64,000 nt of DNA from a virus (IMGVR_UViG_3300044623_000784:54085-118084), one strand, 5' to 3'. Shown: positions 1 to 64,000, counted from the stretch's first letter. The notes: generated by a model not told the origin, from the sequence alone. Numbers and translations: made by a program.

Positions 1-2479
1 GGCCATGTTTTTGAACAACTCCATTCTGTAGTTTAACTACACCATCTTTTTCAAAATACTTTGGCTCAGAGTATATTCTAACCAGTCCTGTTGGATATAT
101 CTTTCCGTTAAATGGCAGTTTTGCAAAATAGTTTTGATAATCTTCGGTTGATGTTATCCAAACATTACCAAACCCAGAAACATTATATTGAACAGCATCA
201 TATTTAATGATTTCTCCTTGAGAGTAGAAGTATCCGCTATACCTAGTGATCCAGTAGGCCGCCTCTCCAAGGCTAAATGTGTTATTAATAACAATGTTAT
301 TTTTTACTTCTGGTACAGAAGCAGTTAGATCTGAGTTAAGAGGAATGGCACTGAGGACATAGGCAGACTGAGTTGCTACTTCGTTATTTATTGACTTAGT
401 ATTCTGTGTGCCAGACACTTCCCATAACAGTGCTGGCTTGTACGTATAGTATCTTTCATCATCTACAAGGCTTGCCTGTCTTAGTGATCCTATAGATCTC
501 TGGATATATCTTGTACTATAGTTAATTGCGCCATCATTGTATACCGCACTATCCTGGGTTGATACAGAAATAACATTTGCTAGTTTTGGCTTATTTGTTT
601 TATTTCTTATTTCTCTATCTTCTACAAAATCTTTTGTGCCCTTAAGATCAAAGGTTGTTGGCCTTTCTTCTATCGTTGGCATAATATAGTTTTTACTCAT
701 CATTACAAAATTATTATATTCATCAAAGAACATTGCTGTCTGAGTTGAAACTGCCAAATCTTGAAGAACCTCTGCAACGCTAGTATCTGGTCCAACAAAG
801 AAATATGGAATTATAATTTCCTTTTCGTTTGCAACTCTTTTAAATGTATAGTTAGAAAAGCCTACATGGTCTAGAAGTAGAGATACTGCAGAACTTACAG
901 AAACCTCTGTCATCAATATCTCTGGAGCCCTGATTGATTCTAGGTACCAGTACAAATCCCTCAAGGTTATAGATACATGCTTTGACATTAGGTCTTGTTT
1001 TGGAAAGGCATCAGAATATAATGCTTTAATTGGAACATAATAGTCCCACCCATTAACATCAACAATGACTTCATAGAATTTAAACTGAACATGTCTTGAA
1101 ATATATTTAGCAATAATACTATTTTTGTTATTAGTATTAAATGCCTGATCGTGATCAAAAAGAGTTATGCTTCCGTTAGATGCTATTAGTTGGCCAACTG
1201 GCAAACCAGAGAGGCCCAGATCGGAGGCACTCTTGTTGATAGAGTAGTCAATTGTTTTATCAGAAACATTCATAACAAGTCTTGGAGAAATCTCAATAAG
1301 GTCAAAAGTAGAATCTTTTACGTTCATTGTTTCTACTATAATTCTTATTCCGTTTATATACTCAAACTCTCTAAACTGCTCTTTCTTATCGATTGCCTTA
1401 ATAAAAACATCTGGGGAGGTTGCGTCTGTTACAAAGTTTGTTAGCCTGTCTACTGTTTCATCTTGTATATACCAGCCATACTTTGGTGTTATTACTGTAT
1501 ATTGCGTACCGTCCCAAATATGGTAGGCACCTACTTCATCCTTATTTGGTTTAATTAGATAGGCATACCCAATTACAGATTGCTCTGGAAGCAGAGAAAC
1601 ACTTGTATATGTTTCTGCAAAAACAAAGTTTGCTCTCCACTCTTCTGGAACAATTAGGCCATAAGCAATTTCGACATACCCATCACTTTTAATAATAGAA
1701 GAGCCATCTCTTCTTGTGATTGATGGATCAAAAGAAACAACTGTTTCCCAACTGGTGTCTCTTAAGAACTGAATCTTCCACTTGCTTGGTGTCTTTTGAT
1801 TTAACTCTCCGTAAAAAGGATCTGCATAGGCTCCTGTTGCTGATGAAAATGGGCCAAGGTTTTCGGTACCCGTATGGGTTTGCATTTTTACTACAACCCT
1901 ATTTGTTGGAACTCTTTCTTTATATACAACAAATGGACAAGCATCCTCTATAGAGTTCTGAGAGTTACGAACCTTAGATGCAATTCCATACTCTTCTCCA
2001 GACTCTGTTCTATAGGATGTCCAGTACTTAAACTTATCATTTTTATCTGGCATGTAGTATCTTGGTCTATCTGCCATAACTAGGTTTGGGTGATGCAGTT
2101 TACCTTTTTCAAAGAACACTGCTTTATTTATTCCAGACCTAGGCCTAAACTGACCAAAGCAATCTTCTAAAGAGTAAAGCGTTTGTAATTTTTCTTTCTT
2201 GGTTAAAAATGTTGTCGGTATATCGTTATTATCAAATTCTCCATCTACAATAATATCTGCATCGGTTGCTCCTGTATAAAAGTTTCCAGCATCATTAACA
2301 TCAAAACTGTTAGGCAGTGAAGAGTATATGGAACCAGACTGCGTTGGTCTATATCTATAGTTTCCTATATGTTTAATGTTTGTTGGAATATTCATATTCC
2401 ATTCAGCAGTTATTATTGACTTATTTCTTATTGTTGAGGATGTTTCTAAGAAATTTTGTAAGTCTTTGTCCTCAAACAT
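1..2479 (-). CDS. large minor tail / tail-tip protein, N-terminal part (runs off the window edge)
   Basis: ATG at 2479 overlaps the upstream TAA (TAATG) and reads MFEDKDLQNFLETSSTIRNK. It is absent from the ORF track, consistent with no stop in the window. It lies downstream of the tape measure. Confidence 0.7.
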   Translation of the reverse strand, partial: MFEDKDLQNFLETSSTIRNKSIITAEWNMNIPTNIKHIGNYRYRPTQSGSIYSSLPNSFDVNDAGNFYTGATDADIIVDGEFDNNDIPTTFLTKKEKLQTLYSLEDCFGQFRPRSGINKAVFFEKGKLHHPNLVMADRPRYYMPDKNDKFKYWTSYRTESGEEYGIASKVRNSQNSIEDACPFVVYKERVPTNRVVVKMQTHTGTENLGPFSSATGAYADPFYGELNQKTPSKWKIQFLRDTSWETVVSFDPSITRRDGSSIIKSDGYVEIAYGLIVPEEWRANFVFAETYTSVSLLPEQSVIGYAYLIKPNKDEVGAYHIWDGTQYTVITPKYGWYIQDETVDRLTNFVTDATSPDVFIKAIDKKEQFREFEYINGIRIIVETMNVKDSTFDLIEISPRLVMNVSDKTIDYSINKSASDLGLSGLPVGQLIASNGSITLFDHDQAFNTNNKNSIIAKYISRHVQFKFYEVIVDVNGWDYYVPIKALYSDAFPKQDLMSKHVSITLRDLYWYLESIRAPEILMTEVSVSSAVSLLLDHVGFSNYTFKRVANEKEIIIPYFFVGPDTSVAEVLQDLAVSTQTAMFFDEYNNFVMMSKNYIMPTIEERPTTFDLKGTKDFVEDREIRNKTNKPKLANVISVSTQDSAVYNDGAINYSTRYIQRSIGSLRQASLVDDERYYTYKPALLWEVSGTQNTKSINNEVATQSAYVLSAIPLNSDLTASVPEVKNNIVINNTFSLGEAAYWITRYSGYFYSQGEIIKYDAVQYNVSGFGNVWITSTEDYQNYFAKLPFNGKIYPTGLVRIYSEPKYFEKDGVVKLQNGVVQKHG

Positions 2480-3108
2480 TATACCTCTTCCAAGGTAACT
2501 GAGACATTCCAATAATCAAAATTAGCGCCTCTTTTTTCTACAGAGTATGAAAAACTTGATATAAACATTTCTATAAGTTGGTTATACTGCTGTAGGTGAT
2601 CATAGGGGGCCTCTGTCCCCTTGAAAATTCCTTTTCTATCATATGCTAAGAATACCCAGAAAGACCCCTTGTGTCCGTCATACCACTCAAGCATATCTGC
2701 TCCACCTGCTCCTCCATCTGTTGTGTAGGATGTGTGTGGTGACTTTCCAGTTGTTATATTAAAACTTGGAACATTGGAGTGAGACCTAGAAGGTATCATA
2801 TTCCAACTGGTGCTAATTTTCATTTTGTCTGCAGTGTGATATGATCTCATACGACCATTTATCATTCGCTCACGTTTTTCAATACGCTCATCTGAGAAAT
2901 CAAGCGGAGATCTATTATCATCTGTAAGCATTAAGAATTGGTCTATTAGTTCTGGGTCTACCCCGTCTGTTGCTGCCCCTACTTCATATCCTTGAGGAAT
3001 ATACAAACCATTTAAAAGGGTACCAGAATTTTCAGACCAGAGCATACCGCTAGGCCTATTGTATCTTTTACGGCTCTGCATATAAGTAAACCTTGGATCA
3101 TCTACCAT
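2479..3108 (-). CDS. putative distal tail / minor tail protein
   Basis: 209-aa ORF directly after the tape measure; ends in the tail-hub-like WNVSVTLEEV; synteny. Confidence 0.55.
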   Translation of the reverse strand: MVDDPRFTYMQSRKRYNRPSGMLWSENSGTLLNGLYIPQGYEVGAATDGVDPELIDQFLMLTDDNRSPLDFSDERIEKRERMINGRMRSYHTADKMKISTSWNMIPSRSHSNVPSFNITTGKSPHTSYTTDGGAGGADMLEWYDGHKGSFWVFLAYDRKGIFKGTEAPYDHLQQYNQLIEMFISSFSYSVEKRGANFDYWNVSVTLEEV

Positions 3109-6100
3109 TTATTCCAATCCCCCTGATTCTTCTATCGTCAACCTGCTTGATTGTTGACATTACTGCCTGTGCAATTTCATTTGGATTAGCATTTGTCTTT
3201 GCATTAACAGTTAACGTATATGTATTATTATACACTGCCCCGCCAGTTGGCTGACCACTATTTATTGCCTTCATTGTATTTACACCATGAGCATCTACAG
3301 CATACTTACTCATAACAAACTCTCCTGGAGTTAGCATTGCTGGGACCGTATCAGTACCCTTTGCAAAACCGCCAAACGCAAACTTCATTGGATTAATTAG
3401 TCCACCCATGGCAGCCATCTGCATTCCAAATCCACCGCCACTACCACCGCCCGATCCTCCGCCTGGAATCTTAACAGTTGTTCCAGACCAAATCATACTT
3501 CCACCCTTATACTTTGGATCTGTAGTAAACTTTGGATTAGCATCAAGAAGTTCTTCTAGAGAAATTCCATGCTGACTTGCAATTCCAGAAAGAGTGTCTC
3601 CAGGTTTAACAACATAGGTTGTTGCTGTTTTAGGAATTACGCTATATGATGGAGAATCTGATGCATTGTCTACCGCTGCTGCTGCTGCATCTGCTGCAGC
3701 CTTTGCTGCTGCTTCTGCTGCAGCCTTCTCTGCTGCAGCCTTTGCCTCTGCTGCTGCTTTTTCAGTTGCAGCCTTCTCTGCTGCAGCCTTTGCTGCTGCC
3801 TCTGCTGCTGCTCTAGCCTCTGCTTCAGCCTTGGCCTTTGCTTCTGCTGCCTTTCTGGCTGCCTCTGCTGCTGCTGCTTGCTCTGCTGCTGACTTGCCTT
3901 CTGCTGCAGCCTTCTCTGCTGCAGCCTTTGCTGCTGCCTCTGCTGCAGCCTTATCTGCTGCAGCCTTTGCTGCTGCCTCTGCTGCTGCCTTTGCTGCTGC
4001 TTCTGCTGCAGCCTTTGCTGCTGCCTCTGCTGCAGCCTTTGCTGCTGCTTCTGCTGCTGCTCTATCTGCTGCTGCTGTATTTACTGGCTGTGTTTGTACT
4101 CCATACTTCGCTATTAAATCTTTAGCCTGGAATTTGGTTAAGTCTGTTAGCCCCTGATCAAGAGCCTTCATTGCAGACTCAATACCCTTAACAAAATCTA
4201 ATGCTCTTATTCTTGCAATCTCTACATTGCTTTGAATTTGTTCCCAGGCCTCTCTGCTTAAGCCAGCGATCTTGATTCCTGCAATATCTTCCTTTAAGGC
4301 AATTTGCTTAAGTCTAAGAAACTCTTGCTGTGGCTCTATTGCGGCTTCTTCTTTTTCAAATATCTTATCCTGTATTTCTTTAATTTCTTTTTCAAGTTGC
4401 TTTCTAGTTTTAAGTTGACCAAGTTTTGGATCTTTACTTCCCTGCTTGTCAAAACCAGTTGCTGTAGATAGTTCATATTTTCTGGACTGCTCAACTGCAT
4501 CCTTTTGCTTTGTTACTGCATCTGCTGCTTCTTGTGCTCTCATTTCTTGTGCAGCACGGGCTGCTGCTGCAATGTCTCCAGATGTTAGCGCCTCAGCAAG
4601 AGTTAACTGTCCCTTTTGCTGGTTAGCAATATTAGCATTTGCCTTTTCTACTGCATCTAAAGCCTCAATTCTTTTATCATATTTTTCGTTAATTGCTTGC
4701 TCTTGATCTTCAATTGCCTTTAGTGCTGCTTCTTTGTCATCACTAAGATACTGCATTGCTGCAATTTCATTTTGTGCTTTTTCAATTTCTGCATTAGCCT
4801 TCTTATTGTCAATATTCATTTCAAAGTCTATTTGAAGTTTTCTTTCTTCTGCATCAAAAGAATCCATGACATTGCTGAATAAATCATTAAACAAATCTTC
4901 ATATAACCCGACAGTCTTTTTTAACTCAGTGATTCTTTCGTTCATAGCAGCCTCTGCCTCTGCTAAAAGTTTTGCTGCATCTTCTGCTGCTTTAATATCG
5001 GCTTTATCTTTTGTTTTTTTGGCTTTGGCTTCAAGTTTTGCAACATTCTTTTTTTGATTAAAAATAGAAACTTCTAATGCTTTTAGTTCATTGTCTGAAG
5101 AAATAGCAAAAGCATCTAGTCCGTTGCCCCCTGCTGCCATTTGTTTTAATCTTTGCTCTTGAAGCCTATCGTTTTTAAGTTGAGAAGTTGCAGTCTTTGT
5201 ATCTTGAATTGATGCTGAGGCTTTCTGTGCTACAGTCAATGCGTTATATTTTGTAATTAGTTTGCCTAATGATTTTTCAGTTACGCCATTAGCAATTGCC
5301 TGTGCATATGCTTTATTAGATACTAGTTCATAAGCGTCTGCAACTGGAACACCTAACTTTGAAAGTTTATCCATAGCCTTGCTTTGATCACTTATGGCCT
5401 TGGTTTCTGATTCCATGCTTGAGTTCCACTCACCCATAGTTATAGAGTTAAGTGCTTCTTGAATGTTCTTTGCGTCTCTCTTTAGACCAATAATGTTTCC
5501 CTTGTTATCAAATTTAAATAGAGAGTTCTTTCTCTTCTCGTATTCCTTTGGATCCATACCAACGATTAGTTCAATAAAGTCTTGGCTACCGCCCAAACCT
5601 CGTAGATCGTTTTCTATACCGCTAAATACATCTATAGTCTTCTTACCACCAAACAGGCCATCTAGGGCCTTGCGAGAGGCAGCCCAGCCTTCTGTGACCT
5701 TGATCTGGTTCTTTCGTACATCTCTTAGTTTCTTTACTAGGTCATCTAGTGGTGATGCTTGTACTTTACTTCCCGTACCAGTGCCAGTGCTGTTTCCTGG
5801 AATGTTTGTATCTACCTGCTTATTGTCTACAACAGCCTTAAACCCTTGTTGCTCGGTGTAGTGTGCAATCATCATTGCTTCTGGCAAACCCTTATATTGA
5901 CCACCACCATATCTTTTTCCAGCAATTACTTCATCTTGTTTGAGCCAGTCTTGGTAGTCTTTTGTCGCAACAATTTGAGGAGCAGGGACATTTATAAGTG
6001 ATGCAACAGTATAGGTATAAGTTTTTTTCTGATCGTCCGTTAGTGTGTCAAAATATTTTTCATCAAATGCGTCTGTTTTGTCAGTTTTAAGTTCTGGAAT

Positions 6101-9100
6101 AAGGTCATAAACAAATGGAACATCTATATTCTTTTTTGTTTCAATTTGATCAAACATTGAATTTAATTTTTCATATGCGGCTTTGCTTTCTGGGCTTTCA
6201 TTCGTGTAGTAACTAACAAGAACGTCTGATGGAATAACAGTATTAAGGTTGTTTAACTTGATCATGTTCTTTGCAAAGTCTAAGGCATCTGAATCTTTTT
6301 CAAATGCTTGAACTCTTGTAACAAATTCTGTTTGAACTGTAGTGTTAACATCTCCCTTTGCATCAAGAATATTTTCTGCTGCGACTCCAATTGTTTCCGC
6401 AGTTGCTCCCGAAAACTTTGTAATAATTTCCATTATTTTTGGAGCAATTGCAGTGTTATCGGTTGCTAAGAATAAAAGATTTTTAAGGACAGATGGTGGA
6501 AGGTCTCCACTTGCCATCTTTGCTTGAATTAAAAACTCCTGGCCTTTAGTAATTAGTCCAGACGATACAAGATCGGCTGCTTGCTGATCTACTACTGGGG
6601 TGTAAGCAAGTTGGTTTGGATCATTTTTATACCTTGCTGCTGTAGCCTTTTTCATTCCGTTCATCATTGATTCTTGAAGTCCACCAGCAGAATCATACTG
6701 TGCAACAATGTCTCCCTGCAACTTTCCTTGTGCGTCGGTCAGTTTGTCTCTTTCGTTTATATACTTTGTTTGCAGCGCTTCTGCTTCATTGATTTTACCT
6801 TGTGTCCTAAGAAGTTCTATTTTCTTTTGATACTGAAGATCAAATGAGTCTAGAAGTTCTTTGTTTTGTTCCATTGCAATTTTTGCGTCTACTGCATACG
6901 CTGCTCCTAGTGCTCCTGCTCGTTTTGCAAACTTCTTTGATGCTAGGAATCCAAGAACTGCACCTGCTGCTGTTCCAATTCCAGCACCAATTACTGCTCC
7001 AATTGGCCCTCCTATCATACCTCCGATGCCAGCACCTGCTGCTGCGCCTCCTAATGCTGATGCGCCTATTCCCGCTATTTGAACATTTTTTCTTCCAGCA
7101 AGTTTTGTAATAGGGTCTGTGTTTTTAATATTTTTAATACTATTGTCTAGATTTTTTTTATTTTCATTAATCATATTAATTCTAATATTTAGAGGATCAT
7201 TAACAAGATTTTCTCCATTTGGACCAAGAAGACTTTCTAGTTGAGCAATGACCTTTATACCAATAGACATATCTCCTGCTTGTCTAGCAGCATTCATTGC
7301 AAGGCTTTTTGCTTGTGACATATCTATAGCACCAGACATTAAGGATGCAGACAGTTGTCCAGTTAAATCTTTGGCTGCTTCATTACCCTTACCTGCAGCG
7401 CTTTGTTTTGCAAGTCTTCCTGTTAATGCTTTACCTTCTTCTGTTTGAACAAATGCTTCTCCATATGAAGTCTTTCCAGTTGCAGGGCCAAGCATTGAGA
7501 AAGAGTTCTTTCTTTTTAAATCCATCTGCTCTGATGCCGTTACTTTACCACTAAATTCCGCTATGGCCTGAATTGCAGATGAAGACCCCTTAAACTTTTC
7601 ACCCTCTTGTAGTACTTGATCTGCTGCTTTATCAAATGCCATTCTTAAAGCAACAAATGATCCAACTGCTACCATTAATCCAGCAATAACTGCTGAGGTA
7701 GGACTCTTTAGCATTGGAAGAATCATGGATAATCCCATCAAAGGCATCATAACCTTTTGTGATATTTCTCCAACTTTTCCAGGAGCCATGGAGCCAATCA
7801 TGGCTGCTCCAGATGCAACGCCAAGTGCGCCACCCATGCTTATGCGTGATTGCTTGCCTGCTGCTAGATTTGCTGCTCTTTTGTCTTGCCTATTTTGAAC
7901 AAATGCTTTTATTCTTCCAGAAGGTGTTCTTCTTTTTGCTTCTGCTGCTGCTCTTTCAGAAATTACTTGCTGCTGGTATGCTACCTTTTCTGCTAGCCTG
8001 CTTCTTTTTTCTGCTAATTCTGCTTGTTTTCTTTTACCTCTCATCACTGGATCGATTAAACCAGTTGTTCCGTACATAGAGGTTTTGTTTGCATTAATTC
8101 TTGCCTGTGTTTTTGCCCTTACCCTTTCTTGTTTTTCTAATTGACGACGAACAGACTTTGCTTCGGCATCAATTGGACCAGTTCCATATAGCAAAGTTCT
8201 TGATGCTGCTGCTGCAGATTGAGAAATATTTGTTCCAATGTTGGCACCAACTGCTTTTGCCTCTGCAATAGACCCTCTTGCCCCATCTATCAATGCCGTA
8301 GATGATGTTACTCTTGCTTCGGGAGCATTTGCCTTTCCAGGCATTACAAATCTTCCTACCTTTTTAGGAATTCCTTGAACAATACTTTTTCCTTCAGGCT
8401 CTTGCGTCATCAACTTATCTTTTTTGCCTGCAGATGATTTTACATTAGCGGGAAGTTTTTCTGTCTTTGGCTTTGTTATCTTTCCAGTTTTATCATCTTG
8501 TAGAACTTCATCTGGCTTAATTGCAATAGATGTATGAAGTTTATGAATTGATTTCCAGTCTACCTTTTCCTTTAATCTATCAAGCATTGATGTATAGAGT
8601 GGTCTTTCTGCATCACTTAACTGTAACTTTGGAATTAATTTTTCAAGGTTTGCAATAGACTTTTTAACTTCTTTTTTCATCGCTGATTCAAATTGTTCTG
8701 CTGACATACTTTTTGCAATGTCTGCAGTTTGATTTCCAAACCAGAATGGAGATCGTGCTGCTGCATCTCCCTTAACTCCACTTAGATTAGTTTTTGTCAT
8801 CTCTTCAAGAGATGGCATCTTCTCTGCATAGTCTCTTGCGCCAGATGCTTTTGAAAATACTCCAGCAGGACCAACATCTGTTAAAACATTTCCTCCTAGG
8901 TTGCCCCTCTTTAAGTCTTTATCTCCACGAAGTCCTGCTGCAAGCAACTGCTTTATATATTGCTTCTTACTAAACTTTTTTGGAATTGTCTCTGGATCAA
9001 ACTTAGGATTAAATTCAGACTCAAGTGCGTACATTGTCTTACCAGTGATTGGGTCTTGAATTAATCTTAATTCTTGCTTTGGTGTTTCAAGACCGTGAAC

Positions 9101-12100
9101 CTCTCTTGCAATCCTTGTTGCTCTTAGTTCAGCCATGGCAGATTTTTCATCTATCATTGGCTTTACATAAACTTTTCTTCCATCTTCTGTTATGTGTACA
9201 CCAGAAAGGTGCTTGGCTCCAACATTGCTAAACCCTGTTCCTACAGATAGTTGCTCTCTATATTTAGTTATTGGCTTTCCTGCTGCTTTTGCATCTTCTA
9301 GTTTTTGTAATGCTAAAAGCGCTGCCTGACTTCTCTTACCTGAAACCGAAGCAACTTTTATTGTCCCAGACGAGCCGTCAGATCTTCCGCCTTTAAATGC
9401 TCCGTCTTCTAGGACTGCATTGTTCATTGTCTTTTTAAGTTCATTAGTTCTTGCACTTACTTCTGGTCTTTCGTATGCAATTATATTTCCTTTTGCATCC
9501 CTGCTTACTTTTACAATCTGCCCTGGATAGTGATCAAAAAGTCTTTTTGCTGAAGCCTTTGTATTAGGCTTGCTCTTTGACTTCTCTACTGCTTCATAAA
9601 GTTCTTTAGCAGTTGCTGTGCTGTTGTACACCATCTTTGGCTTTTGAAAACTTGTAAGTCCCTGTGGCGCTAGAAGTGCTGAGACTCCTCCAGCATGCCT
9701 TGGGTCTCTTGCTAATCCTCCAAGAATTCCAGACTTAATATTTCCCATTCTTGAGTAAACGTCTTTGTCTCCAATCAAAGGGATGCTGTGGCTACCGTCG
9801 CCAAGTGGTACTCTAGGAATTGCTTCTAATGCTTTGATTAGGTTTGTTCTAATCTGATCTGCTGTTTGGGCTGCTTTAGTTGGGCTCATGTTGCTTGGTG
9901 GCCCCATTAACTTAGATGTCATTGTTTGTACTGATCTTGGCTTCTTTATTTCTTCTAAATACTCTACCAAGTTTGCTCTATTGTGTGTTAGATCTTTGTG
10001 AAGAGATTCTGGTATATCAAACCCCACAGCAGTATATGTTGTTCCCTTTTCAAATCCTCTTACCTTGAGTGTCTGAGCCTTCTCTTTAAACTCATCTGGA
10101 ACATTATTAAGGTCAACCTTTGAATTACCTGTTGCATGTGCAAACACTGTGTCTGGTTTTGATTTTACTTTTGACTTTGCTTTTCCAGATTGTGTAACTT
10201 CATCAGTACCCTCATTAAAACCCTGAAGTCTTTTATTAACCATTGCACTAATGATTGGCTTAAACCTAGGGTCTTGTGCTACTTCTGCTGGGATAACTGC
10301 TTCTCCAGGAGTAAGCATTGATGGAACTGTATCCTGATTTCCACTTCCTGGTACCCTGGTTGTTCCAGTTGAATACTTTCTTCTTGCCTGACTTCCCTTG
10401 CCACCCTTGGCTGGACCAGTGAACCCCATCTGTGCTGCAATTGCTCTCTTATATGCATTTGCTAGTGCATTGACTGCTGTTGCTTCAGATGTAAAGGTTT
10501 GCCTTAATCTTTGATGGACCTGGTCAAGTGATGCTGCTACTGCAGATGCCTCAAGTTGTTCCTTAGTTAAATAATTAGTTTGCTCTCCTAGAACCTTACT
10601 TGCTCCGCCTGTTCTGTTGTACATAGACTTCATGCTTGCAAACATTTTAATAATATTGGCAACTGCGTTTGCTATCAAACCAAATGTCATGAGAAGTACT
10701 GGTCCTATACCTGCAACTGCTACAGTAAAGATAGTTAAAAATTTCTTACTACCATCTCCAAGGTTATTGAACTTATCAAGAATCTTACCAACAAACTCTA
10801 CAATAGGTGTCAGTGCTTTTAGGAACTGCTCTCCAACTGGAGCAATTGCCACCTTGAGGTCTTCCATTGACTTCTTAAACTTATATGTTGTTGTATTTTG
10901 AATCTTGTCTAATTCTCGCTGTGAGAGAATTGAAAGTTCTTCTGTTGTTGCTTGTGTTAATGCTAACACTCTTTGTGCTTGCGTACCCTGGGCTGTTACG
11001 TTTTGAAATAATGTAGATAGTCTTGAGAACTGGAACTTGCCGAATAGTTGCTCAATAGCACGAGCACGGTTAAGTGGGTCAAGTGTGTCAAGTGCTTGTG
11101 CAAATCCAACAACCGTTGCTTTAATATCTCCCTTGTTAGCCTCAACAATTCCTGTGATATTTACTCCAAGGTCTCCAAGGAATGCACTGGCTTTTTTAGA
11201 TGGATTAATTAATGATGCAAGACCAGACTTGAGTGCGTTAGCGCCTTCTGATGCATTAATTCCACCTTCCTTCATTGCTGTAAGGAAGAACGCTAAATCT
11301 TCTACATCTCCTCCAAGTTGCTGAACAACTGGCCCAGCCTTTGGAATTGCTATTGTTAAATCTTCAATAGATACAACAGTCTGGTTTTCAACAGCGTTAA
11401 GGAAATCAATCTTTTTTGCAAGATCTTCTGCTGCAACACCAAATGCATTTGTAACTGAGATAGTTGTTTCTAGTGCTTGTGTTTGTTCTACCCCACCAAG
11501 CACTGCAAGTCTTGTTGCCTGAACAACCTGTGCCGTTAACTCTGCACCTTGCTTACCCATTGCTGCTGCATCGGCAGCCATTTTCATTGTTTCTTCTACT
11601 GCTACACCATACTTTGTATATTCTTTTGCAAGAGTCTGTATCTGCTTAACCATTGCATCAGTTTCTTCTTGGCTTGTAAACATTTCTCCATAAACACGCT
11701 TAAATCTAATTGCCTGCTCTTCAAGTTTCATAAAGGTCTTTGCAGCGGTTGTTCCAAGCATTGCTAGTGGAACCGTAAAGCCAACCATCAACTGACGGCC
11801 TGCCCACTGAGTATTCTTACCAAAGTTTAGAAGATTAGTAGAACCCTGCTTTAATAGTTGATTAAGTAGTTGTTGTCTTTGTGCTGCGATTGCTGTCTGT
11901 GTACCCAAGTTTTTCATGTCAAGGGTTAGCGGTCTTACTGCAATTGCTTGTAGAGCACCGTTTGCTCCACGACCCAACTTTATATATTGGGTTTGAATAT
12001 CTTTTACACGCTCTCGTGCTACTTTGTTTATTGTCTCAAATTCAGACCTAAAAAGTTTACCGAAGGTTTTTGTTGCTGCTCCAGTATATCTAAAATACTC

Positions 12101-12367
12101 TCGTGAGGTTAACTTATTTCTTTCTAAAGCATCAGTAAAATGCTCTGTACTTGTTGTAACTGTTCGCATTGATGCTTGGAATTGTCCAGTAGCATTTATG
12201 CTGTTCATCAAGTTCTGTGCTTGATTTGCTGCCACTGCTGCTGCTGCAGTGCCAGACTTTGCCATCTGTGTATGGAAGGCTGATATTTGACGTTGTAGAA
12301 GTTTTAGACTTGCTAAAGCATCAGACGTATCAATATTTACATGAATATTGGATTCTACATCAGCCAT
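3098..12367 (-). CDS. tape measure protein with an internal kinase-like domain, EAAAK helix and C-terminal LysM
   Basis: 3089 aa; N-terminal TP901-like TMP core (AGPVVQQLGGDVEDLAFFLTAMKEGGINASEGANALKS); Ala/Gly-rich hydrophobic segments; coiled coils; follows tail tube and chaperones. Confidence 0.92.
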   Translation of the reverse strand: MADVESNIHVNIDTSDALASLKLLQRQISAFHTQMAKSGTAAAAVAANQAQNLMNSINATGQFQASMRTVTTSTEHFTDALERNKLTSREYFRYTGAATKTFGKLFRSEFETINKVARERVKDIQTQYIKLGRGANGALQAIAVRPLTLDMKNLGTQTAIAAQRQQLLNQLLKQGSTNLLNFGKNTQWAGRQLMVGFTVPLAMLGTTAAKTFMKLEEQAIRFKRVYGEMFTSQEETDAMVKQIQTLAKEYTKYGVAVEETMKMAADAAAMGKQGAELTAQVVQATRLAVLGGVEQTQALETTISVTNAFGVAAEDLAKKIDFLNAVENQTVVSIEDLTIAIPKAGPVVQQLGGDVEDLAFFLTAMKEGGINASEGANALKSGLASLINPSKKASAFLGDLGVNITGIVEANKGDIKATVVGFAQALDTLDPLNRARAIEQLFGKFQFSRLSTLFQNVTAQGTQAQRVLALTQATTEELSILSQRELDKIQNTTTYKFKKSMEDLKVAIAPVGEQFLKALTPIVEFVGKILDKFNNLGDGSKKFLTIFTVAVAGIGPVLLMTFGLIANAVANIIKMFASMKSMYNRTGGASKVLGEQTNYLTKEQLEASAVAASLDQVHQRLRQTFTSEATAVNALANAYKRAIAAQMGFTGPAKGGKGSQARRKYSTGTTRVPGSGNQDTVPSMLTPGEAVIPAEVAQDPRFKPIISAMVNKRLQGFNEGTDEVTQSGKAKSKVKSKPDTVFAHATGNSKVDLNNVPDEFKEKAQTLKVRGFEKGTTYTAVGFDIPESLHKDLTHNRANLVEYLEEIKKPRSVQTMTSKLMGPPSNMSPTKAAQTADQIRTNLIKALEAIPRVPLGDGSHSIPLIGDKDVYSRMGNIKSGILGGLARDPRHAGGVSALLAPQGLTSFQKPKMVYNSTATAKELYEAVEKSKSKPNTKASAKRLFDHYPGQIVKVSRDAKGNIIAYERPEVSARTNELKKTMNNAVLEDGAFKGGRSDGSSGTIKVASVSGKRSQAALLALQKLEDAKAAGKPITKYREQLSVGTGFSNVGAKHLSGVHITEDGRKVYVKPMIDEKSAMAELRATRIAREVHGLETPKQELRLIQDPITGKTMYALESEFNPKFDPETIPKKFSKKQYIKQLLAAGLRGDKDLKRGNLGGNVLTDVGPAGVFSKASGARDYAEKMPSLEEMTKTNLSGVKGDAAARSPFWFGNQTADIAKSMSAEQFESAMKKEVKKSIANLEKLIPKLQLSDAERPLYTSMLDRLKEKVDWKSIHKLHTSIAIKPDEVLQDDKTGKITKPKTEKLPANVKSSAGKKDKLMTQEPEGKSIVQGIPKKVGRFVMPGKANAPEARVTSSTALIDGARGSIAEAKAVGANIGTNISQSAAAASRTLLYGTGPIDAEAKSVRRQLEKQERVRAKTQARINANKTSMYGTTGLIDPVMRGKRKQAELAEKRSRLAEKVAYQQQVISERAAAEAKRRTPSGRIKAFVQNRQDKRAANLAAGKQSRISMGGALGVASGAAMIGSMAPGKVGEISQKVMMPLMGLSMILPMLKSPTSAVIAGLMVAVGSFVALRMAFDKAADQVLQEGEKFKGSSSAIQAIAEFSGKVTASEQMDLKRKNSFSMLGPATGKTSYGEAFVQTEEGKALTGRLAKQSAAGKGNEAAKDLTGQLSASLMSGAIDMSQAKSLAMNAARQAGDMSIGIKVIAQLESLLGPNGENLVNDPLNIRINMINENKKNLDNSIKNIKNTDPITKLAGRKNVQIAGIGASALGGAAAGAGIGGMIGGPIGAVIGAGIGTAAGAVLGFLASKKFAKRAGALGAAYAVDAKIAMEQNKELLDSFDLQYQKKIELLRTQGKINEAEALQTKYINERDKLTDAQGKLQGDIVAQYDSAGGLQESMMNGMKKATAARYKNDPNQLAYTPVVDQQAADLVSSGLITKGQEFLIQAKMASGDLPPSVLKNLLFLATDNTAIAPKIMEIITKFSGATAETIGVAAENILDAKGDVNTTVQTEFVTRVQAFEKDSDALDFAKNMIKLNNLNTVIPSDVLVSYYTNESPESKAAYEKLNSMFDQIETKKNIDVPFVYDLIPELKTDKTDAFDEKYFDTLTDDQKKTYTYTVASLINVPAPQIVATKDYQDWLKQDEVIAGKRYGGGQYKGLPEAMMIAHYTEQQGFKAVVDNKQVDTNIPGNSTGTGTGSKVQASPLDDLVKKLRDVRKNQIKVTEGWAASRKALDGLFGGKKTIDVFSGIENDLRGLGGSQDFIELIVGMDPKEYEKRKNSLFKFDNKGNIIGLKRDAKNIQEALNSITMGEWNSSMESETKAISDQSKAMDKLSKLGVPVADAYELVSNKAYAQAIANGVTEKSLGKLITKYNALTVAQKASASIQDTKTATSQLKNDRLQEQRLKQMAAGGNGLDAFAISSDNELKALEVSIFNQKKNVAKLEAKAKKTKDKADIKAAEDAAKLLAEAEAAMNERITELKKTVGLYEDLFNDLFSNVMDSFDAEERKLQIDFEMNIDNKKANAEIEKAQNEIAAMQYLSDDKEAALKAIEDQEQAINEKYDKRIEALDAVEKANANIANQQKGQLTLAEALTSGDIAAAARAAQEMRAQEAADAVTKQKDAVEQSRKYELSTATGFDKQGSKDPKLGQLKTRKQLEKEIKEIQDKIFEKEEAAIEPQQEFLRLKQIALKEDIAGIKIAGLSREAWEQIQSNVEIARIRALDFVKGIESAMKALDQGLTDLTKFQAKDLIAKYGVQTQPVNTAAADRAAAEAAAKAAAEAAAKAAAEAAAKAAAEAAAKAAADKAAAEAAAKAAAEKAAAEGKSAAEQAAAAEAARKAAEAKAKAEAEARAAAEAAAKAAAEKAATEKAAAEAKAAAEKAAAEAAAKAAADAAAAAVDNASDSPSYSVIPKTATTYVVKPGDTLSGIASQHGISLEELLDANPKFTTDPKYKGGSMIWSGTTVKIPGGGSGGGSGGGFGMQMAAMGGLINPMKFAFGGFAKGTDTVPAMLTPGEFVMSKYAVDAHGVNTMKAINSGQPTGGAVYNNTYTLTVNAKTNANPNEIAQAVMSTIKQVDDRRIRGIGINGR
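3465..3620 (-). other. LysM peptidoglycan-binding domain within the tape measure
   Basis: YVVKPGDTLSGIASQHGISLEELLDANP...IWSGTTVKIP matches the LysM pattern. Confidence 0.85.
3670..4078 (-). repeat. coding tandem repeat (AAAEAAAK)n
   Basis: Imperfect 24-nt repeats such as GCTGCAGCCTTTGCTGCTGCCTCT. Confidence 0.9.
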
Positions 12368-12385
12368 CCATTAACACCTCTTTAT

Positions 12386-12709
12386 TTAGTTATTTGCAAG
12401 ATTGCCAAGTAGTGATGCGTCAGAAAGTTTAATTCCTGATGCCTCTTCGACAATCTTGTATACTGTTGGAAGGTCTAGATTTTCTTCTAGTGCTTCCTTG
12501 TCTTCTGCCAATTCTGGCTTGTATTGCTTCATTGCTATTTGAACGCAGTCCATGAGTAAATCCATAGACTTTTCATTATCTTCTGCGACCTTTGCAATAT
12601 CTTCAAACTTCTTCATGAACGGACGTAGCAAAGAGATCTTAAGTGGTCTTACCTTGATCTTAGTGCCATCAATTAGTGTTACTGTCTTTTCTTCAGTGGC
12701 GGTTGCCAT
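12386..12709 (-). CDS. tail assembly chaperone (short form)
   Basis: 107 aa between tail tube and tape measure; GGAGG SD; paralogous to the N-terminal half of 12765-13445. Confidence 0.7.
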   Translation of the reverse strand: MATATEEKTVTLIDGTKIKVRPLKISLLRPFMKKFEDIAKVAEDNEKSMDLLMDCVQIAMKQYKPELAEDKEALEENLDLPTVYKIVEEASGIKLSDASLLGNLANN

Positions 12710-12764
12710 TTATTCCTCCTTATAAGGTTTAGTTAATTATACCATAGCGCAGGCTTATTTTTGA

Positions 12765-13445
12765 CTAATCGTAAGTCTCATAATCAAGTCCCATGCCTAT
12801 TCCAAAACCAGCCCTCTCAGCATTTGCGCCTTGTAAAGCCAGAATATCATTTCCATCTCCAGCAGCACCTTTACTAAATACTCTGGCCTTCATATCTTCC
12901 CATTCATTACCCCTGCCGTTGTTTTTATCTAAATCTACACCCTGCATGGCAGCAGAAAACTTTTTGTCACTATAGTCTAGTTCTCTTTTTATTTTTAAAG
13001 TTGCTGTTAACTCTTGCATAGACATTGATGATTCTAATTCGTCATAGTCTTTCCATATGCCAATTAAAAAAACTTCTGACTCTAGTTTTGCCAAATCTAA
13101 TGTATCCCAAGAAGATCCACTATCAACGGCTTGTTCTTTAACAGGCTCTTCTGACTTTTCATTAATTTTTATTCCTGCAGCAATATCAATAACATCGTAG
13201 ATAGTTGGCAAGTCTAGGCTGTCTTCTAAATCATCAATAGTTTTAATTGATGGGCAGTACTGCTGCATTGCAATAAGAGCGCAGTGGGCCAGGATAGATA
13301 TTGATTCGTCGTCAGTCTTTGCTTCCTTGATTGTTTCAAAGGTATCTAAAAACTCTCTTAGATATTTTATTTTTAGTGGGGCAGCAATAACAACCCTATC
13401 GTCTACTAGGTATATTTTTTTTGTGTCATATATTTTTGTTGCCAT
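12765..13445 (-). CDS. tail assembly chaperone (long, G-T fusion-like form)
   Basis: Likely start MATKIYD at 13445; N-half aligns with 12386-12709; C-terminal extension contains WKDYDELESSMSMQEL. Confidence 0.65.
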   Translation of the reverse strand: MATKIYDTKKIYLVDDRVVIAAPLKIKYLREFLDTFETIKEAKTDDESISILAHCALIAMQQYCPSIKTIDDLEDSLDLPTIYDVIDIAAGIKINEKSEEPVKEQAVDSGSSWDTLDLAKLESEVFLIGIWKDYDELESSMSMQELTATLKIKRELDYSDKKFSAAMQGVDLDKNNGRGNEWEDMKARVFSKGAAGDGNDILALQGANAERAGFGIGMGLDYETYD

Positions 13446-13466
13446 TATATAAGTATACCAAACAGA

Positions 13467-13494
13467 AAGGCCCAACCCCGAAGGATTGAGCCTC
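13467..13494. terminator. hairpin after the major tail gene
   Basis: AGGCCCAACC-CCGAA-GGATTGAGCCT imperfect inverted repeat. Confidence 0.5.
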
Positions 13495-13509
13495 TCATAT
13501 TAAGTTGTA

Positions 13510-14169
13510 TTATGCTGATGGTGCTGCGAGTGTGCGGTCTACGATCTTACCGTATGACGCATTGTCATTTGGAAGAAGACGGAATGAAACTTCAAACATT
13601 GAAGCCTCGTCACGCTTTGCAGATACTGTTACATTCTCAATTGAGAGTGCACGGTATGCTACGTAGATTCTTTCCTTGTTGATCGATGCTGAACCAGATC
13701 CTGGTCCTACTGCTACGATACCACGCTCTAGTGGAACGTCGCCAATATCTCCTGCAGACATTCTTAGTGTCGATAGGTTAGATCCTGTTGCGATTTCCTC
13801 ATTTGATGCAATTGCTACTAGAAGATTTTCTAGTGTTGCCTCTGCAAAAGATGTATTTAGATTAACTGTCATACCTTGCTTGAATAAACGAGCAACGTCG
13901 AGAAGTTGATCTACTGCTACATCACCAAAGTCTGGCTGGAATGCGAGTTCCAAACCATTCGATGTGTATCCTATATTTGTGTAGTCAGTGTCATTTGACA
14001 AAGTTTCCTTATAAGATGTTGTGGATGCTGTCATTGCTGGAAGATCTGTTGACGCTTGAGCGTCAGTAATTAATCCAGTATTTGATACGTATCCGATTGG
14101 GCCATCATGCGTAAATAGTGCTGCTGCACCTACGATAATGTTACTACTTGAACCACGGCTGTATGCCAT
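13510..14169 (-). CDS. major tail (tube) protein
   Basis: NIIVGAAALF, IGYTSNGLELAFQPDFGDVAVDQ and FAEATLENL are typical of actinophage siphoviral tube proteins; synteny. Confidence 0.8.
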   Translation of the reverse strand: MAYSRGSSSNIIVGAAALFTHDGPIGYVSNTGLITDAQASTDLPAMTASTTSYKETLSNDTDYTNIGYTSNGLELAFQPDFGDVAVDQLLDVARLFKQGMTVNLNTSFAEATLENLLVAIASNEEIATGSNLSTLRMSAGDIGDVPLERGIVAVGPGSGSASINKERIYVAYRALSIENVTVSAKRDEASMFEVSFRLLPNDNASYGKIVDRTLAAPSA

Positions 14170-14233
14170 ATATTTCACCTCTTTCGTTTTATTAAAAGGG
14201 CTTGTTTCCTCACCTTAATTATAACACCCTTTA

Positions 14234-14767
14234 TTAAGGGTTTAGTTCTAGAGGATGCCAGTCGTAGTCTATGATTATCTTATTCCCAGCATAAGTACGG
14301 GCTGTGCCAAAGTCAACAATGTCTCTTGTCTCTTCTAGTTGATAGATCTTAAAATTATGGAAATACACAGGCTTAGAATCTAAGGTTTCATAATCTAGGT
14401 TTGCCACTGCCCACTCGTTTAGGTCTTGTGCTGAGTCATCTGCATTATCAAGCAAATCACTTACTTGCTGTTGAACCTTTATCATGTTTGCTTGTGCTGC
14501 CTCACCTACAGAATAAAAATAGTATAGCAACTGTTCACACTTGATGTATGGGAATGGAGTCCTTCTCATTTTAAACATTCTGTCATATACTCCAAACACA
14601 CCATTACTTTGTGGAAATGTTTCTGTCAATGAATCAATTTCTGTTGGTAGTGTTGGAAAAAAATACGTTGTTCCAACGCTTGTATTTGTATCTGGGTCAA
14701 AGTTTGGGCTTATCTTGGCTGCCAAGTAAGCATTAATAATTGTAGGTGGATGATGAATTGTAGCCAT
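14234..14767 (-). CDS. putative tail terminator
   Basis: Position immediately before the tail tube gene; 177 aa. Confidence 0.5.
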   Translation of the reverse strand: MATIHHPPTIINAYLAAKISPNFDPDTNTSVGTTYFFPTLPTEIDSLTETFPQSNGVFGVYDRMFKMRRTPFPYIKCEQLLYYFYSVGEAAQANMIKVQQQVSDLLDNADDSAQDLNEWAVANLDYETLDSKPVYFHNFKIYQLEETRDIVDFGTARTYAGNKIIIDYDWHPLELNP

Positions 14768-15441
14768 TATGCACCCAACCCTGCGTTAGCAATCCAGCGA
14801 TATCCAGTTGCTATGCCCTTAGATCTACCCAAATTTTTTCCTGCTGGCAGATCTTTTTTGTATACCTGTGGATTTTCAAGATATCTTGCTATCCCGCTTG
14901 TTCTTAAGAATGCTTGTGAAAAATATCTATTAAAGAACATATCAAAGGTTTTTTCAAAACCACCCTCAACTTGTGTTCCTCCAGGATTTAAAACTTCAAC
15001 TGGGCCACGAGTAAAGACTGTTTCTCCATTGTCATCAAATGCCAAAACTTGTGCAGCCCTTGGTCTAATTGTAACTGGAATACCATTTTCCATAATTCTG
15101 GCCTTGTCATAAAAAGGTGTTCGTGATCCATCCTTGATTGATCTTGACTGACTAAAAGATGATTTAAAAGATAGTCCTAAATTACTGACTGTGTAAGATA
15201 TGTCGTAAAGCCTTGCTTCTGGACTTCCAGTTAGATTCCACTCATATATGTGATGAAGCATCTCTGGGTTTACTCTTGCGTTAGAGTCTATAAATTCTTT
15301 CATTACTTCAACAGTTTCCATTCCCAGAGTTTTTAAAAATACTGTCTTGCCTTTGTGTACCCCATCTAAAAATCCAATAGAGTAGTTAACTATATTATTC
15401 ATATCTTTTTTAAACTGCTTTGAGTTAAATGTTGTTATCAT
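14767..15441 (-). CDS. putative neck / tail completion protein
   Basis: Synteny; HK97 gp10-like segment (IMENGIPVTIRPRAAQVLAF...VLNPG). Confidence 0.5.
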   Translation of the reverse strand: MITTFNSKQFKKDMNNIVNYSIGFLDGVHKGKTVFLKTLGMETVEVMKEFIDSNARVNPEMLHHIYEWNLTGSPEARLYDISYTVSNLGLSFKSSFSQSRSIKDGSRTPFYDKARIMENGIPVTIRPRAAQVLAFDDNGETVFTRGPVEVLNPGGTQVEGGFEKTFDMFFNRYFSQAFLRTSGIARYLENPQVYKKDLPAGKNLGRSKGIATGYRWIANAGLGA

Positions 15442-15887
15442 ACATCACCTGACTGATTCTCTGATCTTCTTATTACTAACTTGTAGGATTCTACAGTTCC
15501 AAACGGTCCAGTAAAAGGCTCAAAGGTTGCTATTTCAAAAAGTGTGCCTTTACCAGATCTAGGACCAGATGTCTCCATGTAGATAAGGTTACCTTCTTGA
15601 TCTTTAATGTCAGATATCAAGATATTGGTTAAAGCATTCTTACTATCAAGAGAAGAGATTCTGATATCAGACTTTGATCTTCCGACAAGAATTGAATTTT
15701 GTGTAATGTTGACATTTGGCTTTACTTCTTCTTTAAATGCAGAACCTCCAGTACTAAAACTACATGCAAAAACTCTATCTAAAACCCAGTGCTTTTTGAT
15801 TGAACCAAAGTCTCCTTGTTCTACTATTGGATGATATACAGATGCCTGCATTGGAAACATGAAGTCGGGGCTTTCGCAAACTGTCAT
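15438..15887 (-). CDS. putative head-closure / head-tail adaptor
   Basis: Synteny; translationally coupled; 149 aa. Confidence 0.5.
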   Translation of the reverse strand: MTVCESPDFMFPMQASVYHPIVEQGDFGSIKKHWVLDRVFACSFSTGGSAFKEEVKPNVNITQNSILVGRSKSDIRISSLDSKNALTNILISDIKDQEGNLIYMETSGPRSGKGTLFEIATFEPFTGPFGTVESYKLVIRRSENQSGDV

Positions 15888-16783
15888 TACAATACCCCAA
15901 GTTTTGTAATAGACTTAGTATACTTTGAAAGTATCTTGTCTACAATTATGTTTCCCGTTCCTTCGAAAAGACCCTTATCAAACTGAATTCTATATTGATC
16001 TGTGTTATAAGAAGAAATAAATCTTTTGTAATAATCTAACTTTCCACACTCTAGATCGTGAATGAGCATCTCTGTTGCTCTAACAATATCTGATGGAACT
16101 GATGTGTACCCATACTCAACAGTTATTAAGTAATCCCAGGTCTTACCAAACCCTCTATAAATAAACTGTGGGTCCAGAGAATCTGATGCTGCTGCTGGTA
16201 AAACTAGTGGAGAAGATTCTGCACGATTAATGTTGTCTGATGATTTCTCAATGATTGCTGTTTTATCTGATGAGACTTCGTATTCTCTATCTTCTACTAA
16301 CTTATTGTTTTCATATACCGCCAAAACTTTCTTTACATCATCCCAGATTGGTAGGTAGTCTGCTCCAGTACCTGTAAAATGTAAAACTTTTTTCTTATAG
16401 TAAAATCCTTCTGTAACTATTGAGTCAATGATTGCTCTTGCAATTTCTTCATTTGCTGTGTAGGTAGCAATGTCTGATGCTGTAGACGCTTTTGTTGATG
16501 GGTCTACATAGGGTCTTACAATTTCATAAGTTTCATCCTGAAGAATTACTTCTCCAACTGCTCCAAGATTTTTAACAATTTCAACTCTATAGGAAGAGTC
16601 GTAGTTTCCTGGCAAAGATATATCAATAATGTTTCCTGATGATTTATTTAAAAAGGTTAGTGTCGATACTGAAAGATCCGCCATATCTGTTACGTTGGCG
16701 GTTATAGTTGATGATGTTATTCCCGCAGGAACTAAAAAATCAACAGAGATTTCTGCATATGGCGAAACTCTCAATATCTCCAT
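15887..16783 (-). CDS. head-tail connector protein
   Basis: YLITVEYGYTSVPSDIVRAT matches the connector YxxGyxxvPxdi motif. Confidence 0.7.
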   Translation of the reverse strand: MEILRVSPYAEISVDFLVPAGITSSTITANVTDMADLSVSTLTFLNKSSGNIIDISLPGNYDSSYRVEIVKNLGAVGEVILQDETYEIVRPYVDPSTKASTASDIATYTANEEIARAIIDSIVTEGFYYKKKVLHFTGTGADYLPIWDDVKKVLAVYENNKLVEDREYEVSSDKTAIIEKSSDNINRAESSPLVLPAAASDSLDPQFIYRGFGKTWDYLITVEYGYTSVPSDIVRATEMLIHDLECGKLDYYKRFISSYNTDQYRIQFDKGLFEGTGNIIVDKILSKYTKSITKLGVL

Positions 16784-16789
16784 CTTTAA

Positions 16790-17215
16790 TTATCCAAAAG
16801 CCTTCTGGACTTCTTCTGGTGAAGCAATGCGAACATGCCCCCGAGTTAGCCATTTATTTGCTTGTGCTTTTGTAACAATGTTGTATCCCTTAGTAAGTGA
16901 GCCAACCTCTTCCCAACGAACGCTTTTTGTTGAGTGAAGTGCCACCTTTTCTAAAAGGTCTACATCTGTGTTAATTGTCTTGCTTGGGCCGTCTGCTGCC
17001 ATTGATCCAATAGCACCTGTCTCTGTAAAGCCTAGTGCTTGAACTGGCTCTACTACTGCTGGTGCTTCTACTGCTGGTGCTTCTACTACTGGCTCAACTA
17101 CAGGCTCTGCTACAGGAACATGTTCTACTGGTGCCTCTACTACTGGCGCATCCACATGTGCTTGCTCTTCAGCATTGTCTACTGAAAACGGCTTATTGTA
17201 ATTATTATTTTCCAT
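16790..17215 (-). CDS. hypothetical virion-associated protein with a Pro/Val/Glu-rich N-terminus
   Basis: GGAGG SD; ORF after the capsid gene. Confidence 0.6.
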   Translation of the reverse strand: MENNNYNKPFSVDNAEEQAHVDAPVVEAPVEHVPVAEPVVEPVVEAPAVEAPAVVEPVQALGFTETGAIGSMAADGPSKTINTDVDLLEKVALHSTKSVRWEEVGSLTKGYNIVTKAQANKWLTRGHVRIASPEEVQKAFG

Positions 17216-17254
17216 TGTATCCTCCTTGTTTGTATTATATCATTAAAGTATTAA

Positions 17255-17286
17255 GGGGGACAGGAGAGTGAACTCCCGCCCCCCAT
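17255..17286 (-). terminator. hairpin terminator after the major capsid gene
   Basis: GGGGGACAGGAG-AGTGAA-CTCCCGCCCCCC inverted repeat. Confidence 0.55.
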
Positions 17287-17305
17287 TAAAGGTACTGTTT
17301 ACAGA

Positions 17306-18439
17306 TTATGAATCTGAAGCAGCGTCAGCGAATGCGATTGCATCCTCTTCTTCCCAGTTGATTCCGAAGCGAACGAATACAGTGTATTCAATTGTATCCT
17401 TCTTCGCTACGTACTCACGGTTTACAGTGATGTCTCTTTGGAATCCCCATACACGGTTTGCAGGGAATGTCAAATCGATATAGCCTGCTGGGTAGTAAGG
17501 AACTTCCTGAACTTCAATTCCGAGAACACGAGTTGTACGTGCTCCACCGAATGTCTGTCCGATACCATCAAGGTATGATTGGCGGTTTGCCTGGGTTGAT
17601 CCTGGGACCTGTCCAGCAAATGCTTCTGCTACTGCATCAGCAAGTGTACCGTTGTTCTTAACGATTCCACCGAATGCATCTGTACCTGCGTAGAACTTAA
17701 GATTGTTCTTAAGTGCACGGTACTTACGTGGCATTGCATTGATGATGCCCTGCATTACATCAGGTGTCCAAGCATTATCTGCTACGGTTACTACTGACTC
17801 ATGTGCATCTCCGTTTGTCTTTGCCTTATTTACAAAGCCATCCATGATTGACAAGAATGATCCTGTTGCACCATCACCATTGATAGCGAGATCTTCGATA
17901 TCATTTGCGAATGCGTTGGTCATCAAGCGTACTAAGTGATCTTCTAGAGCGTCACCTTCTACACCATCTTCCAATGATTCTGCTGTTACTTCCCAATCAA
18001 GACGAATCTTCTTGGTAGTAAGTTCGACCTTAGAGAATGTTGCGCCTGTGTTTGTGTATGTACCAATTGCTTGCGCTGCTGCACGAATTACACGCTCACC
18101 GACATTTACCTTCTCAAGTTCCATTGAATTAGCCTTCATTGTTACACGACGGCCATCCTTTGCTAATACTGTAGCGTCCCAAACATAGTCGATAAAACGA
18201 CGTGCCTGCTCGGGGCGCAAAATTCCAGAAGCCGCTGAACCACTAGGGTTAACAGCGTTTGCTCCGCTTGTAGATCCAAGAGTTGCTGTTGGAATGTTAC
18301 CAAGTGTATCTGCACCTGGGTTTGCTACTCCACCAATTCCACCTGATGCGAAAGCACCTTGGCCCTGGTAAAGTCCTGGTGCTGTTCCACCTAGATCTGA
18401 ACCTGCGCCTGGCTGGTTTTTGATTATTTCTTCTGACAT
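17306..18439 (-). CDS. major capsid protein (HK97 fold)
   Basis: GILRPEQARRFIDYV, VELTTKKIRLDWEVTAESLED and FANDIEDLAINGD; GGAGG SD before MSEE at 18439. Confidence 0.9.
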   Translation of the reverse strand: MSEEIIKNQPGAGSDLGGTAPGLYQGQGAFASGGIGGVANPGADTLGNIPTATLGSTSGANAVNPSGSAASGILRPEQARRFIDYVWDATVLAKDGRRVTMKANSMELEKVNVGERVIRAAAQAIGTYTNTGATFSKVELTTKKIRLDWEVTAESLEDGVEGDALEDHLVRLMTNAFANDIEDLAINGDGATGSFLSIMDGFVNKAKTNGDAHESVVTVADNAWTPDVMQGIINAMPRKYRALKNNLKFYAGTDAFGGIVKNNGTLADAVAEAFAGQVPGSTQANRQSYLDGIGQTFGGARTTRVLGIEVQEVPYYPAGYIDLTFPANRVWGFQRDITVNREYVAKKDTIEYTVFVRFGINWEEEDAIAFADAASDS

Positions 18440-18462
18440 ATTGTCACCTCCTAGTGATTTGT

Positions 18463-19800
18463 TCATTTGAATAGATCGGCTGTTTTGAGGAAACTACCGC
18501 CCCATAGGGATTTTTCAACCGTTTCAGGTTGATTCTGAAAGATATCGCCGATATCTCCAGACTTTCGGAATGCGGTGTCTGCTTCCACAGCGTCTACTCG
18601 TTTTCCAAATTCATTAAACTCATTTGATACTGCTGCAATATCTTTTGCAACTGCTGCAAATGAATCCTTTACTGTATCAACATCGACCTTTGAAGACTTA
18701 AGAAGTTCTACTTCTGCTTGCAAAGACTTTACTGTTGACACTAGATCGCTAAAGGCTGATTCTAGAGTATTTTTCATTTCAGTAACTGCTTCTGCAATTA
18801 CCTCTTCTGACTTAGATACTTCTACAACTGCTTCTGTTACTGCCTCGACTGCTTCAGCATCTTCTGCTTTTACAATCTCTTCTGCTACAACTTCATCAGT
18901 CTTGACAACATCTGCTGTCTCAACCTCTTCTGCCTTAGCAACTTCCTCAGTAACCTCTGCAACTGATGCATCTGCCTCTGGAGCGACCACAACATCTTCA
19001 ATTACGTCTGTCTTTTCAACTTGTGTTTTTGATTTTGTCATAGGTTGTACCTCCTTGTTAATCTTAGAAGTATTAATGCCTTTAGCACTATCAACTAAGA
19101 ATTTTATCATGTCTGTCTTTTCGTTATCTGTTTTTTCAACGAAACCTATATTTGCCATTTGCTCACCAGTAGTTGGACTTAACTCTGACTCATTTTCTGA
19201 AACCATAACAATGCCTGATTCCTTATCATAAAAAACATTTTCTAGTACTGTCTCGTCGCCCTTAATGATGTCTACTCCATCTACCTTTTCAACAGATACA
19301 ATGTTTGCAAACTGATTTGCTGGGGAATCTACAAGACTCAACTCAACCAAATCATATTGCTTAATAATTCTAATTGCTTTTTCTGACTTTTCGTCATAAC
19401 CGTCATCCCACTTGTTCATTCGTCCACCAATAGAAAAACCAGTTAGCGTTCCATCTAAAACTTTTTCCCAAGTATCTTGTGCACCCTTTGAAACATATGC
19501 TGATACGAATACGCCATTATAAAACTTCTTTGAGTCTGGATCAAAATACTTATCTGCTTTAAATGAAACCATCTTTCCTACTGCTAGTGGCTGATGCATT
19601 TCTCTGATGTTCCCTCGGAATTTTGCAAATGCATCCATTGATGCTTCTGCTGTTACAATATCATCTTGCTTATCAATATTGTCTAAAGAGGCAAATCCAG
19701 AAACGATTCGACGCTCCTTGTCCACCTTAGTAAGTGGCATGGAAAGACGTAAATTTTCCCCATCTGAATTCCAATGGGCTTTGGATATATTGCTCACCAT
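18463..19800 (-). CDS. prohead protease fused to an acidic scaffold domain
   Basis: GFASLDNIDKQDDIV, REMH, GFSIGG and ELSLVDSPAN are HK97-type protease motifs; Glu/Val/Ala coiled-coil C-half. Confidence 0.88.
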   Translation of the reverse strand: MVSNISKAHWNSDGENLRLSMPLTKVDKERRIVSGFASLDNIDKQDDIVTAEASMDAFAKFRGNIREMHQPLAVGKMVSFKADKYFDPDSKKFYNGVFVSAYVSKGAQDTWEKVLDGTLTGFSIGGRMNKWDDGYDEKSEKAIRIIKQYDLVELSLVDSPANQFANIVSVEKVDGVDIIKGDETVLENVFYDKESGIVMVSENESELSPTTGEQMANIGFVEKTDNEKTDMIKFLVDSAKGINTSKINKEVQPMTKSKTQVEKTDVIEDVVVAPEADASVAEVTEEVAKAEEVETADVVKTDEVVAEEIVKAEDAEAVEAVTEAVVEVSKSEEVIAEAVTEMKNTLESAFSDLVSTVKSLQAEVELLKSSKVDVDTVKDSFAAVAKDIAAVSNEFNEFGKRVDAVEADTAFRKSGDIGDIFQNQPETVEKSLWGGSFLKTADLFK

Positions 19801-19852
19801 TATATTATAAACCCCCTTTTATAAATATATCACAATGTGGACATATTAGACA

Positions 19853-21445
19853 TTAAGGGTTGCTTCGACCCTCTCCCTTTGGGTTTCTTCCAGCAACGGT
19901 TGAAGTGCTATCAGAATTATTATTTGTTCGTTCAGAGTCTCTTGCTCTTGTTGTATTTGCTTCTGCTGCCGTGGTTGGTTTAAGGTCTAAGACCTCATCG
20001 CCACCATCTCTTTGTGGCATATCCAAAACAACTCTTGCCTCGTTAGGAGTCATGATCTGATTCTTAACATAACGCTCAAGGATTTGAGACTGTGCAATTT
20101 CATCTGTCAATGTCAACTCGTTAAATACAAACTCAATGATATCTGTCTTTTCACGAATAATCTTGTTGATCATTTTTTCAAGTTGTCTCTGTGCTGGTCT
20201 TGCAACCTGCTCCTTAAAGGTACGATCCTGTGCAAGTGCTGCTGCTATAGATCCAGAATCGCCACCTCCAAGTTTAGATAGTGGTACTTGATGTGCTACT
20301 AGGATGTCATCACGGTTTTGTTTACGATACTCTTTAAATGAGCCGTCCTGTATGCCGTCTTCGATGGGCTCCATCTTGAATTCAACTTTGTTATTTTCGC
20401 TATCACCTGGAAGTGGAATATATAGCGTTCTGTGTGACTGCCCTCTGAGATTTGTCTGCAAGAATCGGAACATCTTATCTTCTGCATCTCCAGAAAGTTT
20501 TGCACCCTTTAATGTTACAACGTATCTTGGAACTGCCTTGTTTGCAAAGTAGTCGATGTTATATTGTGAGGCAAGTGAGTCTCCATGTAATGAGTTGATA
20601 GCCGACATAATGTCTGGCACTCCGTAGAATGTATTCAGAGGTGAGTACTGCTTAAAGTGAATAATCTCGTTTGGTCTAGCATCTGTTGTTAGTGGGTTTG
20701 GATTCTTTGCTCCGAAGTTACGGAAGTAGACAATCTTATTTCCAATGATCTGAACATAGCCGTCTTTGATTCTTCTTACTCGCATTGTTGTCGCTGGTAT
20801 ATGTCCAACGTATCCAATTTCTCCACGAGTGGTTCTACCAATTTCAAGGTAACCATTTCCAGTTGACTGTAAGTCTGTGTAAACCTTTTCCATTGTGGCT
20901 GTAAAAGAGTCGTCGTCATTAAGTGACTCTAGCCAGTCTCTTGCTTCAATCTTTGTTCTTTCAATTCTCTTTCTTGCCTTCTGTGTTGCACTGTTATCTT
21001 CTGATGACTCAAGTCTCATCATTGTTCTTTGAGAAACCTTGAACTCATAACCAAGTCCAACGATGTTCTCTACCTTGGCATCAATTGCTGCGTGGTTTGC
21101 AAATGAAGTGTCATAGTAGTTTGCTAATTCATAAAGGTTCCATGGTGGTGTAATGACATCGAACATTCCGTAGCCGTTTACATATACTAACCCTGGGTTT
21201 ATTTCTTTTGACTGTGCTCCATCAATACCGCTTTTTCCAGCAAGTGCTGCAGTTGTATATTGTGTTGTTGGCTCAACCATCTTGGTTGCAGATCTGCTGA
21301 TGCGCCTTTTAAAATTTGCTTCTAGTCCGTCAAGAGACTTTAGTGTATCCCAGTTACCATTAAATGGATCTGACTTTGAAAAGGTGTCATCCTTCTTTAT
21401 TGCATCATCAATTCTTGCACCGATTTCGTACTCATTATATTCCAT
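19853..21445 (-). CDS. portal protein
   Basis: TGNGYLEI, NEIIHFK, FYGVPD, YFANKAVP, ILVAHQVP and MTPNEAR portal motifs. Confidence 0.9.
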   Translation of the reverse strand: MEYNEYEIGARIDDAIKKDDTFSKSDPFNGNWDTLKSLDGLEANFKRRISRSATKMVEPTTQYTTAALAGKSGIDGAQSKEINPGLVYVNGYGMFDVITPPWNLYELANYYDTSFANHAAIDAKVENIVGLGYEFKVSQRTMMRLESSEDNSATQKARKRIERTKIEARDWLESLNDDDSFTATMEKVYTDLQSTGNGYLEIGRTTRGEIGYVGHIPATTMRVRRIKDGYVQIIGNKIVYFRNFGAKNPNPLTTDARPNEIIHFKQYSPLNTFYGVPDIMSAINSLHGDSLASQYNIDYFANKAVPRYVVTLKGAKLSGDAEDKMFRFLQTNLRGQSHRTLYIPLPGDSENNKVEFKMEPIEDGIQDGSFKEYRKQNRDDILVAHQVPLSKLGGGDSGSIAAALAQDRTFKEQVARPAQRQLEKMINKIIREKTDIIEFVFNELTLTDEIAQSQILERYVKNQIMTPNEARVVLDMPQRDGGDEVLDLKPTTAAEANTTRARDSERTNNNSDSTSTVAGRNPKGEGRSNP

Positions 21446-21447
21446 AA

Positions 21448-21834
21448 TTAGTCCTCGTCTCCATACTTAGCAATAGTATCTTTTGCTGCCTGAACTGCAC
21501 CAAGGTCATTTAGAGAAGGAATAAGTCCAGCGTTTAGTCTATCAACTTGCTCAGAATACTCTTCTTCAGAAACTCTTGTTAGTCCTGGAACAAACACACA
21601 GGTACCATCTCCTGGGTCTCCATAATGCATTGCAGTCTTTTTTAATTCTGCCATTCTTGAAATATCGTTTTTGTCTGAAGGAATATTAAGCACAGAGCCA
21701 TTGCCATCTGTAAACCACTTGCCGTTTGCCTTCTTATACACATAAAGACCCCAGTCATAGTTTTTTTCAATGACTTGTCGTCTTACATTCTTTACAATTG
21801 GTTGACCAGTTTTTGGGTCTATTAATGAATCCAT
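21448..21834 (-). CDS. hypothetical protein
   Basis: Coupled to the portal gene; preceded by TGGTATACT. Confidence 0.65.
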   Translation of the reverse strand: MDSLIDPKTGQPIVKNVRRQVIEKNYDWGLYVYKKANGKWFTDGNGSVLNIPSDKNDISRMAELKKTAMHYGDPGDGTCVFVPGLTRVSEEEYSEQVDRLNAGLIPSLNDLGAVQAAKDTIAKYGDED

Positions 21835-21852
21835 AACCATAAGTATACCATA

Positions 21853-24800
21853 TCAAACTGGATCTACTACTACCTGGTTCCAATTTACATCCGAATAGGC
21901 AGTATATTTGTAATTGCCTAGACGTAAAACCTTATCAGTATCGACTATGATCTTGTTTGTTCCAGTATAACTTTTATAAACTTCAGAAGGGTTTACCCCA
22001 TAATAACTTGTTTCTGATAAAACCAGTACCTTATTCCAGTTAAACGAACCAGTATTCCAGAACTTCCAGTCCAAGTCTAGACCATTTAGTACCTTAACCC
22101 TAAACCATGGTCTCTCTGCTACATTCTGGACTTCTTGCAAGTTTGTTGACTGATAGAAAGAAATGTTGTTAAATAACAGTGGGCCAGTCAATCTTATTGC
22201 CCCCTCAAAATATGAAAAGTTTAAACTATCTGCAAACTCAATTCCCAAAAATCCCCAGTCTTCTAATGATATAACTGGCTCTCTTACTATCTTTCCGTTC
22301 CAATAAAAACCAATGCCGTCTTGAACTAGTCCAGTTTTTGTATCTATGGCATATACTTTTGCTCGTCTTCCGCTTGGGTCACAAGCAACCATATAGAACT
22401 TTATGTAAGACTCTTTACTTTCTATCTCAAATATTTCTGTTGGAGCATATGGGAAATACTCACCATCAAACCTAACGGCAAGTTGCAAGGCAATTACTTT
22501 AAACCCGTCTGCTCTGCTTGTATTGACTGGAATCATAAGACCTCTATTTACTAGCGGATCATATGTTCCTTTTAGTTGTACTCCGCTTGTCTTTGTTAAA
22601 TATAAGTATGGTGATGATCCTGTATAAATTGAAAAAGGATTGTTCTTTTTAAAGTTATAATAAATTCCAGTTTTTGTGTATGGATAAATAGGAGTTCCAA
22701 ATGTTGTTCCTATTGGGCTTGCGTCAGATTCATTTAATGCTTGAGAAGCATAAGACAATTTCTTAATGCTGACGTTATTGATTAAAGAGTTTTTTACATT
22801 TACGTCTATGTGTGTAACAATTGATAGGTCATTAAAGTCAACTCCTGATGGTGGATAGATAATCATGTTATCTACTACTTCATATTTTGTTGTCATCCAA
22901 TCGGTTCCTGGAATCAAAACTCCGTTTCTTGCTGGTCTTTCTATTTTAACAAAATAATCTGTTACTGCGTTAGCACCTAATTCTGTATATTGAAATGTAA
23001 CATATGTTTTTACTAATGCTCCATCTGTGTCATATTTGTAATCTTTTGATATCTTATTTTTTAAATCTTCATAATCGTTATATCCTGTAAATAAATAGTT
23101 ATCGAGTGACTCATAACTTCTTTGAACTGGAACTCCATACTCATTTGCAAGATCTGCGTATGTCCAATCAATTGGGTTTGTTTCTATGGCAATTGTTTTT
23201 GATGGGATTGGATAGTTTATGTTAAACTGTATAAAGTCAAGATCAAAATACTGATCCCCCCTTGTGTCAAAAACTGACTCTGCAAAATAGGTAAGAGGTA
23301 AGTTGTCCTCCCAGTATCCATTGGCTGAAACAGCAAGAGTATATGTTTCAAATAAAATGTCTGGACACAATGTATAACTGGCTGTATGTTCAACTAGGTA
23401 ATCTTCCTCTAAAGGTATAACCCCTCCACCAGAGAGTGCTCCAGGGACTAAGTCAGTTAGACCACCGTAAGGAGGTAGAGACACTGTGTCATATCCACCA
23501 TCTATGTCTATTGTTTGATTATTTTGATACATAAAAAATATGTCTTCATGAAGTTTTGGAACTCCGACTGAGTTAAACAAAGTTTTTATTTTTTGAAAAT
23601 TATACTTTGTTGCAAATCCAACATTGTATACCTTACCAGTAAATGTTTTAGTGTTATCTTTTTCTCCTGCAACATATAGTCTTAAATCTGCTAAAGATCC
23701 AAAGAACTCTGCCACAGGGTTTCCAAACAGTTCTACAAACCTTGGTATGTTGATGCCAACTTCAAAAAAGTCGTTTGCGTCTAGAACTTGCGAAGAATAC
23801 AGCGTCTCTGAATTTCCATTGGTGTTAATTACGTATTCTAGGATATTATTCCTTACCCGTATAACAAAAGAATTTGATTTGTTTTCTTTTTCAATCTTAA
23901 AAAGTGTTTGTGGCTCTGTTACATTTCCTCTTAACTGGAAGCATCCATAAAATGCAGAGATAGGGGTTTGCAAAAAGTCAAATTTTTCAAAGAAAAGATG
24001 CCCATTAGTATCATTCCAAGTGCTATTTGGTCTAAAAGAAAAATAATCTTTTGCATCGTAGAAAAAATTTGATATGTCGGCTGTGTTGTTGGCAACCTTG
24101 TTGTCTTGAAATAACTGCTTCTCTGTTTTTGATGATAGAACAACTTTGGGAAGTGGGTGGTTAACTACTGAGATTGCTCTATTTGCAGTTGTAAGGTTAT
24201 CGCTAAACCCTTGATTCCAATTACCAGTATCTGGGTATGAGTAGTTTGCTGTATAGTCTGCAAAAGAATAATCAATTGCAATAGACGTTCCACTATAGGA
24301 TGTATTTATATTTTCTGGTATTTCAACACCCTGACCAAAAACAAATCGTCTTTTTGCAACAGCATTAGGCACTAGGTATGGATAAATGCCAACACAATCT
24401 ATGTCTATTGGAGAAACATCATCATACGCATAAAACCCTATCCAGTCTTGATTTTTTCCATCCGAGTTTAACTCGCTTGGAAGAACTGCTACATCTTGTG
24501 AATATGAGATAGAGATTACCTCTTGACCATTAATCAACAAAGAAGCAGCGTCTTTGCCAACTTTAAAATGAAGAAGCATTGGTCTTGTCCATTCACCAAC
24601 GTAGTTTGTTTTATACTGGTTGTTGACTTTTATTCCTATTGATGGTCCATCTACATATATACCGTCGTTTGATCCAATTGGTCCAATAATTCTTTTAGTT
24701 GCATTTGTGTAGGAGTTTATTCTTATCCAGGTTTCAAGTGTGTATTGTTTGAATTGTCCAACCTCATTTAGCATACCAACTCCAGGAACGATAAGTGATG

Positions 24801-25605
24801 GAAGGTTATTGTTTGGATATAAAATTGTGTGCCCTGGGGTTCCATAAACAATTGGCATACCAGCATTTTTTGCTTTTAGCATGTTGTCAGACACAAGGTA
24901 GTACCCGTCTAACTCTTGAAGACCGTAACACCTTGCAACTACTGCATCTTTCACAGATAATGCAATATTTTTATTAGTTATATCTACAGGCTTTACTCCA
25001 AGAGAAGTGGATGCAAACTCTTCTGACCACTGTCCTAAAGTTAGTCCATTTATTCTAAAAACATTCTCTGAAGCAATTACTCCTACGTAATTTATCTTAA
25101 GCACGAGTCTAATTGCTGTGTCATCTGGAGGAGCATCAAAAGTTTCTGATATAAAGACCCAGTTGGTATTTACAACTGTATCAAAGTTTTTGAGGTGAGT
25201 TATAATTTGATTACTAGTTTGATCTGTATACTGGTAGCCAATTTCAAATCCAGAAATATATGCAGTCTCTGAATAAAAATATGCCCCTACAGAAAATGTT
25301 CTAAGATATTTATTAAACTTTTTTATGTCAAATATATCTTTGCTTGTCAGCATTACAGACGCAGTCTTACTAACTGTTTGATTTGCAGTAATTCGTCCAA
25401 CGTAACTGCCAAGAAATGGCTCCCCTATGGACTCTGGATAGTCGGCAACTGTTCCGCCAACTATGTCCCACTTTGCAGTATTGGATAGAATCCTGTCAGA
25501 CTCTGAGATTAAAGAAATATAGTCTGCATTATCGTCTAATGACCATAACCCAGTAGGGTGCTCGGCAAAGACTTTTTCGGCATATAGGTTTGACGGAGTA
25601 GACAT
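21853..25605 (-). CDS. large virion structural protein (carbohydrate-binding / LamG-like beta domains)
   Basis: 1250 aa, beta-rich; YAEKVFAEHPTGLWSLDD N-terminus and YTLETWIRI LamG-like segment. Confidence 0.6.
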   Translation of the reverse strand: MSTPSNLYAEKVFAEHPTGLWSLDDNADYISLISESDRILSNTAKWDIVGGTVADYPESIGEPFLGSYVGRITANQTVSKTASVMLTSKDIFDIKKFNKYLRTFSVGAYFYSETAYISGFEIGYQYTDQTSNQIITHLKNFDTVVNTNWVFISETFDAPPDDTAIRLVLKINYVGVIASENVFRINGLTLGQWSEEFASTSLGVKPVDITNKNIALSVKDAVVARCYGLQELDGYYLVSDNMLKAKNAGMPIVYGTPGHTILYPNNNLPSLIVPGVGMLNEVGQFKQYTLETWIRINSYTNATKRIIGPIGSNDGIYVDGPSIGIKVNNQYKTNYVGEWTRPMLLHFKVGKDAASLLINGQEVISISYSQDVAVLPSELNSDGKNQDWIGFYAYDDVSPIDIDCVGIYPYLVPNAVAKRRFVFGQGVEIPENINTSYSGTSIAIDYSFADYTANYSYPDTGNWNQGFSDNLTTANRAISVVNHPLPKVVLSSKTEKQLFQDNKVANNTADISNFFYDAKDYFSFRPNSTWNDTNGHLFFEKFDFLQTPISAFYGCFQLRGNVTEPQTLFKIEKENKSNSFVIRVRNNILEYVINTNGNSETLYSSQVLDANDFFEVGINIPRFVELFGNPVAEFFGSLADLRLYVAGEKDNTKTFTGKVYNVGFATKYNFQKIKTLFNSVGVPKLHEDIFFMYQNNQTIDIDGGYDTVSLPPYGGLTDLVPGALSGGGVIPLEEDYLVEHTASYTLCPDILFETYTLAVSANGYWEDNLPLTYFAESVFDTRGDQYFDLDFIQFNINYPIPSKTIAIETNPIDWTYADLANEYGVPVQRSYESLDNYLFTGYNDYEDLKNKISKDYKYDTDGALVKTYVTFQYTELGANAVTDYFVKIERPARNGVLIPGTDWMTTKYEVVDNMIIYPPSGVDFNDLSIVTHIDVNVKNSLINNVSIKKLSYASQALNESDASPIGTTFGTPIYPYTKTGIYYNFKKNNPFSIYTGSSPYLYLTKTSGVQLKGTYDPLVNRGLMIPVNTSRADGFKVIALQLAVRFDGEYFPYAPTEIFEIESKESYIKFYMVACDPSGRRAKVYAIDTKTGLVQDGIGFYWNGKIVREPVISLEDWGFLGIEFADSLNFSYFEGAIRLTGPLLFNNISFYQSTNLQEVQNVAERPWFRVKVLNGLDLDWKFWNTGSFNWNKVLVLSETSYYGVNPSEVYKSYTGTNKIIVDTDKVLRLGNYKYTAYSDVNWNQVVVDPV

Positions 25606-25630
25606 TATAAGTCTATTTTACCACAGAAGA

Positions 25631-27664
25631 CTACTTGTTTATTTTAATTTCACAGTAATCTGTTGTGCAGTATGCCTCACCTTGAGCCTCAAGATTATCT
25701 ACACCGTCGTAAATTGCAGCAAAATCAATATGCTTTAACTTACCAACATAGGACTCATATTGCTCTTCAGTAATCTGAGTATATGGTTGTTGCGGATATG
25801 TGTGATTTCCCATTGGTAGGAATGAAACTGCCTTTAGTTGTCCCTCGTACATGTGAAGTGCTGGAACAACATGCTTTGACTCTGTTTCCTTATCAAATGA
25901 CAGTGTTACAGAAACACCATTGTCAGACCAGTACTTCTGAGCAGTTGCAGCAAGTGCAATCTTCTCAAACAATGTTACATCCTTTTCAGATCTTGGATGA
26001 CCTGACTTGATTGGGAAGTAGACTACTGAGGTGTTTGCTGATACTACGTCATCTTCAATTGTGTACCCTGCTGCTTTGAACAAGTGCATCATTGGATCTG
26101 TGTTTCCAAATCGAACTGCACGAAGGAAGAAGTTTCCTCCAGGTCCCCAGTGAACCCCAGGAGTTGCACCAGAAAGAATTGAAACTGATCCTGATGGCTT
26201 AACTGTTGTTACACGAATTGATTCACGAACACAAAGCCATTCTGAATACTGGTGGTCATAGTGACGGATCTTGTTGTATCCCTCATCCATCCACTCACGA
26301 ACAATTGGCAAACCCTTTTGATCTGCAAATGATGCTATACCTGTTAGTGACGTACCAATACGACGGTTGCGTTGCATGATACCGTTTGTTTGTGGCCAGT
26401 GTGTTGGAACAAGTGTTACGGTCTTTCCATAAAGGTATGCAAACTTAAGGGTACGCAGGAAGTCTTCCTTAGATTCATGACGATTCAAGTGCACTTCTAC
26501 AAGTGTACATAGTTCGTATGATTCCAATGGCTGCTCCGCACATGGGTTAAATCCCATCACACGATAATCCTTACCGTCTGGCGCATCCTTTAGTCGTCCA
26601 TAATTACGAGCAACATCTAGCCAGATAAAACCTGGTTCTCCGTTTTCCGTAATTAAATCTACATAGTCTTCGTACTTTGTTCCTACTTCTGCTGAAATAG
26701 AATTGTTTGACATCCAGGCCCAACCTGGATTGTCTGGGTCAAACGAGTTACGCTCTGGAAATAGTTCTGCATTCTTTAGATTCATAAATGTTTCATCGCC
26801 TGCATTACCTAAAGCAAGAGTTGCTGATCTGCGGACATTGCCTGATACCACGCAGGTACCAATGAGGTTTACTAGGTCTACAATAGCACGAGAGTCTAGT
26901 GTTTCTCCGCCTCTGGAGCCGATTACACGGTCTATCTGGTCGTGCAACTTGATAAGAGGTGCAGGTCCTGATGCAACGCCTCCAAAGCCCTTGATAGGGG
27001 CTCCAAGAGGTCTGATCAAATCATAGTTAAACTTCTGAATGCTCTGGTTTGCTCTCAAATATGAGTTGATTAGAAGTCTGACTGACTCTACCCAACCTTC
27101 ACGAGTGTCTGGAATTTCGAACACCTGTTCTGGTTCTGTTGGGGCATAGATTGAAAAATTCTTATCCTGTCCCACTGTATCAAACCCTACACCAATGCCA
27201 AGCATCAATGCATCCATAACCCAGGCAAATAGGGCTCCTGGATCATTCTTATCAAGGTCCTTTGTGGAGACCATGGCACAGTTCTGTAGTGCTGCTGAGT
27301 TCTTCTTCTCCATAGTCATAGGAGTTCCAAATGCCCACATACCACGACCTGGTGGTGTCCACTTTAATTCAAACATTCTTTGGAATGCTTCTTGTGCTGA
27401 CTTCTGAGCCTTATAGTCATTCCATGGCAAACGGTTTTCTTTAGCATGATTCTTTTGAACTGAGTACATTCCCTCGATTACACGACGACAAACCTCGTGC
27501 CATCTTTCCTTAGTTCCATCTTCCTTCATACGAGAGTAAGTACGAATAAAAGTAATTTCTCCAAGTGAATTTTCTGCTGCATCTTTAAACCCGAATGGGC
27601 TTTCTTGGCTTTTGTACTTTTCTACGAAGTCCTCTGGAAGTTTAAAACTAAAAAAATCTGACAT
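25631..27664 (-). CDS. nrdJ: class II (adenosylcobalamin-dependent) ribonucleotide reductase
   Basis: PPGRGMW, LQNC, VVSGNVRRSA, NPCAEQPL, ELCTLVE and TTVKPSGS; no C-terminal tyrosine pair and no adjacent nrdB. Confidence 0.92.
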   Translation of the reverse strand: MSDFFSFKLPEDFVEKYKSQESPFGFKDAAENSLGEITFIRTYSRMKEDGTKERWHEVCRRVIEGMYSVQKNHAKENRLPWNDYKAQKSAQEAFQRMFELKWTPPGRGMWAFGTPMTMEKKNSAALQNCAMVSTKDLDKNDPGALFAWVMDALMLGIGVGFDTVGQDKNFSIYAPTEPEQVFEIPDTREGWVESVRLLINSYLRANQSIQKFNYDLIRPLGAPIKGFGGVASGPAPLIKLHDQIDRVIGSRGGETLDSRAIVDLVNLIGTCVVSGNVRRSATLALGNAGDETFMNLKNAELFPERNSFDPDNPGWAWMSNNSISAEVGTKYEDYVDLITENGEPGFIWLDVARNYGRLKDAPDGKDYRVMGFNPCAEQPLESYELCTLVEVHLNRHESKEDFLRTLKFAYLYGKTVTLVPTHWPQTNGIMQRNRRIGTSLTGIASFADQKGLPIVREWMDEGYNKIRHYDHQYSEWLCVRESIRVTTVKPSGSVSILSGATPGVHWGPGGNFFLRAVRFGNTDPMMHLFKAAGYTIEDDVVSANTSVVYFPIKSGHPRSEKDVTLFEKIALAATAQKYWSDNGVSVTLSFDKETESKHVVPALHMYEGQLKAVSFLPMGNHTYPQQPYTQITEEQYESYVGKLKHIDFAAIYDGVDNLEAQGEAYCTTDYCEIKINK

Positions 27665-27779
27665 GTGTATCGTCCTTTCAAAAACGGAATAGTCTTAAGT
27701 ATAGCAGAGTTTTCTAAAAAGTAAAACTCTACCTAAATGTATTGTTTAGAGTTATGTAAAAACTAATTCAGTAATAGAA

Positions 27780-28406
27780 TTAGTGAATCCAGTGTTGCGG
27801 AACCATAATCTTTTCACCACTCTTGACTAAGTGTGCTGTGTGGTGATAAGGTGGTGATGGAGGAAATACAATAATACTTCCTGCTTTTGGCTTAACAAAA
27901 AAATCATAAGCATTTTTATCTGCATTTGCAAAATCTGAATCTGGAGTTGGACCCTGGATAGGACCCTTTGGATCTCTAATTGTAAAAGAGATTTCTCCAC
28001 CCTCATAATTATCATTAAGATACATTACAAAAGAAACCTTAAGTCTTTCGTCTCCTTCTTGCTGATCAAAGTGTGCACCCATAAATGTTCCTGCTTGATA
28101 CTTCTTGATTGGGTATTGAGGAAATAGTTTTGGCTCTTCAGTTATACCGTGGGCTGCTGCGTAGTCTCTTGCTACATCATCAAATGCTTTTTGCAAAGTA
28201 TTATAGATATACTTATTTTGTTCATCGGCATCTGGAGTGAGAGCAATAGTCTTATCTGTTCCGTAGACATAGTGCTGTCCGCTACATGCCATCCACTCTC
28301 CCCATTCATCCTTGTTGTCATTTTCAATTGCCTCAACAAGTTTCTTTGGGTCTTCAATTACATTTGTGTAGTAGTAAACCTTTTCTTCAAGTATTTCTCT
28401 GTCCAT
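27780..28406 (-). CDS. 2OG-Fe(II) oxygenase, prolyl-4-hydroxylase-like
   Basis: HFD, YLNDNYEGGEISF, HTAH, K. Confidence 0.88.
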   Translation of the reverse strand: MDREILEEKVYYYTNVIEDPKKLVEAIENDNKDEWGEWMACSGQHYVYGTDKTIALTPDADEQNKYIYNTLQKAFDDVARDYAAAHGITEEPKLFPQYPIKKYQAGTFMGAHFDQQEGDERLKVSFVMYLNDNYEGGEISFTIRDPKGPIQGPTPDSDFANADKNAYDFFVKPKAGSIIVFPPSPPYHHTAHLVKSGEKIMVPQHWIH

Positions 28407-28417
28407 TTTATATCTCC

Positions 28418-29080
28418 TTAAAATTTATTCTCTTCATAAAAACCTGTAATTTTTATAAAGCCTACTGTAACATAACGAATTGGTCCTTCTGTTACAAAAC
28501 GAACTCCGTGTTCATATTCTTCATTTCCTGGGAAAAGAAGTAATGTTCCTGGCTTTGGCCTTAAGTCTGAATTTTCTTTATTCTTAAAGAATAGAGTTCC
28601 ATCCTTATAGTCATCGTTGATATACAGTATAGCAGCATATTTAATCGATGGGTCTGTGTGTTGGTCTGTGTGAGACTTTAACTCAACTCCAGCCTGCATT
28701 CTCTGGAGTGTTCCAAATCCAGCAAGTTCTAGAGATGGATCTGCTAAGGTTAGAAGTTTTCCAAGTCTTAACTGAAGAGTTCTGCTAATCTCTTTATCTG
28801 TGATGTCTAGGTTTTTATCTTCCCAACCTTGAGTTATTTCAAACTTACCTTCAGCAACTAGGTTGTCAACATCATCTCGTCCAAACTTTTCCATACAAAA
28901 TCTAGCAAGATTCTTTGTATACTCGATTGACCAGTCTTCATTGGGCGTTATCTTGATTATGTCTAGCAACGTATCTAACTCATTGTCTTTTAAAAAGTCG
29001 TTAATAAATAAAACGCCATCGTGAAATACTTCGGTGTTATATCCTGCATCATCAAACTCTTTTTTTAAAAAGACTTCCAT
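28418..29080 (-). CDS. 2OG-Fe(II) oxygenase, prolyl-4-hydroxylase-like
   Basis: HTD, YINDDYKDGTLFF, HGV, RY. Confidence 0.88.
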   Translation of the reverse strand: MEVFLKKEFDDAGYNTEVFHDGVLFINDFLKDNELDTLLDIIKITPNEDWSIEYTKNLARFCMEKFGRDDVDNLVAEGKFEITQGWEDKNLDITDKEISRTLQLRLGKLLTLADPSLELAGFGTLQRMQAGVELKSHTDQHTDPSIKYAAILYINDDYKDGTLFFKNKENSDLRPKPGTLLLFPGNEEYEHGVRFVTEGPIRYVTVGFIKITGFYEENKF

Positions 29081-29827
29081 TTATAGGTCCTCCACCTTAT
29101 ACTTATTTCCATTAGCATCTAACTTCCAACCTTCTTTTAAAAGTTCTTGCCATTCGGCTCTTTCGATTTCTTGCTTGGCTCTAGTCTCTTTCATTTCTGC
29201 AGCCCAAGCATCTCTTAGTTCTTGCGGATAGTCTGACTCTTCTCTGTCATCCCAGAATGATCCAATAGTATATCTCACTCCGCTTGTAATAAGCGAGACT
29301 TCATGCATGTTGTTAAATCCGCCGTCAAACACTGCAAGCATTCCAACCTTTGGCTGAATCTCAATATTCTGATCTGGAAACCTTAATAGTCCACCTTCAA
29401 AGTTATCGTTTAGATAAAGAAATCCTGCATACCTACTTCTTGTAAATGCCCCAGAGTTTCCTTTCTCGTCAGTATTATCTGAATGAATTCTTGCATATGC
29501 TCCAGGTTCCCACTTTTGTGTGTGGTAACCAATCTTAGAAATTATTTTTGGATCTAAATCATGCACTGAGGCAATTGCTTCTGGCATCTTGCTTTCAATA
29601 TCTGAAAAGATTGTTGGCTCTAATCCAGCATCCAGGACTTCCTGATCATTATCTTGTGGAAGAACAGAGGAATATGACTCATAGAATGATATAGGCATCC
29701 AAGAGATTTTTCCGTTGTTTGCCTGAGCGTCTAACGCTTCTATCATTTTTTGACAAGTTTCTTCGTCAATAAAGTTTTCATAAACTACAATATCTTTTGT
29801 AATTCTTTTCTTGTTTTCTAGGTTCAT
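29081..29827 (-). CDS. 2OG-Fe(II) oxygenase, prolyl-4-hydroxylase-like
   Basis: HSD, YLNDNFEGGLLRF, HEV, RYT. Confidence 0.88.
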   Translation of the reverse strand: MNLENKKRITKDIVVYENFIDEETCQKMIEALDAQANNGKISWMPISFYESYSSVLPQDNDQEVLDAGLEPTIFSDIESKMPEAIASVHDLDPKIISKIGYHTQKWEPGAYARIHSDNTDEKGNSGAFTRSRYAGFLYLNDNFEGGLLRFPDQNIEIQPKVGMLAVFDGGFNNMHEVSLITSGVRYTIGSFWDDREESDYPQELRDAWAAEMKETRAKQEIERAEWQELLKEGWKLDANGNKYKVEDL

Positions 29828-30684
29828 TTTATTCTCTTTTCTTTATCGGCATTCATTTTATTAGGATGGGCATCTCTAAACTTTTGCATAATATCTGGCT
29901 GCATTTCTTTCCAAACATCTTTTCCAAACTCAGCCTCTTTTTCAAACCACTCATCATCACCAATCTCATACTTCATCCAGTACATTCTGGAGATATACTT
30001 CTTTTCTCCTTTGGCTGGCATGACTCCATGAAGATATACTTGACCTTCTTTTGTTAGTATGTCTGGATGACCAGAAGGAAATATCAAGTAGTCTCCTGCT
30101 TCTGGCTTATACATATAGGCTTCTCCATCAACAATAAAGTCAATCTCTCCACCAGTATAATCATCATTAAAGTATGTTAAAGCAGTAATTCCAAACTTAT
30201 ATCCTGGGCTGACAATTGGCTCTCTAATAAAATCAGAGTGATAGGCCATTGCTAATGGGTCTTCTATATCTGTTTTATATCTTGCTATTGCTGGGCCATT
30301 AGTTGTCCACTGATTAAAAGATTCTCCTTCACGATTTACTAAGATTTTTTCTTTATCAAAATCAACATTATTCTTAAGTATGTAATCTTGTGTGGCTAAA
30401 TGAAAGTTTTCAAAGACTTCTAGCACTGCAACTTTTTGTGCTTCTTCTTTTTCTGTATTTGTTTTTATCTTCCTAATTTCTTCAATACTCATAGTGTGTG
30501 GATAATCTTTAAACAATGGATTCATGTACTCTCCGAAGTGAGACCACTTTGTCCAAGGACTAAAAATAGCATCTTCGCTTTCGTCTTTTAATATCTCAAG
30601 TGTCTTAGTGATATCCTTAAAAAGATTCTTGTATACAAATATCTTTGGATAAAGTTCAATATGCTCTAGGAGTTTTTCTGTCAT
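29824..30684 (-). CDS. 2OG-Fe(II) oxygenase, prolyl-4-hydroxylase-like
   Basis: HSD, YFNDDYTGGEIDF, HGV, KY; likely start MTEKLL overlapping the upstream stop (ATGA). Confidence 0.87.
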   Translation of the reverse strand: MTEKLLEHIELYPKIFVYKNLFKDITKTLEILKDESEDAIFSPWTKWSHFGEYMNPLFKDYPHTMSIEEIRKIKTNTEKEEAQKVAVLEVFENFHLATQDYILKNNVDFDKEKILVNREGESFNQWTTNGPAIARYKTDIEDPLAMAYHSDFIREPIVSPGYKFGITALTYFNDDYTGGEIDFIVDGEAYMYKPEAGDYLIFPSGHPDILTKEGQVYLHGVMPAKGEKKYISRMYWMKYEIGDDEWFEKEAEFGKDVWKEMQPDIMQKFRDAHPNKMNADKEKRIK

Positions 30685-39090: not shown

Positions 39091-41106
39091 TTACTTAAGA
39101 AGTGTACCCATAACAGTAACTGTTGAGTCATTGTTAGCGGTTGTTACCTGTAGTTGTACGTTTGCTCCTGAAATACCTGCTGAAACTGATGACGCTGAGC
39201 CATTTGTTCCAACAATTCCGTATTCAGTGATTGCAATGTTATCTGAAGAGTCAAGTGTCAAAAGGACCTTTGATATTTCAGTATGTGTTCCGTAGGCAAC
39301 CTTTACAAGGTATTCTGCTGAACGGTAGTCAGCCTTTGCGAAGGCGTGTGCTACTTGAATTCCTGCTGTTGGTGCTGAAAGTGTTGCTGCAACCTGCTTA
39401 GCAACTGAGTTTAACTCAACTGCTGTAAAGTTTGGAACAACTGCTTCAAGAGCGTCTACTGCACGAACATCTGTGAAGTACTTGTTTGTTGTACCTTCTA
39501 CAAGGTCATCAGTATCAGAATCTGCTACACCGTTTTCTGCGGTAATAGTAAGTCCTGAACCATTTCCTGTAATTGTGATATTAGTCTTTGTAGCACCAAC
39601 CAAAAGGTCTGCTGCTGAAGTCTTGGCACGAGCATCTGTGAAGTAAAGGTTTGTAGAACCCTCTTCAATGTCATCTGTGTTAAGTTCATCAATTGCATCG
39701 CCAATTGTTCCACCTACAGCGTCAATTGCTCGCTGGTTTGTGAAGTAAAGGTTTGCTGAACCTTCTTCAATATCATCTGTGTCAAGTGCGTCTGCGTGAT
39801 CAATTGCTGCTTGCTGTGCAAGACCAATTTCTGTGCCTGTCTTATATGCTGACCAAACTTCTGCTGAAGAAGATGATGCATCATTGATCAAGTCGTCTGC
39901 GTAGTCTTTTGCATCTTGTTCTGCTGTATCAGCGTATGACTGGTAAGCAGTTGTGATTAAGCCTTCACGAGTGTCTGTGTATGCCTTAGCATCGTCTTCT
40001 GCTGTGTTAGCATAACCCTGTGCTGCTGCATCAAGAGTTGAAATTTCTCCATCTACATAACCCTTTGTTGCTGCATGTAATGTAAGTGTTGGTGCACCTG
40101 GAAGAACCAAGTCTCCAGTCATTGTATCGCCAGACTTTGCTACTCTACCAGCAACGGCTGCTGCTGCATCTGTAGCATAGTTTGGATTATCTGCAATTGC
40201 TGCAGCCAATTCATTAAGTGTATCTAGAAGTTCTGGTGCTGAATCTACAAGATCTGCAACCTTGCCGTCTGTGTAAGAGTTAGCGTCTGCAATTGCTTGA
40301 CCCTTAGCAGTTGCAATAGCAGAGTTACGGTTTGTAACTTCTGTGTTAATTGCTGAAGTAATTGCTGAGTTACGATCTGTAACTTCTGTTGCAATCTTTC
40401 CATCTGTGTAAGTGTTTGCATCCGCTTCTGCTGTATTAGCCTTTGAGGTAGCGTCTGCTGATGCTGTTGAAATTGCATCTGCTTCTGCTTGATCTGCATA
40501 GCCTTGTGTTGCAAGAACATCTGCACCCCACTTGACTGAAGAACCTGCTGCTGGAGTAAGAACGATATGAGAATCAGAATTGATTGTCATTGCTCCTGCG
40601 CCAGTGAAGTTAAGTGTATCTCCAATAGTCTTGTTTGTTAATGTTTGTGTGTTGGTTGTTCCAACTACCGCACCTGTTGCACCGTGTGCGACTGTAGCAT
40701 TTTCGTGATCTGTAAGATCTGATGCTACTGCGTTTGCTGCTGTAGTTGCTGATCCTGCTGCATCATATGCAGCGTTAGTTGCATCAAGTGCTCTTTGGTT
40801 TGTGAAGTAAAGGTTTGAACCTTCTGCAAGATCTCCAGTGTCATGGTTTGAAATATCTGATACTTGACCAGTTACGTCACCAGTTAAATCTGCTGTAATT
40901 GTTCCTGCAGCAAAGTTACCATTAGCATCACGCTTTACAACTTTGTTTGCTTCGTTAGCAGATGTGGCTGTTCCGCCAATAAGATTAACTACGTAATCTT
41001 GATCTGCTTGCTTCTTTGTAAGAACGTCAAAACCGTTAACTGTCGCTGTTGTACCTTCAACGATTAAACCACTCTTAATTTTAAAATCTTTATTTACTGT
41101 TGCCAT
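39091..41106 (-). CDS. long fibre-like structural protein
   Basis: DTDDIEEGSxNLYFT repeats, LDTLNELAAAI, coiled coil, C-terminal YRSAEYLV...TEYG domain. Confidence 0.78.
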   Translation of the reverse strand: MATVNKDFKIKSGLIVEGTTATVNGFDVLTKKQADQDYVVNLIGGTATSANEANKVVKRDANGNFAAGTITADLTGDVTGQVSDISNHDTGDLAEGSNLYFTNQRALDATNAAYDAAGSATTAANAVASDLTDHENATVAHGATGAVVGTTNTQTLTNKTIGDTLNFTGAGAMTINSDSHIVLTPAAGSSVKWGADVLATQGYADQAEADAISTASADATSKANTAEADANTYTDGKIATEVTDRNSAITSAINTEVTNRNSAIATAKGQAIADANSYTDGKVADLVDSAPELLDTLNELAAAIADNPNYATDAAAAVAGRVAKSGDTMTGDLVLPGAPTLTLHAATKGYVDGEISTLDAAAQGYANTAEDDAKAYTDTREGLITTAYQSYADTAEQDAKDYADDLINDASSSSAEVWSAYKTGTEIGLAQQAAIDHADALDTDDIEEGSANLYFTNQRAIDAVGGTIGDAIDELNTDDIEEGSTNLYFTDARAKTSAADLLVGATKTNITITGNGSGLTITAENGVADSDTDDLVEGTTNKYFTDVRAVDALEAVVPNFTAVELNSVAKQVAATLSAPTAGIQVAHAFAKADYRSAEYLVKVAYGTHTEISKVLLTLDSSDNIAITEYGIVGTNGSASSVSAGISGANVQLQVTTANNDSTVTVMGTLLK

Positions 41107-41123
41107 TTTTTATATCTCCTTAG

Positions 41124-41570
41124 TTATGCCTTAAGTCCAATTCGTGCAAAACGAACTGTGACTGGCTTGATCGCTGGGTCTGGAGTGACTGTTAAGGCCA
41201 CGGTATTTCCAGTGCGAGAGACATTAATGGTGCCAATATTCCCATCATTGTCGATTGTTCCGTATTCGCTGACACTTACATTTGTACCGTCAACGAGAAT
41301 TGTTAGTTCGGTTGCATAGAACTTATTGTCCCCTGCAGAGGTCTTTGATATTGAAACAATATACTTGACCATACGCCAAACTGTAGCGTCAAAGTTATCA
41401 ACAACAGTTACGTTCTCAATACCAGTGATTGTATTTTCATTGTTACCAGCAGAACCCAAATCTGTTGCTTGGGCTGATGCGGTGTCAATTAAATCTTCAT
41501 AATTTTCTTGAGTAGGTCTATCTCCTGTTTGAAATAGAGTCTTAACTGATGGAATTGATACTTTAGCCAT
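41124..41570 (-). CDS. structural protein sharing the C-terminal domain of 39091-41106
   Basis: FQTGDRPTQENYEDLID; WRMVKYIV...SEYGTI. Confidence 0.65.
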   Translation of the reverse strand: MAKVSIPSVKTLFQTGDRPTQENYEDLIDTASAQATDLGSAGNNENTITGIENVTVVDNFDATVWRMVKYIVSISKTSAGDNKFYATELTILVDGTNVSVSEYGTIDNDGNIGTINVSRTGNTVALTVTPDPAIKPVTVRFARIGLKA

Positions 41571-41602
41571 ATCGATATTATATCACCTGTTTAATAAGAC
41601 TA

Positions 41603-41827
41603 TTAGAGGATGTAGTTGCTATATCCAATAACCTGTAGTGGAATTGCTGGGGTATTGCCCAAACCAATAGCCACAATTTGAATGGCTGAAAACTTAACTC
41701 TAAAAGGAAGTATGTCTGTGATTACGGTGTTTCTTGTTATTTCTTCTACTTGAACTACAGGATAATCAATAGAAAAAATTTTTTTGGTTTTACCATTAAG
41801 TTCATCAAGTATTAATGCCGTGGCCAT
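41603..41827 (-). CDS. hypothetical protein
   Basis: 74 aa; TAATG coupling. Confidence 0.6.
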   Translation of the reverse strand: MATALILDELNGKTKKIFSIDYPVVQVEEITRNTVITDILPFRVKFSAIQIVAIGLGNTPAIPLQVIGYSNYIL

Positions 41828-42243
41828 TAATCTGTTACATCTTCAAGGATAACCATGCTACCCTGGCAAACTGTCCAGACTCTTGTTGGGTCGCTAACCT
41901 GAATATCAAAGATGTCTCCTGTCTGCAAGACATTGGATTCTTCTGCTGTAAGCCAAACTGTAAACTCTCCAACAAGGTCATCTTCATCTGCAACTGGATG
42001 CAAAGCCATTATTGTAGTTGCATTATCAGTGATGACTCCTTTGTCTGATGCAAGGGTTGGTCTTTTAATCTTCATGGCAATGTCCCACTCAGATCCAACA
42101 CCCTTTAAAATTAACGGGACCTTTGCATCATCTGTAACATAAACCTTAAACCCAGAAGTATCTCCACGAACTACAGTCCAGACAACAGTTGGAGGCGGAT
42201 TGCCTACATTGTATAATGATTGAGATCCTCTTAAAGTTGCCAT
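41827..42243 (-). CDS. baseplate / fibre adaptor-like beta protein
   Basis: VVRGDTS motif shared with 51901-52281 (IVRGDTS) and 50300-51055 (YYKGDTF). Confidence 0.55.
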   Translation of the reverse strand: MATLRGSQSLYNVGNPPPTVVWTVVRGDTSGFKVYVTDDAKVPLILKGVGSEWDIAMKIKRPTLASDKGVITDNATTIMALHPVADEDDLVGEFTVWLTAEESNVLQTGDIFDIQVSDPTRVWTVCQGSMVILEDVTD

Positions 42244-42255
42244 AATGTTATTATA

Positions 42256-42822
42256 TCACGACAAACCGTCCTTGAGTGCACCCCAAGTACCGTTTCCTTT
42301 TGTTTGAACTATAATCATTCCACCAAGTGATTTAATTGCTTGAACTGCAACCACTCCAACATATCTTGCTGGGCCAGTTGATGGACGACCACTTACCAAG
42401 GCTCCGTTTTGATCTACATAAATTTTTGTTCCAGAAGTACCTAAATCTGTTGTGTTCATTTGTATAATTCCAGAAACAACAACAACTCCGTTTGTAGAAG
42501 GCAGTGTGTCCGATTGCATTAATCCAAGAATTGGGACATCTGGGTTATGAGTAGGACTTGATGGGTTGTATAATTCTACAGTTGGAATTGCTTTTCCTTC
42601 ATAAGTCGTTACCCCCGAAATAAATACTGGCTTTCCTGTTAAAATAGAAATAGATGAACTTACATTTCTTACGGGAGATGAAACACTTGTCATTCCTAAA
42701 GATGGCAGTATATTATTTAAAGCATCAACCAGTACTTTAAAGTCTCCGTGTACATTAACAGGATCTGACGCAATAGGGTACGTCATAGTAGGATAATTAG
42801 ATGCTGAGGATGTCTGTGGCAT
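42256..42822 (-). CDS. hypothetical structural protein
   Basis: YPIASDPVNVHGDFKVL N-terminus typical of actinophage minor tail proteins; beta-rich. Confidence 0.55.
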   Translation of the reverse strand: MPQTSSASNYPTMTYPIASDPVNVHGDFKVLVDALNNILPSLGMTSVSSPVRNVSSSISILTGKPVFISGVTTYEGKAIPTVELYNPSSPTHNPDVPILGLMQSDTLPSTNGVVVVSGIIQMNTTDLGTSGTKIYVDQNGALVSGRPSTGPARYVGVVAVQAIKSLGGMIIVQTKGNGTWGALKDGLS

Positions 42823-42848
42823 AATCTTTATTATACCACCCTCTAAAG

Positions 42849-42878
42849 TTGACTTTTGATAAATTTTTGTGTTATACT
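42849..42878 (+). promoter_or_regulatory. sigma70/SigA-type promoter for the transglycosylase
   Basis: TTGACT-N18-TATACT with extended TGT. Confidence 0.7.
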
Positions 42879-42925
42879 AGGTAGTAACACCTACCAAGGT
42901 GTTATTGTTTTCTAAGGAGGAAACT

Positions 42926-43489
42926 ATGATTAAATTTATCGAAAGAAACAAAGAGATCATTAGCACACTCAGTATCGTAGCATTAGTAACTGTTTTGTCG
43001 AACGGAGCCAATGCTGATTCGGGTCTTGATACTAAAAACAACTTGAGCATAGAACAGGCTCAGACATCGGAAACCGCCTCGAAAGAGGTTTTTTTGGTTT
43101 CTAAAGCAAAAAAACTAGAGAGTTTTGAGAACAAGGTTTCTCTGACTGATTTAGAACTAAAGGAACTGCTTTCGCTAGTAGGATTCAAGGGTAAAGACCT
43201 TGTAGTTGCTTGGGCAGTTGCTAAAAAGGAGTCTAATGGGCGACCACTGGCTTTTAATGGCAACCACAAGACTGGTGATTCATCTTATGGAATGTTCCAA
43301 ATCAATATGATTGATACCCTTGGTCCTGATCGTAGGACTAAGTTTGATCTTGACTCTAATGCCGAACTCTTCAACCCCGTCAAGAATGCAGAGATTGCAT
43401 ACTACATGACAAATGGTGGAGAAGATTGGTCTTCTTGGAAGGGCATTACTCCAAAGACCAGAATGTGGATGAATAAATTTCCTAAATAA
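42926..43489 (+). CDS. exported lysozyme-like lytic transglycosylase (SLT-type)
   Basis: AGGAGG SD; signal peptide (LSIVALVTVLSNGANA); AVAKKESNG catalytic Glu; SYGMFQIN; DWSSW. Confidence 0.82.
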   Translation: MIKFIERNKEIISTLSIVALVTVLSNGANADSGLDTKNNLSIEQAQTSETASKEVFLVSKAKKLESFENKVSLTDLELKELLSLVGFKGKDLVVAWAVAKKESNGRPLAFNGNHKTGDSSYGMFQINMIDTLGPDRRTKFDLDSNAELFNPVKNAEIAYYMTNGGEDWSSWKGITPKTRMWMNKFPK

Positions 43490-43499
43490 TCTATAAAAT

Positions 43500-43536
43500 A
43501 ATATACCCCCTTGGAGAAATCCTTGGGGGTATTTTA
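43500..43536. terminator. bidirectional terminator between convergent genes
   Basis: ATACCCCC...GGGGGTAT inverted repeat flanked by A/T runs. Confidence 0.7.
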
Positions 43537-44337
43537 TTATCTAAAATTAACTTCTGACTTAACCCCATCTGAGAAAGTGTAAGAAGGGAACCAGCCAAGA
43601 AGATCTCTGTTATCTATTTCTGATAGAACTGTTAGGTCTGGCAAATTTAAAACGGTATAAGTAATAGTAACACCATTAGCCTTATACTCGTTTACCAGAT
43701 CAATCATAGTAAACTGGTTTCCAGTAAAAATATCTGTAAGCAAAAAGTCGTTATCCTTAAGATACTCAATAGATAGTACATTGGCTTTTGCTATATCTAA
43801 AATATGGACATAGTCTCTTGTTGAAGAAACGCTATTAATGTTTATATTTGGATTTTTACTAATTATTGAAAATATGTTTCCACCTTGCTCATCCTTTATT
43901 TTGTCAGATTTTCCAACAATGTTAAAATATCTTAAAATAACAAGTTTTTTACATAAAATTTTTAATATTTTTTCTTCTAAAAGTTTTGATTTGGCATATG
44001 GGTTGTATGGATTATATATTGCTGCAGAGGATGCAAATATAACTGGTATATTTAAAACCTTAGAAACTAAAGCAACAGACAAGGTAGATCCTATATTGTT
44101 TAAATAATAAAGAATAGGGTTTTTTACAGACTCTGTAATTGATTTTTTAGCAGACAGGTGAATTATTGCTTTTGGTTTTTTTAAAGACAAACAAAATAGT
44201 TTAAATATGTTTCTTGTGTCATTGTTATTTTTTTTATCAAACTCTATAACGTTATATCCATTTTTTATTAAAAGTTCTTTTGTTGCTGATCCAACATAAC
44301 CAAATGATCCAGTCAAAACTACGCTAGCAGTTTTCAA
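43537..44337 (-). CDS. NAD-dependent nucleotide-sugar epimerase (GalE-like extended SDR)
   Basis: VLTGSFGYVGS, ASSAAIY, YAKSK, LRYFN and RDYVHILDIA. Confidence 0.85.
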   Translation of the reverse strand: MKTASVVLTGSFGYVGSATKELLIKNGYNVIEFDKKNNNDTRNIFKLFCLSLKKPKAIIHLSAKKSITESVKNPILYYLNNIGSTLSVALVSKVLNIPVIFASSAAIYNPYNPYAKSKLLEEKILKILCKKLVILRYFNIVGKSDKIKDEQGGNIFSIISKNPNININSVSSTRDYVHILDIAKANVLSIEYLKDNDFLLTDIFTGNQFTMIDLVNEYKANGVTITYTVLNLPDLTVLSEIDNRDLLGWFPSYTFSDGVKSEVNFR

Positions 44338-45241
44338 CTATTTCACCATTTATAAAATCAAGCCCAGCAAATGTTCCATATTCTAGAAGAGTTCTTTCAT
44401 TTCCAAGCAACATATCTCCAACTGTTCCTTCTGTTAAAGTTTTATAGATTAATTGTTTAGATACTAAATCTAAACGGTTAAATTCATCAGGGTAGTCTGT
44501 CCAAAGAATCTTTCTCTTATTTATTTCACCTGCAATGTTGTGATTATAGTAAAGATGATACATATACTGCTCATCAGGAACTAATATGTCATACCCATGC
44601 GTGTAGGCCCTTGCTGCCAACCATATTTCTTCTCCGTAAAATGCAATGTCTGTGTTGAAAGGTAAAAATCCTTTAACAGTAAATATTGATCCTCCAGATA
44701 CTGACTTTACAAATCTATTTCCATCGAGGATCGGCATTGCTGTTTGTTGTGGAATTCTTGTTAGCCTAAACTGATCTGGCTTTTCATGAAATGAGATATT
44801 AGATAAGTGGCCAGGTGGTAGAAAATCTTTTTCTACAAACTTAGCGGTTGCAGATGGATACCAGTAATTTGCTGGGTACATTGTAAGAAGTGGTTTGTGA
44901 ATTCCCTGAATTTGATAATTTAAAACCGAGTTTATGGCAACTTCGTCCCAACCACTAATAAATCTAGAATGTGAGTCGCATTGAAGATAATAATCTTCGC
45001 CATCATAAAATTGATGAGCAAGGGCTCTTCCGATTCCCAAACCAATATTTTCTGGAGCCTTGCTTTCAGCATGCTTAACATTAGGCAAATCAGGAACATT
45101 AATCTCTGATTCATCTACATAAACTGTGTGAACACCAAAATTAATTGTGTGGTTCCCAGATGACTGCTTTATTGCATCTAGAATTGTAGGGGTTACCTCT
45201 AAATCTCTATATGCTGCTATCTGAACAAATATGCTGGCCAT
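44324..45241 (-). CDS. GlcNAc transferase, Skp1 Gnt1 / GT60-like
   Basis: SIFVQIAAYRD, EDYYLQCDSHSRF...WD and FYGEEIWLAARAYTHGYDI...HLY are hallmarks of the GlcNAc (Gnt1-type) family. Confidence 0.82.
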   Translation of the reverse strand: MASIFVQIAAYRDLEVTPTILDAIKQSSGNHTINFGVHTVYVDESEINVPDLPNVKHAESKAPENIGLGIGRALAHQFYDGEDYYLQCDSHSRFISGWDEVAINSVLNYQIQGIHKPLLTMYPANYWYPSATAKFVEKDFLPPGHLSNISFHEKPDQFRLTRIPQQTAMPILDGNRFVKSVSGGSIFTVKGFLPFNTDIAFYGEEIWLAARAYTHGYDILVPDEQYMYHLYYNHNIAGEINKRKILWTDYPDEFNRLDLVSKQLIYKTLTEGTVGDMLLGNERTLLEYGTFAGLDFINGEIVENC

Positions 45242-46245
45242 TAGTCACCCCAAATCGCATGAACGCATGTTCTGCAGAAGTTTTCAAATGACTTAACTGT
45301 CATTAACTTATGCTCAATGCTCATCCATATATCGCTAATTGGCTTATCGTTTATATTTCCAAATACCGTTTCAAAATCGTAGTCATTACAACAAATAAAG
45401 GTGTCTCCATTAGCAGCAACGTGTAGCCATCCATTTGGTCTGCCACCTACTTCTCTTCCGTTACCACAACCAACTACTCTTTCCTTGCCTTTTTTCTCTT
45501 TGCTCTCAATAGCAGCCTTATTTGTAATAATTTGATGAGTATCTAAGTGACCATTTCTATCTACAAGGTATGGCATTTCGTATACTTGTAGTCCAGGAAA
45601 CTTTTCTCTCCAACCATTTGTCATTCTTGCAAGTAATCCAGTTTCAAGATCTATGTCCATTTCTGGAGCATTTTTTAACTGTTGAATCCAACCACCATAC
45701 TCTACAAGAGAATTTTTATTAATACCGTTTACTTGTATTGACATGGCTTTGCTTGTTACCATATCTGGCAACTGCTCTACCGCATATGTCACCTGCTCTA
45801 TTAATTTATCAAACATTTTTACGGGTTTTCCTGTTGCTTTTGCCCATTCTTCTGGATCTGATGCAGGAATATTAAAACAAATACCATGAACAACATCTTG
45901 ATATTCTCTAATAAGGTCAGTTCTTGCTTTAGTTAGTGGCGTTCCATTAGTTAACACAATGGTTCTTATCTTGTTTTTTCTTAAAACCTCTAGCATTTCT
46001 GGAAAGTACTTATAAAGAAGAACTTCGTTGTAGTGTGCCGTATATATAAAATCAAAATTATCAGAAACAAACGTGCCTTTACCTGCAACAAGTTGATTAA
46101 TAATGCTTTCAAAGGTTTCAATTGGCATATTTGTTCTTTGTGCCAAAGGATTTTCTGCATATCTTACTGGACAAAACCAACAGCCTACATTACAAAGACC
46201 ATTGGGGTCAATTTGTGCCATTGATATTTTGTATTGATATTTCAT
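45241..46245 (-). CDS. radical SAM protein with a SPASM/twitch domain
   Basis: CNVGCWFC; LTNG; C-terminal GC...NGDTFICCND...FGNI...IW...CRTC. Confidence 0.88.
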   Translation of the reverse strand: MKYQYKISMAQIDPNGLCNVGCWFCPVRYAENPLAQRTNMPIETFESIINQLVAGKGTFVSDNFDFIYTAHYNEVLLYKYFPEMLEVLRKNKIRTIVLTNGTPLTKARTDLIREYQDVVHGICFNIPASDPEEWAKATGKPVKMFDKLIEQVTYAVEQLPDMVTSKAMSIQVNGINKNSLVEYGGWIQQLKNAPEMDIDLETGLLARMTNGWREKFPGLQVYEMPYLVDRNGHLDTHQIITNKAAIESKEKKGKERVVGCGNGREVGGRPNGWLHVAANGDTFICCNDYDFETVFGNINDKPISDIWMSIEHKLMTVKSFENFCRTCVHAIWGD

Positions 46246-46246
46246 A

Positions 46247-46477
46247 TTACCACTTACCTATTGGACACTTGGCTGCTTCAAGTTTAGTTTTTATAGACAT
46301 AATGCATCCACACTTTTTGCATTGAGAGGTTAAAGAAATTAACTCTGGGCATGCTCTACATATTGACATTCTTGATGCTGCTAAATCATCGGCAGCATGT
46401 TTTGTCATTGGGTTTAGTAAGTCTAATGGAGTTACTCCATTTTTTTCTTTATATTTTTCCCATGCTGACTTTGACAT
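46247..46477 (-). CDS. small Cys-rich metal-binding protein (DUF6171-like)
   Basis: RMSICRACP...CKKCGC...CPIGKW. Confidence 0.7.
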   Translation of the reverse strand: MSKSAWEKYKEKNGVTPLDLLNPMTKHAADDLAASRMSICRACPELISLTSQCKKCGCIMSIKTKLEAAKCPIGKW

Positions 46478-46517
46478 TTGTTCTCCCTAAATAGTTGTTA
46501 TTCTATTATACACGATA

Positions 46518-46934
46518 TCACTCAGTGTATTGTGGCTGTGTTGGAGCCCAAGGAATTAAATCTGCCATGTCTCTATTCGTTATAGTAAATTTTTCTCCGT
46601 CAAAAGTGGCATTTGGAGATTGAACATATCTTCCATATGGGTAGTCTCTTAAATCAAGAACTAATGGATTGCTTAATAAGACGCTTCCAAAATATTCAGA
46701 AGTTTGTAATTCATTGATCATTGATCCATCTTTAATAAATCTAACTGTTATCCCGTCATGATTTGGATAACTTTGAGATACATCAATTACTGTATTGCTA
46801 GACATAAACATTTCTTTATATTCGTTCCATGTTGGTATATCATATATGCATTGTCCATCAATTACCCAAACTAACGGTACTCCATTTATACCGTCGTTTC
46901 CTCTAACAAACTGTATATCTATATCTGTTAACAA
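46518..46934 (-). CDS. hypothetical protein, possible fibre accessory
   Basis: GGAGG SD before TTG at 46934, overlapping the mucin-like gene stop; ends with NATFDGEKF. Confidence 0.6.
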   Translation of the reverse strand: MLTDIDIQFVRGNDGINGVPLVWVIDGQCIYDIPTWNEYKEMFMSSNTVIDVSQSYPNHDGITVRFIKDGSMINELQTSEYFGSVLLSNPLVLDLRDYPYGRYVQSPNATFDGEKFTITNRDMADLIPWAPTQPQYTE

Positions 46935-49678
46935 TTGTATCCTCCTCCGAAACACCTATCAAATGGTGGGTTTGAACAACTTGCTCCGCTTCCACAGCCA
47001 GTACTACATCCAGTAGAAGCACAACATCCAATAGATACGTCAAACGATGTACAGGTTACCCCAGATGTTGGTGCTGCAGTTGTGGTTGCTGCAGTTGTGG
47101 CTGCAGTTGTGGTTGCTGCAGTTGTGGCTGCGGTTGTAGTTGCTGCGGTCGTAGTAGTTGTTGGTGCTGCAGTTGTAGTTGCTGCAGTCGTTGTTGTGGT
47201 TGGTGCTGGGGTCGTAGTTGCTGCAGTCGTTGTTGTGGTTGGTGCTGGGGTCGTAGTTGCTGCAGTCGTTGTTGTGGTTGGTGCTGGGGTCGTAGTTGCT
47301 GCAGTCGTAGTTGTTGCAGGAGCAAAATATGGGAAGAATGGAGGTGCTGCAGTTGTAGTTGTACAATTTGGCAATGCTGGTGCAGACCCTTGTTGATAAG
47401 TAATATTGCTTACGCCATCATAATTTCCACTTATCCAATTAGCAAGTGATGATTGAGTTGTAAAGGAAGATCCTCCGTCTGATATTGCAACTCCGTTTGT
47501 ACAGAATGAAGCAAACCATCCAGTTGCTGCTGTCGTAGTTGTTGTAGTTGTTGGTGCTGGGGTCGTAGTAGTTGTTGGTGCTGGCGAAGTTGATGCTGCA
47601 GTCGTAGTTGCTGCTGTCGTTGTTGTTGTAGTTGTTGGTGCTGCAGTCGTAGTAGTTGTTGCAGTAGTTACTCCACAACTTGCTGGTGAAACAGAAGGTG
47701 TATTTGATGTTCCTGCTGCACAGTTCCATCCTGAACCAATTTCTCCCATAGATGTCATTTCATTAAATATCGCACTACACGTTGTTCCTGCTTCAAACAG
47801 TGGTCCGACAACTGTTCCAGGACTATAACCTGCGCTTACGCTGCCACAATATGTGTACCAGACTCCTGATGTTACTGGTGCTACGGTAGTTGTAGTTGTT
47901 GTTGCTGCGGTCGTGGTTGTAGTTGTTGCTGGTGTTGAAGATGTAGTTCCTGGTGCGACTGTTGTTGTAGTAGTTGTAGTAGGATTACATCCAGTTGGTG
48001 TTGTAGAAACCCCACCCTGTGTAGTATTTCCTATTCCTGGCTCATCTGCATCACATGCAGCGTTTAGACCTGTTACTGCAGCACTACTGTTAGCGTAAGT
48101 TCCACTGACTCCTGCTCCATTAGTACAGCAAGCATAATAAGTTGTTCCTGTTGGTGCTGGAGTAGTTGTAGTGGTTGTAGTTGTTCCAGCACATCCAGTT
48201 GGTAGTGCAGGAGCAGATCCTTGCTGGTAAGTAACATTACTTACATTTTCATAATTACCATTTATCCATGCTTCAAGTGCTCCAACGGATGTATACTGAG
48301 ATCCTCCGTCTGTCATTGCAATTCCATTAGAACAGAATGAGGCAAAATATCCACTTGTTGGTGCAGCAGTTGTTGTTGTAGTCGTGGTTGTACTTGTAGT
48401 GACACCTGAAGGAACAGTGTAACTTATTGTTGAAGAAGCAGATGCTCCTTGTTGATTGTCAGAAGCATAAACAGTTAATGTTAAAGTATAAGTTGTTCCC
48501 TTGTTTGCCATTCCAAGGTATGCGTCAGTATCTGAGTTAGCATTACTTGTATAAGTGCTTCCATTAGCAGTTGAAGGAGACGCAGTTATTTGATAAGATG
48601 ATGCATTTGAATAGTTAAATATTGTCCAGATAGCCTGTTGTGTTTGTGTATCGGTACATCCTCCTACGTCAGGGTTTTCACACTGAGCAGAGAAAGAACT
48701 AATTGTTGGTGTAATTACTGGCGCTACAGTCGTAGTTGTAGTTGTTGTTGCTGCAGTCGTGGTTGTAGTTGTTGCTGGTGTTGAAGATGTAGTTCCTGGT
48801 GCGACTGTTGTTGTAGTAGTTGTAGTGGCTGGTGCTGGTGTTGAAGATGTAGTTCCTGGCGCTGCTGTAGTAGTTGTAGTGGCTGGCGCTGCTGTAGTAG
48901 TTGTAGTGGTTGTCGGTGCTGCGGTTGTAGTAGTTGCTACAGCAACACCTTCATATATATCTCCATACAAAACCCAACTATCTGTTGCAACTTTTATTAA
49001 AGTTCCCTTGCTATATCTTCCATCTAAGAATAATTGTGAATTTTTACTATTAATAGTCACACCAGATGCTGGAACAAAAGTTGTTTTTTCTGAACCAAAT
49101 TCAATAAAATGATATTGATATCCAACTGGAATTGCAACTGAAGAATTTAGCGGGATAGTTAAATTCATTGGTGAAGATGTTGACAAAAGAATAGTCTTGC
49201 TAACATCTGCCAACTCTAATGTAAAACTAGAATTTTTTGTAATAACTGTTGAGGTATTTGAAATGCTTGGCTCAAGATCAAATTGGAATGTTCCTGAGTT
49301 CCAGTCAATTCCAACTCCTGCAAGCGTTGACTGATTTACGGTAGAGTTATCTATTCCAGAATCAACATATGCTTTTGTTGCAAGAAGGGCTGTGTTTGCT
49401 ATTCCGTGAACATTTATTGTGGCTGCATTGTGTGCTGCGATGGCTGCATCTCTATTTACTATTTCTGCTGCGTCGGCATCTACAAGGTTTTGAAGGTGTT
49501 TTGCTATTGAAGGGGATACAAGGTTTGATGGTGTTGTATTTGCGCCATCATAAGTATAGGATCCATAGTGATATAGTCTGAGCGCTGCCTGAATATCGGC
49601 TGCATCTCCAAGACCTGGGATTTTGGCATTAAATAGTCCAGTACCATTAACGGTATTGTCAATATTTTCTGCTGCCAC
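46928..49678 (-). CDS. fibre-anchored mucin-like Thr/Ala/Pro-rich protein with Cys-rich modules
   Basis: N-terminal fibre modules shared with 36696-38552 (VHGIANTALLATK, WVLYGDI); long T-runs; duplicated FASFC...QQGSAPALP module; Cys-rich C-terminus. Confidence 0.85.
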   Translation of the reverse strand: MAAENIDNTVNGTGLFNAKIPGLGDAADIQAALRLYHYGSYTYDGANTTPSNLVSPSIAKHLQNLVDADAAEIVNRDAAIAAHNAATINVHGIANTALLATKAYVDSGIDNSTVNQSTLAGVGIDWNSGTFQFDLEPSISNTSTVITKNSSFTLELADVSKTILLSTSSPMNLTIPLNSSVAIPVGYQYHFIEFGSEKTTFVPASGVTINSKNSQLFLDGRYSKGTLIKVATDSWVLYGDIYEGVAVATTTTAAPTTTTTTTAAPATTTTTAAPGTTSSTPAPATTTTTTTVAPGTTSSTPATTTTTTAATTTTTTTVAPVITPTISSFSAQCENPDVGGCTDTQTQQAIWTIFNYSNASSYQITASPSTANGSTYTSNANSDTDAYLGMANKGTTYTLTLTVYASDNQQGASASSTISYTVPSGVTTSTTTTTTTTAAPTSGYFASFCSNGIAMTDGGSQYTSVGALEAWINGNYENVSNVTYQQGSAPALPTGCAGTTTTTTTTPAPTGTTYYACCTNGAGVSGTYANSSAAVTGLNAACDADEPGIGNTTQGGVSTTPTGCNPTTTTTTTVAPGTTSSTPATTTTTTAATTTTTTVAPVTSGVWYTYCGSVSAGYSPGTVVGPLFEAGTTCSAIFNEMTSMGEIGSGWNCAAGTSNTPSVSPASCGVTTATTTTTAAPTTTTTTTAATTTAASTSPAPTTTTTPAPTTTTTTTAATGWFASFCTNGVAISDGGSSFTTQSSLANWISGNYDGVSNITYQQGSAPALPNCTTTTAAPPFFPYFAPATTTTAATTTPAPTTTTTAATTTPAPTTTTTAATTTPAPTTTTTAATTTAAPTTTTTAATTTAATTAATTTAATTAATTTAAPTSGVTCTSFDVSIGCCASTGCSTGCGSGASCSNPPFDRCFGGGYNC

Positions 49679-49697
49679 TATAGATCACCCTTTTTCA

Positions 49698-50297
49698 TTA
49701 TACCACCGTAATAAATAGGTGGACAAGTTTAGGCCCAGTCATATCTGACCAGACTCCATCTACATATTCTACTCCCTTTATTTCAAGTGGTAGTGCTAAG
49801 AATCCCTGTGTTGTTATTAAGTCTTTTACTATAAGGTTTGTTGCTAGTGGTCCAGATGTTTCTGACGAAGATATTGAGTACTGAATGCTGAATCTGGAAG
49901 AACTCACAGTCCCATCTGATAAAGCATAGATATCTGTAACATTGATTGGTGGAATTGTTATCTTTCCATTTACTGGACTAAAAGGACCTTTTATATCTGA
50001 GTAAAAATCTGTTTTTAAACTAACAAGAGGAGTCCACTGAGGAGTACCTGATGGAGTGGAGATATATTGAAAAACTGTTCTGTATGTATCTGAACTTGGA
50101 CTATAATCAACAGCAAGGTCTAATGCTTGAACATCTTGAGCAATTAAATTTGCTACACTAGCGTTTCTTGGATCTCCCTGAACGCCAACAATAATACTTC
50201 CACGGTCACCTGGTGGTCCAAAATCTAAATCAAGTTTTATTTCTGCTGGCCCACCAAAGACCGCCATATCATCATTTGATAATAGTATGTCTGCCAT
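49698..50297 (-). CDS. hypothetical structural protein
   Basis: DFGPPGDRGS motif; in the fibre gene block. Confidence 0.6.
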   Translation of the reverse strand: MADILLSNDDMAVFGGPAEIKLDLDFGPPGDRGSIIVGVQGDPRNASVANLIAQDVQALDLAVDYSPSSDTYRTVFQYISTPSGTPQWTPLVSLKTDFYSDIKGPFSPVNGKITIPPINVTDIYALSDGTVSSSRFSIQYSISSSETSGPLATNLIVKDLITTQGFLALPLEIKGVEYVDGVWSDMTGPKLVHLFITVV

Positions 50298-50299
50298 TA

Positions 50300-51055
50300 T
50301 TAAGCACCTGTTGCAGGGAATACTGCAGTAACTATTCCTGAGTCAATTGGATTTGTAACAAGTGTTGCGTGTTCTACTGTAAACTTATTTGCTGGAGTTC
50401 CAATAAGAGAATATGGCTGCTTTGCACTTACTGTAATTTTTGCAAGATACACTGTTGAAGCAACAAAATTTCCAACCAAAGGAGTTGTTCCATTAGATTC
50501 AAACCAGGAGACTGTTCCTGAATGTTCTGCTGTTTCAAATACTGATGAAACTGGTGTTGCTCCTTTAACTGGTTTTGTGACTCCTCTAATATTATAGTTT
50601 GAAAGTGTTGGACGGTTATTTGGATTTGCTCCAGTAACTTGGTCTGTAATAGTTATCTTGCCTGTCATCAGCGTGTATACTTTTTCATAAAAAGGATTTT
50701 CGTAATTTCCTTCTGCTGCCCTTACCTCAACGTCATAGACATACTCTGTTCCAGCATTTAGTTCTACTGAGTCAGACGGTCTAATTGCACACTGAACAAA
50801 TGTTCCGTCATCTGATATTTTAGCAAAACATTTAATTGGGGTTCCTGCAGATCCACGAACGGTAGATATTGTAAACTGAGCGCTATCATATGGGGCTGAA
50901 ACGTCCAAAGCATAGTCTGGACTATTTGCAAAATTTGTTGGCACTGTAAAAGCACCTAAAAGGTGAGATGTTCCGTCGTCCTTTTTCGGGTAGATACGAA
51001 ACTCAAAGGTATCACCCTTATAATAATTAAAGTCATAGGTCGCTGGAAATGCCAT
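50300..51055 (-). CDS. hypothetical structural protein (adaptor-like plus Ig-like domain)
   Basis: YYKGDTF...YVYDVEV; C-terminal PVKGATP...VSW...FPAT. Confidence 0.6.
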   Translation of the reverse strand: MAFPATYDFNYYKGDTFEFRIYPKKDDGTSHLLGAFTVPTNFANSPDYALDVSAPYDSAQFTISTVRGSAGTPIKCFAKISDDGTFVQCAIRPSDSVELNAGTEYVYDVEVRAAEGNYENPFYEKVYTLMTGKITITDQVTGANPNNRPTLSNYNIRGVTKPVKGATPVSSVFETAEHSGTVSWFESNGTTPLVGNFVASTVYLAKITVSAKQPYSLIGTPANKFTVEHATLVTNPIDSGIVTAVFPATGA

Positions 51056-51062
51056 GGTTTTA

Positions 51063-51794
51063 TTATACCACGCTGACGTAGACAGAATTGAGGATTACGG
51101 ATGAGTCAAAGTCTGTTCTGATTTGAGGCACTGCTCCATTGCCCCACATGGCTTGATCTTCAATAAATATTTGCTGTGTTGCTGATAAGTTATAAACGTT
51201 TTGATATTTAAAAGACCCAACCAACTGGACAAACTCTTTGTCTTTGCTTGCAAAATATGTCCTTAGCCAAACTTCTGTATTAGCGGTATATGTCGTTAGT
51301 TCAAAGTTATATGTTACAAATACTTGGGATCCTTCTTTGATACCATGAAAGTTTAGGGCTCGCTGGTGGCTGTTCCAAAGACTGGTACATCCTTTTGGAA
51401 GGTATGTCTCATTCTGAGTTTTTTCTTTTGTGTCTAATGACAATGTCACCCACCCATCATCGCCTTGAGAGATTCCAAGTTTTATTGGTTTGTCAATAGT
51501 GTTTTCATATGAGGCCCAACCAGCCTGTTGTCCTGAAGAAGATAAAGAACTTAACCCGTTTTGTCCAGTTGCTCCCTTTTCTCCCTTTTGCCCCTTTTGT
51601 CCTTCTGGACCTATAGGACCTGGCAATCCATCTTTACCATCTCTTCCTGCTGGTCCTTGAGGACCTTGTGGTCCAGGAACTGGTAGAAATGAAAGAGTAT
51701 TTTCTTGATATGTAGAGATTTGACTTTGCTCTACTTGAGCAGCATAAGAAGATTTTTTTGCACCAGGGAAGTCCATAGATTTAGAAGCAGCCAT
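51063..51794 (-). CDS. collagen-like (Gly-X-Y) protein
   Basis: GPQGPQGPAGRDGKDGLPGPIGPEGQKGQKGEKGATGQNG. Confidence 0.8.
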   Translation of the reverse strand: MAASKSMDFPGAKKSSYAAQVEQSQISTYQENTLSFLPVPGPQGPQGPAGRDGKDGLPGPIGPEGQKGQKGEKGATGQNGLSSLSSSGQQAGWASYENTIDKPIKLGISQGDDGWVTLSLDTKEKTQNETYLPKGCTSLWNSHQRALNFHGIKEGSQVFVTYNFELTTYTANTEVWLRTYFASKDKEFVQLVGSFKYQNVYNLSATQQIFIEDQAMWGNGAVPQIRTDFDSSVILNSVYVSVV

Positions 51795-51900
51795 AAGGAC
51801 ATTATCTCACGGGATTATTTATTTACTTTAAAAGTTTTGTTTTTAATTCTAACCACTGATGGTAACTCAGGTCTAGGGGTTGTAATTTTTACTACTGCCA

Positions 51901-52281
51901 TTATAGGCTACCTGTAACATCGCCAATTACTGAGATGGTTCCAATCAGAGGAGTCCAGATTGTGTCTGAGTCAATTGTAACCTGTAGATCAAAGGTTAGT
52001 TCTGTTACTATTGTTTTATAGCCAGTACCCCATAGTTCTGTAATTGATGCTGGTGCCATAATGTCTACATATCCTGCTCCAGGTGTAATTTCCAGGGAAT
52101 CAAGAGCATCAGATTGAGGATCATAAGAAGTAGCCTCATACGTCCAATCAGAGGTATCAAAATATGTGGTTTCATCATCATCTAAAAATTCAACACGAAG
52201 TGGGGAGGTGTCGCCTCTAACAATTTGCCATTTAATTCTGGCTGGATCTGCTCCAAAAACCTCTGGTCCATGCATAGTCAT
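51901..52281 (-). CDS. adaptor-like structural protein
   Basis: IVRGDTS; paralog of 41827-42243. Confidence 0.6.
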   Translation of the reverse strand: MTMHGPEVFGADPARIKWQIVRGDTSPLRVEFLDDDETTYFDTSDWTYEATSYDPQSDALDSLEITPGAGYVDIMAPASITELWGTGYKTIVTELTFDLQVTIDSDTIWTPLIGTISVIGDVTGSL

Positions 52282-52303
52282 AATGTGATTATACCATAAA
52301 AAA

Positions 52304-52350
52304 GACTAATACCTTGATTGGTGGGTATAGGACAAACCAAGGTATTAGCC
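52304..52350. terminator. long hairpin
   Basis: CTAATACCTTG...CAAGGTATTAG perfect 11-bp inverted repeat next to an A-run. Confidence 0.6.
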
Positions 52351-52526
52351 AGTAATAAAATTATACCATAATAGACAAAATGGACATTGATATTTAAAGT
52401 TATCAAATTGTTATAATAAAGAATGTCCGATTTGATACCATAAGTCTGTTTTAGCCAGGATTGCGATAGTGTATACTTTAAATATATAAGAAAAAAGAAC
52501 TATCTTTATAGTTTTAAAAACTATCT

Positions 52527-53198
52527 TTATATATAGTATATAGGCCAATTCATATTAATGCAAAGTGTGTGATAATTAATTTTTTCTTTGTTAAATACAA
52601 CATCTAAATTACTATTAAACAAGGTTTTGTATTCAGCAGCGTGACTATAATAATCATTATTAAAAAATATTAATTCCTTGTTTTTCATTGCTACTTCTGA
52701 TACAATTCTATTTTCTAAAGATGCAAAAGGTAAATTTGGAATATCTTTTATGTCTGTATTTCTATATTCTAAAATAATTTTATCTATCATTTCTTTAATA
52801 ATTTTATTATTTTTTACTGCGCCAAAATTTGAAGATCCTATACCTGAATGTTGAAATCCCTCTGGAGAAAATACAAGGTCTTTACCGTCATAAATATTTA
52901 ATAATGTTTCATCTATACCTTTAACACATACAGCATCCATATCGGAATAAAATCCTCCGTGATTATAAATTGTAACTAATCTCCAAATATCTGATTGGTG
53001 TGTTTTAGCAGACTCTAAATAATAACTATGTAAAAATTCATCATATTCTTTTACTGCCAAAGATCTTTCTTCTGCTCCGACATATCTATATTCCCACCCT
53101 GGATTTAGATTTTTCCAAGTGTTTGTAATGTCTTTTTGAAATGGTAACAGATCGTTATATTTGTTTTCGTGAGTTTGCCAAATAATCTTTGGTATCAT
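52527..53198 (-). CDS. glycosyltransferase, GT32 / DXD sugar-binding (OCH1-like)
   Basis: MIPKIIWQT, TWKNLNPGWEY and SDIWRLVTIYNHGGFYSDMD. Confidence 0.85.
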   Translation of the reverse strand: MIPKIIWQTHENKYNDLLPFQKDITNTWKNLNPGWEYRYVGAEERSLAVKEYDEFLHSYYLESAKTHQSDIWRLVTIYNHGGFYSDMDAVCVKGIDETLLNIYDGKDLVFSPEGFQHSGIGSSNFGAVKNNKIIKEMIDKIILEYRNTDIKDIPNLPFASLENRIVSEVAMKNKELIFFNNDYYSHAAEYKTLFNSNLDVVFNKEKINYHTLCINMNWPIYYI

Positions 53199-53203
53199 TT
53201 TAA

Positions 53204-53473
53204 TTACTTCTTGTCATTTTTAGCAATATGTTCAAGCAAAATTCTATACAATTCGTCTAGTTTTCTTTCTTGGCGATCTCGTGATTCTTCGGAATTAATT
53301 TTTTGTTCCTGAACAGCCAACTCTAATCTTGACATTTGGTCTTTCATCGATGATCCAGAATTGGGCTTAAGTTCGCTGAGATAATGTTTTACCATCCACT
53401 TGATTGCAAAGGCGATTGATGATACAATTGTAAGTATCGCTACGATTAAGGAAGCCCAGTCTTGTATTGTCAT
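53204..53473 (-). CDS. single-TM membrane protein (holin-like / lysis-associated)
   Basis: MTIQDWASLIVAILTIVSSIAFAIKW...PNSGSSMKD followed by a coiled coil. Confidence 0.6.
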   Translation of the reverse strand: MTIQDWASLIVAILTIVSSIAFAIKWMVKHYLSELKPNSGSSMKDQMSRLELAVQEQKINSEESRDRQERKLDELYRILLEHIAKNDKK

Positions 53474-53507
53474 AACTATATTATTATAACAGGAGTATTT
53501 GAATAAA

Positions 53508-54278
53508 ATGAAAACAGAGATACTTAACACACTAGAGCATTCGACGAATCTTATTATATCCCCTGACATGGATGGTTTTATGTCCGCAAAATTACTAGAG
53601 CGTTTTAACGGTTCGAAAATAGTGGGTTCGTACGATAAAAATCTTTTATGTCTCGCCGACGGGATCAATCCAGAAGAATGTTTGTTCGTCGACTGCGATA
53701 TGAATCGACAAGAGTTTGTATCTCTCGGAAACCATATGCGACTCTTGGAAGATAATATGTCTGTCGAGTCGTTTAATCCAAATGTTCACTTTGGCGTTTC
53801 GACATATAGCGACAAGTTTCCTTTCGCAACCGCTTTTTTGATAAGTTTCGCAATAGAGGCTGATCTCTCCGAACAAGACCTTATACGCATGGCTTTCGCT
53901 GACTCAACTCTCAAGAACATGGAGAAATACAGCGACAACATGCGAAACTGGTCTACACGGATGGATCATTTTGCAACAAGGTACATAATAGACAATTCGG
54001 ACATTGCAAGAAAGAATGATGCACAAGCAAGGTTTGATTATGTTGATCAATCATTTGTGTCAAAACGTTATGGCAAGGAACGTTACTTGGATACCCTTAA
54101 TAAGGCCCTAGAAGGGCAGGGGATGAAGTTCCAGGAACTAACCAATGGTAGGAAGTACCTGTGTGACAAAGTTGGCAAAGAAACCCTTATAAGGTATAAT
54201 AGAGATATCATCTCTTATGCAGAGATATTTACAGGGGAGTACTCTGTAACTTACGACCAAGAAAAGGAATGGGTATGA
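53508..54278 (+). CDS. DHH-superfamily phosphoesterase-like protein
   Basis: ISPDMDGFMS (DxDG motif I), FVDCD (motif II) and a degenerate LGNH. Confidence 0.55.
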   Translation: MKTEILNTLEHSTNLIISPDMDGFMSAKLLERFNGSKIVGSYDKNLLCLADGINPEECLFVDCDMNRQEFVSLGNHMRLLEDNMSVESFNPNVHFGVSTYSDKFPFATAFLISFAIEADLSEQDLIRMAFADSTLKNMEKYSDNMRNWSTRMDHFATRYIIDNSDIARKNDAQARFDYVDQSFVSKRYGKERYLDTLNKALEGQGMKFQELTNGRKYLCDKVGKETLIRYNRDIISYAEIFTGEYSVTYDQEKEWV

Positions 54279-54460
54279 CAAAAGAACAAGCAGTAGACAT
54301 AATGATGGAAAGCATCAATGCAGATAATCTTGCATTAGGCCTCCAGGCTGGACTAGATGAGACAGCGCTAAAGTCTCAAATTGAGCAATCACAGCCAAGC
54401 CTTGGCTTTATGATGTCAAACATCTATGACAAGTTAAAAGCAGGTGGCGTAATTGCCTAA
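54275..54460 (+). CDS. hypothetical protein
   Basis: ATGA coupling with the upstream gene. Confidence 0.6.
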   Translation: MTKEQAVDIMMESINADNLALGLQAGLDETALKSQIEQSQPSLGFMMSNIYDKLKAGGVIA

Positions 54461-54653
54461 GTTTTATTACAAACCAATTTTAGAAAAGATTCAAGAAGCA
54501 TATCTGGCAAATGCCCAAAAAGAGTACGAGCCAGGGTTTGATGTCGAGTCAAATGTAAGACTTGTTATTGAAGCAGATACTGAGGAGTTGGCTGATCTAT
54601 CTCGTTATGGGTTTGTTGATATTCGTATGTGGGAATTAGCCAGTGAAGGTTAA
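54453..54653 (+). CDS. hypothetical protein
   Basis: Overlaps both neighbouring genes. Confidence 0.55.
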   Translation: MPKFYYKPILEKIQEAYLANAQKEYEPGFDVESNVRLVIEADTEELADLSRYGFVDIRMWELASEG

Positions 54654-55233
54654 CCTTCTATCCCCCGACATTTACGAGATTGAAGACTTTGTAAGTATCC
54701 AAGAGCAAGAAGAGGTTTTGAACTATTGCAAAACCTTAGATGAGGCTGAATGGTGGAAATCTTATAACGAAGAATACGAAAAAGGTTTCTTTTTTGGAAA
54801 GCAAAAAATAGGAGAACTTCCACCAGTCTTTTATCAAATTAGCGACAAAGTAAAAACCTTGTTTGACGATGTTTTATACTTTGATCACGTTTCGTTGCAA
54901 AGACACCCAAGTGGAAACTTTATGGAAGTACATAAAGACTATTGGAATAAAGAGATTGATTACTATATTCGTTATGGGATTGTTATATATTACAATGACG
55001 ATTATCTAGGTGGAGAGATACATTATCCATCCCTGGATTTTTCTCACAAACCAAAAGCCAGGTCTTTAGTTATGCATGGTGGAAATATACCACATGGAAC
55101 CACAGAAGTTACAAGTGATGGCTATAGGTATTTTTCTACTTCGTTTGTTAGAGGAACTGTCGACAAACCAGTTATCTTAAACCCAGAGTTATTTGGTGAT
55201 GTTGAGAAAACTGATGGATCTGCTTATCCTTAA
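54643..55233 (+). CDS. 2OG-Fe(II) oxygenase (eighth copy)
   Basis: HKD, YYNDDYLGGEIHY, HGT, RYF. Confidence 0.85.
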   Translation: MKVNLLSPDIYEIEDFVSIQEQEEVLNYCKTLDEAEWWKSYNEEYEKGFFFGKQKIGELPPVFYQISDKVKTLFDDVLYFDHVSLQRHPSGNFMEVHKDYWNKEIDYYIRYGIVIYYNDDYLGGEIHYPSLDFSHKPKARSLVMHGGNIPHGTTEVTSDGYRYFSTSFVRGTVDKPVILNPELFGDVEKTDGSAYP

Positions 55234-55400
55234 GCGCTATTTCTTATAAACTGTGCTATATCGTGTGACGCATTATGATACATACCGTGAAATTTATTCT
55301 CAACTTGTTTTGCAATAGCAAACCTTATTCTCTGCTCAATCTGAAATAATAAAATTGCTTGTGCTTGTTCTGGAGTTAGTTGTTGTTGATCGCTATCCAT
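55230..55400 (-). CDS. hypothetical protein
   Basis: MDSDQQQLTPEQAQA... Confidence 0.5.
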   Translation of the reverse strand: MDSDQQQLTPEQAQAILLFQIEQRIRFAIAKQVENKFHGMYHNASHDIAQFIRNSA

Positions 55401-55560
55401 TTTTGCAACCACATTCTGTGCAACAGGTTTCTGAAAATAATTTTACAGCCAGGTTGGGCTCTTCTATTGACCTTCCCATATTGTCTGTTACTGGTATAGG
55501 CTTGGATTCGAATAAGAATTCGTCATCCCAGGCATTTTCTAGATTATCTAAGATTCCCAT
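55393..55560 (-). CDS. small protein with a C-terminal CCxxCxC
   Basis: GGAG SD; MGILDNLENAWDDEF...TCCTECGCKNG (read manually). Confidence 0.55.
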   Translation of the reverse strand: MGILDNLENAWDDEFLFESKPIPVTDNMGRSIEEPNLAVKLFSETCCTECGCKNG

Positions 55561-55591
55561 ATTGATCTCCTAATGATTCTGAAAAATAAAA

Positions 55592-55852
55592 TTAGATGGA
55601 AAGTTTCCAGTTTGCATAATCTGCTTGTTCTTCTTCAGAGCCAAATTTTTCAAACAAGATATCATACATCTCTACCAAAGTTTTACCATCTGCCCACTCT
55701 TGAGTGATAGTGATGCCAACTTCCTGTCTTTCATCGGCTGACATTGCGCTTTGATCCAAACCTTTTTCGACAGTTATGCTTAAAACCAGTTTGGCCATAA
55801 ACGTCTCTAGTAACTCAGGTTTTTCTGAAGCCTCAAAATAGTTAGTTAACAT
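55592..55852 (-). CDS. hypothetical protein
   Basis: GGAGG SD; upstream TGCTATAAT. Confidence 0.65.
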   Translation of the reverse strand: MLTNYFEASEKPELLETFMAKLVLSITVEKGLDQSAMSADERQEVGITITQEWADGKTLVEMYDILFEKFGSEEEQADYANWKLSI

Positions 55853-56044
55853 AATTCCTCCTACAAGAACTCTATATAATTATAGCACCTCTTTCATTGA
55901 GCCTTTCTATACCATGCCCAAAACCCAAATAGCCTAAAATCTGAATATTTTGTCCAGATGTATGATACATAGTATTGAGAATAAAAACATAAAAAAATAG
56001 TGCGCCCATAACGGACACACTACTAGTTTGATCTATCTAGTTGC

Positions 56045-56233
56045 TTAGATTTTGGGTGCCTTACCCTGTATCCACCCACTATGGATGCCTACTAGTGGCG
56101 CATCAATGTTGACTGCCGTACCTAATGGTAGTGCCGACTCAAACAATTCAATAAACTCTAGTAGGTGTTCCTTAGTATCGAATTCCATACCCTTAGTAGT
56201 ACCCATTGTTGTTGTTAATGTTGCTTTTATCAT
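56045..56233 (-). CDS. small hypothetical protein, paralog of 58176-58361
   Basis: MIKATLTTTMGTTK...LPLG...QGKA. Confidence 0.6.
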   Translation of the reverse strand: MIKATLTTTMGTTKGMEFDTKEHLLEFIELFESALPLGTAVNIDAPLVGIHSGWIQGKAPKI

Positions 56234-56331
56234 TTGTTCTTCTTTCTTGTAATGGCTTCTGTCGTAGTTACTTATTGTTCCCCCGCTTTTGAGGTGTGCC
56301 CTTCGTCTATCTCGTTCGGATAACATAGTTC

Positions 56332-64000: not shown

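Follow-up and report, generated by a model that had tools for sequence, protein, structure and literature searches.

A candidate mucin-type O-glycosylation cassette beside a Thr-rich fibre stalk in an uncultured lake phage of actinobacteria

Family GT60 comprises, according to a passage of PMC8724618, relatives of the GT27 enzymes without the ricin-like domain. The T. cruzi member transfers alpha-GlcNAc onto Thr of KPPTTTTTTTTKPP and requires Mn2+, and protist GT60 enzymes are Golgi membrane proteins whose substrates are secreted mucins (excerpts of PMC3769586). Gnt1 is described as specific for hydroxyproline in a section of PMC6939170. In actinobacterial phages, phage-encoded transferases glycosylate virion proteins, as stated in parts of PMC12582341 and PMC10568470. 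Among the papers searched, none described a cassette like the one presented below.

The cassette comes from an uncultured lake phage of actinobacteria. In the window, the whole stretch of 64,000 nucleotides that was analyzed, six abutting genes lie in one orientation on the minus strand between positions 43537 and 49678 (Table 1). All six were found where the sequence-only reading had placed them, and its remark that the last three overlap or abut also holds: the radical SAM and transferase (GT) genes share one base, and the GT and epimerase genes overlap by 14 nt. The stalk gene and the 145-aa gene overlap by 28 nt, 40 nt separate the latter from the 76-aa gene, and a single nucleotide separates the 76-aa gene from the radical SAM gene. 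Neither a signal peptide nor a membrane segment was found in any cassette protein, so any modification would take place in the host cytoplasm. Because a Thr-rich stalk gene is followed by a mucin-type transferase and helper enzymes, the phage probably sugar-coats the stalk, as judged from sequence. Our preferred interpretation, which we hold with moderate confidence, is that the phage uses this cassette to O-glycosylate an appendage of its virion in the cytoplasm, in the manner of mucins.

Table 1. Genes of the cassette and segments of the stalk fibre protein.
Feature	Coordinates	Strand	Evidence
Stalk fibre gene (916 aa)	46928-49678	-	ORF, composition, segmentation, in-frame repeats, relatives' gene position
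N-terminal fibre domain, residues 1-243	48950-49678	-	BLASTP to neighbouring fibre-like protein
Stalk region, residues 244-875, proposed GT acceptor	47054-48949	-	Composition/segmentation
C-terminal 41-aa tip with 8 Cys	46931-47053	-	Composition/segmentation
145-aa gene	46518-46955	-	ORF; putative fibre helper or chaperone position
76-aa six-Cys gene, DUF6171-like	46247-46477	-	PF19668 sub-cut-off, phrog_13558
Radical SAM gene (334 aa)	45241-46245	-	PF04055, PF13186
GT gene, PF11397/GT60-type (305 aa)	44324-45241	-	PF11397, model fold
GalE-like epimerase gene (266 aa)	43537-44337	-	PF01370

A fibre-type N-terminus followed by Thr tracts between Cys modules had already been noticed, and the segmentation bears this out: Thr makes up 26.2% of the 916-aa protein, and nine Thr-rich tracts add up to 317 residues (175 Thr, 34 Pro). 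The stalk region also holds five Cys-bounded modules, each about 52-54 aa long, a further module of 99 aa, and an FFPYF motif (residues 781-785); its prolines occur in the contexts APT (11), TPA (8), APA (5) and APG (3). The period was divisible by three in 19/19 tandem-repeat rows of the gene. Thr codons in the tracts are mixed (ACT 67, ACA 71, ACC 20, ACG 17), and the use of all four shows that the tract is maintained as protein sequence and did not simply arise by DNA slippage.

The whole 916-aa protein has no match in Pfam, PHROG or NCBIfam. Its residues 77-241, however, match a tail-fibre-like protein encoded at 36696-38552 (BLASTP, E 6e-19 and 2e-14), which itself matches 34 PHROG families, with the tail category accounting for 17 among the 25 listed. 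The N-terminal domain exists as a stand-alone 194-aa gene in some relatives, and homologues of the stalk protein hold the same gene position in related loci. Gene position and N-domain homology thus point to a putative virion location. The 145-aa protein has no family match in Pfam, PHROG or NCBIfam; its place is taken by a homologue or a p143-like protein in 27 of the 50 GT loci with a stalk. The 145-aa protein and the p143 protein, which lies behind a Pro/Phe protein, have no detectable similarity (E 3.2). The position would suit a fibre helper or chaperone.

When 63 distinct related viral loci were compared, a GT homologue (37-93% identity) was found in 59. A low-complexity stalk protein lies just before the cassette in 47 of the 48 loci that have at least 1.5 kb there, and Thr is found in all such upstream tracts, with a minimum of 10%. 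The association between transferase and stalk, earlier claimed from one locus, is therefore a tight linkage repeated across relatives. The loci belong to related phages, some of them near-identical (L014/L015, L050/L051, L060/62/65/72), so that the counts overstate the number of independent events, and part of the linkage could be explained by conserved gene order alone.

Conserved order among relatives would also be expected if the GT and the epimerase altered a cell-wall glycopolymer, a lipid or another protein, their adjacency to the fibre being simply inherited. Glycosyltransferases with which phages alter surface polymers of the host are common, and the PHROG family nearest to the GT is labelled 'moron, auxiliary metabolic gene and host takeover'. 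Yet the GT stands beside Thr-containing stalks down to 37% identity and across very different scaffolds, which include fused fibres of 700-1000 aa, stand-alone stalk-plus-tip proteins of 118-202 aa and a 921-aa protein that includes an fn3 domain. The enzyme set varies with stalk composition, the GT is free of membrane segments, its best folds are polypeptide transferases, and it occurs fused to the 76-aa module, which in turn is fused to protein-hydroxylase-like enzymes. We consider an action on host structures the least probable of the readings discussed here.

Additional glycan-related genes occupy the cassette site in relatives: DUF7164, a GT2-like enzyme accompanied by a further epimerase, two sulfotransferases, and a protein combining HAD and nucleotidyltransferase domains. 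DUF7164, overlooked by the sequence-only reading, is a second transferase family that joins the cassette in relatives, and in L014/L015 it is fused to the GT.

The family assignment of the GT could be settled by the profile search proposed with the original claim of a GT60-like enzyme: the protein passes PF11397 'GlcNAc' (E 1.7e-31, 110.4 bits versus a cut-off of 21) and is a PF11397/GT60-type enzyme. By VIA comparison, its structure model (pLDDT 94.5) is closest to mouse GalNAc-T1, with Z 20.7 and an rmsd of 3.4 over 263 aligned residues, followed by T. gondii GalNAc-T3 with Z 18.8; other GT-A enzymes score Z 15.9 or less. In Foldseek, GT27 enzymes fill the first 13 rows. Clustering with non-protein GT2 enzymes had been named as an outcome that would speak against the claim, and the closest folds are instead those of polypeptide GalNAc-transferases. 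One part of the claim needs correction: 'eukaryote-like' was an overstatement, as matches at E<=0.001 comprise 2636 representative metagenome clusters, some of which carry bacterial MAG labels. All of 38 family members (29-83% identity) keep D89-x-H91 and H229. The GT is a soluble GT-A enzyme, and we propose that it acts as an initiating polypeptide O-HexNAc transferase.

The constant partner of the cassette, a role also overlooked before, is the 76-aa Cys protein, found in 48 of the 50 GT loci with a stalk. It matches phrog_13558 (E 7.5e-17) and scores 23.2 bits against PF19668, under the cut-off of 27; C53, C56, C58 and C71 are invariant, and C40 and C43 nearly so. Among the best 120 longer proteins that contain the module, PF11397 is present in 25 and PF13640 in two. 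Fusions in which both halves were verified by BLASTP involve the GT (9/9 checked, 6 with the module N-terminal and 3 C-terminal), an oxygenase (2/2) and a GT2-like enzyme (2/2). Because of these natural fusions to GT, hydroxylase-like and GT2-like enzymes, the 76-aa protein is probably a shared accessory module of stalk-modifying enzymes.

The calls of a radical SAM/SPASM enzyme and a GalE-like epimerase proved sound, as both proteins pass Pfam cut-offs. Both are accessory to the cassette: the radical SAM gene is present in 43 and the epimerase gene in 31 of the 50 GT loci with a stalk. The epimerase scores 79.9 bits against PF01370 (cut-off 20.9) and 99.7 bits against TIGR01179, far under that cut-off (262.3). 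Among solved structures, it is most closely related to UDP-glucose 4-epimerases (E 6.5e-20), and its translation contains GxxGxxG (GSFGYVG) and YxxxK (YAKSK) motifs. We propose that it is a short GalE-like SDR 4-epimerase that supplies a UDP-hexose or UDP-HexNAc epimer.

The radical SAM enzyme scores 39 bits for Radical_SAM (cut-off 29.5) and 35.8 for SPASM (cut-off 21.5), and its NCBIfam scores are far under every cut-off. Its gene lies immediately before the GT gene in 49 of the 50 loci that hold both. Invariant cysteines are C18, C22 and C25 plus C260, C285, C286, C324 and C327, and the C-terminal domain is Twitch-like, a partial SPASM. The best PDB sequence match is BtrN (E 3.5e-6), and BtrN and DesII head the Foldseek matches of the model (pLDDT 85.1) with 1.5e-10 and 1.6e-9. 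In VIA, the model fits peptide maturases (SkfB Z 15.7, SuiB 15.3, CteB 14.0) just as well as it fits sugar-acting enzymes.

The latter fit raises the question of whether the enzymes target the Cys-rich tip, as in the maturation of RiPPs: the radical SAM enzyme would form thioether cross-links, the GT would attach sugar to Cys, Ser or Thr there, like the glycocin S-glycosyltransferases, and the Thr tracts would serve simply as flexible linkers. Cys tips similar to that of the 916-aa protein end the stalk proteins of many relatives, with at least four Cys in the last 45 aa in 24/28 Thr-rich-class loci and 16/16 (TP)n-class loci. Furthermore, the radical SAM and 76-aa proteins accompany Cys-tipped Pro/Phe stalks with no adjacent GT (L042/L043), a misfit to a purely sugar-directed role. 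We nonetheless regard tip maturation as improbable. Locus L077 keeps a Thr tract and the radical SAM-GT pair without a Cys tip, a 76-aa gene or a 145-aa gene, and L071 has poly-Thr linkers and the radical SAM enzyme but no tip; seven GT loci with a stalk are devoid of the radical SAM enzyme. The latter also lacks an N-terminal peptide-recognition domain, its residue 1 aligning to residue ~100 of SkfB, 96 of SuiB and 88 of CteB, and has five conserved C-terminal Cys, not seven. SunS does appear among the GT fold matches, albeit weakly (Z 9.7), and the GT is much nearer to GT27.

A further question was whether Thr or hydroxyproline is the acceptor. The number of hydroxylase-like genes follows the proline content of the stalk: near the cassette, and within the available DNA, there are none in 26/28 Thr-rich loci, one in 16/16 (TP)n loci, three in 2/2 TPPPIIA loci, and seven and eight in two Pro/Phe loci. 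In the (TP)n cassettes, the PF13640-type oxygenase lies between the 76-aa gene and the radical SAM-GT pair (16/16). A hydroxylase array elsewhere in the window's genome, missed by the sequence-only reading, obeys a matching rule. Of the eight PF13640 matches in that genome, six lie within the array (27780-34707).

Such genes invite an explanation of the Skp1 type: phage oxygenases would hydroxylate the prolines of AP/TP motifs in the stalk, and perhaps also prolines of the Pro/Phe protein, and the GT would then add GlcNAc to the hydroxyproline, in the order in which Gnt1 follows PhyA. The stalk would be extensin- or arabinogalactan-like, not mucin-like. In agreement with this scheme, the namesake of PF11397 is the hydroxyproline-specific Gnt1 (a section of PMC6939170), and PF13640-PF11397 fusion proteins occur in 3/16 long relatives (P0121, P0293, P0305; P0305 and P0121 verified by BLASTP). 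Every GT-linked tract contains some Pro, but its level is very low in certain tracts: in L046 and L077, Pro does not rank among the four most frequent residues. The search that gave eight PF13640 matches in the window's genome gave none in any of five long contigs with Thr-rich cassettes (one 97% complete according to CheckV and four incomplete, at 69, 63, 40 and 49%). In the window, the array follows the Pro/Phe protein and is separated from the GT by about 10 kb; at the two Pro/Phe loci with 7-8 oxygenases no GT is seen, although the DNA ends soon after the array and a GT could follow. Because the oxygenase count tracks proline and the five long relatives have no oxygenases, the data favor Thr over hydroxyproline as acceptor, and we view the hydroxyproline scheme as unlikely, if worth retaining.

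Under the preferred reading, glycosylation of stalk Thr, the 916-aa protein would be a tail-fibre-like protein attached to the tail-fibre apparatus by its N-terminal domain, and the rest would form a long stalk in which Thr/Ala/Pro tracts space small Cys-bounded modules, with the Cys-rich tip last. A tentative order of events is as follows. (i) The soluble GT, using UDP-HexNAc and a divalent metal bound by DxH...H, would attach the initial sugar to hydroxyls of Thr in the tracts, a step modelled on T. cruzi and Dictyostelium polypeptide GlcNAc-transferases and on animal GalNAc-transferases acting on mucin domains. (ii) The epimerase would fix the donor epimer, either UDP-GlcNAc/UDP-GalNAc or UDP-Glc/UDP-Gal. 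(iii) The 76-aa six-Cys module may physically partner the modifying enzymes, perhaps docking them onto the stalk protein. (iv) The radical SAM enzyme, whose architecture resembles that of the dehydrogenases BtrN and anSME, might tailor the sugar or hydroxyl-bearing side chains. If true, the outcome would be a 'bottle-brush' stalk, stiff, hydrated and resistant to proteases, that bears binding modules; shielding, anti-adsorption and receptor mimicry are hypothetical roles suggested by the sequence-only reading.

Comparison with known systems places the cassette as follows. With TcOGNT-2 of T. cruzi and Gnt2 of Dictyostelium, the phage GT has in common PF11397 and a single GT-A domain without the ricin-like lectin domain (a passage of PMC8724618), as well as the invariant DxH motif; the likely acceptor, a Thr run flanked by Pro, resembles the T. 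cruzi test peptide (excerpts of PMC3769586). In contrast to those enzymes, the phage GT is soluble and would act in the bacterial cytoplasm, its activity being a prediction, and the cassette adds a DUF6171-like module, a radical SAM enzyme and an epimerase. GT27 enzymes from animals and Toxoplasma are the best structural match (255-263 aligned), with the motif order DxH ... E-E ... H also present in the phage GT and suggestive of an equivalent Mn site, and the adjacent 4-epimerase could supply UDP-GalNAc. The phage GT is, however, only 11-14% identical, has no lectin domain or membrane anchor, and does not retrieve GT27 in a PDB sequence search.

The Gnt1 and PhyA system of Dictyostelium and Toxoplasma Skp1 resembles the cassette in that both GT60 enzymes are soluble and cytoplasmic, and in that prolyl-hydroxylase-type PF13640 oxygenases are found in the window's genome and in (TP)n relatives; GT60-oxygenase fusions also exist. 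Skp1 is modified at one Pro, whereas the candidate phage substrate offers hundreds of repeat residues, and the five oxygenase-free contigs argue that hydroxylation is not a general prerequisite here. Like BtrN and anSME among the Twitch/SPASM dehydrogenases (BtrN, DesII, anSME), the radical SAM enzyme lacks an N-terminal recognition domain; in VIA, BtrN (Z 14.2) is tied with the peptide maturases SkfB, SuiB and ChlB (15.3-15.7). Lastly, in mycobacteriophages, transferases of other families reportedly act on C-terminal extensions of capsid and tail-tube proteins (Freeman et al. 2023, Cell Host Microbe); the system described here differs in its predicted target, a long mucin-like fibre stalk, and in its combination of a GT60-type GT, a radical SAM enzyme and a Cys module.

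The transferase that the sequence-only reading had likened to GT60 is encoded in a cassette of six minus-strand genes, all abutting or overlapping, within the section of the structural module devoted to tail fibres. On its upstream side are genes for small structural proteins and for a collagen-like fibre protein; its downstream side has an SLT-type lysozyme gene on the opposite strand and further fibre protein genes. Neither membrane segments nor signal-like N-termini were predicted in the six cassette proteins. NCBIfam had no family for the transferase, the stalk fibre, the 145-aa protein or the 76-aa protein, and the nucleotide sequence of the entire region matched nothing in the phage collection. 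The viral record, which is 118 kb long, complete by CheckV and ends with the 64 kb of the window, also encodes a WhiB protein, and an actinobacterial host therefore fits. Near-identical DNA was detected in lake-water metagenome DNA runs: 21 runs contain 0.98-0.99 of the sampled words, and the source is possibly among them. Three RNA-library runs contain 0.05-0.07 of the words, in short contig pieces, mostly 90-95% alike, that match parts of the epimerase and stalk genes; these pieces come from relatives, are no demonstration of transcription, and are uninformative about the parts left uncovered. The lysozyme-like gene found immediately after the cassette (SLT_3, E 4.8e-16) shows 46-95% identity where present in related viral loci.

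Features of the window and of related viral loci (L numbers)
Feature	Position	Strand
Stalk fibre gene (916 aa)	46928-49678	-
145-aa protein, family not assigned	46518-46955	-
76-aa six-Cys protein	46247-46477	-
Radical SAM enzyme (334 aa)	45241-46245	-
PF11397 transferase (305 aa)	44324-45241	-
Short SDR epimerase	43537-44337	-
SLT_3 lysozyme-like gene	42899-43489	+
Soluble glycosyltransferase, PF04488 (223 aa)	52527-53198	-
Pro/Phe protein, p143 and PF13640 array	27780-36662	-
Pro/Phe low-complexity protein	35289-36662	-
Stalk ending in HNK	L016:3254-6247	
Stalk with Cys-free C-terminal domain	L077:3468-5999	
Sulfotransferase, PF03567	L011:12465-13181	
Sulfotransferase, PF13469	L011:15159-15629	

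Assignment of the transferase to the Pfam family PF11397 'GlcNAc' (CAZy GT60) held when examined with the family HMM: the match scored 110.4 bits (cut-off 21; E 1.7e-31), and it was also recovered by a six-frame search of the genome. Its AlphaFold model is a single domain of 305 aa with a pLDDT of 94.5. In an all-against-all structural search with VIA, the top match was mouse GalNAc-T1 (8v9q; Z 20.7, 263 residues, rmsd 3.4), followed by Toxoplasma GalNAc-T3 (8uhv; Z 18.8), and the Foldseek ranking likewise placed GT27 catalytic domains first. As GT2-type and other GT-A enzymes did not exceed 15.9, the protein does not cluster with non-protein GT2 enzymes, an outcome that would have spoken against the sequence-only reading of the cassette. 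The model is thus a GT27-related GT-A catalytic domain without a C-terminal ricin-like domain, the feature by which GT60 members are described as differing from their GT27 relatives (PMC8724618). An alignment of 38 sequences (29-83% identity) revealed 11 invariant residues, namely D13, T19, G67, D89, H91, W98, D99, F187, E205, G216 and H229. Three of them form a DxH-type motif with a downstream His (D89, H91 and H229), which by analogy would bind Mn2+. Two acceptors are on record for the family, whose members are retaining enzymes that take GlcNAc from UDP-GlcNAc and place it on polypeptides: the Trypanosoma cruzi member, which requires Mn2+, adds alpha-GlcNAc to Thr of KPPTTTTTTTTKPP (PMC3769586), and Gnt1 adds alpha-GlcNAc to Hyp of Skp1 (PMC6939170).

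The description of the transferase as a 'eukaryote-like' initiating enzyme proved too narrow because PF11397 is a large family in metagenomes, with 2636 representative clusters at E<=0.001, some of them labelled as bacterial MAG proteins. A tblastn search of the phage collection found the Xanthomonas jumbo phage Xoo-sp13 only (26% identity). Searches of PDB sequences with the transferase alone and with the 38-sequence profile gave no meaningful match, and three NF-YB rows at E~1 were discarded as chance. A cluster look-up for ten relatives yielded hardly any names. In the large metagenomic proteins P0121 (1641 aa), P0293 (1988 aa) and P0305 (676 aa), PF11397 occurs in up to four repeats together with GT2 domains and a PF13640 (prolyl-hydroxylase-type) oxygenase domain; P0293 has an AhpC/TSA domain in addition.

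The stalk fibre protein matched no family in Pfam, PHROG or NCBIfam. Residues 77-241 are homologous to a neighbouring tail-fibre-like protein (E 6e-19 and 2e-14). From residue 244 onwards there are nine Thr/Ala/Pro tracts with a total of 317 residues, 175 of them Thr and 34 Pro. The tracts alternate with a single module of 99 residues and with five Cys-bounded modules, each ~52 residues in length; two of these five are clear duplicates. The C-terminus is a 41-residue tip with 8 Cys. At the DNA level, the repeat period is divisible by three in 19 of 19 rows, and all four codons are used for Thr. Among relatives, the stalk gene shows the lowest conservation in its neighbourhood, as expected for a part that faces the host: in one related locus (L003) its identity is 42%, compared with 64-95% for the flanking genes.

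To find related loci, a viral collection was scanned with the transferase (25 loci) and with the radical SAM enzyme (55 loci). We left out of the counts 12 same-contig duplicates (L028-L034, L036, L037, L040, L041 and L044), the two loci of the genome itself (L001/L002) and a partial radical SAM match of 31% (L078). Alternative-frame ORFs across the repeats (Q/L/H-, N/Y/S- and S/H/R-rich) were removed as artefacts. A transferase homologue (37-93% identity) occurs in 59 of the 63 distinct loci that remained, and a low-complexity stalk protein is encoded directly upstream in 47 of the 48 transferase loci whose cassette is preceded by at least 1.5 kb, although such counts do not represent independent events because the loci are related and several are near-identical. 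The sole exception is L056, where the 2 kb visible upstream are occupied by two oxygenase genes. Thr is present in every tract linked to a transferase, on diverse scaffolds: (i) fused fibres of 700-1000 aa; (ii) split forms, in which a 194-aa fibre domain is encoded apart from the stalk protein; (iii) stand-alone proteins of 118-202 aa with a conserved peptide of ~18 residues at the N-terminus, a single long tract and a Cys tip; (iv) a 921-aa protein with an fn3 domain and the Thr run and tip at its end; and (v) a protein with a stalk that finishes in a non-Cys C-terminal domain.

Some of these scaffolds show peculiarities of their own. In the stand-alone proteins (L006, L007, L013, L025, L054, L063, L068 and L070), the common N-terminal peptide is of the MSPL-R-PSGIGV-L type and lies directly ahead of the tract; it may serve to attach the stalk to the fibre, and it could also be the recognition target of the Cys module. 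In L016, L019, L021 and L022, the Cys tip is replaced by about 160 residues that begin with Cys and end in HNK. This end has a weak Hint_2 match (19 bits, cut-off 28.4) preceded by a PPSFPFFPPYFP motif, features suggesting that it may be self-processing. In L077, a C-terminal domain devoid of Cys, with a PASTA-type wall-binding look judged by eye alone, comes after the Thr tract; this locus lacks the 76-aa and 145-aa genes and keeps the pair of radical SAM and transferase genes.

When loci were sorted by the amino acid composition of the stalk, the number of oxygenase genes, all of them PF13640 members, followed the class of stalk.

Stalk composition and oxygenase genes in related loci
Class	Composition	Loci	PF13640-type oxygenase genes
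Thr-rich	T ~52%, A ~25%, P ~10%	28	0 in 26 loci (DNA available)
(TP)n	P ~40%, T ~36%	16	Exactly 1 in 16/16, flanked by the 76-aa gene and the radical SAM-transferase pair
TPPPIIA	Repeats of TPPPIIA unit	2	3 in 2/2
Pro/Phe	F ~50%, P ~40%	2	7 and 8

The two Pro/Phe loci carry 145-aa-like, 76-aa and radical SAM genes and show no transferase gene in the DNA available, their contigs ending soon after the oxygenase array. The window genome fits the same rule, oxygenase number tracking Pro and the transferase tracking Thr: behind its Pro/Phe protein comes an oxygenase array, and behind its Thr-rich protein the transferase. The Pro/Phe protein has a Cys tip of its own, and the gene behind it, p143, precedes the array, which accounts for six PF13640 matches. 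The 145-aa protein and p143 were considered as paralogues, an idea dropped as they share no detectable similarity (E 3.2). In L042 and L043, the 145-aa-like, 76-aa and radical SAM genes lie between the Pro/Phe protein and the oxygenase array, an arrangement that makes the two cassettes of the window genome look like versions of a single system.

Which residue of the stalk would receive the sugar is a matter on which the family precedents diverge. Modification of Hyp, as in the Skp1 pathway, where Gnt1 depends on the prolyl 4-hydroxylase PhyA as its partner, would be in line with the oxygenase gene that adjoins the transferase in (TP)n cassettes, with the occurrence of PF13640 and PF11397 in one protein in 3 of 16 long relatives (two confirmed by BLASTP), with the 34 Pro of the stalk tracts and with the oxygenases of the window genome, where a family search gave 8 PF13640 matches. 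However, the identical search detected no PF13640 member in any of five long contigs with Thr-rich cassettes (CheckV completeness 69, 63, 40, 97 and 49%). The 97%-complete contig indicates that at least one nearly complete phage has stalk, radical SAM enzyme and transferase without a hydroxylase, which favours Thr as the acceptor. We thus predict that Thr is probably the residue modified in the window phage and regard Hyp as an unlikely acceptor there; in (TP)n phages, both may be used.

The 76-aa protein falls below the cut-off for DUF6171 (PF19668; 23.2 bits, cut-off 27), matches phrog_13558 (E 7.5e-17), and has many homologues and fusion proteins with a precomputed PF19668 match; we treat it as a putative divergent member of DUF6171. 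Four of its Cys are invariant and two nearly so, and a C-terminal CP-GKW is also invariant. The gene is found in 48 of 50 transferase loci that bear a stalk, and in the Pro/Phe loci too. Among the best 120 longer proteins that contain the module in a profile search, 25 carry PF11397 and 2 carry PF13640. BLASTP inspection of nine transferase fusions placed the module at the N-terminus in six and at the C-terminus in three; it also confirmed both halves in 2/2 oxygenase-like fusions and in 2/2 fusions with a GT2-like enzyme, the kind that replaces the radical SAM enzyme in L022. Since fusions join the module, at one end or the other, to stalk-modifying enzymes of three kinds, the simplest interpretation is that it is a putative accessory domain acting physically with them. 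Its part may be to dock these enzymes on their substrate or to form a structural metal site. A complex prediction for the transferase and the 76-aa protein (score 0.01, mark 0.32) weighs neither way. Atlas look-ups for this protein and for the radical SAM enzyme returned mostly their own viral clusters.

The radical SAM enzyme scored 39 bits for PF04055 (cut-off 29.5), with an invariant CxxxCxxC motif at C18, C22 and C25, and 35.8 bits for the SPASM family PF13186 (cut-off 21.5). The SPASM subgroup is defined by a seven-Cys motif for two auxiliary clusters. Here the invariant Cys of the C-terminal part number only five (C260, C285, C286, C324 and C327), short of that motif but in keeping with a partial SPASM or Twitch-like domain. 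NCBIfam gave far sub-threshold matches only, such as spiro-SPASM with 49.6 bits for a cut-off of 250. Residues 1-2 of the model align to residues 100, 96 and 88 of SkfB, SuiB and CteB, and therefore the enzyme begins at the radical SAM core; the N-terminal peptide-recognition (RRE) domain found in those three enzymes is absent. Its closest relatives are BtrN by sequence and BtrN and DesII by Foldseek. In VIA, BtrN and DesII are tied with SkfB, anSME, SuiB and ChlB, and the fold search does not separate sugar from peptide substrates. The gene lies directly ahead of the transferase gene in 49 of 50 loci with both. Its persistence where the Cys tip is missing (L077 and L071) argues against a role in cross-linking the tip, and a role confined to sugars is disfavoured both by its absence from 7 of 50 stalk-bearing transferase loci and by its presence with Pro/Phe stalks that have no adjacent transferase. 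Our best guess, by analogy with BtrN and anSME, is that it would perform accessory tailoring of a hydroxyl-bearing group, be it on a sugar, Thr or Hyp.

The epimerase belongs to the SDR epimerase family PF01370 (79.9 bits) and has GalE enzymes as its best solved relatives, but it falls below the cut-off of the GalE equivalog TIGR01179 (99.7 bits, cut-off 262.3) and is shorter than GalE (266 aa vs ~330-340 aa). An epimerase is found in 31 of 50 stalk-bearing transferase loci. Genes swapped or added at the cassette site in relatives encode DUF7164 proteins (fused to the transferase in L014 and L015), a GT2-like enzyme accompanied by another epimerase, two sulfotransferases, and a protein with HAD and nucleotidyltransferase parts. 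From its gene content, the site resembles a variable region for glycan tailoring. A search of the window genome detected no DUF7164, an absence of little weight since control genomes gave no match either. The sulfotransferase genes, detected in L011 between the cassette and the lysozyme gene (PF03567, E 2.3e-9; PF13469, E 1.5e-8), adjoin two Gly-rich fibre-like proteins, a hint that glycans or proteins may be sulfated. The window also encodes, some 3 kb upstream of the stalk fibre, a soluble glycosyltransferase with a PF04488 DXD sugar-binding region (E 1.9e-12). Local BLAST detected no homologue of it in related loci covering the position, for example L019 and L021, and it could extend the glycan.

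Altogether, these observations lead us to propose, tentatively and with more doubt than confidence, a modular 'stalk-decoration' system of freshwater actinophages. The amino acid make-up of the stalk would dictate the enzyme set: Thr would call for a GT60-type transferase, Pro for prolyl-hydroxylase-like oxygenases in numbers proportional to its content, and (TP)n for the two together. A portable six-Cys module would recruit the enzymes, and the radical SAM enzyme and swappable sugar genes would finish the product, so that mucin- and extensin-like bottle-brush glycoproteins would be built wholly in the bacterial cytoplasm. Peptides and recombinant enzymes would allow a direct test of how stalk composition and enzyme set are related. 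If true, the proposal would explain long, protease-resistant, hydrated appendages in phages of very small planktonic actinobacteria; swappable sugar genes and sulfotransferases would add virion surface variation that host-range prediction from sequence ignores. It would also provide a compact, secretion-independent toolkit for mucin-like glycoproteins and bear on the origin of GT60 and GT27 and on their link with prolyl hydroxylases.

Among the papers listed by our literature search, none describes a phage GT60-type enzyme tied to poly-Thr fibre stalks, a composition-matched hydroxylase rule, or a shared Cys module. The main text of two freshwater actinophage papers, whose supplements may contain gene lists, makes no mention of glycosyltransferases, glycosylation, hydroxylases or radical SAM enzymes. 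Combining GT60 with bacteriophage retrieved no such system, and PF11397 by name led to brown alga work. As for known systems, virion glycosylation encoded by the phage itself is described for mycobacteriophages (PMC12582341, PMC10568470). GT60 domains appear in the lists published for a giant algal virus and a freshwater virome. If the proposal is correct, an abundant group of lake phages would use a minimal soluble enzyme to carry out mucin-type O-glycosylation in the cytoplasm of bacteria. Dense glycosylation of this type is textbook chemistry of the eukaryotic Golgi, and mucin- and extensin-like polymers have so far been regarded as products of the eukaryotic secretory pathway.
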